Part shown: positions 1-37,089 of the stretch, piece after piece | Numbering within the stretch: the first letter of the stretch is position 1 | Layout of the letters: each line of letters begins with the position of its first letter | DNA from: Methanobacteriota archaeon | GTDB lineage: Archaea; JAADCQ01; Methanopyri; Methanopyrales; Methanopyraceae | Assembly: GCA_027064305.1 (NCBI GenBank) | Contig: JAMOPY010000017.1 | Location: 1-37,089 of the forward strand | Direction of reading: 5' to 3' | DNA length: 37,089 bases | Notes under the pieces: generated by a model | The model's input: only the letters and a program-made list of their open reading frames with translations | Databases searched by the model: none | What the model was told of the DNA's origin: nothing | Translations under genes and position numbers: made by a program

Positions 1-93
1 TGGTGGGGCCGCCCGGATTTGAACCGGGGTCCCGCGGCCTCTGGGCGGCCGCTCCCCAGCCGCGGAGGATAGACCAGGCTACCCCACGGCCCC
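1..93 (-). tRNA. tRNA-Pro(GGG) with 15-nt intron (39..53) at canonical 37/38 and encoded CCA
   Basis: Reverse complement GGGGCCG-TG-GGGT...TCCT-C-CGCGG-CT-GGG-G-[AGCGGCCGCCCAGAG]-G-CCGCG-GGAC-CCCGG-TTCAAAT-CCGGG-CGGCCCC-ACCA. Full cloverleaf; the intron forms a bulge-helix-bulge (CTGG/CCAG central helix). Confidence 0.95.
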
Positions 94-120
94 GACGCCG
101 TGCCCGGGCCGGCTCAGGAT

Positions 121-134
121 GTTAATAACCTTAA
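121..134 (-). promoter_or_regulatory. Putative TATA box for tRNA-Pro
   Basis: AT-rich TTAAGGTTATTAAC about 30 nt upstream of the tRNA 5' end in very GC-rich context; overlaps the rpoN stop. Confidence 0.55.
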
Positions 135-349
135 CGGGACAGGCCGAGGCGCGGGGGCGTGTACGGGAGCGACTCCTTGAGCAGGTCCACGTGCGATAGG
201 AACATCCGGCGGCAGCAGTACCGGTGGATCCCCAGCTCGTCCAGGGCTTCCTTGGGGCTCTTGCCCTCCTCCTCGACCAGCTCGACGTACTTCTCCCACA
301 GGTGGGCGATCGGCCGCCCGCAGGTGAAGCACCGGATCGGGATGATCAT
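131..349 (-). CDS. rpoN: DNA-directed RNA polymerase subunit N (Rpo10)
   Basis: MIIPIRCFTCG...RYCCRRM zinc motifs; start trimmed to the ATG at 349. Confidence 0.97.
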   Translation of the reverse strand: MIIPIRCFTCGRPIAHLWEKYVELVEEEGKSPKEALDELGIHRYCCRRMFLSHVDLLKESLPYTPPRLGLSR

Positions 350-362
350 GGGGGAGGGGCCC

Positions 363-767
363 CTAGCGGTAGCTCTTCTGGCGCCGGGCTCGGGCGCCTC
401 GGCCGCCGAACTTCTTCGGCTCCTTGCGCCTCGGGTCACCCTTCAGCATGTGCCGATCGTAGGCCAGGTAGGCGTCCCGGAGGTCGGGGTCCCCCGTCCA
501 CTCCACGAGTCCGCGGGCGATCGCGATCCGGGCGGCCTCGGCCTGGCTCATCCACCCGCCACCCTGGACCTTCACGTCGATGTCCACCTGGCTGACGACG
601 TCCTCTCCGGCGATGATCAGCGGTTCCATGATCTTCATCCGGGCCATCTCCGGCTCGATGATGTTCACGGGTCGGTTGTTGACGCGAACGCGGCCCTCGC
701 CCTCTCGGATCACGGCCCGGGCGATCGCGGTCTTCCGCTTCCCGGTGGTCTGAACGATCCGGGTCAC
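363..767 (-). CDS. rps9: 30S ribosomal protein S9 (uS9)
   Basis: [10 protein letters not shown]...[22 protein letters not shown]. Confidence 0.98.
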
Positions 768-1249
768 CGCTCAAGCGCCCCCTCGGGGGGTTGGTATCCG
801 AGCTCTCGGGAGAGTTCCTCGAGCGTGACGTACCAGAGGCGGCTCAGCCGGCTCATGTCCGCCTCGGCCACGCGCTCGGGCTCCACGTCGGCCTCCTCCA
901 CCCACCGGGGCGTGCCGATGTAGGCGCGCAGGCGGCGGAAGGCGTTGCGGCCCCGGGACGTCTTCCAGGGGAGCATGCCGCGCACGACGCGCCGGAAGAT
1001 GAGGTCGGGCCGGCGCGGGTAGAACGGGCCCTTCTTCGGGTCGCCGCGCTGGATCTTCTGCAGCCACTCCTCCTTGATCCGGCGCTTGTCCCCGGTGATG
1101 ATGGCCTTCTCGGTGTTGATCACGGCGATCCGCTCGCCCTTGAGCAGCCGCTTGGCCACGACGCTCGCGAGGCGGCCGAGGATGGCGTTCTCGGCGTCGA
1201 TGATCGTCCACTCCTCCGGGTCGACCGGCTTGGCGTGCGCGTACTCCAA
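764..1249 (-). CDS. rpl13: 50S ribosomal protein L13 (uL13)
   Basis: [14 protein letters not shown]...RRVVRGMLP; operon context. Confidence 0.97.
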
Positions 1250-1262
1250 GGTCTCGGGCCCC

Positions 1263-1646
1263 CTACTCGATGATCCGCACGTGGGAGCCGCGCGGGTTCT
1301 CCTCCATCAGCTCGCGGATGGTCAGGCACTCGCCGCCGGCCGCCTCGATCTTCTTCCGGGCCATCCGGCTGAACCGCCACGCCGCGACGCGGAGGGGCTG
1401 GGTGAGGACGCCGTCCCCGAGGACCTTGCCCGGCACGAGGACGGTCTCGTTCTCCTGGATCACGCCCCGGCGGGCCAGTCCGTCGAGCTTGCCCACGTTG
1501 ACCTCGGCCCGCCGGCGTCGGGGTCGGGAGAGGCGTTCGGCCACGTCCCGCCAGATCGGGGCGTTGTGCTCCCGGGAGGCCTTCTTCAGGTCGCGGATGA
1601 GCTTCCTCAGCTCGATGTTCGTGGGTCCGGTGGGCGCCCAGGTCAT
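1263..1646 (-). CDS. rpl18e: 50S ribosomal protein L18e (eL18)
   Basis: IWRDVAERLSRPRRRRAEVNVGK...VPGKVLGDG...KIEAAGG. Confidence 0.97.
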   Translation of the reverse strand: MTWAPTGPTNIELRKLIRDLKKASREHNAPIWRDVAERLSRPRRRRAEVNVGKLDGLARRGVIQENETVLVPGKVLGDGVLTQPLRVAAWRFSRMARKKIEAAGGECLTIRELMEENPRGSHVRIIE

Positions 1647-2464
1647 GACTCCTCACCCACCTCGCGCTCGAGGTTCTCCCTCAGCGACTTGAGCTTGTGC
1701 TCGAGCGCGTCGAACGCGCGCTCGAACACCTCCTTAAGGGGCATGGACCCGTCCGTCTCCACGTTGAACACGAACGCGTCGTCCCGGAGCCGGAGCTTGA
1801 TCGCGCCGTTCGTCGCGCGCTCGTACTCCTTGTACATACGGCACTCGGGGAGCCGGTCCTCGTCGAGGTGCACGATCTCGCCGTCCTTCACCTTGAGGAT
1901 GCCCTGGGGACACTCGTACGTGATCTTCTCCTCCTTGAGCCGCTCCTCGTCGATCTCCAGCTCGGGCAGGCCCTTGTACCCGACCGCGCTGACCGGCTTC
2001 CACTTGGCGTGCTCGAGGCCCAGGCCGGGGACGGCGATGGCCTCGAGTCGGAGCCGCTGCTCCTCACCCACCTCGGTAATGAGCGTGTCGGGGAAGGCGG
2101 GCTCGACGCCCGGGTGGTCGAACTCGAGGTCCTTGGCGTAGACCTTCTTGGGCCCCTCCACCTCGAGCTCGGCGCGCACCTGGCACTTCTCGCAGCCCTT
2201 GCCGCCGCAGTCGCAGAGGTCGGGAAGCTCGAACTGGTCGATGTCGTCGACCTTGAGCGGGATGAGGCCGAGGCGGTGGGCGAGCATCTCGTCGTACATC
2301 GGCGTGTCGTTCTCGTAGATGATGACCTCCTCGATGCGCAGCGTGGGGACGAGGGTGTAAAGGGCGCGGCGGATGGTGTTGACGAGCTCCGGGCTGGTGT
2401 CCTCGACGATGAAGGTGGCGCGCTCGACGTCCAGCCGCTCGTAGTCGTAGAGTCGGACGCGCAA
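1643..2464 (-). CDS. rpoD: DNA-directed RNA polymerase subunit D (Rpo3)
   Basis: NTIRRAL, DEMLAHRLGLIPL, CxCxxxxCxxC, HAKW, VETDGSM. Confidence 0.97.
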   Translation of the reverse strand: MRVRLYDYERLDVERATFIVEDTSPELVNTIRRALYTLVPTLRIEEVIIYENDTPMYDEMLAHRLGLIPLKVDDIDQFELPDLCDCGGKGCEKCQVRAELEVEGPKKVYAKDLEFDHPGVEPAFPDTLITEVGEEQRLRLEAIAVPGLGLEHAKWKPVSAVGYKGLPELEIDEERLKEEKITYECPQGILKVKDGEIVHLDEDRLPECRMYKEYERATNGAIKLRLRDDAFVFNVETDGSMPLKEVFERAFDALEHKLKSLRENLEREVGEES

Positions 2465-2469
2465 GGGGC

Positions 2470-2901
2470 TCAGACCCTGCGTCCTCTCTTGCCGCCCGGC
2501 CGCCGGGTGCCGTCGTGCGGGATCGGGGTCACGTCCTCGATCCGACCGATCTTCAGCCCGGCCCGCGCGAGGGCTCGGATCGCCGCCTGGGCGCCCGGTC
2601 CCGGCGTCTTAGGCCCGTGACCGCCGGGGGCGCGCACCTTGACGTGGACGGCGGTGATGCCCTTCTCCTTGGCCTCCTCGGCGGCCCTGCGGGCCGCCTT
2701 CATCGCGGCGTAGGGCGAGCTCTCCTCGCGGTCCGCGTCCACCACCATGCCACCGGAGCAGCGGGCGAAGGTCTCGGCGCCGGTCAGGTCGGTGATCGTG
2801 ATGATCGTGTTGTTGAACGAGGCGTAGATGTGCGCGACTCCCCAGCGCTCCTTCTTTTTCTTGCCCTTCTTCTCGCCACCCTCCTCCGCCATCGCGATCA
2901 C
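2470..2901 (-). CDS. rps11: 30S ribosomal protein S11 (uS11)
   Basis: [16 protein letters not shown]...[11 protein letters not shown]; the true start may be the ATG at 2892. Confidence 0.98.
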
Positions 2902-2914
2902 CCCGGGGCGCTAC

Positions 2915-3478
2915 CTACTCGGAGGATTCGGCCGTTTCCTCGGGCGCCTCGCCCTCGATCTGGGCCCGGAGCGGGTGATCCTCGTCCCGGAGCGGGGAGT
3001 ACGGTGAGTACTGCACCTGGTCCTCCTCCTCTCGGGTCACGAGGTAGCTGGGCACGGTCACGATCCGGTCGCCGATGGCGATGTGCCGGTGCACGATGAG
3101 CTGCCGGGCCTGCAGGGGGGTCTTGGCGAGGCCCTTGCGGTAGACGATCGTCTGCAGCCGGCGCTCGAGGACGTCCTCGACGCTGAGCCGCAGGACGTCG
3201 TCCAGGGTGGCCTCCTCGGGCGGCTTGTCCAGGATGCCGAGCTCGTACAGCTTGCGGAACAGGGCCTCACGCTCCCGCTGGGCCTCCGGTCCGGTGGCGG
3301 CCATCAGCCGCTTGGCGCGGTCGCGCCACCGCTTGAGCTGCGTCTGGTGCTTCCAGAGCTCCCGCTTCCGGCGCAGCCCGTACTTGCGCATGAGCTTCTT
3401 CTCGTACTCCAGGCGCTCCTTCTCCCATGGGTGCCGGGGCGTCTCGTACTTCTTCCTCGGCTTCTTGGGGTCGCCCAT
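2915..3478 (-). CDS. rps4: 30S ribosomal protein S4 (uS4)
   Basis: [18 protein letters not shown]...LERRLQT...ARQLIVH. Confidence 0.98.
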
Positions 3479-3500
3479 GGGGACGAACCCCCGGCCGGGG

Positions 3501-3959
3501 CTACTGCTGCTTCTTCTTCACACCCACGGTCTTGCCGCGGCGGAAGGAGGACTTGGTGCGCTGGCCGCGGACGGGCAGGCCGAGCTCGTGCCGGATCCCG
3601 CGGTAGGCGCGGATCTTCTTCAGGCGGTCGATGTCCTGCTTGACGGTCATCTCCAGCTCGGCGCCGACGAGGTGCTTGTCCTCGCCCGTCTCGTAGTCCT
3701 TCTGCCGGTTGTACATCCAGGAGGGGATGTTGGACTCGCCCTTGGACAGTCTCTCGATCTCCTCCTCGATGCGCTGGATCTCCTCGTCGGACAGCTCGCC
3801 CAGGAGCCGGTCCTCGTCGATTCCCAGCTCCCGGCAGATCGCGTACGCCATCCGGATGCCGATGCCCTTGATACCGGTGAGCGCGTACGGGACCTTCTTG
3901 TGCCCGTCCAGGTCGACGTCCGCGATTCGAACGATGGGTTTGATGTCCTCCTCCGCCAA
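3501..3959 (-). CDS. rps13: 30S ribosomal protein S13 (uS13)
   Basis: ALTGIKGIG...[19 protein letters not shown]. Confidence 0.98.
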
Positions 3960-3992
3960 CTCCGGGCCCCCCGGCCGCCGGATTCGGTGCTC

Positions 3993-4000
3993 TTAAAAAA
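3993..4000 (-). promoter_or_regulatory. T-tract/TATA-like element (TTTTTTAA): rps13-operon promoter and/or terminator of the upstream sRNA and HD gene
   Basis: Isolated AT run about 35 nt upstream of the rps13 start and just downstream of the C/D sRNA. Confidence 0.5.
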
Positions 4001-4005
4001 GTCGC

Positions 4006-4068
4006 GGAGGTCGGGTAAACCCCGTCCTCCTCATCGAGGGCTCGGCCGACCCCTAACTCCTCATCTCC
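4006..4068 (-). ncRNA. Box C/D guide sRNA (sRNA-A)
   Basis: GGAG-ATGAGGA(C)-GTTAGGGGTCGG-CCGA(D')-GCCCTCG-ATGAGGA(C')-GGACGGGGTTTAC-CCGA(D)-CCTCC. Guides are 12 and 13 nt, with a GGAG/CTCC terminal stem; overlaps the HD gene stop. Confidence 0.85.
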
Positions 4069-4652
4069 GTCTCGTCCCGGAACCAGTCCAGGAACGCGAG
4101 CAGGCGCCGGGCGCGGGCCCGGGCCAGCCTGCGGGCCGTCTCCGTGTGCATGAGCCGGGGCAACCTCAGCAGCTTCTCGTGGAAGTGTTGGATGCCGTCC
4201 TCGAGGCTGGTGCCGCGCTCGCCCACGACGCAGAAGCACCGGGCGATGCCCACCGCGCCCATCGCGTCCAGGTTGTCCGCATCCTGCAGGATCCTGGCCT
4301 CCAGGGTCCTCGGCTCCGGGCCCGTGGAGTACCGGTGCGCCTCGATGGCGTGCACGACGTCGTCCAGCTTGTCCCTGGGGAAGCCCAGGGAGGGCAGCAC
4401 CCGGGCGGCGATCCGGGCGCTGACGCGCGCGTGGTCGCGGCCCGTGCGCTCCTCCTCGGGCCGGCCCACGTCGTGCAGCCAGGCGGCGGCGAGAAGGACC
4501 TCCAGGTCCGCCCCCTCGCGCCGCCCGATGAACTCGCAGAGGGAGACGACGCGGCGGACGTGATCGTACCCGTGGGACGGCGGCACGTCGGGGCCCCGGA
4601 GCCGGCGGCGAACGAACGCGGCCAGGTCCCTCTCCCAGGGGAACGAGCTCAC
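4053..4652 (-). CDS. HD-domain phosphohydrolase
   Basis: H(GYDH)...WLHDVGR...IEAH...QDADNLD HD-superfamily pattern. Confidence 0.9.
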   Translation of the reverse strand: MSSFPWERDLAAFVRRRLRGPDVPPSHGYDHVRRVVSLCEFIGRREGADLEVLLAAAWLHDVGRPEEERTGRDHARVSARIAARVLPSLGFPRDKLDDVVHAIEAHRYSTGPEPRTLEARILQDADNLDAMGAVGIARCFCVVGERGTSLEDGIQHFHEKLLRLPRLMHTETARRLARARARRLLAFLDWFRDETEMRS

Positions 4653-5269
4653 AGCTCCAGGACCACCGCCCCGCCGGGGCCCGGGTTCACGATCCGGGTG
4701 TCGCCGAGCTCATCCTCGCCCGCCGCCTCGTGGATGTGGGCGCAGATGTGCAGCTCCGGCCGGTACTCCTCCACGATCCTCCGGACCGCCTCGCTGCCCA
4801 CGTGCTCACCGGACTCGACCCGGTCCACCTTCGTGTCCTTCGGCGGGGCGTGGGTCAGGAGGATGATCGGCTCGCTGGCCCGGTCCATCAGCTCCCGGAG
4901 CCGGGACTCCAGGACCCGCTCCTCGAACTCCAGCGGCGTGTCGAACGGGGTCGGGTTGGAGCCGCCCATCCCCACCACGTCGTAGTCCCCGAGGCGCTTG
5001 CGCTTGAGGTGAACGGACACGCCCCGGGTGTCCAACACGCGGACGACCTCGTGCGTGTCGCAGTTCCCGGGCACGGCCATGATCTCCTGACCGTGCTCCT
5101 CCAGGACGTCGACGATCTCCTCGGCCACGTGCGCGGGGTCGTCCAGGTTGAAGTCCGAGACGTCGCCCGCAACGAAGATCACGTCCGCGTCCTCGTCCGC
5201 GGCCTTCTCGGCGACCTTCTCGGCCTTCTCCACGTCCCCGTGAAAGTCCGCGGTCGCGATCCCGATCAC
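4649..5269 (-). CDS. Icc-type metallophosphoesterase
   Basis: ADFHG, AGD, PGNCD, THAPP, CAHIHE, NPG motifs; GTG start at 5269 preceded by GGTGAT. Confidence 0.9.
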   Translation of the reverse strand: MIGIATADFHGDVEKAEKVAEKAADEDADVIFVAGDVSDFNLDDPAHVAEEIVDVLEEHGQEIMAVPGNCDTHEVVRVLDTRGVSVHLKRKRLGDYDVVGMGGSNPTPFDTPLEFEERVLESRLRELMDRASEPIILLTHAPPKDTKVDRVESGEHVGSEAVRRIVEEYRPELHICAHIHEAAGEDELGDTRIVNPGPGGAVVLEL

Positions 5270-5303
5270 GCGATCACCACCCCGGGCGGCCGTGGGCGGT
5301 CGG

Positions 5304-5876
5304 TCAGGACTTATTGGTTTTGTCAGGCGCGCCCCGGCGCTCCAGCAGCCTCCTCCAGGACTCCGGAAGGTGCCGGATCGACCGCAGCGCCCGCTTGACG
5401 GCCTCCCGGTCCCCGAACACCTCGATCCTGGTCCACTCGTCCGCGTACGTGATGATGGCACCCGACTCCTCGCACACGTCCTGCAGCCGCTCCACCTCCA
5501 CCGGCTCCGGGAGCTCAACCCGGGCGAACCCGTCCCCGGCCCTCGGCACGGGCCGGTGGGGCGTGGGGATGAACCGGGACCGGGCCGCCTCCTCCCGGAA
5601 CCGGGCGGCCAGCTCGTCAACGCGCTCGGTCCACGAGGTGAGCCGCTCCAGCAGGTCCTCGTGCTCCCGGCAGAGCTCGGCCAGGCGGCGCTGGGCCCGG
5701 TCCAGGTACTTGTGCGCCTTGGCCAGGGTCTTGGGCCCGGTGTGGGGGTCGAACTCGTGATGGTGAATGATCACCCGGGCGATCTTCAGGTTCTCGATCA
5801 CCTCGGTCGGGACGTCGACGCCGCGGGACCGCAGCTCGCTGACCACCTCGTGGAGGGCGACCCACTGGGCCTTCAG
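5304..5876 (-). CDS. DUF2096-like conserved methanogen protein
   Basis: QW.AL.E...EL...G.DVP..V...LK.AR N-terminus resembles DUF2096; probable CTG start at 5876 (first canonical start is GTG 5846). Confidence 0.7.
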   Translation of the reverse strand: MKAQWVALHEVVSELRSRGVDVPTEVIENLKIARVIIHHHEFDPHTGPKTLAKAHKYLDRAQRRLAELCREHEDLLERLTSWTERVDELAARFREEAARSRFIPTPHRPVPRAGDGFARVELPEPVEVERLQDVCEESGAIITYADEWTRIEVFGDREAVKRALRSIRHLPESWRRLLERRGAPDKTNKS

Positions 5877-6148
5877 CGGCTCAGCTCCCTCGCGATCCTC
5901 TCCCGCGAGTCCCGTGATAGTCGGGCCCCCAGGTCCTTCTTCAGCAGCCGCTCCACGTCCTCCGGGGAGTCCACCTCCTCCTCGAAGATGACGTAGTAAC
6001 TGGAGGTTCCCTCCACGTTGAACAGGAAGAGGTGGGGGTCCCGGTCCAGGTCGACGTCGGCCAGGGCGGCCTTGAGCCGGGCGAAGTCCTTCAGGTCGTC
6101 GCTCAGCTCGGAGTAGCGCGAGCGTCCGAGGTACTTGGCCACGAACAC
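5873..6148 (-). CDS. DUF749-like conserved methanogen protein
   Basis: MFVA...KA...NVEGTSSY motif; adjacent to the DUF2096-like gene. Confidence 0.75.
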   Translation of the reverse strand: MFVAKYLGRSRYSELSDDLKDFARLKAALADVDLDRDPHLFLFNVEGTSSYYVIFEEEVDSPEDVERLLKKDLGARLSRDSRERIARELSR

Positions 6149-6197
6149 GGGACGATGGCCCCGTCGGGCCCGGACGCCGAGCGCTTAAGTCGGGCTC

Positions 6198-6261
6198 GGT
6201 TCGGCGACGGCCGTTGTCATCATCCTGGGAGCGGTCAGGATCCAGGCCCTCTCCACATCCG
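6198..6261 (-). ncRNA. Box C/D guide sRNA (sRNA-B), degenerate terminal C box
   Basis: ATGTGGA(C?)-GAGGGCCTGGATC-CTGA(D')-CCGCTCCCAGG-ATGATGA(C')-CAACGGCCGTCG-CCGA(D). The D' guide is complementary to archaeal 16S GGUCCAGGCCCU. Confidence 0.75.
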
Positions 6262-6274
6262 GGGGGAGCGCGGC

Positions 6275-6904
6275 GTGGCCTGGCCGCTGTCGCTGCTGGC
6301 GGCGGCGGTGCTGGGGACGGCCTACGGACCCATCTCGGTGCTGCTGGCGCTGTTCGGGGAGGTCGCGGTCGGCTCGGCGGCCGGAGGGCTGCCGAAGCCC
6401 GTCTCGGTCGCGGTCGTGGCGCCGGTGATCGAGGAGTTGTCCAAGGGGATGGGCTTCCTGGTCCTGCCGGGGCTCGTCGCGAGGGTACTGGAGGCGCTCC
6501 TGCGACCCGCGATCCGGAGGGGCGAGGACTCGTTCCTGGGCGGCGCGGCCCGGTTCGTGGTGGAGGCGGTGCGGGAGAGCGGTCGGGGCGTGTCGGGACC
6601 CCTCGTGCTGGGGGCGACGACGGCGCTCGTGTTCGGTACGATCGAGAACTTCTTCTACGCGGTGTGGAGCCTGAAGTTGGGGCCGCTGGCCCCGATCGTG
6701 GTCGGGGTGACCCGGACCTTCGTGTCGCTCCCGGTGCACGTGCTGGCGACGTCCTCCTTCGCCTTCCTGTACGGGCTGGTGTGGAGGGTGGTGGGAAGCA
6801 GGTGGGTGGGCGCGCTGTCGGGGTACGTTTCGGCCGTGCTGATCCACGCGGCGTTCAACTTCTCGATCCTGTACCTGAGGTACAAGGCGGTGCACGCGAG
6901 GTGA
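6275..6904 (+). CDS. PrsW-family intramembrane glutamic protease
   Basis: Hydrophobic; APVIEELSKG (EExxK), FGTIEN (FxxxE), VH and HAAFN (HxxxN) motifs; start trimmed to GTG 6275. Confidence 0.85.
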   Translation: MAWPLSLLAAAVLGTAYGPISVLLALFGEVAVGSAAGGLPKPVSVAVVAPVIEELSKGMGFLVLPGLVARVLEALLRPAIRRGEDSFLGGAARFVVEAVRESGRGVSGPLVLGATTALVFGTIENFFYAVWSLKLGPLAPIVVGVTRTFVSLPVHVLATSSFAFLYGLVWRVVGSRWVGALSGYVSAVLIHAAFNFSILYLRYKAVHAR

Positions 6905-6964
6905 CGGTCGGCACTTAAAGGACTCGTCATCGCGGGCCTCGGTCCGCCCATCACTCCTCATCCT
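6905..6964 (-). ncRNA. Box C/D guide sRNA (sRNA-C) predicted to methylate 16S C1402 and the U at position 912 (E. coli numbering)
   Basis: ATGAGGA(C)-GTGATGGGCGGA-CCGA(D')-GGCCCGCG-ATGACGA(C')-GTCCTTTAAGTG-CCGA(D). Guides pair with 16S CCGCCCGUCAC and ACUUAAAGGA. Confidence 0.92.
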
Positions 6965-6984
6965 CGCCGCCGGGGAGGCCGGGC

Positions 6985-7521
6985 TTGCGCGTGTTCATAG
7001 GGGTTACGGGAGCGAGCGGTCAGGTCTACGCGAGGCGGTTGGCCGAGGTGCTGTTGGAGGAGGGGGTGGAGGTGGAGGCGTGCGTGACGCGGGCGGCGGA
7101 GCGGGTGATGAGGCGGGAGGGGGAGCGCCTTCCGGAGGGGGTGCGGCGCTACGATCCGGAGGACCTCTCCGCCCCGCCCGCGAGCGGGACCTACCGGGTG
7201 GACGGGTACGTGGTGTGCCCCTGCTCGCTGACCACGCTGGCGAGCGTCTCGGCGGGGATCGGGTCGGATCTGGTGAAGCGGGCGGCGATCGTGGCGCTGA
7301 AAGAGGGGCGCCGGCTGGTGCTGGTGGTGCGGGAGACCCCGTGGCCGGTCTCCGCGCTTCGGGCGGCGCTGGAGTTGGCGCGTGAGGGCGCGACGATCCT
7401 GCCCGCGTGCCCGGCGTTCTACCATCGACCCGAGGACGTGATGGATCTGGTGGACTACGTGGTGCAGAAGGTGCTCGACGCGTTGGGACTGGAGGTGGAC
7501 CTCGTCCGGTACGCGGACTGA
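6985..7521 (+). CDS. ubiX: Flavin prenyltransferase UbiX
   Basis: GVTGASG, APPASG, PCSLTTLA, LKEGRRLVLVVRETP, PAFY. Confidence 0.95.
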   Translation: MRVFIGVTGASGQVYARRLAEVLLEEGVEVEACVTRAAERVMRREGERLPEGVRRYDPEDLSAPPASGTYRVDGYVVCPCSLTTLASVSAGIGSDLVKRAAIVALKEGRRLVLVVRETPWPVSALRAALELAREGATILPACPAFYHRPEDVMDLVDYVVQKVLDALGLEVDLVRYAD

Positions 7522-7522
7522 C

Positions 7523-8197
7523 TCACTCGGTGGGGATGAACTTCCGGTACGGGTCCTCCTTCAGGAGCCTGCGCAGCTCCTCGACCGTCAACCCCTTCAT
7601 CCGGTCCCCGAAGAAGTCGCAGCGTCCCGGGGTGACCCTGCCCTTGCGCTCGAGCTCCGGGCTGCTCACGGTCACGTTGATCTCCGCCTTTGCCCCGCCC
7701 GGCGTGCGGACCTTGATGTTGACGTAGTGCTCGGGGATGTTCAGGGGTTTCCCGCCGCGCTCGGTGATGATAACCTCGTCCACGTCCAGGATCTCGATGC
7801 CCGCCTCCTTGAGGCGCTCGATCACCTCCTCGGGGTCCGTGGTGCCGAGCACGGTGATGTCGATGTCGCTCTCCCGCTTGATGTTCCCCCGCCAGACGCT
7901 GCCGATGAGCCGCGGGTCGAGGTCCTCCAGGGCCTCCATGACCTTGAGCGCCTCCTCGCGGAGCCACTTCAGGCGCTCGAGCTTGCGCTCGCCCTCCAGC
8001 TCGTCGCCGATCCGGTCGAGCTCGATCGCCACCTCCCGGTTGGAGGGGAGGATGTCGACTCCCAGCCGCCGCGCGGCCAGCTTCTTCGCGTCGATGTACT
8101 CATCCACCACGCCCTCGTAAAGGAGTCGGGCGGCCTCTCGGGCGACCTTCTTCCGCACCCACTCCAGCTCCCGGCGGTTCAGACGCTTCTCCACCAA
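7523..8197 (-). CDS. Predicted nucleotidyltransferase (Pol beta superfamily)
   Basis: IGSVWRG...SDIDI (GS..DxD) with a helical N-terminus (AREAARLLY). Confidence 0.85.
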   Translation of the reverse strand: MVEKRLNRRELEWVRKKVAREAARLLYEGVVDEYIDAKKLAARRLGVDILPSNREVAIELDRIGDELEGERKLERLKWLREEALKVMEALEDLDPRLIGSVWRGNIKRESDIDITVLGTTDPEEVIERLKEAGIEILDVDEVIITERGGKPLNIPEHYVNIKVRTPGGAKAEINVTVSSPELERKGRVTPGRCDFFGDRMKGLTVEELRRLLKEDPYRKFIPTE

Positions 8198-8215
8198 CGT
8201 GAGGGGCCTGCCCCT

Positions 8216-8983
8216 TTAGCGCCCCTCGACCCTCGAGGCGGCGCTAACCAGCTCCCGGACGCGGTCCACGTCGACCGGGTTCTCGGTTACCCCATCCCGT
8301 TTAAAGTAAGTTCCGACGATGAGGCCGGAGGCGCCGCGCTTCAGGAACTCCCCCACGTTGTCCGGCGTGACCCCGCTCCCCACCAGCACCCGGTCCACGA
8401 CTCGGGCCACCCGCTCCACCTCCTCCGGGTCCGGGGCGGCGCCCGTGGCGCTCCCCGTCACGATCACCGCGTCCGCCAGCCCGCGCTCGACGGCGTCCCG
8501 GGCCACGTCCTCGATGGGCCGGTCGTCCAGGGGTCGGCCGTGCTTGACCTTGACGTCCGCGTACACCTCCACGTCCAGGCCCAGGCGCTCCCGTTCTCGC
8601 TGCACCTCGTGCGCCACCGGTCGTAGGATCCCCTGGTCCGTCGCCACCGCCTCGACGTAGGCGTTGACGCGGATGAAGGAGGCGCCGGTCGCCGCGCAGA
8701 CGCTGAGCGCCGCCAGCGCGTCGTTGCGGAGCACGTTGACGCCCACCGGCACGCTCACGCTCTCGATCACCTCCGCGACCGCCCGGGTCATGCAGGCCAC
8801 GGTGACCTTCGGCACGTCGTCCGGGTAGTAAGGGGCGTCCCCGTAGTTCTCCACGAGCACGGCGTCGACGCCGCCCTCCTCCAGCCGGGAGGCGTCCCGG
8901 ACGGCCCGCTCGACGACCTCCTCGATGTCGCGCGCCCGGGGGGATCCGGGCAGCGGGGGCAGGTGCACCACGCCGATGATCAT
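8216..8983 (-). CDS. BtpA/SgcQ-family TIM-barrel protein
   Basis: MIIGVVHLPPLPGSP, ENYGDAPY, GVNVLRND, ADVKVKH, VTGSATG, GSGV; ATG at 8983. Confidence 0.92.
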   Translation of the reverse strand: MIIGVVHLPPLPGSPRARDIEEVVERAVRDASRLEEGGVDAVLVENYGDAPYYPDDVPKVTVACMTRAVAEVIESVSVPVGVNVLRNDALAALSVCAATGASFIRVNAYVEAVATDQGILRPVAHEVQRERERLGLDVEVYADVKVKHGRPLDDRPIEDVARDAVERGLADAVIVTGSATGAAPDPEEVERVARVVDRVLVGSGVTPDNVGEFLKRGASGLIVGTYFKRDGVTENPVDVDRVRELVSAASRVEGR

Positions 8984-10026
8984 CGGTCCCCGCCGCCCCG
9001 GGTGGCCTCGAGGAACGCGTCCACGAGCGCGGTCACGACGGAGGGGACCACGTGCTCGGTGGCGAAGGTCACGCCCGGGCAGAGGTCGAGCACATAGTCG
9101 CAGGCGCGGAGGACGCCGCGGGGGAGTCCCTTCCGGGATCCGGCCAGGACGACCACCTCGTCCCGCTCGGCGAGCTCCTCGCCCAGGTCCTCTCGCACGT
9201 GGGTGTAGGGCTCGCCCTTGGGGTCCGTGCCGATGAGCAGGGCGTCCCGCTTCAGGCGGACGAGTTGGTAAAGATCGTAGAGCAGCAGCTCGGTGCGCCG
9301 GAACTCCCGGCCGTAGGATTCGCGCTGCACCTCCATCCGGGACCGCACGCCGTCCCGTAGGCCTCGGAGGAAGTGGAAGAGTTCGACCGCGTTGACGGGC
9401 TCGTGGGGGGTGACGACGTAGGCCTTGAGTTCGAACCCCTGGACGGCCCGGCCGAGGCGCTCGCCCATGGAGTAGGCGGCCTTGGGGTCCCCCAGGTAGG
9501 GGATCTGGGCGAGGACGGTCTTGGCCAGGATGGGGTCGGCCTCGGGCTTCCAGGGGGGCAGCTTTTTCCACTCTTCCTCGCCGGGGAGGATGGAAACATA
9601 GGCCGTTTCTGAGATGATCTCCACCCAGACGAGCCTGTCCGGGTCGTCCAGGTCCACGCTCGCCCCGGTGGCCCGGCGGACGGCGTCCCCGGCGCGCTCG
9701 TTGACGTCCAGGCTGGTGAAGTCGTGGTCCCCGCGTCGGATGGTGCGGACCGCGAAGGTCTCGTCCTCGGAGATGCGGTCCCGGGCGAGCTCGGCGGCCA
9801 CCTCGGCGATCTCGTCCGGGTCGGCCCGGCACTCGCGCTCGATCGGGATGGCGCGCTCGACCTCGGGGATCCGCTCTAGGTCCTCCTTGGAGACGTCGCC
9901 TCGCACCAGGACGAGGCCGAGGTAGCCGTGGGGTCGGGGCTCCGTCTCGACGTCGCCCGCCTCCTCCTCGATCCGGCTGGCGGCGACGTTCTCCAGCTCG
10001 CGCTGGGTCTTCACGAGGAAGCGCAT
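8980..10026 (-). CDS. THUMP-domain + SPOUT-type RNA methyltransferase
   Basis: THUMP (ETFAVRTIRRG..FTS.DVNERAG...VDLDDPD) followed by a SPOUT knot (GSRKGLP...DLCPGVTFATEH). Confidence 0.85.
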   Translation of the reverse strand: MRFLVKTQRELENVAASRIEEEAGDVETEPRPHGYLGLVLVRGDVSKEDLERIPEVERAIPIERECRADPDEIAEVAAELARDRISEDETFAVRTIRRGDHDFTSLDVNERAGDAVRRATGASVDLDDPDRLVWVEIISETAYVSILPGEEEWKKLPPWKPEADPILAKTVLAQIPYLGDPKAAYSMGERLGRAVQGFELKAYVVTPHEPVNAVELFHFLRGLRDGVRSRMEVQRESYGREFRRTELLLYDLYQLVRLKRDALLIGTDPKGEPYTHVREDLGEELAERDEVVVLAGSRKGLPRGVLRACDYVLDLCPGVTFATEHVVPSVVTALVDAFLEATRGGGDR

Positions 10027-10065
10027 TCGGCCCGCGCCCGGGAGGGTTGGGTGCCGGGGCGGGGG

Positions 10066-10707
10066 TCAGTAGCTGGCCAGCTCGGGGTCGGCCCGGTCCC
10101 CGACGGCCTCGTGCGGGGCGAGGCCGGAGGGTTCCTCCAGGACCTCGGTCTTCCGGATCTCGGCCTGCCGGATGGGGTAGATCTTCCAGGCGGCCTCCTT
10201 GATCTGCTCGGGGATGCTCTGCTCCTCGCTGATCCCCAGGCACCGCTTGATGAACTCGTCGAAGTTGCACTCCTTGGCGTTCTCCTCGATCACGCGGAAC
10301 ATCTCCTTGCGGATGGCGCGCTGCTGGGAGGTCTTCGCCCGGCGGGTCGTGAAGGCCAGGCCGGCCACGCGGACGCGGTACCCGTCCTTGGTGACGACGT
10401 CGATCACGCCGTCGACCCGGCTCGTGCCGCGCCGCACCAGGCTCCGCACGTAGTCGCGCATGAGTCGGTGGCCCTCGAACTTGGAGTAGGCGGTCGTGCC
10501 CTCCACGTCGTAGATGCGGAAGAACACCTTGATGTGGTGCTTGGTGATGTCATCGAGCACGTCGCCGAGGGTGGTCTCCAGGACCCGGTTGATGACCTTC
10601 TTCGGGTCGTCCGCGGGCGTCTCACCGACCTCCACCCGGTCGAACATCTGCGGGGCCAGGATCGTGTACCACTTCTTCTGCCGCCACTTGTCCCGGACCA
10701 TCCTCAC
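10066..10707 (-). CDS. rps3ae: 30S ribosomal protein S3Ae (eS1)
   Basis: DKWRQKKWY..APQMF...DYVRSLVRR...TKDGY...KIYPIR. Confidence 0.97.
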   Translation of the reverse strand: MRMVRDKWRQKKWYTILAPQMFDRVEVGETPADDPKKVINRVLETTLGDVLDDITKHHIKVFFRIYDVEGTTAYSKFEGHRLMRDYVRSLVRRGTSRVDGVIDVVTKDGYRVRVAGLAFTTRRAKTSQQRAIRKEMFRVIEENAKECNFDEFIKRCLGISEEQSIPEQIKEAAWKIYPIRQAEIRKTEVLEEPSGLAPHEAVGDRADPELASY

Positions 10708-10733
10708 ACCCCTCGGCCGGCCGGGCGCCGCCG

Positions 10734-10742
10734 TTCAAAAAA
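10734..10742 (-). promoter_or_regulatory. T-tract/TATA-like element (TTTTTTGAA) between serS and rps3ae
   Basis: Isolated AT run 10 nt after the serS stop and about 30 nt before rps3ae. Confidence 0.45.
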
Positions 10743-10752
10743 GCCTCGGGAG

Positions 10753-12336
10753 CTAGCCCGGCCACGTCACCGTCTCCGGCACCTCGGGGAGCCCGCCGAA
10801 CCGCTCCTCGATCCTCCGCACGATCGGCTCCGGCCAATCCTCGGGATCGAACCCCCGCTGCGCCAGGAGCCCGACCGTCCAGCGGGTGAGCCCGAGCCCG
10901 GCGCACCCCGTGAACACGGTCCGGCCCGAGCGCTCCTTGATCCCGAACCCGTCCACGAAGTGCTCCCCGTGCACGTTGAACGAGCCCACCGACACCCACG
11001 CGTCCTCCTCGTCGCGGGACCCCTTGAACGGGAGGTACACCTCGAACTCGTACGTGGGCACGTCCGGCAGCTCGATGTCCCGATCCTCCAGGAGCCGGCC
11101 CTCCAGGTAGAAGGGATCGTCCGAGACCACGACCCGCCACTCCAGCCCCAGCTCGTCGGCCGCCCGCTTCGTCGCCTCCAGCAGCTCCTCCCGGATCCTC
11201 TCGGCGTCCTCCGGCTCCGCGATCCACACGTGCTCGATCCGCTGGAACTCGTTCACCCGCTCCAGCCCCTTCGCGGCCCCACCCTCCCACCGGTACGTCC
11301 AACCGCTGCAGTCGTAGAGCTTGATCGGCAGCTCGTCGGCGTCCACCACCTCCCCGCGGAGCAGCTCGTAGAAGGGCTCGCACTGGGCGGGCGCGAGCAC
11401 GTAGCCCGGGTCCCGGAGCTTCTCCCTCAGCGAGGACAGCGTCTTCTCGTTCAGCTCGTTCCACACGTAGAGCTCCCGCTTGAAGTCGTCGAACAGCTCG
11501 GGGTCCCGCTTGGGCGGGCAGACGTAGTACATCCCGTCCGGCAGCCCGTGCAGGTAGCGCATCCGGAACATGACCTCCAGCGGGATCAGCTTGGGGAACA
11601 GGGCCGGCTCGAAGCCCAGCCGGCGCGTCACGCGCTCCAGGAAGAAGTCCCGCAGCGCCTCCAGCAGCGCGGCCATCGGCGGCGTGTAAATCCACTGACC
11701 ACGTCCGGGGAACTCCTTGACCCACCCCCTCCTCAGGGCCTCCTCCGTCACGTCCCCCTCAAACCGCACCTCCACCGGACCGCTCTCGTCCACCACCGTG
11801 CCCGGCTCCAGCTTCGTCACCCGCTCCGCCAGCTCCCGACCACCCTCCTCCACCGCCCACCGCACGAGCCGGATCACCCGATCCACCACGTGCCTCCGCA
11901 GCAGCTCCTCGCTCAGATCCCGGAACTCCAGCTCGACCGCGTTCCCCTCCACGCGCACCTCGTCCGCCACCGGGACGTACCCCAGGTCCTCCGGCACCTC
12001 CCCCTCGAACTCCATGCGAACCCGGTACCGCTCCACGCGCAGGCCCCGAACCCCGACCCGGTGCTCCCGACCCAGCGTCTCCGCCAGCCGCTTCCGAACC
12101 CGCAGGGCGGCCTCGTGCGGGCGCAGGTACCGGGTCCCGCGGATCACCATCCGAACCTCGTCCGGAGAGACCTCCCACTCCAGGATCTCGCCGCCCTCCT
12201 CGCCCTCGGGCACGCCCCGACGGAGGAGGTCCTCGTTGGCCTCGCGCACGAACGCCTCCACGGTCCCCTCGATCTCGCCCGGGTCCACCTCGCGGGAGAG
12301 CGTGAACGTTACCTCCGCCTCCATCTCCAGCAGCAT
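10753..12336 (-). CDS. serS: Seryl-tRNA synthetase, methanogen (type 2) form
   Basis: LRPHEAALR N-domain, WVKEFPGRGQW, APAQCEPFY, RWEGG, RVNEFQRIE, TGCAGLGLTRW (Zn ligands C/E/C); ATG at 12336. Confidence 0.96.
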   Translation of the reverse strand: MLLEMEAEVTFTLSREVDPGEIEGTVEAFVREANEDLLRRGVPEGEEGGEILEWEVSPDEVRMVIRGTRYLRPHEAALRVRKRLAETLGREHRVGVRGLRVERYRVRMEFEGEVPEDLGYVPVADEVRVEGNAVELEFRDLSEELLRRHVVDRVIRLVRWAVEEGGRELAERVTKLEPGTVVDESGPVEVRFEGDVTEEALRRGWVKEFPGRGQWIYTPPMAALLEALRDFFLERVTRRLGFEPALFPKLIPLEVMFRMRYLHGLPDGMYYVCPPKRDPELFDDFKRELYVWNELNEKTLSSLREKLRDPGYVLAPAQCEPFYELLRGEVVDADELPIKLYDCSGWTYRWEGGAAKGLERVNEFQRIEHVWIAEPEDAERIREELLEATKRAADELGLEWRVVVSDDPFYLEGRLLEDRDIELPDVPTYEFEVYLPFKGSRDEEDAWVSVGSFNVHGEHFVDGFGIKERSGRTVFTGCAGLGLTRWTVGLLAQRGFDPEDWPEPIVRRIEERFGGLPEVPETVTWPG

Positions 12337-12341
12337 CGCCC

Positions 12342-13202
12342 TCACCCGCCCGGCGGGTGGCACGTGAGCGCGATCCGGCCCAGGCCGGCCGTGTTCATCT
12401 TGCCGACCCCGTACGCCGCGGCGAAGGATAAAACCTCGCCCGCGCGGGCCGGCGGGTCCGGGGGCAGCTCGTACACGAACGTCCCGACCACCGCCCGGAA
12501 CTCCTGCCGACCGATCCGGGAGGAGCGGCGGCGGAGCGTCCGCAGCCGGTAGCTCATGCTCACGGTGCGCGCGTCCTCCGACCACCGGATCAGCTCCCGG
12601 GCCTCCTCCCGGGTCAGCCCTTCCTCCCCGAACCGTCGGCGGAGCATCGTGAGCCGGCGGGCCGCGTTCCTAACGATCATGTGGAACCGGGGCACGCGCG
12701 CCCTACCCTCGTGCACGAGGTAGGTCGGAGTGAGCGTGGACACGACGATCAGGTCGCCCTCGGGCTCCAGCGGGCTGAGGCGGCGGGGCGGCACGAACCG
12801 GTACCGCTCCCCGTCGAACACGGTCTCGCCGGACCCGACGTCCTCGACCCGGGCGAGCCGGAACCGCGCGGCCCCGAGCCTTAGCCTCCGCTCGGCGAGG
12901 GGGAGCACGAGCTCCGCGTCCGCCTCCGCCGCGTCCTCGAACAGGTGAAGGTGAAAGTGGAGCCGGTCCCCCTCGCGCGCGAACTCGCTCCGGTCCAGCG
13001 GCGGGGTCAGGGTGACCCCGGAGGGGAACGGGGTGCCGTCCGGGCCGCCGTAGAGGTACCGCTCGATCGCCTCCGGGTTCGCCTCCCGGAGCCGGCTCAG
13101 GAGCATCCCTCGCACGGAGAAGCCCTTGAACTCGGGTAGGGGGCCCGGTTCCACGCACTCGAGGGTGACCCGGAGGCACTTGTAGCGGAGGTTCATCCTC
13201 AC
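12342..13202 (-). CDS. cas6: CRISPR-associated endoribonuclease Cas6 (RAMP), stand-alone
   Basis: N-terminal P.FKGFSVRG, central TLTPT, C-terminal Gly loop GVGKMNTAGLG (GxGxxxxxGxG); 286 aa. Confidence 0.85.
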   Translation of the reverse strand: MRMNLRYKCLRVTLECVEPGPLPEFKGFSVRGMLLSRLREANPEAIERYLYGGPDGTPFPSGVTLTPPLDRSEFAREGDRLHFHLHLFEDAAEADAELVLPLAERRLRLGAARFRLARVEDVGSGETVFDGERYRFVPPRRLSPLEPEGDLIVVSTLTPTYLVHEGRARVPRFHMIVRNAARRLTMLRRRFGEEGLTREEARELIRWSEDARTVSMSYRLRTLRRRSSRIGRQEFRAVVGTFVYELPPDPPARAGEVLSFAAAYGVGKMNTAGLGRIALTCHPPGG

Positions 13203-14218
13203 CCGCGTCCCCAGGGCACCGGGGCCTCGTCCACCCGGTACCGCTGCCTCACCGTGGCCCGTTTCGGGATCTCCTCGGGCGGGATGGAGTGGCCGTGCCG
13301 GTGCAGCAGGAGGCCCGTCCAGGCGATCATGGCCCCGTTGTCGCCGGCGAGGTCCGGGGGCACCGTGTGGGCCTCGGCGCCGCGCTCCTCGGCCATGGTG
13401 TGGATCATCTCGGAGAGGCGCCGGTTGGCGGCCACGCCCCCCGTGAGCAGGATCTCGTCGGCGCCGAGCTGGGCGGCGGCGCGCTCGGTCACCTCGACGA
13501 GCATGGAGAACGCCGTCTCCTGGAGCCCGGCGCAGACGTCCTCGAGCCGGGCGCCCTCCTCGTGCGCGCGCAGGGCGGCGGTGAGGAGGCCGGAGAAGGA
13601 GACGTCGGTCCCGCGCACGGTGTACGGGAGCTCGATTGGGTCGCCCTTTCTCGCGAGCCGCTCGATCTCGGGGCCTCCGGGGTGGGGAAGGCCGACCTCG
13701 CGGGCGAAGGTGTCGAGCATGTTGCCCACGGGCAGGTCCAGGGTCTCGCCGAAGACGCGGTACCGCCCGGCCTTGAGGGCGAGGACCTGCGTGTTACCGC
13801 CGGAGACGTAGAGGGTGACGGGATTGTCGAACTCGAGGCCCTCATTCCGGGCGGTGAGGCGCCCGATCTCGACGTGGGCGACGCAGTGGTTCACGGGGGC
13901 CAGCGGCACCTCCAGGGCCAGGGCGAGGGTGCGGGCCGCGGTGGCCCCGACCCGGAGGCAGGGGCCCAGTCCCGGGCCCTTGGAGTAGGCGACCAGGTCG
14001 ATCTCCTCGGGGTCGATCCCGGCCCGGTCCAGGGCCCGCTCCAGCAGCCCTGGGAGCTCCCGGGAGTGGTGCTCCGCGGCCTCCCGGGGCAGGATGCCGG
14101 ACCCGGGGGGCGGGGTGTACTGGGCCCGCTCGTTCGCGAGGATCTCGCCCTCGGAGGTCGCGACGCCCACGCCGAGCTTCTCGGCCGTAGACTCTATACC
14201 GATACAGATCTCCACCAT
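13199..14218 (-). CDS. kae1: KEOPS t6A threonylcarbamoyltransferase Kae1
   Basis: GIESTAE, PREAAEHH, GPGLGPCL, VNHCVAHVE, VSGGNTQ, GGVAAN, DNGAMIA; ATG at 14218. Confidence 0.97.
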   Translation of the reverse strand: MVEICIGIESTAEKLGVGVATSEGEILANERAQYTPPPGSGILPREAAEHHSRELPGLLERALDRAGIDPEEIDLVAYSKGPGLGPCLRVGATAARTLALALEVPLAPVNHCVAHVEIGRLTARNEGLEFDNPVTLYVSGGNTQVLALKAGRYRVFGETLDLPVGNMLDTFAREVGLPHPGGPEIERLARKGDPIELPYTVRGTDVSFSGLLTAALRAHEEGARLEDVCAGLQETAFSMLVEVTERAAAQLGADEILLTGGVAANRRLSEMIHTMAEERGAEAHTVPPDLAGDNGAMIAWTGLLLHRHGHSIPPEEIPKRATVRQRYRVDEAPVPWGRG

Positions 14219-14249
14219 GCCCGGAGCCGGCCCCCGGCGGGGAGTGCGC

Positions 14250-15116
14250 ATGGTCGGTTTTAAGGCGTCCCTGTTCCGGCGCGACTGCGCGCGGGTTTTT
14301 GAGGAGCTGGGCTATCACGTCGAGCCGGTCGGGGAGGAGCACCGGCTCGACTTCGTCGCGTACGACGAGGAGGGCGCGCTCGCGGTCCTGTGCGTCGGAG
14401 GGCGGGAGGACCTGGCCAGGTTCTCGCCGCTGGGCGAGTGGGAGGAGGGGCTGGCGGAGGTGGCCAGGGACGCGGAGGCGCTCGGGGTGCCGGCCCTGAT
14501 CGTGCTGCCGGGCGAGCCGGATGGGGAGCTGCTCTCCGTCGTGTCGTTCTGCGAGCACTACGGGCTCGGGGTGACCGTCTCGGAGTGGGAGGCGCTGCCC
14601 CTGGAGCTCGTGGAGGATCCGACGCGGGTGCGGTGGCGGTCCGCCACCGAGCTGCTCTTCGAGGTCGAGCTGGGGACCGTGCCGGAGTGGCCGGAGGTGG
14701 AGCCGGCGGAGCGGCTGCTGACGGGTAAGCGGGAGGTGAGCGTGGGGGACGTGGTGCGGATCGTGAAGCGCGAGGTCAGCCTGGACTGGAAGGACCTGGT
14801 GCTGCGTCTACGGTGGGAGGGGTACTCGGGTGAGGGGCTGTCCGAGGTCCTCCTCGCGGTGACCGCGAGCGAGGAGGTGGAGGTGACGGACGACGGGGAG
14901 TTCCTGCACGTGCCGGAGCGGCTGTCGGAGGTGCTGGGGGCCCTGCTGGTCTGGCTGCAGAACCGGGAGAAGGTGCCGGAAGACGAGGTGTACGAGTTCC
15001 TGTTCGCGCAGTTCGGGGTGCCGTACGACGTGACCTACATCGCGCTCAAGAAGCTGGAGGAGGAGGGGGAGATCGAGGTCCGGGAGGGGGTGGTTAAGGC
15101 CCGGGGTCAGACGTAG
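14250..15116 (+). CDS. Hypothetical acidic protein: N-terminal restriction-endonuclease-like fold, C-terminal winged-helix-like region
   Basis: FEELGYHV...LDFVAY...LAVLC pattern; C-terminal YIALKKLEEEGEIEVREGVV; host-like codon usage; ATG at 14250. Confidence 0.7.
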   Translation: MVGFKASLFRRDCARVFEELGYHVEPVGEEHRLDFVAYDEEGALAVLCVGGREDLARFSPLGEWEEGLAEVARDAEALGVPALIVLPGEPDGELLSVVSFCEHYGLGVTVSEWEALPLELVEDPTRVRWRSATELLFEVELGTVPEWPEVEPAERLLTGKREVSVGDVVRIVKREVSLDWKDLVLRLRWEGYSGEGLSEVLLAVTASEEVEVTDDGEFLHVPERLSEVLGALLVWLQNREKVPEDEVYEFLFAQFGVPYDVTYIALKKLEEEGEIEVREGVVKARGQT

Positions 15117-15775
15117 CGGACGCGACCCTTCACGTCCTCCAGCCGCTCCAGCACCGTGTCGGTGGCCTCCTCACCGCGCTCCTCCCGGTACCCGCGGAGG
15201 AACGCCTCCCACGCCTCCTCCCTCACGTCCGGGTGCGTGCTCTCCAGGCAGCGCTCGAACACGCGCAGGTCGATCGCGTGGTCCTCGGGGTCGGTGGTGT
15301 CCTCACTGAGGCCCAGGTCGATGACGTGCGGTCGCCCGTCGACGATCAGGACGTTGGACGTGGTGAGGTCGTAGTGCACGAACCCACGCTCGTGCATGCG
15401 GCCGACCAGTCGGCCCAGCTCCTCGAACAGGCGCGGGCGGAAGTTCCGTTCGGTCAGTTCGCGGAGGGTCTCGCCGGGCAGGTGTTCCATCACGATCAGG
15501 CAGCGCTCCAGGTCGACCTCGTACAGGGCGGGGGTGGGGACGCCCCATTCGGGTAGGCGCGTTAGGGCGCGGGCCTCGCGGCGCGTGCGCGCGCGTCGGA
15601 GCCGCTCGTCCAGCCGCGGGTGGCGGTAGGATTTGGGGAGGCGGATCTTGTAGACGGCGGGGAGGCCCAGCCAGTCGTGCTTAATCAGCAGGGACTCGGC
15701 GCCCAGCGCGAGGATCTCGCCCCGGTCCAGCAGGGGGCGTAGCTCGCTCGGGATGAGGTCCCGTGGGGGTTTCAA
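15107..15775 (-). CDS. bud32: KEOPS kinase/ATPase Bud32
   Basis: GAES, KIRLPKSYRHPRLD, RTRREAR, HYDLTTSN, IDLGL, C-terminal RY. Confidence 0.95.
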   Translation of the reverse strand: MKPPRDLIPSELRPLLDRGEILALGAESLLIKHDWLGLPAVYKIRLPKSYRHPRLDERLRRARTRREARALTRLPEWGVPTPALYEVDLERCLIVMEHLPGETLRELTERNFRPRLFEELGRLVGRMHERGFVHYDLTTSNVLIVDGRPHVIDLGLSEDTTDPEDHAIDLRVFERCLESTHPDVREEAWEAFLRGYREERGEEATDTVLERLEDVKGRVRYV

Positions 15776-15799
15776 CGGGCCCTCCCTGGGTGGCGTCGT

Positions 15800-15994
15800 T
15801 CACTTCTTTTTCTTGGACTCCGGCTGCTTCTTAAACTCGGTGTAGCCGCACTTGCCGCACGCGTACCGGTTGCCGTGGTCCGCCATGAAGACGCCGGGTC
15901 CGCACCGGGGGCAGAAGGGGTTCTTCCGCTCGACCTTCCCGTCCTTGACCTCGTACAGCCGGGCTCGGCGCGGGATGCCCACGCTCCGGTCCAC
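15800..15994 (-). CDS. rps27ae: 30S ribosomal protein S27ae (eS31)
   Basis: [21 protein letters not shown]. Confidence 0.97.
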
Positions 15995-16003
15995 CCCCTA
16001 ACC

Positions 16004-16363
16004 CTACTCCTCCTGTTCCTCCTCCTTCTCCTCGGACTCTTCCTCCTCGCCCTCCTCCTCGGACTCCTCCTCCAGCTCCTCCAGGGTCCTTTTATGCCTC
16101 TCGATGAGGTGGTCGGGCTCGATGTCCTCCAGGTCCTCGTAGCTGCGGTAGACCTTCGCGTACCCTCGGGTCTCCCGCTTGCCGAACTCCGACTCCATCC
16201 GGTGGATCAGGACGACCTCCTTGTCCACGTCCAGCATCGCCGCGAGCTTCCTGAGGACCTCGGAGCGCCGCGGGGTGCCGCCGTCCTCGTGGCGGACCAC
16301 GAAGTGGACCTCCTTCCGGAACAGGAGGGGGTTGTCTCGCTCCTCTACAATCTCGATCTCCAC
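16004..16363 (-). CDS. rps24e: 30S ribosomal protein S24e (eS24)
   Basis: NPLLFRKEV...TPRR...FG...GYAKVY; acidic tail. Confidence 0.96.
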   Translation of the reverse strand: MEIEIVEERDNPLLFRKEVHFVVRHEDGGTPRRSEVLRKLAAMLDVDKEVVLIHRMESEFGKRETRGYAKVYRSYEDLEDIEPDHLIERHKRTLEELEEESEEEGEEEESEEKEEEQEE

Positions 16364-16887
16364 GCCTCGGACCCCCGGAACCTTCTGAGCAGGCGGAGCG
16401 CCCGGGATCGCGCTCGCGGGGTCACGGGGACGGCGACCATGCCCTCGCCCGGCAGCCCGTAGCAGACTATCGAGTTTTCGGGAGCGAGGGCCAGCGCCGG
16501 GAGGGCGAGCAGGTCCTCCTCGCCGACGATCCGGAGCAGGGTGGGGTCCCCGTGCAGGGCGTGGTCCAGGGCCCGTTCGAGGGCGTCCCAGGCTTGAGGG
16601 GTGATGGTGCCGGGTGGGTTGCGGGCCTCCAGGGTGATGGGGAACCGGTCGGCGCTGCGGGCGGGCACGGTCCTCATGACCCTGCCGTCCACGACCGCGA
16701 CGTTGGGTCGGGCGCCCGCCCGGAGGAAGGAGCGGGTGGTCACGTCGCCCACGGTGATCAGGAGCTCGGCGCGGGATTTGAGTTTCCGGTACGTTGATTC
16801 GGAGGGAGAGGGGTAGAGGATCCCCCAGGGCCTGCGGAGCTCGGGTCGCAGTTCCCGGGGGAGAACGAGGGGTCTCACGGGCGTCAC
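16345..16887 (-). CDS. GTP-dependent dephospho-CoA kinase (DUF359)
   Basis: TVGDVTT, VVDG, NPPGTIT, GEEDLLALP, YGLPGEG; conserved position between spt4 and rps24e; start at 16887 or 16878. Confidence 0.9.
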   Translation of the reverse strand: MTPVRPLVLPRELRPELRRPWGILYPSPSESTYRKLKSRAELLITVGDVTTRSFLRAGARPNVAVVDGRVMRTVPARSADRFPITLEARNPPGTITPQAWDALERALDHALHGDPTLLRIVGEEDLLALPALALAPENSIVCYGLPGEGMVAVPVTPRARSRALRLLRRFRGSEAWRSRL

Positions 16888-17078
16888 TCCTCGAGGCGTA
16901 GGGCGTACTTGCCCGGGATCTTGGCGTCCAGCTTCTTCGCGGTCTTGGAGTCGGTGTCGAGGACGATGGCGAGCCCCTTCCAGTCCTCGGTGAACTCGTC
17001 TCCGTGGCACGCGGGGCAGATCTCGGTGTCCTCGTCGACCAGGTAGCCGCACCGGAGGCAGGCCTTGAGCTTGCTCAT
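16884..17078 (-). CDS. spt4: Transcription elongation factor Spt4 (RpoE2)
   Basis: KACLRC...CPAC...W.G...PGKYA. Confidence 0.95.
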   Translation of the reverse strand: MSKLKACLRCGYLVDEDTEICPACHGDEFTEDWKGLAIVLDTDSKTAKKLDAKIPGKYALRLEE

Positions 17079-17082
17079 CGTC

Positions 17083-17634
17083 CTACTCCCACCACTCGGG
17101 CTTGCCGAGCCCGGGCTTCTTCACGGTCAGCGCGATCTTGGAGTCGCGCGGGCGCTCCTCGTTCAGGCTGACGCCGATGATCATGACCTTGATGACGTCG
17201 CCCTTCTTGAGCTCGCGCCCCGTCTCCTCGCCCACGAGCGCCTCTCGGGCGCCGTCGTAGTACATGTACTCGTCCAGGATCTGGGACACGTGGAGGAGCC
17301 CGTCCAGGGGCCCGAGCCGGACGAAGGCCCCGTACTCTTTCACCCGGGTGACCTCGCCGACGGTCACCTCGCGCTCCTCGGGGCGGAAGACGAGGGCGCG
17401 GAAGCGGACGCGGTGGTAGGCGGCGCCGTCGCCGGGGAACACGCCCTCGTCCTCGATGTCCAGGACCTCGTCCACGAGCACGACGAACCCGATGGGCTCG
17501 CCGGAGTCGTCCTCCTTGAACAGCCGGCCCTCCACGTCGTTCTCCAGGGCCTTGAGCACGGCCTCCTCCACGTCGGAGGTGAAGTGGGAGGGCGGGATGC
17601 GGACCGTGGTCTCGAGCTCGACGTACTCGTACAA
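17083..17634 (-). CDS. rpoE1: DNA-directed RNA polymerase subunit E' (Rpo7)
   Basis: VRIPP, PGDGAAY, GAFVRLGPLDGLLHVSQI, PGLGKPEW; TTG at 17634. Confidence 0.96.
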   Translation of the reverse strand: MYEYVELETTVRIPPSHFTSDVEEAVLKALENDVEGRLFKEDDSGEPIGFVVLVDEVLDIEDEGVFPGDGAAYHRVRFRALVFRPEEREVTVGEVTRVKEYGAFVRLGPLDGLLHVSQILDEYMYYDGAREALVGEETGRELKKGDVIKVMIIGVSLNEERPRDSKIALTVKKPGLGKPEWWE

Positions 17635-17641
17635 GGGCGGT

Positions 17642-18172
17642 TCACCCGTGCTCCTCCTCGTACAGCTCCATCGCGTGGACGATGGCCTCCTTCGCCGCGT
17701 CGGCACCCTCCCAGCCCTGGACCTCGGTCTCCTTGCCCTCCAGGGTCTTGTACTCTGAGAACATGTGGGCGATCTCGTCCAGCAGGTGCTTGGGCACGTC
17801 GTCGAGGTCCTTCACGTCCCGGAAGCGCGGGTCCTCGGTCGGAACGGCTAGGACCTTGTCATCCTGCTCGCCCTTGTCGAGCATCCGCATGAGGCCGATG
17901 GGCCGGGCCTCGATCACGCAGCCGGGGAAGGTGGGGTCCTGCATGATCACGAGGATGTCGAGCGGGTCGCCGTCGTCGTACAGGGTCCTCGGGATGAAGC
18001 CGTAGTCGAGCGGGTAGTGGAACGGGGAGTACAGGACGCGGTCGAGCTTGAAGTAGCCCTCCTCCTCAACGTACTCGTACTTGTTCCGGGACCCGCGCGG
18101 GATCTCGATCACCGCGTACACGACGTCCGGCGGGTTGGGACCCGGTTCCAGGTCCTTCCACAGGTTGATCAA
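17642..18172 (-). CDS. ppa: Inorganic pyrophosphatase (family I)
   Basis: [28 protein letters not shown]. Confidence 0.98.
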
Positions 18173-18766
18173 TCATCCCTCCCCCAGGCGCTTTGACAGG
18201 ATCTCGCGCCAGGAGCGTCCCAGGGCGAGGTCGGTGCGGATTCGGTCCTCCAGCTCGAGCACCTCGCGGGCGGCCTCCAGAACGTCGTCCCAGGCCTCCT
18301 CCGGGACCACCACGGCCCCGCTCTCGTCCGCAATTATAACGTCACCGGGTTTGACCTCGACCCCGCCGATGTACACCGGAACGTTGATTTCCCCGGAGCG
18401 GCGGGGCGTGCCGGCCCGGGGGACGACGCCGCGACCGAAGACGGTGTAGCCCAGCTCGCGGATGTCGTCCAGGTCCCGCACCATCCCGTCCACGATCGTG
18501 CCGGCGAGGCCCTTGCGCTTGGCGGAGAGGGAGGAGAGGCCGCCCCAGTAGGCCCGGCGCCGGTCCCGGGTGGAGACGACGAGCACGTCGCCCTCCTCGG
18601 CCTCGTCGATGGCCTCGACGACGATCCCCCAGTCCGTGCCCTCCACGCGGACGGTGACCGCGCGACCGCAGATGGGGACGGGTCCGGCCAGGTGGCGGAT
18701 GCCCGGGAGCGCGTAGCGTTTGCCCAGCGCGTCGCTCACGGCCGGGGAGGGGGGCACCCGGGTCAA
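18173..18766 (-). CDS. RraA-family protein (HMG aldolase-like)
   Basis: VSDAL, GRAVTV, AYWGG, DGMVRD, PGDVIIADESG. Confidence 0.9.
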   Translation of the reverse strand: MTRVPPSPAVSDALGKRYALPGIRHLAGPVPICGRAVTVRVEGTDWGIVVEAIDEAEEGDVLVVSTRDRRRAYWGGLSSLSAKRKGLAGTIVDGMVRDLDDIRELGYTVFGRGVVPRAGTPRRSGEINVPVYIGGVEVKPGDVIIADESGAVVVPEEAWDDVLEAAREVLELEDRIRTDLALGRSWREILSKRLGEG

Positions 18767-18770
18767 CCGG

Positions 18771-19178
18771 TCAGCCCCGCTCCACCACCAGGTGGGTGCG
18801 TTGCCGCAGGGTGATCACGGGCACCCCGAGCCTCAGCACCCGCTTCTTCAGCTCCTTGTCCCGGGTGGCCACGTACACGCGCTCGTCGCCCCGGAGTCGG
18901 CGGGCCAGGTTGAGGATGGCCTCGTCCCCGTCGCGCCCCTCCACCTCGACGATCCTCGCGTCCAGGCGGGGGTGTTCCAGGAGCTGCAGGGCCACGTTGG
19001 CGGCGATCCGATCCCGCCCGGTGGCTCGTCGGCGGATCCGCTTCACCTCCTCGACGACCTGCCGGGGTACCAGGAGGACGTAGGAGCCGAGGAGCCGGTC
19101 GAGCTCCGAGAGGAGGTTCACGCCCTCTTGATGCGGGATCATGAGGAAGTTGGCGTCGGCGATGACCCGGGGTCGCAC
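18771..19178 (-). CDS. PIN-domain RNase (Fcf1/Utp24-like)
   Basis: IADANFL, VVEE, GDEAI, VATRDKEL; conserved position after aIF2gamma. Confidence 0.88.
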   Translation of the reverse strand: MRPRVIADANFLMIPHQEGVNLLSELDRLLGSYVLLVPRQVVEEVKRIRRRATGRDRIAANVALQLLEHPRLDARIVEVEGRDGDEAILNLARRLRGDERVYVATRDKELKKRVLRLGVPVITLRQRTHLVVERG

Positions 19179-19184
19179 GCCCCC

Positions 19185-20453
19185 TCACCCTTTGATCACG
19201 CCGTGCCCGATGAGCCGCCAGCGCTGGATCCTCCGGCTGATCGCGACCCGGTCCCCCTCCTCCGCGCAGACCGGTTGCTTGAGTTTGATCTCCACCTCGT
19301 CGTCCCGGGCGCTCGTGACCACGCCCACCGTCGTGGCGGTGCCCACGGTGAGCATCAGGACCTCGTTGGTGCGGATGGGCTCGACCTTGCGCTGCTCCTC
19401 GGTGCCCACCACGCGCTCCAGGAGCTCTACGTCCAGGAGCAGCTCGTCGCGGACCGGGGGCAGCGTGTCCGGCTCCCCGGCGACCTGGCCCGACAGCCGG
19501 TCGGCCTTGGTCATCGCGGGGTCCAGCTTGGTCCCGATGCCCACCAGGCCGCCCGGCCGGGCCCGCTCCACCGGGGTCACGTTGGCGTGCAGGCTGACGA
19601 CCTCGGTGTGGATGGGCTCCCACTCCTCGCGCCCGTACCGCTCCACCCGCCGGCCGGGGCGGATCTCGATCTCGTCCCCGATCTCCACCTCACCCTGCAC
19701 GATGGCGCCGCCGATGACGCCGCCCTTCAGGTCCTCCGGGCGCGTGCCGGGCTTGTTCACGTCGAAGGAGCGGGCGATGTACATGCGGAAGGGTGACTTG
19801 GTGTCGTGCTCGGGCGGCTCGAAGTGCTCGTACATGGCCTCGACGAGGACGTCCAGGTTGGCCCCGTGCTGGGCGGAGATGGGGATGATCGGGGTCTCGT
19901 CGGGGTCCAGGTGCGTCTCCTCCTCCAGGAACTCCACGATCTGCTCGTAGTGCTCCCGGGCCTCCTCGGGCGTCACGAGGTCGATCTTGTTCTGGACGAC
20001 GATAACGTCCCGCGTGCCGATGATCTCGAGGGCCATCAGGTGCTCGCGGGTCTGCGGCTGGGGGCAGGGCTCGTTCGCCGCGATGACCAGGATGGCCGCG
20101 TCCATGATCGCGGCGCCGGAGAGCATCGTCGCCATCAGCGTCTCGTGGCCCGGGGAGTCGACGAAGGAGACTCGCCGAAGCCACTCCGTCTCGGCGCCGC
20201 ACTCGGGGCACTTCTCCTCCACGGAGTACGTCCCGCACTCCGGGCACCGGGTGAGCACGGTGTCCGCGTAGCCCAGCCGGATGGAGATGCCCCGCCGCGT
20301 CTCCTCGCTGTGCGTGTCCGTCCAGACGCCGGACAGGGCCTTGGTGAGCGTCGTCTTACCGTGGTCCACGTGACCCACCATGCCGATGTTCATCTCCGCC
20401 TGCTGGAACCGCTCGTCCTCCACGTGACGGAGGTCGATGGGCACGGTGACCAC
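19185..20453 (-). CDS. eif2g: Translation initiation factor 2 gamma subunit
   Basis: [18 protein letters not shown], Zn ribbon, [20 protein letters not shown]. Confidence 0.98.
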
Positions 20454-20459
20454 CCGCGG

Positions 20460-20855
20460 TTACTCCTCCTCACCACCCTCGCCCAGCAGCTCCTCGACGG
20501 GCTTCTCCCCGTACTCGACGATGACCGTGTTCACCTGCACGATGTCCTCGCTGATGGTGTTACCGCGCACGGTCTTGCGCCGCCGCTCGCCCTTGCGGCG
20601 CGGCCGGAACCCCGGGGGCCCGTCGAGCAGCACCCGGTGCCGACCCGCCCCGTGGATGTCCGGGCGCATCGGAAACCCATCCTTATCCGTGCCGCCGGTG
20701 ATCCTGAGCTTGTACCCGGGCAGCCCCACGATCTCGCCGTTGATAACGTCCCCGATCCGCTTCCCGATCAACCGCTCCGCGTCCTCACCCTCCAGCGTGA
20801 CCTGGTAGGAACGACCCTTCTCCGGGTCGGCGACGACCACCTTGAACTCGGGCAT
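20460..20855 (-). CDS. rps6e: 30S ribosomal protein S6e (eS6)
   Basis: [12 protein letters not shown]...[10 protein letters not shown]. Confidence 0.98.
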
Positions 20856-20889
20856 CGGCCCGCACCCCCGACGCGCGACCCCGGCCGCA

Positions 20890-20928
20890 CTTTAAGTCTT
20901 GTACCGGAGTCCCGACGAAACTTCATAA
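20890..20928. promoter_or_regulatory. Divergent BRE/TATA-like elements for rps6e (-, AAGACTTAAAG 20890-20900) and rps28e (+, GAAACTTCATAA 20917-20928)
   Basis: Two AT-rich motifs, each about 35-40 nt from its start codon, in a divergent intergenic region. Confidence 0.55.
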
Positions 20929-20965
20929 CCCGGGACCGGTCGGTGCGGCCGGGGGGTTCGACCCG

Positions 20966-21190
20966 ATGGTGGAGTGCGACTACGATCCCACCGAGGACGC
21001 CACGCCGGCGGAGGTCGTGGAGATCCTGGGACGCACGGGCATGACCGGCGAGGTCACCCAGGTGAAGGTGAGGATCCTGGAGGGACCGGACAAGGGCCGG
21101 ATCATCACCCGGAACGTGAAGGGGCCGGTGCGCGAGGGAGACATCCTACTGCTCCGAGAGACCGAGCGCGAGGCCCGGCCCATCGAGTAA
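20966..21190 (+). CDS. rps28e: 30S ribosomal protein S28e (eS28)
   Basis: [12 protein letters not shown]...[11 protein letters not shown]...ETEREAR. Confidence 0.97.
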
Positions 21191-21205
21191 CGGGGGCCTC
21201 CCACC

Positions 21206-21412
21206 GTGCCGGAGCTGCGGAGGTGCGACTTCTGCGGCCGCGTCATCGAGCCCGGCACCGGCAAGATGTTCGTGAAGAACGACGGCACCATCCTGTGGTT
21301 CTGCTCCAGCAAGTGCGAGCGGAACATGCTGAAGCTGGAGCGGGACCCGAAGAAGGTGCGGTGGACCGAGCGGTACCGGGAGTTCAGGGCCGAGCAGCGG
21401 GGAGAGCTCTAA
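21206..21412 (+). CDS. rpl24e: 50S ribosomal protein L24e (eL24)
   Basis: CDFCG.VIEPGTG...FCSSKC...WT. Confidence 0.97.
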   Translation: MPELRRCDFCGRVIEPGTGKMFVKNDGTILWFCSSKCERNMLKLERDPKKVRWTERYREFRAEQRGEL

Positions 21413-22524
21413 CCCCACCAGTGCCGCTCCAGCACCCCGGCGGACCTTAGGACCTCCTCCAGATCCTCCTCCACGCCCTCCAGGAACTCCAGCACTTCTT
21501 CCATGCTCACGCTCACCGCCACCTCCGCCGCCTCCCGGGCCGCCTCGAACGTCTCGCTCAGCTCCTTCTCCCAGCGCTCCTGATACTCCTTAAGCCGCGC
21601 CGCGGACGGGTCCCCCTCGCTCGCCGCCTCCGCCGCCACCTCCCCCGCGATCCGACCGCAGATCAGGGCCGCGTTCAGACCGCCCCCGGTGAGCGGGTTC
21701 ACCTGCCGGGCCGCGTCCCCCACCACGAGGATCCCATCATCGTACGTCCGCTCCAACGGCCCGCACACCGGCACCCCACCCACGTTCAACTCCACCGGCC
21801 GCGCGTCCTCCACGAGCCTCGAGAGCGGGCCGCGAAGCAGTTCGTCCAGCAGCCTCCTGGGCCTCCGTCCCCGGCAGCCCACGCCCACGTTGGCCCGACC
21901 CGCGCCCTTCGGGAACGTCCAGGCGTACCCGCCGGGGATGCGGTCCGGGTCGAACAGGATGGTGAAGGCGTCCTCGTACCGGACCCTGCCCACCACCTCG
22001 TACTGGGCGCAGGTGCAGAGCTCGTCCGGCTTCAGCGGGGGAACGAGCCCCGCGCTCCGTCCGACCCGCGACTCGATCCCGTCCGCCGCGATCACCACCT
22101 CGGCACGCACGTGCCCCTCAGAGGTTTTGACGCCCGCCACGCGCCCGTCCTCTCGGAGCACCCCTCGGGCCTCCGTCAGCAGCCGGAGCTCGGCCCCCTC
22201 CTCCACCGCGCGCGCCGCGAGCCACCGATCGAACAGCTTCCGCTCCAGGACGTACCCGTGAACGCCCTCGGCCTCGAACGTGCGCAGCCCGTCGGGCGAC
22301 GGCACGGCCAGGATCCCGCGACGAATCTCCTGGGCGATCCAGGGCCCGTCCGTGGGCACCTCGGCCTCACGGAGGGCCCGGGCGCTGATGCCCTCGGCGC
22401 ACTGTTTGGGCACGCCGATCTCGGCGCGGCGTTCGAGGATCAGGACGTCGCAGCCCGCCCGCGCGGCCGCCCACGCGGCCATCGACCCGGCCGGACCCGC
22501 CCCCACCACGACCACGTCGTGCAC
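21409..22524 (-). CDS. Geranylgeranyl reductase-family FAD oxidoreductase
   Basis: VGAGPAGS, KQCAEG, ADG, PGGYAWTFP (PxxYxWxFP), VGDAA, GGG. Confidence 0.92.
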   Translation of the reverse strand: MHDVVVVGAGPAGSMAAWAAARAGCDVLILERRAEIGVPKQCAEGISARALREAEVPTDGPWIAQEIRRGILAVPSPDGLRTFEAEGVHGYVLERKLFDRWLAARAVEEGAELRLLTEARGVLREDGRVAGVKTSEGHVRAEVVIAADGIESRVGRSAGLVPPLKPDELCTCAQYEVVGRVRYEDAFTILFDPDRIPGGYAWTFPKGAGRANVGVGCRGRRPRRLLDELLRGPLSRLVEDARPVELNVGGVPVCGPLERTYDDGILVVGDAARQVNPLTGGGLNAALICGRIAGEVAAEAASEGDPSAARLKEYQERWEKELSETFEAAREAAEVAVSVSMEEVLEFLEGVEEDLEEVLRSAGVLERHWWG

Positions 22525-22539
22525 GGTCGGTCACCGCCG

Positions 22540-22605
22540 GGAATCAGGTGGGACCGGGAGCTCGTCATCGGTCCCGTTCTCGGCTATTGGGCCTCTCATC
22601 ACTCG
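22540..22605 (-). ncRNA. Box C/D guide sRNA (sRNA-D) with two 16S guides
   Basis: GTGATGA(C, contains the radA stop)-GAGGCCCAATAG-CCGA(D')-GAACGGGACCG-ATGACGA(C')-GCTCCCGGTCCCAC-CTGA(D). Guides pair with archaeal 16S UAUUGGGCCU and UGGGACCGGGAG. Confidence 0.92.
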
Positions 22606-23564
22606 GTCTGGAGGTCTCGGATGCCCTCCTTGGTGATTCGGAAGGGGGCCTCCCTCTGGGGCAGGTAGGGGGAGTCGATCACTCGGGCGATGCGGACCTC
22701 GCCCTTGGCGCGCCGCAGCATGATCCGGTGGGTGGCTTGGTGGGCGACGATCGTGCCGCCCACGGGCTCGTACTTGCGGCCCCTTCCCTTCGTGGCGGCC
22801 TCCACGTCGACGTGGACCTGGTTCGTGAACACGACCGCCACGTCGTGATCGGTCGCGATCTTCCAGAGGTCCTTCACGTGGTTGGCGAGCATGGTCTGAC
22901 GCTCCTTCACGTCCTTTAGCCGGGGGAACTCGGCCCGGAAGTGGGCGGTGAGGGAGTCCACGGCGACCAGGCCCACGTCCTCGCGCTCGCAGAGCTCGTA
23001 GGCCCGTTTGGCCGCCTGGAGCTGCTCCTCCACGGACCCGACCTGCGTGACGTAGATGTTCCGGAGGGCCTCGCCCGGGTCCAGTCCGGCGGCCTGCGCC
23101 ATCTGCTTGATGCGCTGGGGGGAGATCGTGCCCTCGGTGTCGATGAAAACGGCCTTGGCCTCCAGACCGCCCTCGGACTCTGGTAGCTGCACGTTAACGC
23201 AGAGCTGGAAGGCGATCTGGGTCTTGCCGGAGCCGAAGGGGCCGGCGAACTCGGTCAGCTCCCCGCAGCCGACGCCCCCGCCGAGGATCTCGTCGAGTGC
23301 GGAGGATCCGGTCGTGATCCGGTCCCGCTCGCGCTCGACCCGGTCCAGGGTGCGGAACTCCACCTCGTCCGCCTCGGCCACCGCGTCCCGCAGCTCATCC
23401 TGCAGGCTTTCCACCTCCTTCTCGGTCATGCCGGTCACCTCCGCCAGGTACTTCGGGTCCGCGTACACGAAGTCCTCGACGGTGAGGATGTCCTTCTCCT
23501 CAAGTCGCCGGATCACGTCCTCCGGCAGCAGGTCGAGCTCGTCCAGCCGGACCTCCCTACGCAC
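22599..23564 (-). CDS. radA: DNA repair and recombination protein RadA
   Basis: N-terminal HhH-like domain, ITTGS, Walker A GPFGSGKT, VNVQLP, IDTEG, VDSL, RVIDSPYLP. Confidence 0.92.
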   Translation of the reverse strand: MRREVRLDELDLLPEDVIRRLEEKDILTVEDFVYADPKYLAEVTGMTEKEVESLQDELRDAVAEADEVEFRTLDRVERERDRITTGSSALDEILGGGVGCGELTEFAGPFGSGKTQIAFQLCVNVQLPESEGGLEAKAVFIDTEGTISPQRIKQMAQAAGLDPGEALRNIYVTQVGSVEEQLQAAKRAYELCEREDVGLVAVDSLTAHFRAEFPRLKDVKERQTMLANHVKDLWKIATDHDVAVVFTNQVHVDVEAATKGRGRKYEPVGGTIVAHQATHRIMLRRAKGEVRIARVIDSPYLPQREAPFRITKEGIRDLQTE

Positions 23565-24813
23565 GCTCCTCCCCCTCCAGCTCTCGGAGGAGTAGGGACG
23601 CCTCTCGCTTCAAATCTTCATCGTCAAGCGTCTGCCCCCGGAGCGCCACCGCGTCGTAATCCTCCACCACGCCCTCGCCCCTCACCCGGACGACGACGGA
23701 CACGTTGGCCCCCAGCAGCCGCTCCCGGAGCGTCTCCTCCTCGGCCTCCAGGTACTCCTTCGGGCTCTCGCAGCCCGCGAGGTCCACGGCCAGGTCGCCG
23801 AAGAAGGCCACCCGGACCGTCCCGGTCCCGTCGTCCACGACGAGGTTGAGCACGGGCCGGCGCTCGGGCTCGACGGGGCCGTGCTCCGGGCACTCTCCGT
23901 CCCGGACCGCCCGACCGCACCGGGGGCAGGCCTCGTAGTACCGGCGCCGGGCGTACACCGCGACCACGACGCCGGAGATCTCCGCCACGTCCCCTTCCTT
24001 CAGCTCCCGCACCCGGCGCTTGATCGCCGGTCGGACGGAGACCTCCGCCGGCTTCACGAGCCCGTGGGTGCGGAGCACGTTGATCACCGGGGTGCCGCCC
24101 CGGGTCGAGACCCAGCCCTCCACGACGGCGCCCTGGCCGTACTCCAGCTCCAGCGCGCGCTCCGCCGCGTCCCCCCACGCGTTCACCCGGGCCGAGCCCT
24201 CCTCGTCCGAGAGCCAGAAGTGCACGCGCTCCCCGGTGTCGGTGGGCTCGCTGACGACGATCCCGCGGACGCGCACGTACTCCCCGTGCCGGAGCTCGGA
24301 CGTGGTCCGCTCGATCAGCCCCTCCGGGTCCTCGTGCTCGTCGATCACGCGCAGGCTCGTGTCCCGCTCCACCACGACCTGCGGGCTGCCGCGGAAGGCG
24401 GTCAGCCGCAGGTTCTCCCCGCGGACGACGTCCCCCTCCTCCAGCTCCCGCAGCCGCTCGACCGCCTCGTTGAAGGCCACGAGCGCGGCCGAGCGGGTCT
24501 CGTCGGCGATCACGGCCGTCGCCATCCGACCGCCGCTCTGGGTCTCGATGACCTCGGGGGCCCGAACCACCACGAACTCCGCGTCGAAGGACTTGAGCCC
24601 CTCCGAGATGGCCCGGTCCAGGGTGACGGGCTTCCGCTCCTCCTCGTTCGCCTCCATGAGGTCCACACCCAGCTCGGCGGCTAGCGCGAGCGCGGCTCCC
24701 TCCTCCGAGATCCCCCACCGGTCCCGCAGCTCGCGCACCCGCTCGATCAGCTCCTCGCGCGGGCGACCCGTGCGCCTCGCCAGCTTTTCAATCAGCTCGT
24801 CCACGTCGTACAT
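23557..24813 (-). CDS. rpa: Replication protein A (OB folds + Zn finger)
   Basis: ISEEGA N-terminal helix, DET/DEEG/DDGTG OB motifs, CPRC...CPEH; ATG at 24813; upstream of radA. Confidence 0.88.
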
Positions 24814-24868
24814 GTCCCCACCCCCAGCTTTTTCAACGCCCGGTCGGGGCGGGCCGGGGGGTCGCGCC

Positions 24869-26131
24869 GTGGGCCGGGGCAAGACGATGGCGGAGAAGAT
24901 CCTCTCCCGGGCGTCGGGGGAGGACGCGGAGGCCGGGGACCTGGTGATCGCCGAGGTGGACGTGGCCATGGTGCACGACATCACGGGCCCGATCACGGTG
25001 CAGCGGCTGGAGGAGATGGGGGTGGACCGGGTCTGGGACCCGTCCCGGATCGTCGTGCTGTTCGATCACCAGGTGCCGGCGGACTCGGTCGAGGCGGCGG
25101 AGAATCATAAGATGATGAGGGAGTTCGTGCGGGAGCAGGGGATCGAGCACTTCTACGACGTGCGCGAGGGCATCTGCCACCAGGTCCTGCCGGAGAAGGG
25201 TCACGTGCGCCCGGGCGACGTGATCGTGGGGGCGGACTCGCACACCTGCACGCACGGGGCGCTGGGCGCCTTCGCCACGGGGATCGGGTCCACGGACATG
25301 GCGGCCGTCTTCGCCACCGGCCGGCTCTGGTTCCGGGTGCCGGAGACGTACCGGGTGGAGCTCGTGGGGGAGCCGCCGGAGGGCGTGTACGCCAAGGACG
25401 TGGTGCTGAAGGTGACGGGCGAGGTCGGCGCGGACGGGGCGACCTACATGGCCATCGAGTACCACGGTGAGGTCGTGGAGAACATGAGCGTTTCCGATCG
25501 GATGTGCCTGTGCAACATGGCCATCGAGATGGGCGCCAAGACGGGCCTCGTGCCGCCGGACGAGCGGACGCTGCGGTACGTCCGGGAGCGCGCCGGGGAC
25601 GAGGGCCGCCCGGTGCGACCGGACCCGGACGCGCGGTACGAGACGGAGCTGCGGCTCGACGTCTCGGACCTGGACCCGCAGGTGGCCCGACCCTCGAGCC
25701 CGGACAACGTGGTCCCCGTGCACGAGGTGGAGGGGACCGCCATCGACCAGGTGTTCATCGGCTCGTGCACGAACGGCCGGCTCAACGACCTGCGCGTGGC
25801 GGCGGAGATCCTGAAGGGAGAGGAGGTGCACGACGACGTCCGGCTGATCGTGATCCCGGCGTCCCGGGAGGTGTACTCCCGGGCGCTGAAGGAGGGGATC
25901 CTCGAGGTGCTGCACGACGCGGGCGCCCTCATCTGCCCGCCCACGTGCGGCCCGTGCCTCGGAGGTCACATGGGCGTGCTGGCCGAGGGCGAGCGGTGCC
26001 TGGCCACGTCCAACCGGAACTTCCCGGGCCGGATGGGGCACCGGGAGTCGGAGGTGTACCTGGCCAGCCCGGCCACGGCCGCCGCGAGCGCCATCGAGGG
26101 GGAGATCACGGACCCGCGGCGCTACCTGTGA
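24869..26131 (+). CDS. leuC: Isopropylmalate/citramalate isomerase large subunit
   Basis: [52 protein letters not shown]; start trimmed to GTG 24869 (alternative ATG 24887). Confidence 0.93.
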
Positions 26132-26144
26132 CGGGGCCTCCCCC

Positions 26145-26927
26145 TTGCCCCGGATCGTGCCCGTCTCCCTCCCCTACCTCGAGGAGCACCTGCGGATGCG
26201 CCCCTCCCGGGTCGTCATCCCCAGCACGCGGTACATCATGGAGGTGGTGAGGGACCTCCGGGCCCCCTGGCGCGGGGAGATCCTGGACGCGGGCGCGGGC
26301 TGCGGCTCGTTCGCGATCGCGGCGGCGGCCCTGGGCCCGTACACCGTGTACGCCGTCGAGCCGGACCCCGATCACGTGGCCGCCCTCGCGGAGAACGTCG
26401 CGGAGAACGCGGGGCTGCTGGAGGGCGACGTGCTGCCGATGGAGTGCGGGATCGAGGACTTCCGGGGCCGCGTGGACGAGGTCCTCACCGACCCGCCGTG
26501 GGGGATCAGGAGCGGGGTCTCCCGGCGGCCGAGCCTCGAGGCGGTCCGGGGGTTCCTCGAACGCTGCCTGGATTCCATTAAGGAAAGCACGGGAAGGATC
26601 GTCACCCGCTGCCCCCCGGAGTTCATCGAGGATCTCGAGGGGTTCATGCGGGAGCACGGGATGCTGCTGGACCGGGTGAAGCGGAGGCACAAGGCCGCGG
26701 TCCTCGTCTTCCGGTCCGAGGCGCACCGTGACTACCACCCGGACCGGGAGAGCGCGCTCGACGCCGCCCGGGGCGAGCCGGTGATCGTGGGTGAGGGGGG
26801 CCGGCTGGACCCGGACGCGAGGCGCTACAGCCTGATCACGGGGTACGAGAGTGGGTGGCACGTCTGGGAGGTCCCCAACACGGATCGGGTGAGGGCGTTC
26901 CTGAGGGGGTTCCTCCGCCGTGGGTAG
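26145..26927 (+). CDS. Class I SAM-dependent methyltransferase (DPPW amino-MTase motif)
   Basis: ILDAGAGCG motif I, acidic AVE motif II, TDPPWG motif IV. Confidence 0.85.
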   Translation: MPRIVPVSLPYLEEHLRMRPSRVVIPSTRYIMEVVRDLRAPWRGEILDAGAGCGSFAIAAAALGPYTVYAVEPDPDHVAALAENVAENAGLLEGDVLPMECGIEDFRGRVDEVLTDPPWGIRSGVSRRPSLEAVRGFLERCLDSIKESTGRIVTRCPPEFIEDLEGFMREHGMLLDRVKRRHKAAVLVFRSEAHRDYHPDRESALDAARGEPVIVGEGGRLDPDARRYSLITGYESGWHVWEVPNTDRVRAFLRGFLRRG

Positions 26928-28113
26928 TCTGGAGGAGATCCTGGCCGGGTTCCCGCTGAAGGAGCGATGGGTGTACCTCGACAACGCGGCCACCTCGCTG
27001 AAGCACGAGCGCGTGATCCGGGCCGTGGAGCGGGCGCTGCGCGAGTTCGGCGTGAACGTGGGCAGGAGCGCGCACCCGCCCGGTGAGGAGGCGACGCGGG
27101 CGTTCGAGCGGGCCCGGGAGACGGTGGCCTCGTTCCTGGGGGTGGATCCGAGGTGCCTGGCGTTCACGTTCAACGCGACGGCCTCGATCCACGCGGTGCT
27201 GTGCTCCCTGGACCTGGGTAAGGGGGACAAGGTCGTTACGACGGCCCTGGAGCATCACTCGAACCTCTCGCCCTGGCTGAGGTTCTCGGAGGTGCTCGGG
27301 TTCGACGTGGAGATCGTGGGTTTCGACCCGGAGACGGGGACCGTGGACCTGTCGGAGCTGGAGTCCGCGGTCGATGACCGGACGCGGGTGGTGGCGATCA
27401 CGCACGAGAGCAACGCCCTGGGGTCGCTGCAGCCGGTGGAGGAGGTGCTGAGGCTGGCGGAGGAGGCGGGCGCGTACGTGCTCCTGGACGCCGCGCAGTC
27501 GATGGGCGCCCTGGACCACGACTTCTCGAGGTACCACTTCGTGGTGGCCCCGGGGCACAAGGCCCTGCTCGGACCGCACGGCACGGGCCTGCTGTACGTT
27601 CGGGAGGACGTGCTGGAGGAGCTGGAGCCCCGGCTGCTGGGTGGTGGGTCGACGAAGCGGGTGGAGGGATCCTCGGTGGTGCCGAGCGAGCCCCCGCACG
27701 CGTTCGAGTCGGGGACGCCGAACCTCCCGGGCGTGATCGGGCTGGCGGAGGGCGTGAGGATACTGGAGGAGGTGGGGTTGAGGCGGGTGGAGCGGCGCGT
27801 ACGCCGGTTGACGGATCGGGTGCTCGAGGGGCTGCTGGATCTGGACGGTGTGGAGGTCCTGTGCCCGGAGGCGCGTCGGGCCACGATCGTGTCGTTCGTG
27901 GTGGATGGGAGGGATCCGGACGAGGTGAGTCGGGAGCTGGGGGAGCGGGGAATCTGCGTACGATCGGGCACGCACTGCGCCACCCTGGTGTTCGAGAGGC
28001 TGGGGCTCAGGGGGTGCGTCCGAGCCTCGCTGGCGTTCTACAACGAGGGTGAGGAGGTGAAGGAGTTCCTGCGGGCGATGGAGGGGATCACTCGCCGCGG
28101 AGCCTCCTCCTGA
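26920..28113 (+). CDS. SufS/CsdA-type cysteine desulfurase / selenocysteine lyase
   Basis: YLDNAATS, EHHSN, DAAQ, PGHK (PLP Lys), FESGTPN, RSGTHCA (group II catalytic Cys), RAS. Confidence 0.92.
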   Translation: MGSLEEILAGFPLKERWVYLDNAATSLKHERVIRAVERALREFGVNVGRSAHPPGEEATRAFERARETVASFLGVDPRCLAFTFNATASIHAVLCSLDLGKGDKVVTTALEHHSNLSPWLRFSEVLGFDVEIVGFDPETGTVDLSELESAVDDRTRVVAITHESNALGSLQPVEEVLRLAEEAGAYVLLDAAQSMGALDHDFSRYHFVVAPGHKALLGPHGTGLLYVREDVLEELEPRLLGGGSTKRVEGSSVVPSEPPHAFESGTPNLPGVIGLAEGVRILEEVGLRRVERRVRRLTDRVLEGLLDLDGVEVLCPEARRATIVSFVVDGRDPDEVSRELGERGICVRSGTHCATLVFERLGLRGCVRASLAFYNEGEEVKEFLRAMEGITRRGASS

Positions 28114-31045
28114 CCCGTTCCCGCCTTGAGCGCCGCTCCTCGCGGTACCTGCGCCCCGCCTCGCGGATCCGCTCGGCCAGTTTGGGGCCGACTCCCTCGA
28201 CCTTCATCAGGTCCTCCTTCCTCGCCGTCAGGACCCGGTACGGGCTGCCGAACTTCTCCACGAGTCGGTCCGCGAGCTCGGGGCTGACCCCCTTGACCTC
28301 GAGGAGGTAGCGCCAGGCCGGGTTCTCCAGCGACTTGATCTCCTTGGCCAGCTCCGGTCCCACCCCGGGCACCTTGATCAGCTCGGACACCGGGGCCTCC
28401 TTGACCCGGGTCCACGTCCCGAACCGCTCCAGGAGTCGTTCGGCCTTCTCCAGGCTCATCCCGCGCACCTGCAGCATGGTCTCCGGGAAACCCTTGATCC
28501 GGGCGATCTTGCGGTCGGAGAGTCCCAGCTTTCGGAGCTCCTCCACCGACGCCTTCCGGACCTCGGTGACGGAGCCGAACCGCCGCTTCAGCCTGTAGGC
28601 CGTGTCCACGTCCAGTCCCTTGTTCACGAGGGTTCGGAGGCCCAGCAGCCGGGCGATCTTGGCGTCCCCTAGGCCGAGCCGGCGAAGCTCGTCCGGGGTG
28701 GCCTCCTCCTGAATTTTGGAAACGGATCCGTATTCTTTCAGCACCCGCTCGATCTCCTCAGGAGTCAGCCCGGCCTCGCGGAGGGTCCTGTACCCCGGGA
28801 CCAGCTCGGCCACGGCGGCGTCGCCGATCCCCTCCACCTCGAGGAGCTCCGTCACCCGCCTCTCCTCGATCGCCCGGCCCACCTCCCTGGCCGAGCCGAA
28901 GTGCTCGATGAGGCGTCGGGCCCGGGCGCGGCCCACCCGCTCCTCCAGCCACTCCTTCCACTCCTCCTCCGACCGCTCCCGGCGCCGGGCCTCCCGGCGC
29001 CGCTCGACGCGCTCCCGGGCCGCGTACACGATCCGCTCCGCCAGCTTCTCCCCCAGCCCCTCCACCTTCTCGGCTAGCTCCTCCGGGTTGAGCTCGGCGA
29101 GCCGCTCCAGGTCGTAGTCGACGGCCTCCAGCACGCGCTCGGCCAGCTTGGGTCCGACCCCGTCCACGCTCAGGAGGAGCTTGAACTCGGGCCCCTTGAT
29201 CTCGGCGGCGGCCTTGGGCGTGGCGCCGAGCTCGCGCAGCCTCTCGTACGGGACGTTCCGGGCGATCTCCCTCAGCGAGCCGTACTTCTCGTACAGCTCC
29301 ACGGCGGTTTCCAGGTCGAAGGCCTCCAGGAGCTTCTTCGGCACGTTCTTGATCTCCGCGATCTCCTCGTCGGAGAAGCCGAGCTCGCGCAGCTCCTTCA
29401 CGGGCCGTCGGCGGATCTCCGCCGCGGAACCGTACCGGCGCTTCAGCTCGTCCGCGCGCTCCAGCGAGCCGACGATCCGCTCGAGCGTTTTGAGCCCCTT
29501 CAGGTCGCGGATCTGGGCGTCGGTCAGCCCGTCCTCGCGCAGCTCCTCGACCGAGGCCTCCCGGATCTTGGAGTACCCGCCGTACTTCTTCAGGAGGTAC
29601 TCGGCGCGCTCCCGGTCGATGCCCCGGATGGAGGTGAGGGAGGAGTACCCGGGGACGAGGCTCCGCAGGGCCTTCTCGCCCACGCCCTCCACCGAGGCGA
29701 GCTTCTCGATCTCGAACTCCCGGGCCAGCTGCTTGACCCGCTCCGGGCTGCCGAAGGCCCGGATGAGCCGCTCCGCGGTCTTGCGCCCGATCCCCTCCCG
29801 CTTCGCCAGCTCCGAGACCTGGATCTCCAGGACCGCCCGGTACGCCTCCTCGGAGATCACTCCCTCCTCCCGCATCCGCTCGACGTCCCGGAGGTCCGCG
29901 CCGAGGATGCCCGCGATGGACTCGAAGTGCTCGATCAGCTCGTCGGCGACCTCCGGGTCCAGCCCGTACTCGTCCAGGAGTCGGGCGAGCGTGCGGTTGA
30001 CGGACTTGGCCTCCTCGAGGGTGAGGTCCGGGCAGGCGTCCTTCAGGGTGCGGTACGGGGCGGTGGCGATCGTGGAGATGGAGCCGTCGAAGGCCTTGGC
30101 GAGGCAGAGGGCGACGTCCTCCCGGAGCCCGTACTGGTCCTGGAGCTTGATCGCGCACTCCACGATCCGCTGCTCCAGGTAGCGCTCCATGAGCTCCCGC
30201 TTGTGCTCGATGATCCACCGTCGGTCGAGTCGGCGGCCCAGGTAGCGCTCGGAGAGCTCCTCCAGCCGCTCGTACGTCTCCTCCAGGAGGGCGTCCCGGC
30301 GGCGGACGTGCCGCTTGGCCGCCCGCTCGTCGTAATCGATGTTGACGACCACGCGCGCCCAGAGGCTGTAGATCCCGCTGCTCTCCGGGTCCTTCTCGCC
30401 CTCCACCTCCGCGACGGAGAGGCCCAGCCGCCGGGCGATCTCGTCGTGCGGGGTCCAGGGGTCCTCCCGCAGGATCTCGAGGATGCGCTCCTCCTTCTCG
30501 TCGATCGGGACGTCGTACCGCTCGATGAGCCGCTCGAACTCGCCGGCCATCTCGGGCGGCACCTCGTCCACGGTGAGGGGCATGAGGTCCACGCGGCCGT
30601 AGCGGACGAGGATCCGGTACAGGGCGGGCTGCAGCGGGTTCCTCTTCACCGCCCGCACCTCGATCGCCGGCACCCGCTCCTCCTCCACCTCGAGCGCCTT
30701 GGCGATGGCCTTCCAGCCCCTCCGGTACACGATCGCGTACCGGGCCGGGGAGCCCCCGGTGGACAACCGCTCGACGCGCTCGTCGAAGTTCACCCCGCGG
30801 ACGATCACGTTCCGGTACCGGTCCTCGGTCGGGTCGATCGAGCAGGCGTAGGAGCCGGTGAGCAGGATGAAGTTCTGGTGCACCTCGAGCAGCTCCTCGT
30901 CCCGCTTGGCCTCCGAGGATCGGTCCATCAGGTACCGGGTGGCGAGGACGCCGTCGTAGGCCTTCACGCCCTTCAGGAAGGTCTCGAGCTCCTCCTCGTA
31001 CTCCCGCTCGGATCCCACGAACTCCGCGTCGTACACCAGGGCCAC
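28088..31045 (-). CDS. top5: DNA topoisomerase V (type IC) with tandem (HhH)2 domains
   Basis: N-terminus (M)ALVYDAEFVGSERE and catalytic SSGIYSLW region match Methanopyrus Topo V; many HhH repeats (GVGPKLAERI etc.); GTG at 31045, 985 aa. Confidence 0.96.
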   Translation of the reverse strand: MALVYDAEFVGSEREYEEELETFLKGVKAYDGVLATRYLMDRSSEAKRDEELLEVHQNFILLTGSYACSIDPTEDRYRNVIVRGVNFDERVERLSTGGSPARYAIVYRRGWKAIAKALEVEEERVPAIEVRAVKRNPLQPALYRILVRYGRVDLMPLTVDEVPPEMAGEFERLIERYDVPIDEKEERILEILREDPWTPHDEIARRLGLSVAEVEGEKDPESSGIYSLWARVVVNIDYDERAAKRHVRRRDALLEETYERLEELSERYLGRRLDRRWIIEHKRELMERYLEQRIVECAIKLQDQYGLREDVALCLAKAFDGSISTIATAPYRTLKDACPDLTLEEAKSVNRTLARLLDEYGLDPEVADELIEHFESIAGILGADLRDVERMREEGVISEEAYRAVLEIQVSELAKREGIGRKTAERLIRAFGSPERVKQLAREFEIEKLASVEGVGEKALRSLVPGYSSLTSIRGIDRERAEYLLKKYGGYSKIREASVEELREDGLTDAQIRDLKGLKTLERIVGSLERADELKRRYGSAAEIRRRPVKELRELGFSDEEIAEIKNVPKKLLEAFDLETAVELYEKYGSLREIARNVPYERLRELGATPKAAAEIKGPEFKLLLSVDGVGPKLAERVLEAVDYDLERLAELNPEELAEKVEGLGEKLAERIVYAARERVERRREARRRERSEEEWKEWLEERVGRARARRLIEHFGSAREVGRAIEERRVTELLEVEGIGDAAVAELVPGYRTLREAGLTPEEIERVLKEYGSVSKIQEEATPDELRRLGLGDAKIARLLGLRTLVNKGLDVDTAYRLKRRFGSVTEVRKASVEELRKLGLSDRKIARIKGFPETMLQVRGMSLEKAERLLERFGTWTRVKEAPVSELIKVPGVGPELAKEIKSLENPAWRYLLEVKGVSPELADRLVEKFGSPYRVLTARKEDLMKVEGVGPKLAERIREAGRRYREERRSRRERVRRRLRGE

Positions 31046-31050
31046 GCGAC

Positions 31051-31665
31051 TCACCCTCTCTCCCAGCGTTTGGACAGTCGGTCGGCCAGCCGGAGCGGCT
31101 CGGGCCACTTACCGCCTCGGACCAACCGGAGGACCCACTCGACCGCGTCGCGGTGCGAGCAGCGGTGGCCGGGGCTCACGACGAGCGGGCGGCAGCCCGG
31201 CCGGGTGAGAACCAAGTGCCCGATCTTCTCGCCCCGGTGGAACAGCGGGACCGCGTCGCCCACCCGCTCGGGCTCTCCCCGCGGCCTCCCCACGAGGGGG
31301 CGGCGCGCGACGCCGACGGTGGGTCGGTCCAGGGCGACGCCGAGGTGCGAGGCCAACCCGGCCCGTCGGGGGTGGGCGATGCCGTGGCCGTTGACGAGCA
31401 GGAGGTCGTAGTCCAGCCCCTTTAGGACCTTTAGGGCCGGGGGGCCCTCTCGAAACGCGAGGAACCCGGGCTCGTACGGGCGCCGCACCCGGCCCTCCGC
31501 GGTCCGGATCTCGAGCGGCTTCAGGGTGTCCGCGTCCACCACGACCGCCGCGGCCCGGTACCGGTCACCGCGGTACGAGACGTCCACCCCGGCCACGCGC
31601 TCCGGCGGTTCCTCGAGCGGCTCCAGTCGAACCCGCTCGGCGACCCGGCGCTGGATCTCGAGCAT
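31051..31665 (-). CDS. nfi: Endonuclease V
   Basis: GVDVSY, PYEPGFLAFREGP, NGHGIAHPRRAGLASHLG, VSPGH, PEPLRLAD. Confidence 0.93.
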   Translation of the reverse strand: MLEIQRRVAERVRLEPLEEPPERVAGVDVSYRGDRYRAAAVVVDADTLKPLEIRTAEGRVRRPYEPGFLAFREGPPALKVLKGLDYDLLLVNGHGIAHPRRAGLASHLGVALDRPTVGVARRPLVGRPRGEPERVGDAVPLFHRGEKIGHLVLTRPGCRPLVVSPGHRCSHRDAVEWVLRLVRGGKWPEPLRLADRLSKRWERG

Positions 31666-31697
31666 CTCCTCCCGCGTGTCGGCCTCGAACCACTCCT

Positions 31698-32402
31698 CTA
31701 CCTTCTACCACCCCCGAGCCGTGCCCTCGGGCTCCGGATCACCCGGGTGATGCAGTCGGGGGGCACGGTTCCCTCGACCACGTACACGTGCTTCCCCGCC
31801 CGACGGGGGACCAGACCGCGCCTGCGCAGCCGATCCGCGTCCACCACGAGGATGACCGGGTCGTCCGTGTGGCGGAGGGCGACGTGCAGGGCCTCGCGCT
31901 CGTCGTCGGTCAGGTGGACGGCCCGGCGCCCCATGGGCTTGATGCCCTCGCGGCGGATGGAGGGCAGGTTCTCCCGGGCCGTGCCATGGTACAGGGTCTT
32001 CACCTCGTGATCCTTGGGCAGGGTGGGGCGGACGTTGAGCCGGCGGGAGTGGCCGTACCGGGCGCGGATCCGGCCCCGCTCGTCGATCTCGAACCGGCCC
32101 TTGGGGCAGGTCTCGGCCACGGCGATGATGTGCTCGCCGGTCAGCCACCGGTAGTACTCCCGGTTCTTCCAGTACCGCTTGATCCGCTCCGCGAGCTCGT
32201 GCACGTCGCAGTCGGTGAACCCCTCCTCGTCCAGCCGGACGTTCACCTCCTCTGGGAAGTGCCGCAGGATGCCGGAGAGCAGCTTGCTCAGGGCCAGGCG
32301 CCGGCGGCCGTCGAGGAACTCCTTCGTGCGGGCCCCGCAGCGATCGCACACGTCCTCCTCGGTGTACCGGCCGCAGCGGGGACACACTTTAATCGGCTTC
32401 AT
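31698..32402 (-). CDS. kptA: RNA 2'-phosphotransferase Tpt1/KptA with N-terminal Zn ribbon
   Basis: [36 protein letters not shown] at 32402. Confidence 0.95.
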
Positions 32403-32410
32403 CGCGATCA

Positions 32411-32443
32411 CCCCGGAGGGTTCGGTCGGCCTAACCCTCGGGG
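32411..32443. repeat. Imperfect inverted repeat between divergent kptA and atwA
   Basis: CCCCGGAGGGTT-N10-AACCCTCGGGG (11 bp stem with one bulge). Confidence 0.5.
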
Positions 32444-32459
32444 CCGTCCCCTGGGGGCC

Positions 32460-34070
32460 GTGCGCGTGTCCTGGATCATACGGGTGGAGGATCTGGTCAA
32501 AGAGTTCGAAGGGTTCAGGCTGGAGATCCCGGAGCTGGAGGTTCGCGACGGGGACGTGCTGGGAATCCTGGGGGAGAGCGGCGCCGGTAAGTCGGTCTTC
32601 ATCCACACGCTGAAGGGGTTGGACGACTACCGGCCGGACGAGGGTCGGGTGCTGTACCGGGTGGCCCGCTGTCCGGAGTGCGGGTGGGCGGAGCGGCCCG
32701 CGATGGTCGGGGAGAAGTGCCCGAAGTGCGGCGACGGTGAGCTGGAGGAGGACGTGGTGGATCTCTGGGGGGTCCCGGACCGCGAGCGGCGGCGGTTCCG
32801 GAAGCGGATCGCGATCATGTTCCAGCGAACGTTCGCCCTGTACGAGGAGCAGACGGTGCTGGAGAACGTGATGGAGGCGCTGCTGGACGCGGGGTACTCC
32901 GAGAGTGAGGCGGCGGAGCGCGCGGTGGAGCTCATCGAGATGGTGGAGCTGGAGCACCGGGTCACGCACCTGGCGCGGGACCTGAGCGGCGGTGAGAAGC
33001 AGCGGGTCGTGCTGATCCGGCAGCTGGCCAAGCGGCCGATCGTGTTCCTGGCGGACGAGCCGACGGGCACGCTGGACCCGGAGACGGCGGAGATCGTGCA
33101 CCGGGCCCTGCGGGAGGGGGTGAAGGAGGCGGGCATCACGATGGTGATCACCTCGCACTGGCCGGAGGTCATCGAGGACATCTCGGACCGGGTGCTGTGG
33201 CTGGAGAACGGTGAGGTCGTGGAGGTCGGGGAGCCGGAGGAGGTGGTGCGGAAGTACCTGGAGCGGGTGGAGGAGGTGGAGAAGGAGGAGGTGGAGGTCG
33301 GCGAGGACATCGTGCGGGCCAAGGACGTGAAGAAGTACTACTACTCGATCGAGCGGGGCGTGGTGAAGGCGGTGGACGGCGTCTCGCTCACGGTGCGGGA
33401 GGGCGAGATCTACGGGATCGTGGGCAAGAGCGGGGCGGGTAAGACCACGCTGGCGAAGATCCTGGCGGGCGTGCTGGAGCCCACGGAGGGCGAGGTGTAC
33501 GTGCGGATCGGGGACGACTGGGTGGACATGACGGACAAGCGGGAGCGGGGCCGGGCGAAGCGGTACATCGGGATGCTGCACCAGCAGTACACGCTGTACC
33601 CGCACCGGACCGTGCTGGAGAACCTCACGAAGGCGATCGGGATCGAGCTGCCGGACGAGCTCGCGAAGATGAAGGCCGTGCACGTGCTCAAGGCGGTGGG
33701 GTTCGACGAGGAGCGGGCGGTGGAGATCCTCGACCGGTACCCGGACCAGCTGTCCGAGGGCGAGCGGCACCGGGTGGCGCTGGCCCAGGTGCTGATCCGA
33801 GAGCCGCGGATCCTGATCCTGGACGAGCCGACGGGCACGATGGACCCGGTGACCATGCGCCGGGTGGCCAAGTCCATCCTGAACGCCCGCAAGGAGATGA
33901 ACCAGACCTTCATCATCGTGTCCCACGACATGGACTTCGTGGAGATGGTGTGCGACCGGGCTTCGCTGATGAGGGACGGGAAGTTCGTGAAGACGGGGGA
34001 CCCGAAGGAGATCGTGACCGAGCTGACGCCGGAAGAGCGCGAGGAGATGGTCCGAGAGGGGGAGTCTTAG
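32460..34070 (+). CDS. atwA: Methyl-coenzyme M reductase system component A2 (dual ABC ATPase with Zn motif)
   Basis: GESGAGKS, CxxC...CxxC insert, [43 protein letters not shown]. Confidence 0.95.
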
Positions 34071-34586
34071 GTGGGGCCTGAGGAGGGCTGGCCGGACGCG
34101 CCCCCGCACGTGTGCCGAGGGGGCCCGCCGGAGGCGCTCGCCTTCTGCTGCCCTCCCGTCAAGCCCTGCCCGATCTTTCAGGCGCTGCAGAGAGCGGGGC
34201 TGGACCCGGAGGAGTACGTGGAGCGCAAGAAGAAGTTCGCGGAGAAGACCCCGCTGAAGGCGGGGGAGGAGACCTGCTTCGGCAGCCTGGTCTGGTGCTG
34301 TAAGGTGACCAAGCCGTGCCCGCTTCGGGACGCGGCGATGAACCGGGCCGGGCTGACCCCGAACGAGTACATGTGGTGGAAGAAGCAGCTCGCCGAGTAC
34401 CTGCTGGGGAGGAAGGAGCTGGACGAGATCCTGGAGGAGGCTCGATCGGTGGACGAGGACACCGTCCAGGCCGTCGCCGAGGCGGCGGACGTCTCCGAGG
34501 AGGAGGCGCGGAGGGCGCTCGAGGAGGCGGACGGTGACCCGGTGAAGGCGGTAAAGCTGCTCAAGTCAAGGCGGGAGCGTGAGTAG
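34071..34586 (+). CDS. Methanogenesis marker protein 9 domain + C-terminal UBA-like domain
   Basis: [11 protein letters not shown]...[10 protein letters not shown]...[11 protein letters not shown]...CPLRD; tail [16 protein letters not shown]. Confidence 0.85.
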
Positions 34587-35417
34587 ATGACCGACCGGGA
34601 GTTCCTGATCGCTCACATCTCCGACCTGCACGTGTCCCCGCTGAGGAGGAGCTGGGATCCCAGGACGTTCAGGGACGGGATCGAGCTGCTGGAGGACGTG
34701 AATCCGGACGTGATCGTCGTCACCGGAGACATCACGGACAACGGGCTGGCCCGGGAGTACGAGGAGGCCCAGTCGCTGCTGGACGAGCTGGAGCGGGTGG
34801 CGAGCCGCGTCGTCCCGGTGCCCGGGAACCACGACGCCAGAAACCTCGGTTGGATGGTCTTCGAGGACACCTTCGGGGACCGGTACCGGGTCGAGAAGGT
34901 GGCCCCGAGGCTGTACATCATCGGGGCGGACTCCTCGGAGCCGGACGTGAACTACGGGCAGCTGGGCCGGGAGCGGCAGGAGTGGCTGGAGGGCGTGCTC
35001 GACCGGATACCCAAGAGCGCCTGCATCTGCCTGGCCATGCACCACCATCTGATCCCGGTTCCCGGTTCGGGCCGGGAGCGGAACGTGCTCGTGGACGCCG
35101 GGGAGGTGCTGAACCTGTGCCTAAGGTTCGGGGTCGACGTCGTGCTCTGCGGGCACCGACACGTCCCGTTCGTGGCCAAGGTGGAGGACACGGTGGTGGC
35201 GAACGCCGGCACGTTCTCCTCCACGAAACTGCGCGGGTACAGCCGCAACAGCTTCAACGTCATCGAGTTCTCGGATGAGGCCGTCACGGTGTGGCTGCAG
35301 GAGATCGTGACCGAGCGCCGGATCGAGATGGCCAGGTACCGGCCCGTGGTGCGGGAGGGCGAGTACCGGCTGGTGAGGGAGAAGGGCCTGAAGGACCTAC
35401 TCAGAGAATCGGTTTGA
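34587..35417 (+). CDS. CpdA/Icc-like metallophosphoesterase
   Basis: HISDLH, TGD, PGNHD, MHHH, CGHRH. Confidence 0.92.
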   Translation: MTDREFLIAHISDLHVSPLRRSWDPRTFRDGIELLEDVNPDVIVVTGDITDNGLAREYEEAQSLLDELERVASRVVPVPGNHDARNLGWMVFEDTFGDRYRVEKVAPRLYIIGADSSEPDVNYGQLGRERQEWLEGVLDRIPKSACICLAMHHHLIPVPGSGRERNVLVDAGEVLNLCLRFGVDVVLCGHRHVPFVAKVEDTVVANAGTFSSTKLRGYSRNSFNVIEFSDEAVTVWLQEIVTERRIEMARYRPVVREGEYRLVREKGLKDLLRESV

Positions 35418-35724
35418 GCCCCCGCTTCCTTACCTCCTCCACCGCCCGCTCGTACTCGCGGAGGAGCCGGCGACCGAACCTCGTCAGCCTCGCACCCCCA
35501 CCCTCGGCACCACCCCGCCTCGTCTCGACGATTTTCCGACCGAAGGCCCGTTCCAGGGACTGGAGGCTCCTTCTGGCGTACTCGTACGACCACCCCAGCC
35601 GCTCCGCCGCCCTCTTCACGGCCCCCTCCCGCTCGATGGCGAGCAGAAGGGCGTAGCGGCCCGGGCCCATCACGGGGCGCCCGTCGGTGCACAGGAACAC
35701 CTTCACGCGCGCCTCCAAGCTCAC
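35401..35724 (-). CDS. ModE-family winged-helix regulator (DNA-binding domain only)
   Basis: MGPGRY.LL.AI...G.VK.AA..LGWSY...RGG..GGGARLT..G; GTG 35724 overlaps the upstream stop. Confidence 0.88.
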   Translation of the reverse strand: MSLEARVKVFLCTDGRPVMGPGRYALLLAIEREGAVKRAAERLGWSYEYARRSLQSLERAFGRKIVETRRGGAEGGGARLTRFGRRLLREYERAVEEVRKRGLKPIL

Positions 35725-37088
35725 CCGGACCCCAGGATCGAGCGCACCAGCTCCTCGTTCCCGCAGTGCTTGAGGAGCGCCTTGGTCAGCTTCCGGCGCC
35801 CGTACCATGACAGGACCTTGATCGCCAGCTTGATCAGCGGGCTGTGCCCCACGGACCGAGCGTACTCGCTGTACAGGATCGGCAGCCACCTGAGGTCATG
35901 GTCCACGCACTTGACGATCACCTCCCAGTGGGCGTCCGTCAGCCGCTCCGGCGTGAAGAAGTCGTGATCGCGCAGCCGGGAGTCCCCGATCGGGACGAAG
36001 AACAGCGGGACGATGAAGCTCTTGTAGTCGCGCAATCGATCGAGCAGCTCGGCGGTCTTCATCACGTCGTCCTCCGTCTCGCCCGGGAGCCCCAGGATCA
36101 GCGTGCCGCACGGGACCCAGCCGTGGTCGTTCATGATGCCGAACGCCTGCTCGACCACGTCCGGCCACTCCTCCACCTTGAACGGGGCCACCTTACCGGG
36201 CATGTGCTCGGCCATCAGGCGCGGGCTGCCCGTCTCGACCCCCACCTGCGCGCCCATCCACGGGACCTTCGTGCCCACGCCCAGGATGTCCGAGACCTCG
36301 CCCAGGCGCTCGTCGAACAGGCAGACCGTGGAGAGGGCCACGTGACTTACGCCGACCTTCTCCACCCCGGGGTGCTCGGCCACGGCCGAGAACAGCTCGA
36401 TCACGGCCTCCACATTGGGGTACACGCCGTCCGCCTTGTACCGTAGCACGTCCTCCGCGTGCAGCAGGATCTTCCTCTTCCCGCTCCGGACGATCGCCTC
36501 CACGTCCTCGAGGATCTTGCCCAGGGGGAAGCTCCGGAGCTCCCTCATGTCCGGGCTGCAGAACTTGCAGCCTCGGCCGCAGCCGCGCGCGATCTCCACG
36601 ATCCCGTTGGTGGTGGGGTTGACGAGGGTGGGAATGTCCTCCGGGTCAACGGGACGCCCCTTCACGATCTCCGGCCCGCGGTCACCCTCCTCGATCCGGC
36701 GCACGACGTCTCCGACGACGTACTCTCCCTCGCCCTTGATCAGGAAGTCGATGCCGAACTCCGGGAACCGGTCCTCCACCTGCCAGGCCCCGGGGCCTCC
36801 CATGAACACGCCGAACCCGTGCTCCCGCTTGAGCCTTCGGATGCGTCCCATCAGCTCCTCGAAGCAGATCTTCATGTAGGCGGGCTTCCCGGAGAAGGAC
36901 GTGAACGTGGTCGTGGCCGGACCCATCCCCTGCGGGTCGATCTCCGAGACGCCCACCGCGATCGTGTCCTCGTCCACCGCCCGCTCGATCGCGTCCGGGT
37001 GCGCCACGAGCACGTCGTACCCTTCCCGACGCAGCTGCGCCTCGATCCGCCGCACGCCGAGCGGGGCCTCCTCCACCTCGCCCGTCTC
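35721..37088 (-). CDS. B12-binding-like domain radical SAM protein (5' end outside window)
   Basis: APLG.R, GGPG, GEGE, CGRGCKFC (CxxxCxxC), GVETGS, GLPGETEDD; the frame is open to the window edge. Confidence 0.9.
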   Translation of the reverse strand, partial: ETGEVEEAPLGVRRIEAQLRREGYDVLVAHPDAIERAVDEDTIAVGVSEIDPQGMGPATTTFTSFSGKPAYMKICFEELMGRIRRLKREHGFGVFMGGPGAWQVEDRFPEFGIDFLIKGEGEYVVGDVVRRIEEGDRGPEIVKGRPVDPEDIPTLVNPTTNGIVEIARGCGRGCKFCSPDMRELRSFPLGKILEDVEAIVRSGKRKILLHAEDVLRYKADGVYPNVEAVIELFSAVAEHPGVEKVGVSHVALSTVCLFDERLGEVSDILGVGTKVPWMGAQVGVETGSPRLMAEHMPGKVAPFKVEEWPDVVEQAFGIMNDHGWVPCGTLILGLPGETEDDVMKTAELLDRLRDYKSFIVPLFFVPIGDSRLRDHDFFTPERLTDAHWEVIVKCVDHDLRWLPILYSEYARSVGHSPLIKLAIKVLSWYGRRKLTKALLKHCGNEELVRSILGSG

Positions 37089-37089
37089 C

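Follow-up and report, generated by a model that had tools for sequence, protein, structure and literature searches.

A predicted two-guide box C/D sRNA between the PrsW and ubiX genes of a Methanopyri-type archaeon, with one guide aimed at the 16S rRNA equivalent of C1402

The minus strand of the 80-bp gap between the PrsW and ubiX genes reads as a 54-nt box C/D sRNA (6961 to 6908, within 6905-6964 of the window, which is the whole stretch of 37,089 nucleotides analysed here). We assign a probability of about 0.8 to the reading that the minus strand is transcribed here into a genuine archaeal box C/D sRNA, predicted to guide the formation of Cm1385 and Um891 in the 16S rRNA of its own genome. 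Judged from the sequence, the sRNA very probably directs two ribose methylations on 16S rRNA, one of them at the decoding-centre equivalent of E. coli C1402. Neither the target site nor its methylation by a guide RNA is new, and the sRNA adds a new example of a well-known kind of RNA.

The elements of the sRNA follow each other, from 5′ to 3′, in the order C, guide, D′, spacer, C′, guide and D (Table 1). Both guides, measured as the C-D′ and C′-D intervals, are exactly 12 nt long, and the internal boxes D′ (CCGA) and C′ (AUGACGA) are present with a short loop of 8 nt, as in a K-loop. This layout, its strand and the neighbouring PrsW and ubiX genes had been named in a preliminary description of the DNA, and all of them were recovered by sequence reading and Pfam. 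No Pfam match was obtained for minus-strand ORFs overlapping the site. Some features speak against the assignment: the terminal stem has at most 2 bp, an oligo-T downstream of box D is absent, and self-folding is not unusually stable (z -1.42; 19 of 200 shuffles were equally good).

Table 1. Elements of the sRNA and adjacent features, with positions in the window
Feature	Position	Strand	Remarks
Box C AUGAGGA	6955..6961	-	Sequence and regular expression match; position 5 is G instead of U
D′ guide GUGAUGGGCGGA	6943..6954	-	12 nt; positions 2-12 pair with own 16S 1382-1392
Box D′ CCGA	6939..6942	-	Sequence and regular expression match
D′-C′ spacer GGCCCGCG	6931..6938	-	8 nt; loop of the internal K-loop
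Box C′ AUGACGA	6924..6930	-	Sequence and regular expression match
D guide GUCCUUUAAGUG	6912..6923	-	12 nt; positions 2-11 pair with own 16S 888-897
Box D CCGA	6908..6911	-	Position 2 is C; Watson-Crick pair possible with G5 of box C
PrsW-family intramembrane protease gene	6032..6904	+	Pfam PF13367 PrsW-protease, E 5.6e-13; opposite strand to sRNA
ubiX-type flavoprotein gene	6985..7521	+	Pfam PF02441 Flavoprotein/UbiX, E 2.8e-40; opposite strand to sRNA
Candidate TATA-like TATGAA	6994..6999	-	38 nt upstream of box C; inside the first ubiX codons, other strand

The host genome is an archaeal metagenome-assembled genome of the Methanopyri type with 69.8% GC, and the organism is a relative of a heat-loving methanogen. 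A C at tRNA position 8, which the main text of PMC3695527 gives as a hallmark of the Methanopyrus lineage, occurs in 19 of 26 tRNA genes. The genes for the protein components of the C/D ribonucleoprotein (RNP) are present: fibrillarin (345.7 bits), Nop5 (252.4 bits) and L7Ae (102.4 bits).

Both guides were compared with the 16S gene of the same genome (contig C40, 11209-12725). The D′ guide forms a duplex of 11 bp, including one G.U, in which the nucleotide selected by the +5 rule is C1385, the fourth nucleotide of CCGCCCGUCAC; the duplex of the D guide has 10 bp, all Watson-Crick, and the +5 nucleotide is U891. When the guides were shuffled, an equally good match in 16S was obtained in 21 of 5000 trials for the D′ guide and in 7 of 5000 for the D guide. 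We take U891 to be the equivalent of E. coli position 912, in the 3′ strand of helix 27, and both target sites presumably lie close to the decoding region of the ribosome. From Table 4 of PMC7005279 and E. coli numbering, we take C1385 to be the equivalent of E. coli C1402. This nucleotide is placed at the P site and the top of helix 44. The preliminary description had placed a methyl on C1402 through the D′ guide and had aimed the D guide at U912, with an alignment to the genome's own 16S gene proposed as a check; in that alignment both guides match and the guide arithmetic is reproduced (11 bp and C1385; 10 bp and U891), which supports its interpretation of one RNA predicted to guide two 16S sites. 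Transfer RNAs as guide targets were also considered and rejected, since no pairing above 8 bp was found in the ARAGORN genes under 100 nt of the whole genome; the intron mode of ARAGORN gave many long implausible calls, which were left out of this comparison.

A homologue of the sRNA was found in all five congeneric genomes, flanked in each by ubiX and PrsW, with protein identities that fall to 36% for PrsW and 66% for UbiX. The paired guide positions are invariant in the six genomes, 11/11 in the D′ guide (positions 12-2) and 10/10 in the D guide (positions 11-2). On the other hand, the unpaired position 1 of the D′ guide is A or G, and the unpaired position 12 of the D guide is G, G, G, A, U and C among the six. 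In box C, 6 of the 7 columns are invariant and only position 5 differs (G, C or U). The D′-C′ spacer varies from 7 to 14 nt in the congeners, with 2 of 14 alignment columns invariant, and the 5′ flank of the sRNA retains 4 of 20. The 16S target stretches are identical in all three congener 16S genes that were assembled. Since six species can be compared, the alignment shows that purifying selection has acted on precisely those guide nucleotides for which a pairing with 16S rRNA is predicted. One of the orthologues is carried by a congener assembled as a single 1.7-Mb contig.

The kink-turn core, which provides the tandem sheared G.A pairs (UGA...GA in box C and GA in box D), is complete in AUGAGGA/CCGA and invariant in the six species. 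The sRNA departs from the textbook RUGAUGA/CUGA consensus, in which a U.U pair follows the G.A pairs, by the G at position 5 of box C and the C at position 2 of box D; the D′ box is also CCGA instead of CUGA. The preliminary description is silent on these departures. A strong preference for U:U at this pair in archaeal C/D RNAs is described by Ashraf et al. (2017, PMC5689011). Among the congeners, the one with the C box AUGAUGA has the D box UUGA, and in one congener the D′ box CGGA appears along with the C′ box GUGAAGA, a joint change.

In the 1.21-Mb genome, a relaxed C/D′/C′/D regular expression gave 49 matches and a strict AUGAUGA...CUGA version gave 11; with the genome reversed, each of them gave 0. 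The combination of box C position 5 and box D position 2 among the 49 matches was G/C in 22, C/C in 13, U/U in 11 and another in 3, and the AUGAGGA/CCGA type, with its terminal G.C, is the commonest box form of the genome. The bases at the two positions vary jointly in the 49 matches (Fisher p 4.8e-9 for U with U), and therefore the departure from the consensus is a habit of the lineage and not a defect. The internal C′/D′ pair after the G.A pairs is C.C in the sRNA, as it is in 8 of the 49 matches. Of the 98 guides of these matches, 42 pair with 16S over at least 9 bp; shuffled guides do so 18.8 times on average, and the reversed 16S gives 26. The null rate is not small in this GC-rich background, in which a 10-bp pairing with 16S is reached by about 4.9% of guides after shuffling.

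The A+T fraction upstream of the 49 matches is at its maximum at -40..-31 (0.39-0.43, against approximately 0.27-0.33 elsewhere), and several of them have TATA-like hexamers at -36..-42. The hexamer TATGAA may be a promoter element of the sRNA, a possible and weak candidate that doubles as coding sequence and is absent from the most distant congener. A scan for bacterial-type promoters and terminators, which is unsuited to archaea, gave 0 sites. Six sequencing runs from three studies were listed as containing positions 5500-8500 or part of them, and all six are DNA, which says nothing for or against expression.

Guides of the same kind were found in other archaea. A box-guide-box pattern with the C1402 register was present in 48 of 401 sampled archaeal genomes, and the pattern read backwards gave 2 matches. 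In the collection scan, the C1402 guide lies beside the terminal D box in 37 of 41 archaeal loci, and on the D′ side in the Methanopyri sRNA. The C1402 register of these loci was set by the search itself, and in 20 of the 41 the partner guide pairs with the 16S stretch equivalent to own 877-903. The +5 site of the partner differs between lineages, corresponding to own 881, 891, about 893 and 894. Loci that couple both 16S regions belong to at least five differently named phylum-level groups. We presume that the stretch 877-903 includes the three nucleotides that make up the central pseudoknot strand. When 18 C1402-register loci of other archaea were searched at Rfam gathering thresholds, only two tRNAs were found.

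The C1402 equivalent is a known modification site. Stand-alone enzymes make m4Cm1402 in bacteria, RsmI together with RsmH. According to Tables 3-4 of Coureux et al. (2020, PMC7005279), Cm1376 of P. abyssi is the equivalent of E. coli m4Cm1402, yeast Cm1639 and human Cm1703, and in Table 4 the archaeal and eukaryotic equivalent is Cm without the N4 methyl. The bacterial enzymes and the predicted action of the sRNA share the ribose methyl on one universally conserved nucleotide (Table 4 of the same source), but RsmI and RsmH are protein-only and not RNA-guided. Hoeppner and Poole (2012, PMC3511168) relate that Gaspin et al. (2000) had predicted the archaeal sR12 to be a guide for the snR70-equivalent site. 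Like the present sRNA, sR12 (Pyrococcus, Sulfolobus), snR70 and SNORD43 (U43) have an antisense element over the conserved stretch at the top of helix 44 with the +5 on the C1402 equivalent. Unlike that group, the region 6880-6990 around the sRNA had no match to the Rfam models of the group among its 7 matches at E<=10, and no profile similarity to SNORD43 (RF00221, clan CL00059) was found at E<=10; the SNORD43 model also gave only 13.3 bits with a related Thermoproteota locus. This result lowers the claim of homology, but not that of shared function.

The closest described repertoire is that of M. kandleri, for which the main text of Su, Tripp and Randau (2013, PMC3695527) gives 126-127 box C/D sRNAs. 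These share with the present sRNA the lineage, the architecture and the very short terminal stems, and one printed M. kandleri primer contains a box C of the AUGAGGA type. No statement of a Methanopyrus sRNA aimed at the C1402 equivalent was found in the main texts, and the supplements may already list an M. kandleri orthologue. Dennis et al. (2015, PMC4644070) describe predictions for helix 44 as sparse, and their text makes no mention of the C1402-equivalent site.

An explanation by chance, with motifs that happen to meet in a GC-rich spacer, or by a decayed and non-functional copy, would fit the short and non-canonical boxes. The empty search of the reversed genome, the synteny and conservation in six species with selection confined to the boxes and the paired guide positions, and the two independent 16S matches argue against it, and this explanation, which we can hardly credit, is already close to refuted. 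In Rfam, nothing in the window reached the gathering thresholds, and all snoRNA matches in E-value mode were below threshold. The best of them was sR-tMet (RF02163; 26.4 bits, E 0.0027-0.0072 on short stretches), and Pyrococcus sR41 (RF01126) gave 12.9 bits, which would suggest a homologue of sR-tMet/sR41, the guide for 2′-O-methylation of C34 in elongator tRNA-Met. Of the 12 positions of the D guide, 9 agree with the guide in the sR-tMet/sR41 consensus, and the boxes C′ (AUGACGA) and D (CCGA) are similar to the sR-tMet consensus too. However, these scores are far under the gathering values (26.4 vs 50 bits; 12.9 vs 54 bits), neither guide forms more than 8 bp with an ARAGORN gene of less than 100 nt, the three tRNA-Met genes included, and it is precisely the three guide positions deviating from the consensus that create the 10-bp duplex with 16S, all three without variation in the six species; we consider this origin extremely improbable. 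A separate guide of the sR-tMet type was sought with four 9-mers, and only tRNA genes and two unconvincing sites (C1:38933 and C32:29368) were found. A further alternative is that the true or an additional target of the D′ guide lies in 23S and not, or not only, at 16S C1402. The host's own 23S is missing from the assembly, and congener 23S genes were compared instead: positions 1-11 of the D′ guide pair with one conserved 23S stretch (11 bp, 2 G.U) in three of the four assembled genes (G001, G002 and G005), and G005 and G004 have a second site of 10-11 bp with 2 G.U. These duplexes contain more wobble pairs than the 16S duplex, and one of them is not conserved among the congeners. In addition, guide position 12, used only in the 16S duplex, is invariant, position 1, used only in the 23S duplex, is variable, and the C1402 register was found again across archaeal phyla, so that a 23S target appears very unlikely.

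The remaining alternative accepts a real C/D sRNP and takes methylation to be secondary, or carried out by a single guide. What is selected would then be the pairing itself, with the RNA as a chaperone in 30S assembly that binds for a time to the 3′ strand of helix 27, central pseudoknot nucleotides included, and to the top of helix 44. The partner guides that reach 16S 877-903 in 20 of the 41 archaeal loci while their +5 sites vary by lineage are consistent with this, as is the C.C pair after the G.A pairs of the internal K-loop, and selection for a coupled two-guide interaction is discussed by Dennis et al. 2015 (PMC4644070). On the other side, both guides keep the 12-nt spacing with pairing that begins at position 2, as catalysis would require, and Cm is physically present at the equivalent P. 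abyssi site in the tables of PMC7005279. The sequence holds nothing to separate pairing from methylation, and we regard a role by pairing as improbable. A broader proposal, speculative and in our judgement unlikely, is that the combination of a C1402 guide and one directed at the 3′ strand of helix 27 represents an ancient archaeal double-guide design, permuted in Methanopyri, in which the tether would be under selection as much as the methyls. One RNP would then hold two elements, the top of helix 44 and the strand that later enters the central pseudoknot, either apart or together up to a late stage of 30S assembly. The coupling of both regions in 20 of the 41 loci, with a +5 site in helix 27 that shifts between lineages, is what supports this proposal.

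For the reading that we favour, in which the sRNA guides both methylations, the following mechanism is proposed. Archaeal C/D RNPs consist, as commonly described, of L7Ae, Nop5 and fibrillarin, and they follow the +5 rule upstream of D and D′. L7Ae would bind the terminal C/D kink-turn and the internal C′/D′ K-loop, and a Nop5 dimer would bridge both motifs and position two copies of fibrillarin. In the AUGAGGA/CCGA variant, a G-C pair would replace the usual U.U after the two sheared G.A pairs. Each 12-nt guide would form its duplex of 10-11 bp with the pre-16S rRNA, and SAM would supply a 2′-O-methyl for the target nucleotide opposite guide position 5, counted upstream from D′ or D. The prediction is that own C1385 (E. 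coli C1402) becomes Cm and own U891 (E. coli 912) becomes Um, and the sRNA may be considered the Methanopyri counterpart of sR12, snR70 and SNORD43 for the C1402 equivalent, with its guide on the D′ side.

The locus is a well-supported Methanopyri example and does not overturn the current understanding. In this very GC-rich lineage, about three quarters of the guide RNAs have G-C or C.C in place of the usual U.U of the C/D kink-turn. Many archaeal lineages join the C1402 guide to a guide for one and the same helix-27 stretch. The U3 snoRNA acts on the central pseudoknot in eukaryotes and, if the ancient design were true, the double-guide RNP would be a simple archaeal counterpart of it. The ribose methyl at the C1402 equivalent is among the very few rRNA modifications common to all three domains, made by a protein enzyme in bacteria and by guide RNAs in archaea and eukaryotes.

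The 80-bp intergenic gap between the PrsW-protease and UbiX genes, both on the plus strand, is mostly occupied by a 54-nt candidate box C/D sRNA. The Pfam matches of the flanking ORFs and the order of the boxes on the minus strand therefore show that the preliminary description was correct in layout, strand and neighbours, and its two 12-nt guides in C/D'/C'/D order were reproduced. Long minus-strand ORFs overlapping the candidate presented no Pfam match.

Candidate box C/D sRNA and flanking genes in the window
Feature	Position	Strand	Basis
Candidate box C/D sRNA: C AUGAGGA, GUGAUGGGCGGA (12-nt guide), D' CCGA, 8-nt spacer, C' AUGACGA, GUCCUUUAAGUG (12-nt guide), D CCGA	6961-6908	-	sequence read
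PrsW-protease gene	6032-6904	+	Pfam, E 5.6e-13
Flavoprotein/UbiX gene	6985-7521	+	Pfam, E 2.8e-40

Both D boxes of the candidate are CCGA instead of CUGA, and position 5 of box C is G, two features on which the preliminary description is silent. The terminal stem has at most 2 bp; very short terminal stems are likewise found in Methanopyrus kandleri sRNAs, many of which are circular (Su et al. 2013, PMC3695527). Folding of the unbound RNA is not unusual (z -1.42), and no oligo-T follows box D. A TATA-like hexamer, TATGAA, is located 38 nt upstream of box C, and an A+T peak occurs at the equivalent position across the 49 C/D-like loci of the genome, several of which have clearer TATA-like hexamers. 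As a promoter of the candidate, TATGAA is a weak assignment, since the hexamer also lies within the first codons of ubiX and is lost in the most distant congener.

The host genome (1.21 Mb in 50 contigs, the window being contig 17; 69.8% G+C; estimated 89% complete) encodes an archaeal 16S rRNA (contig C40, 11209-12725; 1464.9 bits) and the C/D RNP proteins fibrillarin (345.7 bits), Nop5 (252.4 bits) and L7Ae (102.4 bits); no 23S gene is found in the assembly. The D' guide had been proposed to target C1402 and the D guide U912, and alignment with the organism's own 16S bore out both proposals. Positions 2-12 of the D' guide pair with 1382-1392 in 11 bp, one of them G.U, which sets position 5 opposite C1385, the fourth nucleotide of CCGCCCGUCAC; positions 2-11 of the D guide pair with 888-897 in 10 Watson-Crick bp, with position 5 opposite U891, the second U of ACUUAAAGGA. 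By E. coli numbering, we take C1385 and U891 to be the equivalents of C1402 and position 912. The former equivalence is also reached through the table of Coureux et al. 2020 (PMC7005279), where Cm1376 of Pyrococcus abyssi 16S is matched to m4Cm1402 of E. coli, m4Cm1385 of T. thermophilus, Cm1639 of yeast and Cm1703 of human rRNA.

Homologues of the candidate were found in all five same-genus genomes (95, 94, 86, 82 and 76% identical along the matched region), always between ubiX and the PrsW gene and on the strand opposite to both, while the identity of the neighbouring proteins falls from 92% to 36% for PrsW and from 99% to 66% for UbiX. In the six-way alignment, every paired guide position is invariant (11/11 in D', 10/10 in D). 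Predicted unpaired positions vary, as D' position 1 (A/G) and D position 12 (G, G, G, A, U, C), D guide position 1 being unpaired and yet invariant. The D'-C' spacer, of 7-14 nt, has two invariant columns in 14, and the 20 nt upstream of the sRNA have four. Box substitutions are coordinated, and the congener furthest removed presents AUGAUGA with UUGA in the terminal motif and CGGA with GUGAAGA in the internal one. Both target stretches are identical in all three assembled congener 16S genes. Selection that preserves pairing with precisely these two sites on 16S would produce such a pattern, in which we see the strongest evidence that the RNA is functional.

Chance complementarity, targets in other RNAs and membership of a described guide family were weighed against these assignments. 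Equally good 16S matches were obtained by 21 of 5000 shuffled D' guides and 7 of 5000 shuffled D guides; the background in this GC-rich genome is not negligible, with 10 bp on 16S attained in about 4.9% of cases after shuffling. Among the 98 guides of the 49 genomic pattern matches, 42 form 9 bp or more with 16S; the corresponding number was 18.8 on average when the guides were shuffled, and 26 on reversed 16S. On congener 23S, the D' guide forms 11 bp with two G.U in one conserved stretch in three of four genomes, a weaker match than that on 16S, and has a second, non-conserved alternative site; for the D guide, no sense-strand match inside the 23S gene itself exceeds 9 bp. One short stretch of congener 23S (loci L093, L094 and L095, locus positions about 4257-4262) is partly complementary to both guides (D' 11 bp with two G.U; D 8-9 bp with one or two G.U), and this overlap probably reflects a chance likeness between the sequences.

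Of the Rfam models, sR-tMet scores highest on the window, with sR15, sR41 and sR1 next. The candidate resembles sR-tMet and sR41 in its C' and D boxes and at nine of 12 guide positions; the three differing positions are those that create the 16S match. The sR-tMet identity was rejected on its score (26.4 bits against a gathering score of 50) and on the tRNA genes, as neither guide exceeds 8 bp on any ARAGORN-called tRNA gene shorter than 100 nt in the whole genome. An elongator tRNA-Met gene with an intron (contig C30, 13898-14015, plus strand) holds, at its anticodon-intron junction, a 10-nt stretch complementary to the consensus guide of sR-tMet/sR41; a search of the assembly with four 9-mers revealed no convincing guide of this type elsewhere.

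In archaeal C/D RNPs, the terminal kink-turn and internal K-loop are the binding sites of L7Ae; a dimer of Nop5 spans the two motifs and carries two fibrillarins; and the guide-target duplex offers the nucleotide facing guide position 5 to SAM-dependent 2'-O-methylation. The candidate would work by this mechanism, with Cm1385 and Um891 of 16S as predicted products. Judging from sequence, we give a probability of about 0.8 that it functions as a C/D sRNA and directs its two guides to these two sites.

A relaxed regular expression (C, 10-13 nt, D', 1-12 nt, C', 10-13 nt, D) matched 49 times in the host genome and 0 times when the genome was reversed without complementing; a strict one (AUGAUGA ... 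CUGA) matched 11 and 0 times, respectively. Three pairs of the relaxed matches overlap because the sRNA genes are arranged in tandem. At the terminal pair, the fifth nucleotide of box C and the second of box D covary strongly; they are G/C in 22 matches, C/C in 13, U/U in 11 and other in 3, two of these three being tandem-overlap products as judged by eye; U covaries with U (Fisher p 4.8e-9). The internal C'5/D'2 pair is G.C in 14, A.G in 12, C.C in 8, U.U in 5, C.U in 4, C.G in 3 and others in 3, and A in C' accompanies D' CGGA in 12 matches (p 3.8e-7). The terminal G/C and internal C/C of the candidate are thus ordinary for its genome. At this kink-turn pair, which follows the G.A pairs, archaeal C/D RNAs are described as strongly preferring U:U (Ashraf et al. 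2017, PMC5689011), whereas the host has U.U in only 11 of 49 terminal boxes, a departure that may reflect adaptation in a hyperthermophile lineage with 70% G+C.

A second C/D sRNA of the window (4011-4064, minus strand) consists of AUGAGGA, GUUAGGGGUCGG, CCGA, a 7-nt spacer, AUGAGGA, GGACGGGGUUUAC and CCGA. Its D guide pairs with 11 bp of the organism's 16S, with the +5 nucleotide at 1272; its D' guide has no match of at least 9 bp there; and a six-T run begins 10 nt past box D. Elsewhere in the genome, C/D sRNA genes are neighbours of genes for their own machinery and target in four cases: two directly downstream of the fibrillarin gene (C40:5685-6362, minus), at C40:5465-5513 and C40:5614-5666 (both minus); one 108 nt past the 16S 3' end (C40:12833-12886, plus); and one adjoining the L7Ae gene (C9:29830-29880, plus; L7Ae at C9:29389-29667, minus). 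Tandem or back-to-back clusters occur at C12:15721-15827, C42:17001-17087 and C15:44622-44742 (all minus) and at C36:48500-48610, and the in-register box sets common to overlapping matches suggest polycistronic precursors. The window starts with a tRNA-Pro gene (1-93, minus), whose anticodon was called cgg in one ARAGORN run and ggg in another.

The methylation site, the mode of action and the lineage's wealth of C/D sRNAs are already known, with 126-127 such RNAs in M. kandleri (PMC3695527), and an orthologue of the candidate may already stand in a published supplementary table. Position 8 is C in 19 of 26 host tRNA genes (T in 5, G in 2), the signature of the C8-to-U8 editing described for M. 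kandleri, where C8 occurs in 30 of 34 tRNA genes and was called peculiar to that species (Su et al. 2013, PMC3695527). We take the host to be an archaeon of the Methanopyri type. For the archaeal sR12, predicted by Gaspin et al. to guide the equivalent of the yeast snR70 site, the guide has been likened to SNORD43 (Hoeppner & Poole 2012, PMC3511168). Dennis et al. 2015 (PMC4644070) place the 16S hotspots of predicted methylation in helices 3, 18 and 27, with sparse predictions in helix 44, and the main text, as far as available to us, mentions none at the C1402-equivalent cytidine.

A species-representative genome collection scanned with the pattern box, N, UGA, Y, GGGCGG, N, CNGA yielded 61 loci, 41 archaeal and 20 bacterial by record names. 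Automated parsing recovered a second box set and guide in 30 of the 41 archaeal loci; among the 20 bacterial ones, no match is accompanied by another box set. The C1402 guide lies on the D' side in four archaeal loci (three Methanopyri-type records and locus L032) and is followed by an apparent terminal D box in 37. With a slightly looser pattern, 48 of 401 sampled archaeal genomes matched (30 of 268 genera; 30 of 339 high-quality genomes), counts that include the window's genome and its five congeners, and the reversed pattern gave two matches. The C1402-register guide is thus phylogenetically widespread and far from universal under this exact pattern. Opposite G1405, 33 of the 41 archaeal loci have U in the guide, forming G.U, and 8 have C; in the 20 bacterial chance matches the corresponding counts are 7 and 13. 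Archaeal guides in this register prefer the G.U, perhaps as a means of weakening a very G+C-rich duplex.

Directly after a C or C' box, 20 of the 41 archaeal loci carry a partner guide complementary to 877-903 of the host 16S, a count weakened by the scoring of all partners against this 16S and not each organism's own. Among the bacterial loci, two of 20 reached a comparable antisense score anywhere in the flanks, neither of them after a C-type box. The 20 coupled loci are distributed, by record names, among Thermoproteota (8), Nitrososphaerota (4), Methanopyri-type records (3), Thermoplasmata (2), Undinarchaeota (1), Micrarchaeota (1) and an unclassified record (1), and the +5 site of the partner differs by group (894, 881, about 893 and 891 in host numbering). 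The boldest reading that the evidence allows, and one that we consider improbable, is that the helix-27/central-pseudoknot guide and the C1402 guide would represent an ancient coupling that serves as an assembly tether.

Follow-up and report, generated by a model that had tools for sequence, protein, structure and literature searches.

Locus architecture

The window analysed here is positions 1-37,089 of contig JAMOPY010000017.1 of assembly GCA_027064305.1, whose genome, labelled G000 below, is a bin of 1.21 Mb in 50 contigs that is 89% complete. Its minus strand carries kae1, cas6 and serS in close succession (Table 1), the arrangement in which an earlier sequence-only reading had placed an orphan cas6. 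Profile matches bear out both neighbours. Kae1 matches TIGR03722 from residue 16 onward (489.6 bits; cut-off 375) and also PF00814, while SerRS matches NF002120 at 697.2 bits (cut-off 611) and TIGR00415 at 608.9 bits. The NCBIfam SerRS model begins at residue 84 of the long serS ORF, which corresponds to ATG 12336-12334.

Table 1. Positions of genes and candidate signals at the kae1-cas6-serS locus, in window coordinates.
Feature	Position	Strand	Evidence and remarks
cas6 (PF10040-type)	12342..13202	minus	ORF, PF10040, AF2, Foldseek; stop TGA 12344-12342
kae1 (KEOPS t6A synthase)	13199..14251	minus	TIGR03722, PF00814; probable start second Met 14218; stop TGA 13201-13199
serS (methanogen-type seryl-tRNA synthetase, 527 aa)	10753..12336	minus	NF002120, TIGR00415, PF18490, PF00587
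T-run (T6 at 10742-10737)	10734..10742	minus	11-16 nt past serS stop; candidate oligo-T terminator
TTAAAA	14258..14263	minus	40-45 nt upstream of probable kae1 ATG 14218; candidate TATA-like element

The longest open frame of cas6 runs for 286 codons (286 aa) from a GTG at 13202-13200, where the plus strand reads TCAC (13199-13202) and the GTG overlaps the kae1 stop codon as GTGA. G005, a close relative, has GCG in place of this GTG, and an ATG two codons downstream is common to G000, G005 and G003, which makes the ATG at 13196-13194 the more likely start of a 284-aa protein beginning 2 nt past the kae1 stop. The intact frame and the overlapping bases are thus as first described, whereas the 286-aa length and the GTG start probably are not. 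Packing remains tight under either start, with a 2-nt gap to kae1 from the ATG or a 4-nt overlap with the GTG. On the other side, 5 nt separate the cas6 stop from the serS ATG, in agreement with the earlier description.

The three genes are probably co-transcribed as one unit. The TTAAAA is a candidate TATA-like promoter element for this unit, and the T-run may be an archaeal oligo-T terminator that closes it. Within 9500-16000 there are three AT-rich 8-mers (at least 7/8 A/T), one of which is the T-run past serS, and the stretch from the kae1 start to the serS stop contains none. A sigma-70 promoter scan, which is unsuited to archaea, gave two terminator-like matches at the locus, equal to the expectation from shuffled sequence. 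Rfam models at the gathering threshold have no match across the window and none in the kae1-cas6 spacer of locus L049. The locus shows little variation in GC content (0.72-0.735), and the sole tRNA found sits at the window edge. The genes neighbouring cas6 are all involved in RNA or translation: Kae1, SerRS, S3Ae, a THUMP-SPOUT methylase and a Bud32-like kinase.

Family, fold and conserved residues

The cas6 product matches PF10040 at 40 bits (cut-off 25) over residues 155-277. It misses the cut-off of the cas_cas6 equivalog TIGR01877 (28.4 versus 58.65 bits), with only the C-terminal half aligned, and these profile scores place it in the PF10040 branch and not in the TIGR01877 equivalog. A glycine loop near the C-terminus, G265-V-G-K-M-N-T-A-G-L-G275, fits the Cas6 glycine-rich loop motif. 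Both the PF10040 match and this loop in the translation sustain the original call of a RAMP protein with the Cas6 C-terminal loop.

A HMMER search recovers 326 relatives at E <= 0.001, and a word-based homologue search finds four proteins, all from Methanopyrus. Alignment A2 comprises 90 relatives chosen by eye from the best 150 of the 326 for near-full-length match and typical length, leaving out fragments, very long proteins and matches to the C-terminal half alone. All 94 aligned relatives match PF10040. The A2 proteins are full-length homologues of the G000 protein at 18-30% identity and have in common with it G27/R31/G32, T158-P159, R225-x-S227-x-R229, G240 and G267-K268...G273-x-G275. 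G267 and G275 are invariant across the 94 sequences and G273 is nearly so (89/90). The product keeps 20 of 31 family-conserved positions, including R31, R225, S227, R229 and K268. It differs from its relatives in one respect: an insert after helix 1 that bears four conserved cysteines in 80-86 of the 90 is missing in all four Methanopyrus proteins.

AF2 modeling with the 94-sequence alignment predicts, with a pLDDT of 95.4 and a pTM of 0.92, two beta-alpha-beta-beta-alpha-beta halves that form two tandem ferredoxin-like (RRM) domains; this model supersedes an earlier prediction from five Methanopyrus sequences (pLDDT 55.9). Among the Foldseek matches listed from the PDB, all down to rank 36 are Cas6 or a Cas6 domain, led by 4c9d (TTHB231; E 3.8e-14, TM 0.66/0.71), with TM scores up to 0.72. 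The alignment profile also matches solved Cas6 proteins among PDB sequences, such as 6fjw (E 2.3e-08), and a phmmer search with the single protein against the same sequences gave nothing meaningful, its best hit being an unrelated protein at E 0.067. Profile search and structure prediction, the checks first suggested for the RAMP call, therefore agree on Cas6. By family and by modeled fold, the ORF is genuine and encodes a Cas6 protein, which is probably a functional endoribonuclease.

Relation to known Cas6 systems

TTHB231 and TTHA0078 of Thermus thermophilus (4c9d, 4c98, 4c8y) are Cas6 enzymes that cleave hairpin-forming repeats and work for several effector systems. They are the best structural match to the G000 protein, sharing the double ferredoxin-like fold and the G-rich loop (TM 0.66-0.72), but are only 19-21% identical to it and belong to a different Pfam branch. 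Pyrococcus furiosus Cas6, whose gene belongs to a cas cluster and which binds an unstructured repeat and yields 8-nt-tagged crRNAs, matches in fold at E 5e-11 (3i4h, 3pkm) with 13-14% identity. It is named as a stand-alone enzyme in excerpts of PMC3150331.

Among known systems, a close counterpart is the orthologue in Methanopyrus kandleri (P0005 in genome G002), which is 58% identical over 96% of its length, belongs to the same PF10040 family and occupies the same kae1-cas6-serS site. It is named 'CRISPR system precrRNA processing endoribonuclease RAMP protein Cas6' in an NCBI source. The two loci differ in spacing: in M. kandleri, non-coding spacers of ~350 nt and ~50 nt separate cas6 from kae1 and serS, respectively, whereas the G000 genes abut. 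The genomes differ as well, that of M. kandleri being closed and holding arrays and type III genes, unlike the G000 bin, in which neither was found. A literature search returned no paper characterising the M. kandleri Cas6 protein or its kae1-serS location, and none on orphan cas6.

Conservation and decay across Methanopyrus

Six Methanopyrus species genomes (G000-G005) were compared. The order kae1, cas6 or its remnant, serS recurs in five of them (G000, G005, G003, G002 and G001, the last with the remnant), and cas6 was not found in G004, so the synteny that the sequence-only reading had proposed to check is widespread in the genus. The cas6 product is 96, 81 and 58% identical to its relatives, compared with 98, 89 and 84% for kae1 and 97, 88 and 81% for serS. 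The native GC content of cas6, and an identity ranking that parallels that of its neighbours, led us to reject a recent horizontal acquisition of the gene.

Pairwise dN/dS values (NG86) for cas6 are 0.14 for G000-G005, 0.28 for G000-G003 and about 0.231-0.235 for G000-G002, and the neighbours give 0.07-0.16 (kae1) and 0.13-0.24 (serS). Judged by these ratios, cas6 is under purifying selection. The complete genome G001 has at the kae1-serS site a frameshifted cas6 pseudogene with in-frame stops and frame changes. This remnant is 82% identical to the M. kandleri gene at the nucleotide level with 15 gap openings, whereas kae1 and serS of the same two genomes are 93.7% and 93.3% identical with no gaps.

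Spacing at the site also varies across the genus. In G002 and G001, cas6 lies ~350 nt from kae1, and in the three species of the high-GC clade (G000, G005 and G003) it is packed against both kae1 and serS. The wide separation in the first two suggests that the genes became tightly packed late, in the compact high-GC clade.

CRISPR repeats and cas genes in the genus

In M. kandleri, the cas6 orthologue is the only PF10040 match and also the best TIGR01877 match. This genome has five arrays, with 38 repeats in total, at 1.11-1.36 Mb, and Cas1, Cas2, Csm1, Cmr2 and seven RAMP matches at 1.30-1.34 Mb. Its cas6 lies at 1.486 Mb, ~120 kb or more from the arrays. All five AV19 arrays are processed to crRNAs with an 8-nt 5' tag, according to excerpts of PMC3695527, and Cas6 is unmentioned in those excerpts.

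A covariance scan with RF01324 (DR11-type repeats) gives 40 matches in G002, nine in G003 and one in G005, all genomes with an intact cas6, and these are the three genomes in which such repeats were found. The scan yields zero matches in G001, where cas6 is a pseudogene and no cas genes were found in the complete genome, and no credible match in G004. With six genomes, few and closely related, this correlation between cas6 and repeats does not amount to a statistical test. The diverged repeats of G003 and G005 were recovered only by the covariance model; searches with the AV19 repeat at <=3 mismatches, and likewise with its 7-mer tag pattern, found nothing in G001 and G003-G005. The repeats fold as a conserved 7-bp hairpin.

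G005 holds both III-A and III-B genes, on contigs that are 2.4-4.1 kb long. A type I system is rejected, as Cas7/DevR and Cas5 families have no match in any of the six genomes. G004 has Csm1 and no detected cas6, which points either to another processor in the genus or to an incomplete bin.

The original observation that the 37 kb hold no array and no other cas gene extends to the whole G000 bin. CRISPR-like arrays were found neither in the window nor in any of the 50 contigs, and the Cas1, RAMP, Csm1 (above cut-off), Cmr2, Cas2, Cas7 (DevR) and Cas5 families have no match in the 1.21 Mb. A count of cas6 genes and arrays, also proposed earlier, thus comes out clearly for M. kandleri, with a sole Cas6 and five remote arrays, but not for the G000 bin, in which no arrays were found. 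This lack of CRISPR is weak evidence, because the bin is incomplete and because Methanopyrus bins demonstrably drop CRISPR loci. The repeat of the high-GC clade occurs in 100 exact copies spread over 29 metagenome loci, and one of these loci is identical to contig C47 of G003, which carries eight of the nine repeat matches in that bin. Metagenome locus L065 encodes Cas2, a Piwi protein and Cas1 as a cas1-ago-cas2 module, and neither Cas1 nor Cas2 was found in the G003 bin.

Four sequencing runs that hold 0.83-0.86 of the words of the operon also hold short contigs resembling the G005 Cmr locus. These III-B-like contigs are mostly 85-95% similar to that locus over 25-30 of 30 bins, a comparison in which uncovered parts of the locus carry no meaning, and they differ from G005 by about 10-13%, more than housekeeping genes do. 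They are not linked to the G000 organism, and a co-resident Methanopyrus may be their source.

Proposed role and alternatives

The preferred reading, to which we assign a probability of roughly 0.72, is that cas6 encodes a vertically inherited stand-alone pre-crRNA endonuclease that is co-transcribed with kae1 and serS and serves remote type III arrays. The gene would be passed on at a fixed kae1-serS site, with arrays, type III effector genes and adaptation genes located in variable regions elsewhere. In pre-crRNA, Cas6 would bind each 36-nt DR11-type repeat at its 7-bp hairpin and cut 8 nt before the repeat 3' end, and the resulting crRNAs with an 8-nt 5' tag would then be loaded by type III-A and III-B complexes. 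In the high-GC clade, cas6 has lost its upstream spacer and is packed between its neighbours, and a gene so placed is probably expressed constitutively, driven by the kae1 promoter. The G000 organism would accordingly possess arrays, with the DR11-type repeat as the Cas6 substrate. Their absence from the bin, along with that of effector genes, most likely reflects the assembly of such loci into short, variable contigs rather than a lack in the organism itself. A processor for remote arrays was one of two roles originally put forward, and it fits all the comparative evidence, including the sole Cas6 of M. kandleri with its five remote, processed arrays and the decay in G001.

The other role put forward was a domesticated Cas6 that cuts tRNA precursors, operon mRNA or C/D-box sRNA precursors. 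Such a function would explain why cas6 lies among RNA and translation genes, its start packed against kae1 and its stop against serS in each of three species, and would suit a bin in which CRISPR parts were not found. The gene has nevertheless become a pseudogene in the complete genome G001 and was not found in G004. Two of the six species thus apparently do without a working copy, so it is dispensable for housekeeping and not needed for tRNA, mRNA or sRNA maturation. The ~350-nt gap in G002 and G001 makes the packing late, intact copies occur in genomes with repeats, and no repeat-like sequence that could serve as a candidate substrate was found elsewhere in the G000 bin. Domestication is contradicted by these observations and is very unlikely. 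A related proposal, distinctly unlikely in our judgement, is that cas6 in the high-GC lineage is a core gene of the kae1-serS unit, translationally packed within it and under purifying selection even in cells whose effector complexes are gone. Its targets there would be orphan mini-arrays or hairpin RNAs unrelated to CRISPR, processed for an end beyond interference, for example RNA regulation or readiness for re-acquired CRISPR islands.

It is also conceivable, though unlikely, that arrays and effectors have truly been lost and that cas6 is a functionless relic in transit, sheltered in an essential operon and due to decay. Exactly such decay is seen at the kae1-serS site of G001, repeats and cas genes were not found in the G000 bin, and pairwise dN/dS is compatible with a very recent loss. 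However, at a dS of only 0.14, selection relaxed on one branch even moderately long ago would lift dN/dS, and the cas6 value against G005 is at the level of serS (0.15). The frame, the G-loop and 20 of 31 family-conserved positions are also intact, G005 has III-A and III-B genes, operon-holding runs contain III-B-like contigs, and CRISPR loci go missing from Methanopyrus bins. A chance ORF has a negligible probability. DNA of 70% GC does contain many long overlapping frames, such as the 874-aa frame at 9928-12552(+) antisense to serS, but the Pfam match above cut-off, the 326 relatives, a Cas6 fold at pLDDT 95 and a dN/dS well below 1 refute this explanation.

Implications for Methanopyrus and for orphan cas genes

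This cas6 looks like an ordinary CRISPR processor rather than one repurposed for housekeeping; a Cas6 gene can lie among housekeeping genes without sharing in their work. The mechanism is ordinary and none that is new is implied, and the fixed housekeeping address of the gene is mildly interesting. For genome scans, the locus offers a caution that a cas gene seen as an "orphan" in a metagenome bin has often been orphaned by the binning itself. The genus itself amounts to a small natural experiment, in which cas6 is intact alongside repeats and decayed in a closed CRISPR-free genome. In these archaea, one component of a defence system has a fixed place in the stable core genome, flanked by two genes essential for translation, and the other components turn over in variable islands.

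Identity of the Cas6 protein

The open frame between kae1 and serS encodes a Cas6. The sequence-only reading had described an intact RAMP protein with a C-terminal glycine loop, and the PF10040 profile, the AlphaFold2 fold and Foldseek bear this out. PF10040 (CRISPR_Cas6) matches residues 155–277 at 40 bits against a cut-off of 25, and TIGR01877 matches the same half at 28.4 bits, short of the 58.65 set for that equivalog. The protein also has the glycine loop (G265...G275). A profile built from five Methanopyrus proteins was searched against 1.84 billion representative proteins and yielded 326 relatives at E ≤ 0.001; 12 of them reach ≤ 1e-10, and the genus's own cluster alone reaches ≤ 1e-30. 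From these, four Methanopyrus proteins and 90 of 150 hits listed, chosen for near-full-length matches, were aligned; PF10040 matches all 94. With this alignment, AlphaFold2 predicts a fold of two beta-alpha-beta-beta-alpha-beta halves (pLDDT 95.4, pTM 0.92); with a five-sequence alignment, pLDDT is just 55.9. Foldseek returned 61 PDB matches at E ≤ 0.001 (best E 3.8e-14, TM 0.66/0.71), and those listed down to rank 36 are all Cas6 or a Cas6 domain, including Thermus TTHB231 and TTHA0078, the Sulfolobus, Streptococcus and Pyrococcus enzymes, a type IV Cas6 and the Cas6 domain of Cas6-RT-Cas1. The alignment profile also matches Cas6 directly among the sequences of solved structures (6fjw, E 2.3e-08).

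The protein retains 20 of the 31 columns conserved in 85% or more of the 90 relatives outside Methanopyrus, and the four-cysteine insert that follows helix 1 is missing from it; within the PF10040 branch it is thus trimmed and divergent. The retained positions include R31, T158-P159, R225/S227/R229 and K268. The insert, present in 80–86 of the 90 relatives and absent from all four Methanopyrus proteins, may be a zinc-binding element that this lineage has lost. Two cluster representatives bear NCBI names that assign the Cas6 family to Methanopyrus, and the M. kandleri orthologue is already called Cas6 in an NCBI source.

Features of the locus and of related loci (window positions unless a genome, contig or locus is named)
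Feature	Location	Strand	Remarks
cas6	13202 to 12342	−	286 codons, open frame
kae1	directly upstream of cas6		TIGR03722 489.6 bits (cut-off 375); PF00814
serS, methanogen-type seryl-tRNA synthetase	directly downstream of cas6		NF002120 697.2 bits (cut-off 611); PF18490 and PF00587
TTAAAA	40–45 nt upstream of probable kae1 ATG		sequence motif
T6 run	11–16 nt past serS stop	coding	one of three A/T-rich 8-mers
Bud32/RIO-like kinase gene (PF01163) and the opposite-strand ORF setting it apart from kae1	14250–15116; 15107–15775	+; −	
Very long ORFs	9928–12552; 8216–10270	+; −	spurious or merged
THUMP-SPOUT methylase gene	8980–10026		
tRNA-Pro (CGG)	1–93	−	very edge of contig
Four-cysteine insert site	window Cas6 residues 40–47		alignment columns 70–98
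kae1-cas6 spacer	L049:6499–6850; L047:5564–5841		G002; G001
cas2, Piwi/Argonaute, cas1 module	L065:1006–4105		next to DR11-type arrays; 51–69% identical to G002 genes
Variant repeat	L056:5043–5078		G003 contig C47
Csm1/Cas10	G004:C34:133–2742		251.5 bits, above cut-off
DUF1678 (PF07913) sites	G000 C10:17052–17712, C31:36015–36680; L031:17624–18262; L056:1903–3012; L079; L080		

The locus in Methanopyrus

Both junctions read as first described: a GTGA (13202–13199) joins kae1 and cas6, and 5 nt separate the cas6 TGA from the serS ATG (12336). Because the GTG is GCG in the sister species G005, while an ATG two codons further on is common to G000 (the window's own bin), G005 and G003, cas6 more probably starts at the ATG at 13196. 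This ATG lies 2 nt after the kae1 stop in G000 and immediately after it in G003; in G005 the two overlap as ATGA. Just three 8-mers with at least seven A/T positions occur in 9500–16000, none of them inside the stretch that runs from the start of kae1 to the stop of serS, and kae1-cas6-serS would form one transcription unit.

Many archaea have kae1 next to bud32 or fused to it. The ORF between kae1 and the kinase gene here is 65–81% conserved in relatives and matched no Pfam family. The window's very long ORFs are typical of 70%-GC DNA: an 874-aa frame runs antisense to serS, and of a 684-aa frame the last 254 aa alone are a BtpA gene, the remainder overlapping the methylase gene.

Across 41 genomes (G000 and 40 relatives), the Cas6 protein search matched Methanopyrus alone, save one weak match at E 0.0037, and found four of the five other species of the genus. 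By tblastn, the order kae1, cas6, serS is kept in G005 (96% identity), G003 (81%), G002 (58%; treated as M. kandleri AV19) and, as a remnant, G001, within a shared block of neighbours extending much further. The fifth species, G004, has no cas6 by protein search, PF10040 or TIGR01877, and its serS sits in another neighbourhood. Since cas6 identities rank as those of kae1 and serS do, and its GC content is that of its surroundings, cas6 has long been resident here and has been inherited vertically; it was not recently inserted.

Only the high-GC clade (G000, G005 and G003) has these genes tightly packed; in G002 and G001, kae1 and cas6 are separated by ~350 nt of non-coding DNA. This spacer, confined to these lower-GC species and 68% identical between them with 13 gaps, contains no long ORF and, at gathering score, matches no Rfam family; the cas6 promoter or a small RNA may lie in it.

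Cas6 and CRISPR across the genus

G002, a single contig of 1,694,969 bases, carries Cas1, Cas2, Csm1, Cmr2 and seven RAMP matches at 1.30–1.34 Mb. Its 36-nt repeat (Rfam CRISPR-DR11) occurs 38 times in five arrays at 1.11, 1.297, 1.307, 1.328 and 1.362 Mb. An 8-nt tag with ends requiring T4 PNK is a known signature of Cas6 cleavage. The AV19 paper reports III-A and III-B genes in this strain and transcription and processing of all five arrays; an 8-nt 5' tag is present on most crRNAs, which required T4 PNK for sequencing, and Cas6 is nowhere mentioned in the paper (PMC3695527). PF10040 matches a single G002 gene, the one between kae1 and serS (1.486 Mb, distant from the arrays), which is also the top TIGR01877 match; the second TIGR01877 match (E 0.019) is a RAMP gene of the csm locus. 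Given the tag signature and this sole match, the orthologue of the window's cas6 is the clear candidate for the AV19 processor, and the only one.

G001 (a single 1.42-Mb contig, 99% complete) has no Cas1, RAMP, Cmr2, Cas2 or PF10040 match, no Csm1 above cut-off and no AV19-type repeat. Its kae1 and serS flank a decayed cas6, with pieces in different frames and in-frame stops. The remnant is 82% identical to G002 in nucleotides with 15 gap openings, its first 147 nt being unalignable, versus 93.7% for kae1 and 93.3% for serS without gaps. As cas6 is decayed where CRISPR is gone and missing from G004, it is not an essential housekeeping enzyme. The correspondence between repeats and cas6 amounts to a pattern rather than a test, the genomes being few and all kin.

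Matches to the CRISPR-DR11 covariance model (RF01324) and state of cas6
Genome	RF01324 matches	cas6	Remarks
G002	40	intact	
G003	9	intact	two four-repeat arrays on C47, lone repeat on C22
G005	1	intact	
G001	0	pseudogene	
G004	E 0.67 hit only	none	
G000	0	intact	

A 7-bp hairpin is kept in the repeats of three lineages, and one repeat of a four-repeat array in G003 varies on both stem sides with pairing kept. Besides its Csm1/Cas10 match, G004 has no RAMP, Cas1, Cas6 or credible repeat match; either this match is a type III locus fragment in an incomplete bin, or the species has another processor.

CRISPR in the window's own genome

The G000 bin, of which the window is contig C17, comprises 1.21 Mb in 50 contigs (70% GC, 89% complete). 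The lack of an array or other cas gene reported for the window holds for all its contigs: a k-mer chain search found no array, none of three repeat versions has a copy, Cas1, RAMP, Cmr2, Cas2, Cas7 and Cas5 are unmatched, and Csm1 has no match above cut-off. By tblastn and blastn, nothing resembles the G002 cas ORFs or the G005 and G003 cas and array contigs, bar a repeated DUF1678 gene.

As evidence that the organism lacks CRISPR the bin is poor, given short cas contigs in G005, metagenome loci, III-B-like contigs in DNA runs and selection on cas6. In G005, the closest relative (dS 0.14), Csm1, Cmr2 and seven RAMP matches all lie on contigs of ~2.4–4.1 kb. The high-GC-clade repeat occurs in metagenome contigs at 29 loci (100 exact repeats), one of them G003 contig C47, letter for letter. 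The kae1-cas6-serS stretch is represented by 0.83–0.86 of sampled words in each of four runs, and the same runs contain many short contigs, unassignable to the G000 organism, that are mostly 85–95% like the G005 Cmr locus and cover 25–30 of 30 bins.

Cas2, a Piwi-domain protein and Cas1 are encoded at one metagenome locus (L065), whose 25-kb contig bears several arrays. The same cas1-argonaute-cas2 arrangement is described for AV19 (PMC3695527), so it occurs in a second Methanopyrus lineage. A second copy of the module (L066) has a stop in its Ago frame. Cas1 and Cas2 are both missing from the G003 bin, whose completeness is rated at 99%.

In Methanopyrus, genes of the multi-copy DUF1678 family neighbour CRISPR arrays and cas islands. 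The 1.285–1.365 Mb region of G002 has four ORFs, one matching PF07913 at 339.8 bits, that all match one G000 locus; a copy lies on the G003 array contig, and two metagenome array loci match G000 copies at 86–90%. The gene could be mobile or CRISPR-linked.

Function of the window Cas6

The reading best supported, by G002, G001 and the RF01324 pattern, is the first of the two originally offered, a trans-acting, constitutively expressed processor of pre-crRNA from remote arrays, to which we assign a probability of roughly 0.7. Its main rival, a functionless relic of recent CRISPR loss, would account for a bin empty of repeats and cas genes; it is improbable given a cas6 dN/dS (NG86) of 0.14 versus G005, 0.28 versus G003 and ~0.23 versus G002 (0.231–0.235), which lies within the serS range (0.13–0.24; kae1, 0.07–0.16) and somewhat above kae1. 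A dS of 0.14 is large enough to reveal neutral drift on one branch. The second original proposal, domestication onto housekeeping RNAs, is less probable still, with cas6 a pseudogene in G001 and not found in G004.

Stand-alone Cas6 serving type III complexes from a distance is established. Pyrococcus Cas6 is termed a stand-alone enzyme in one report (PMC3150331). Both the stand-alone type III Cas6 and the M. kandleri Cas6 name are thus already known. Mildly notable is the fixed position of cas6 in the core genome between two essential translation genes. So is the series of states within the genus: packed and intact, intact but set apart by a spacer, reduced to a pseudogene, and absent.
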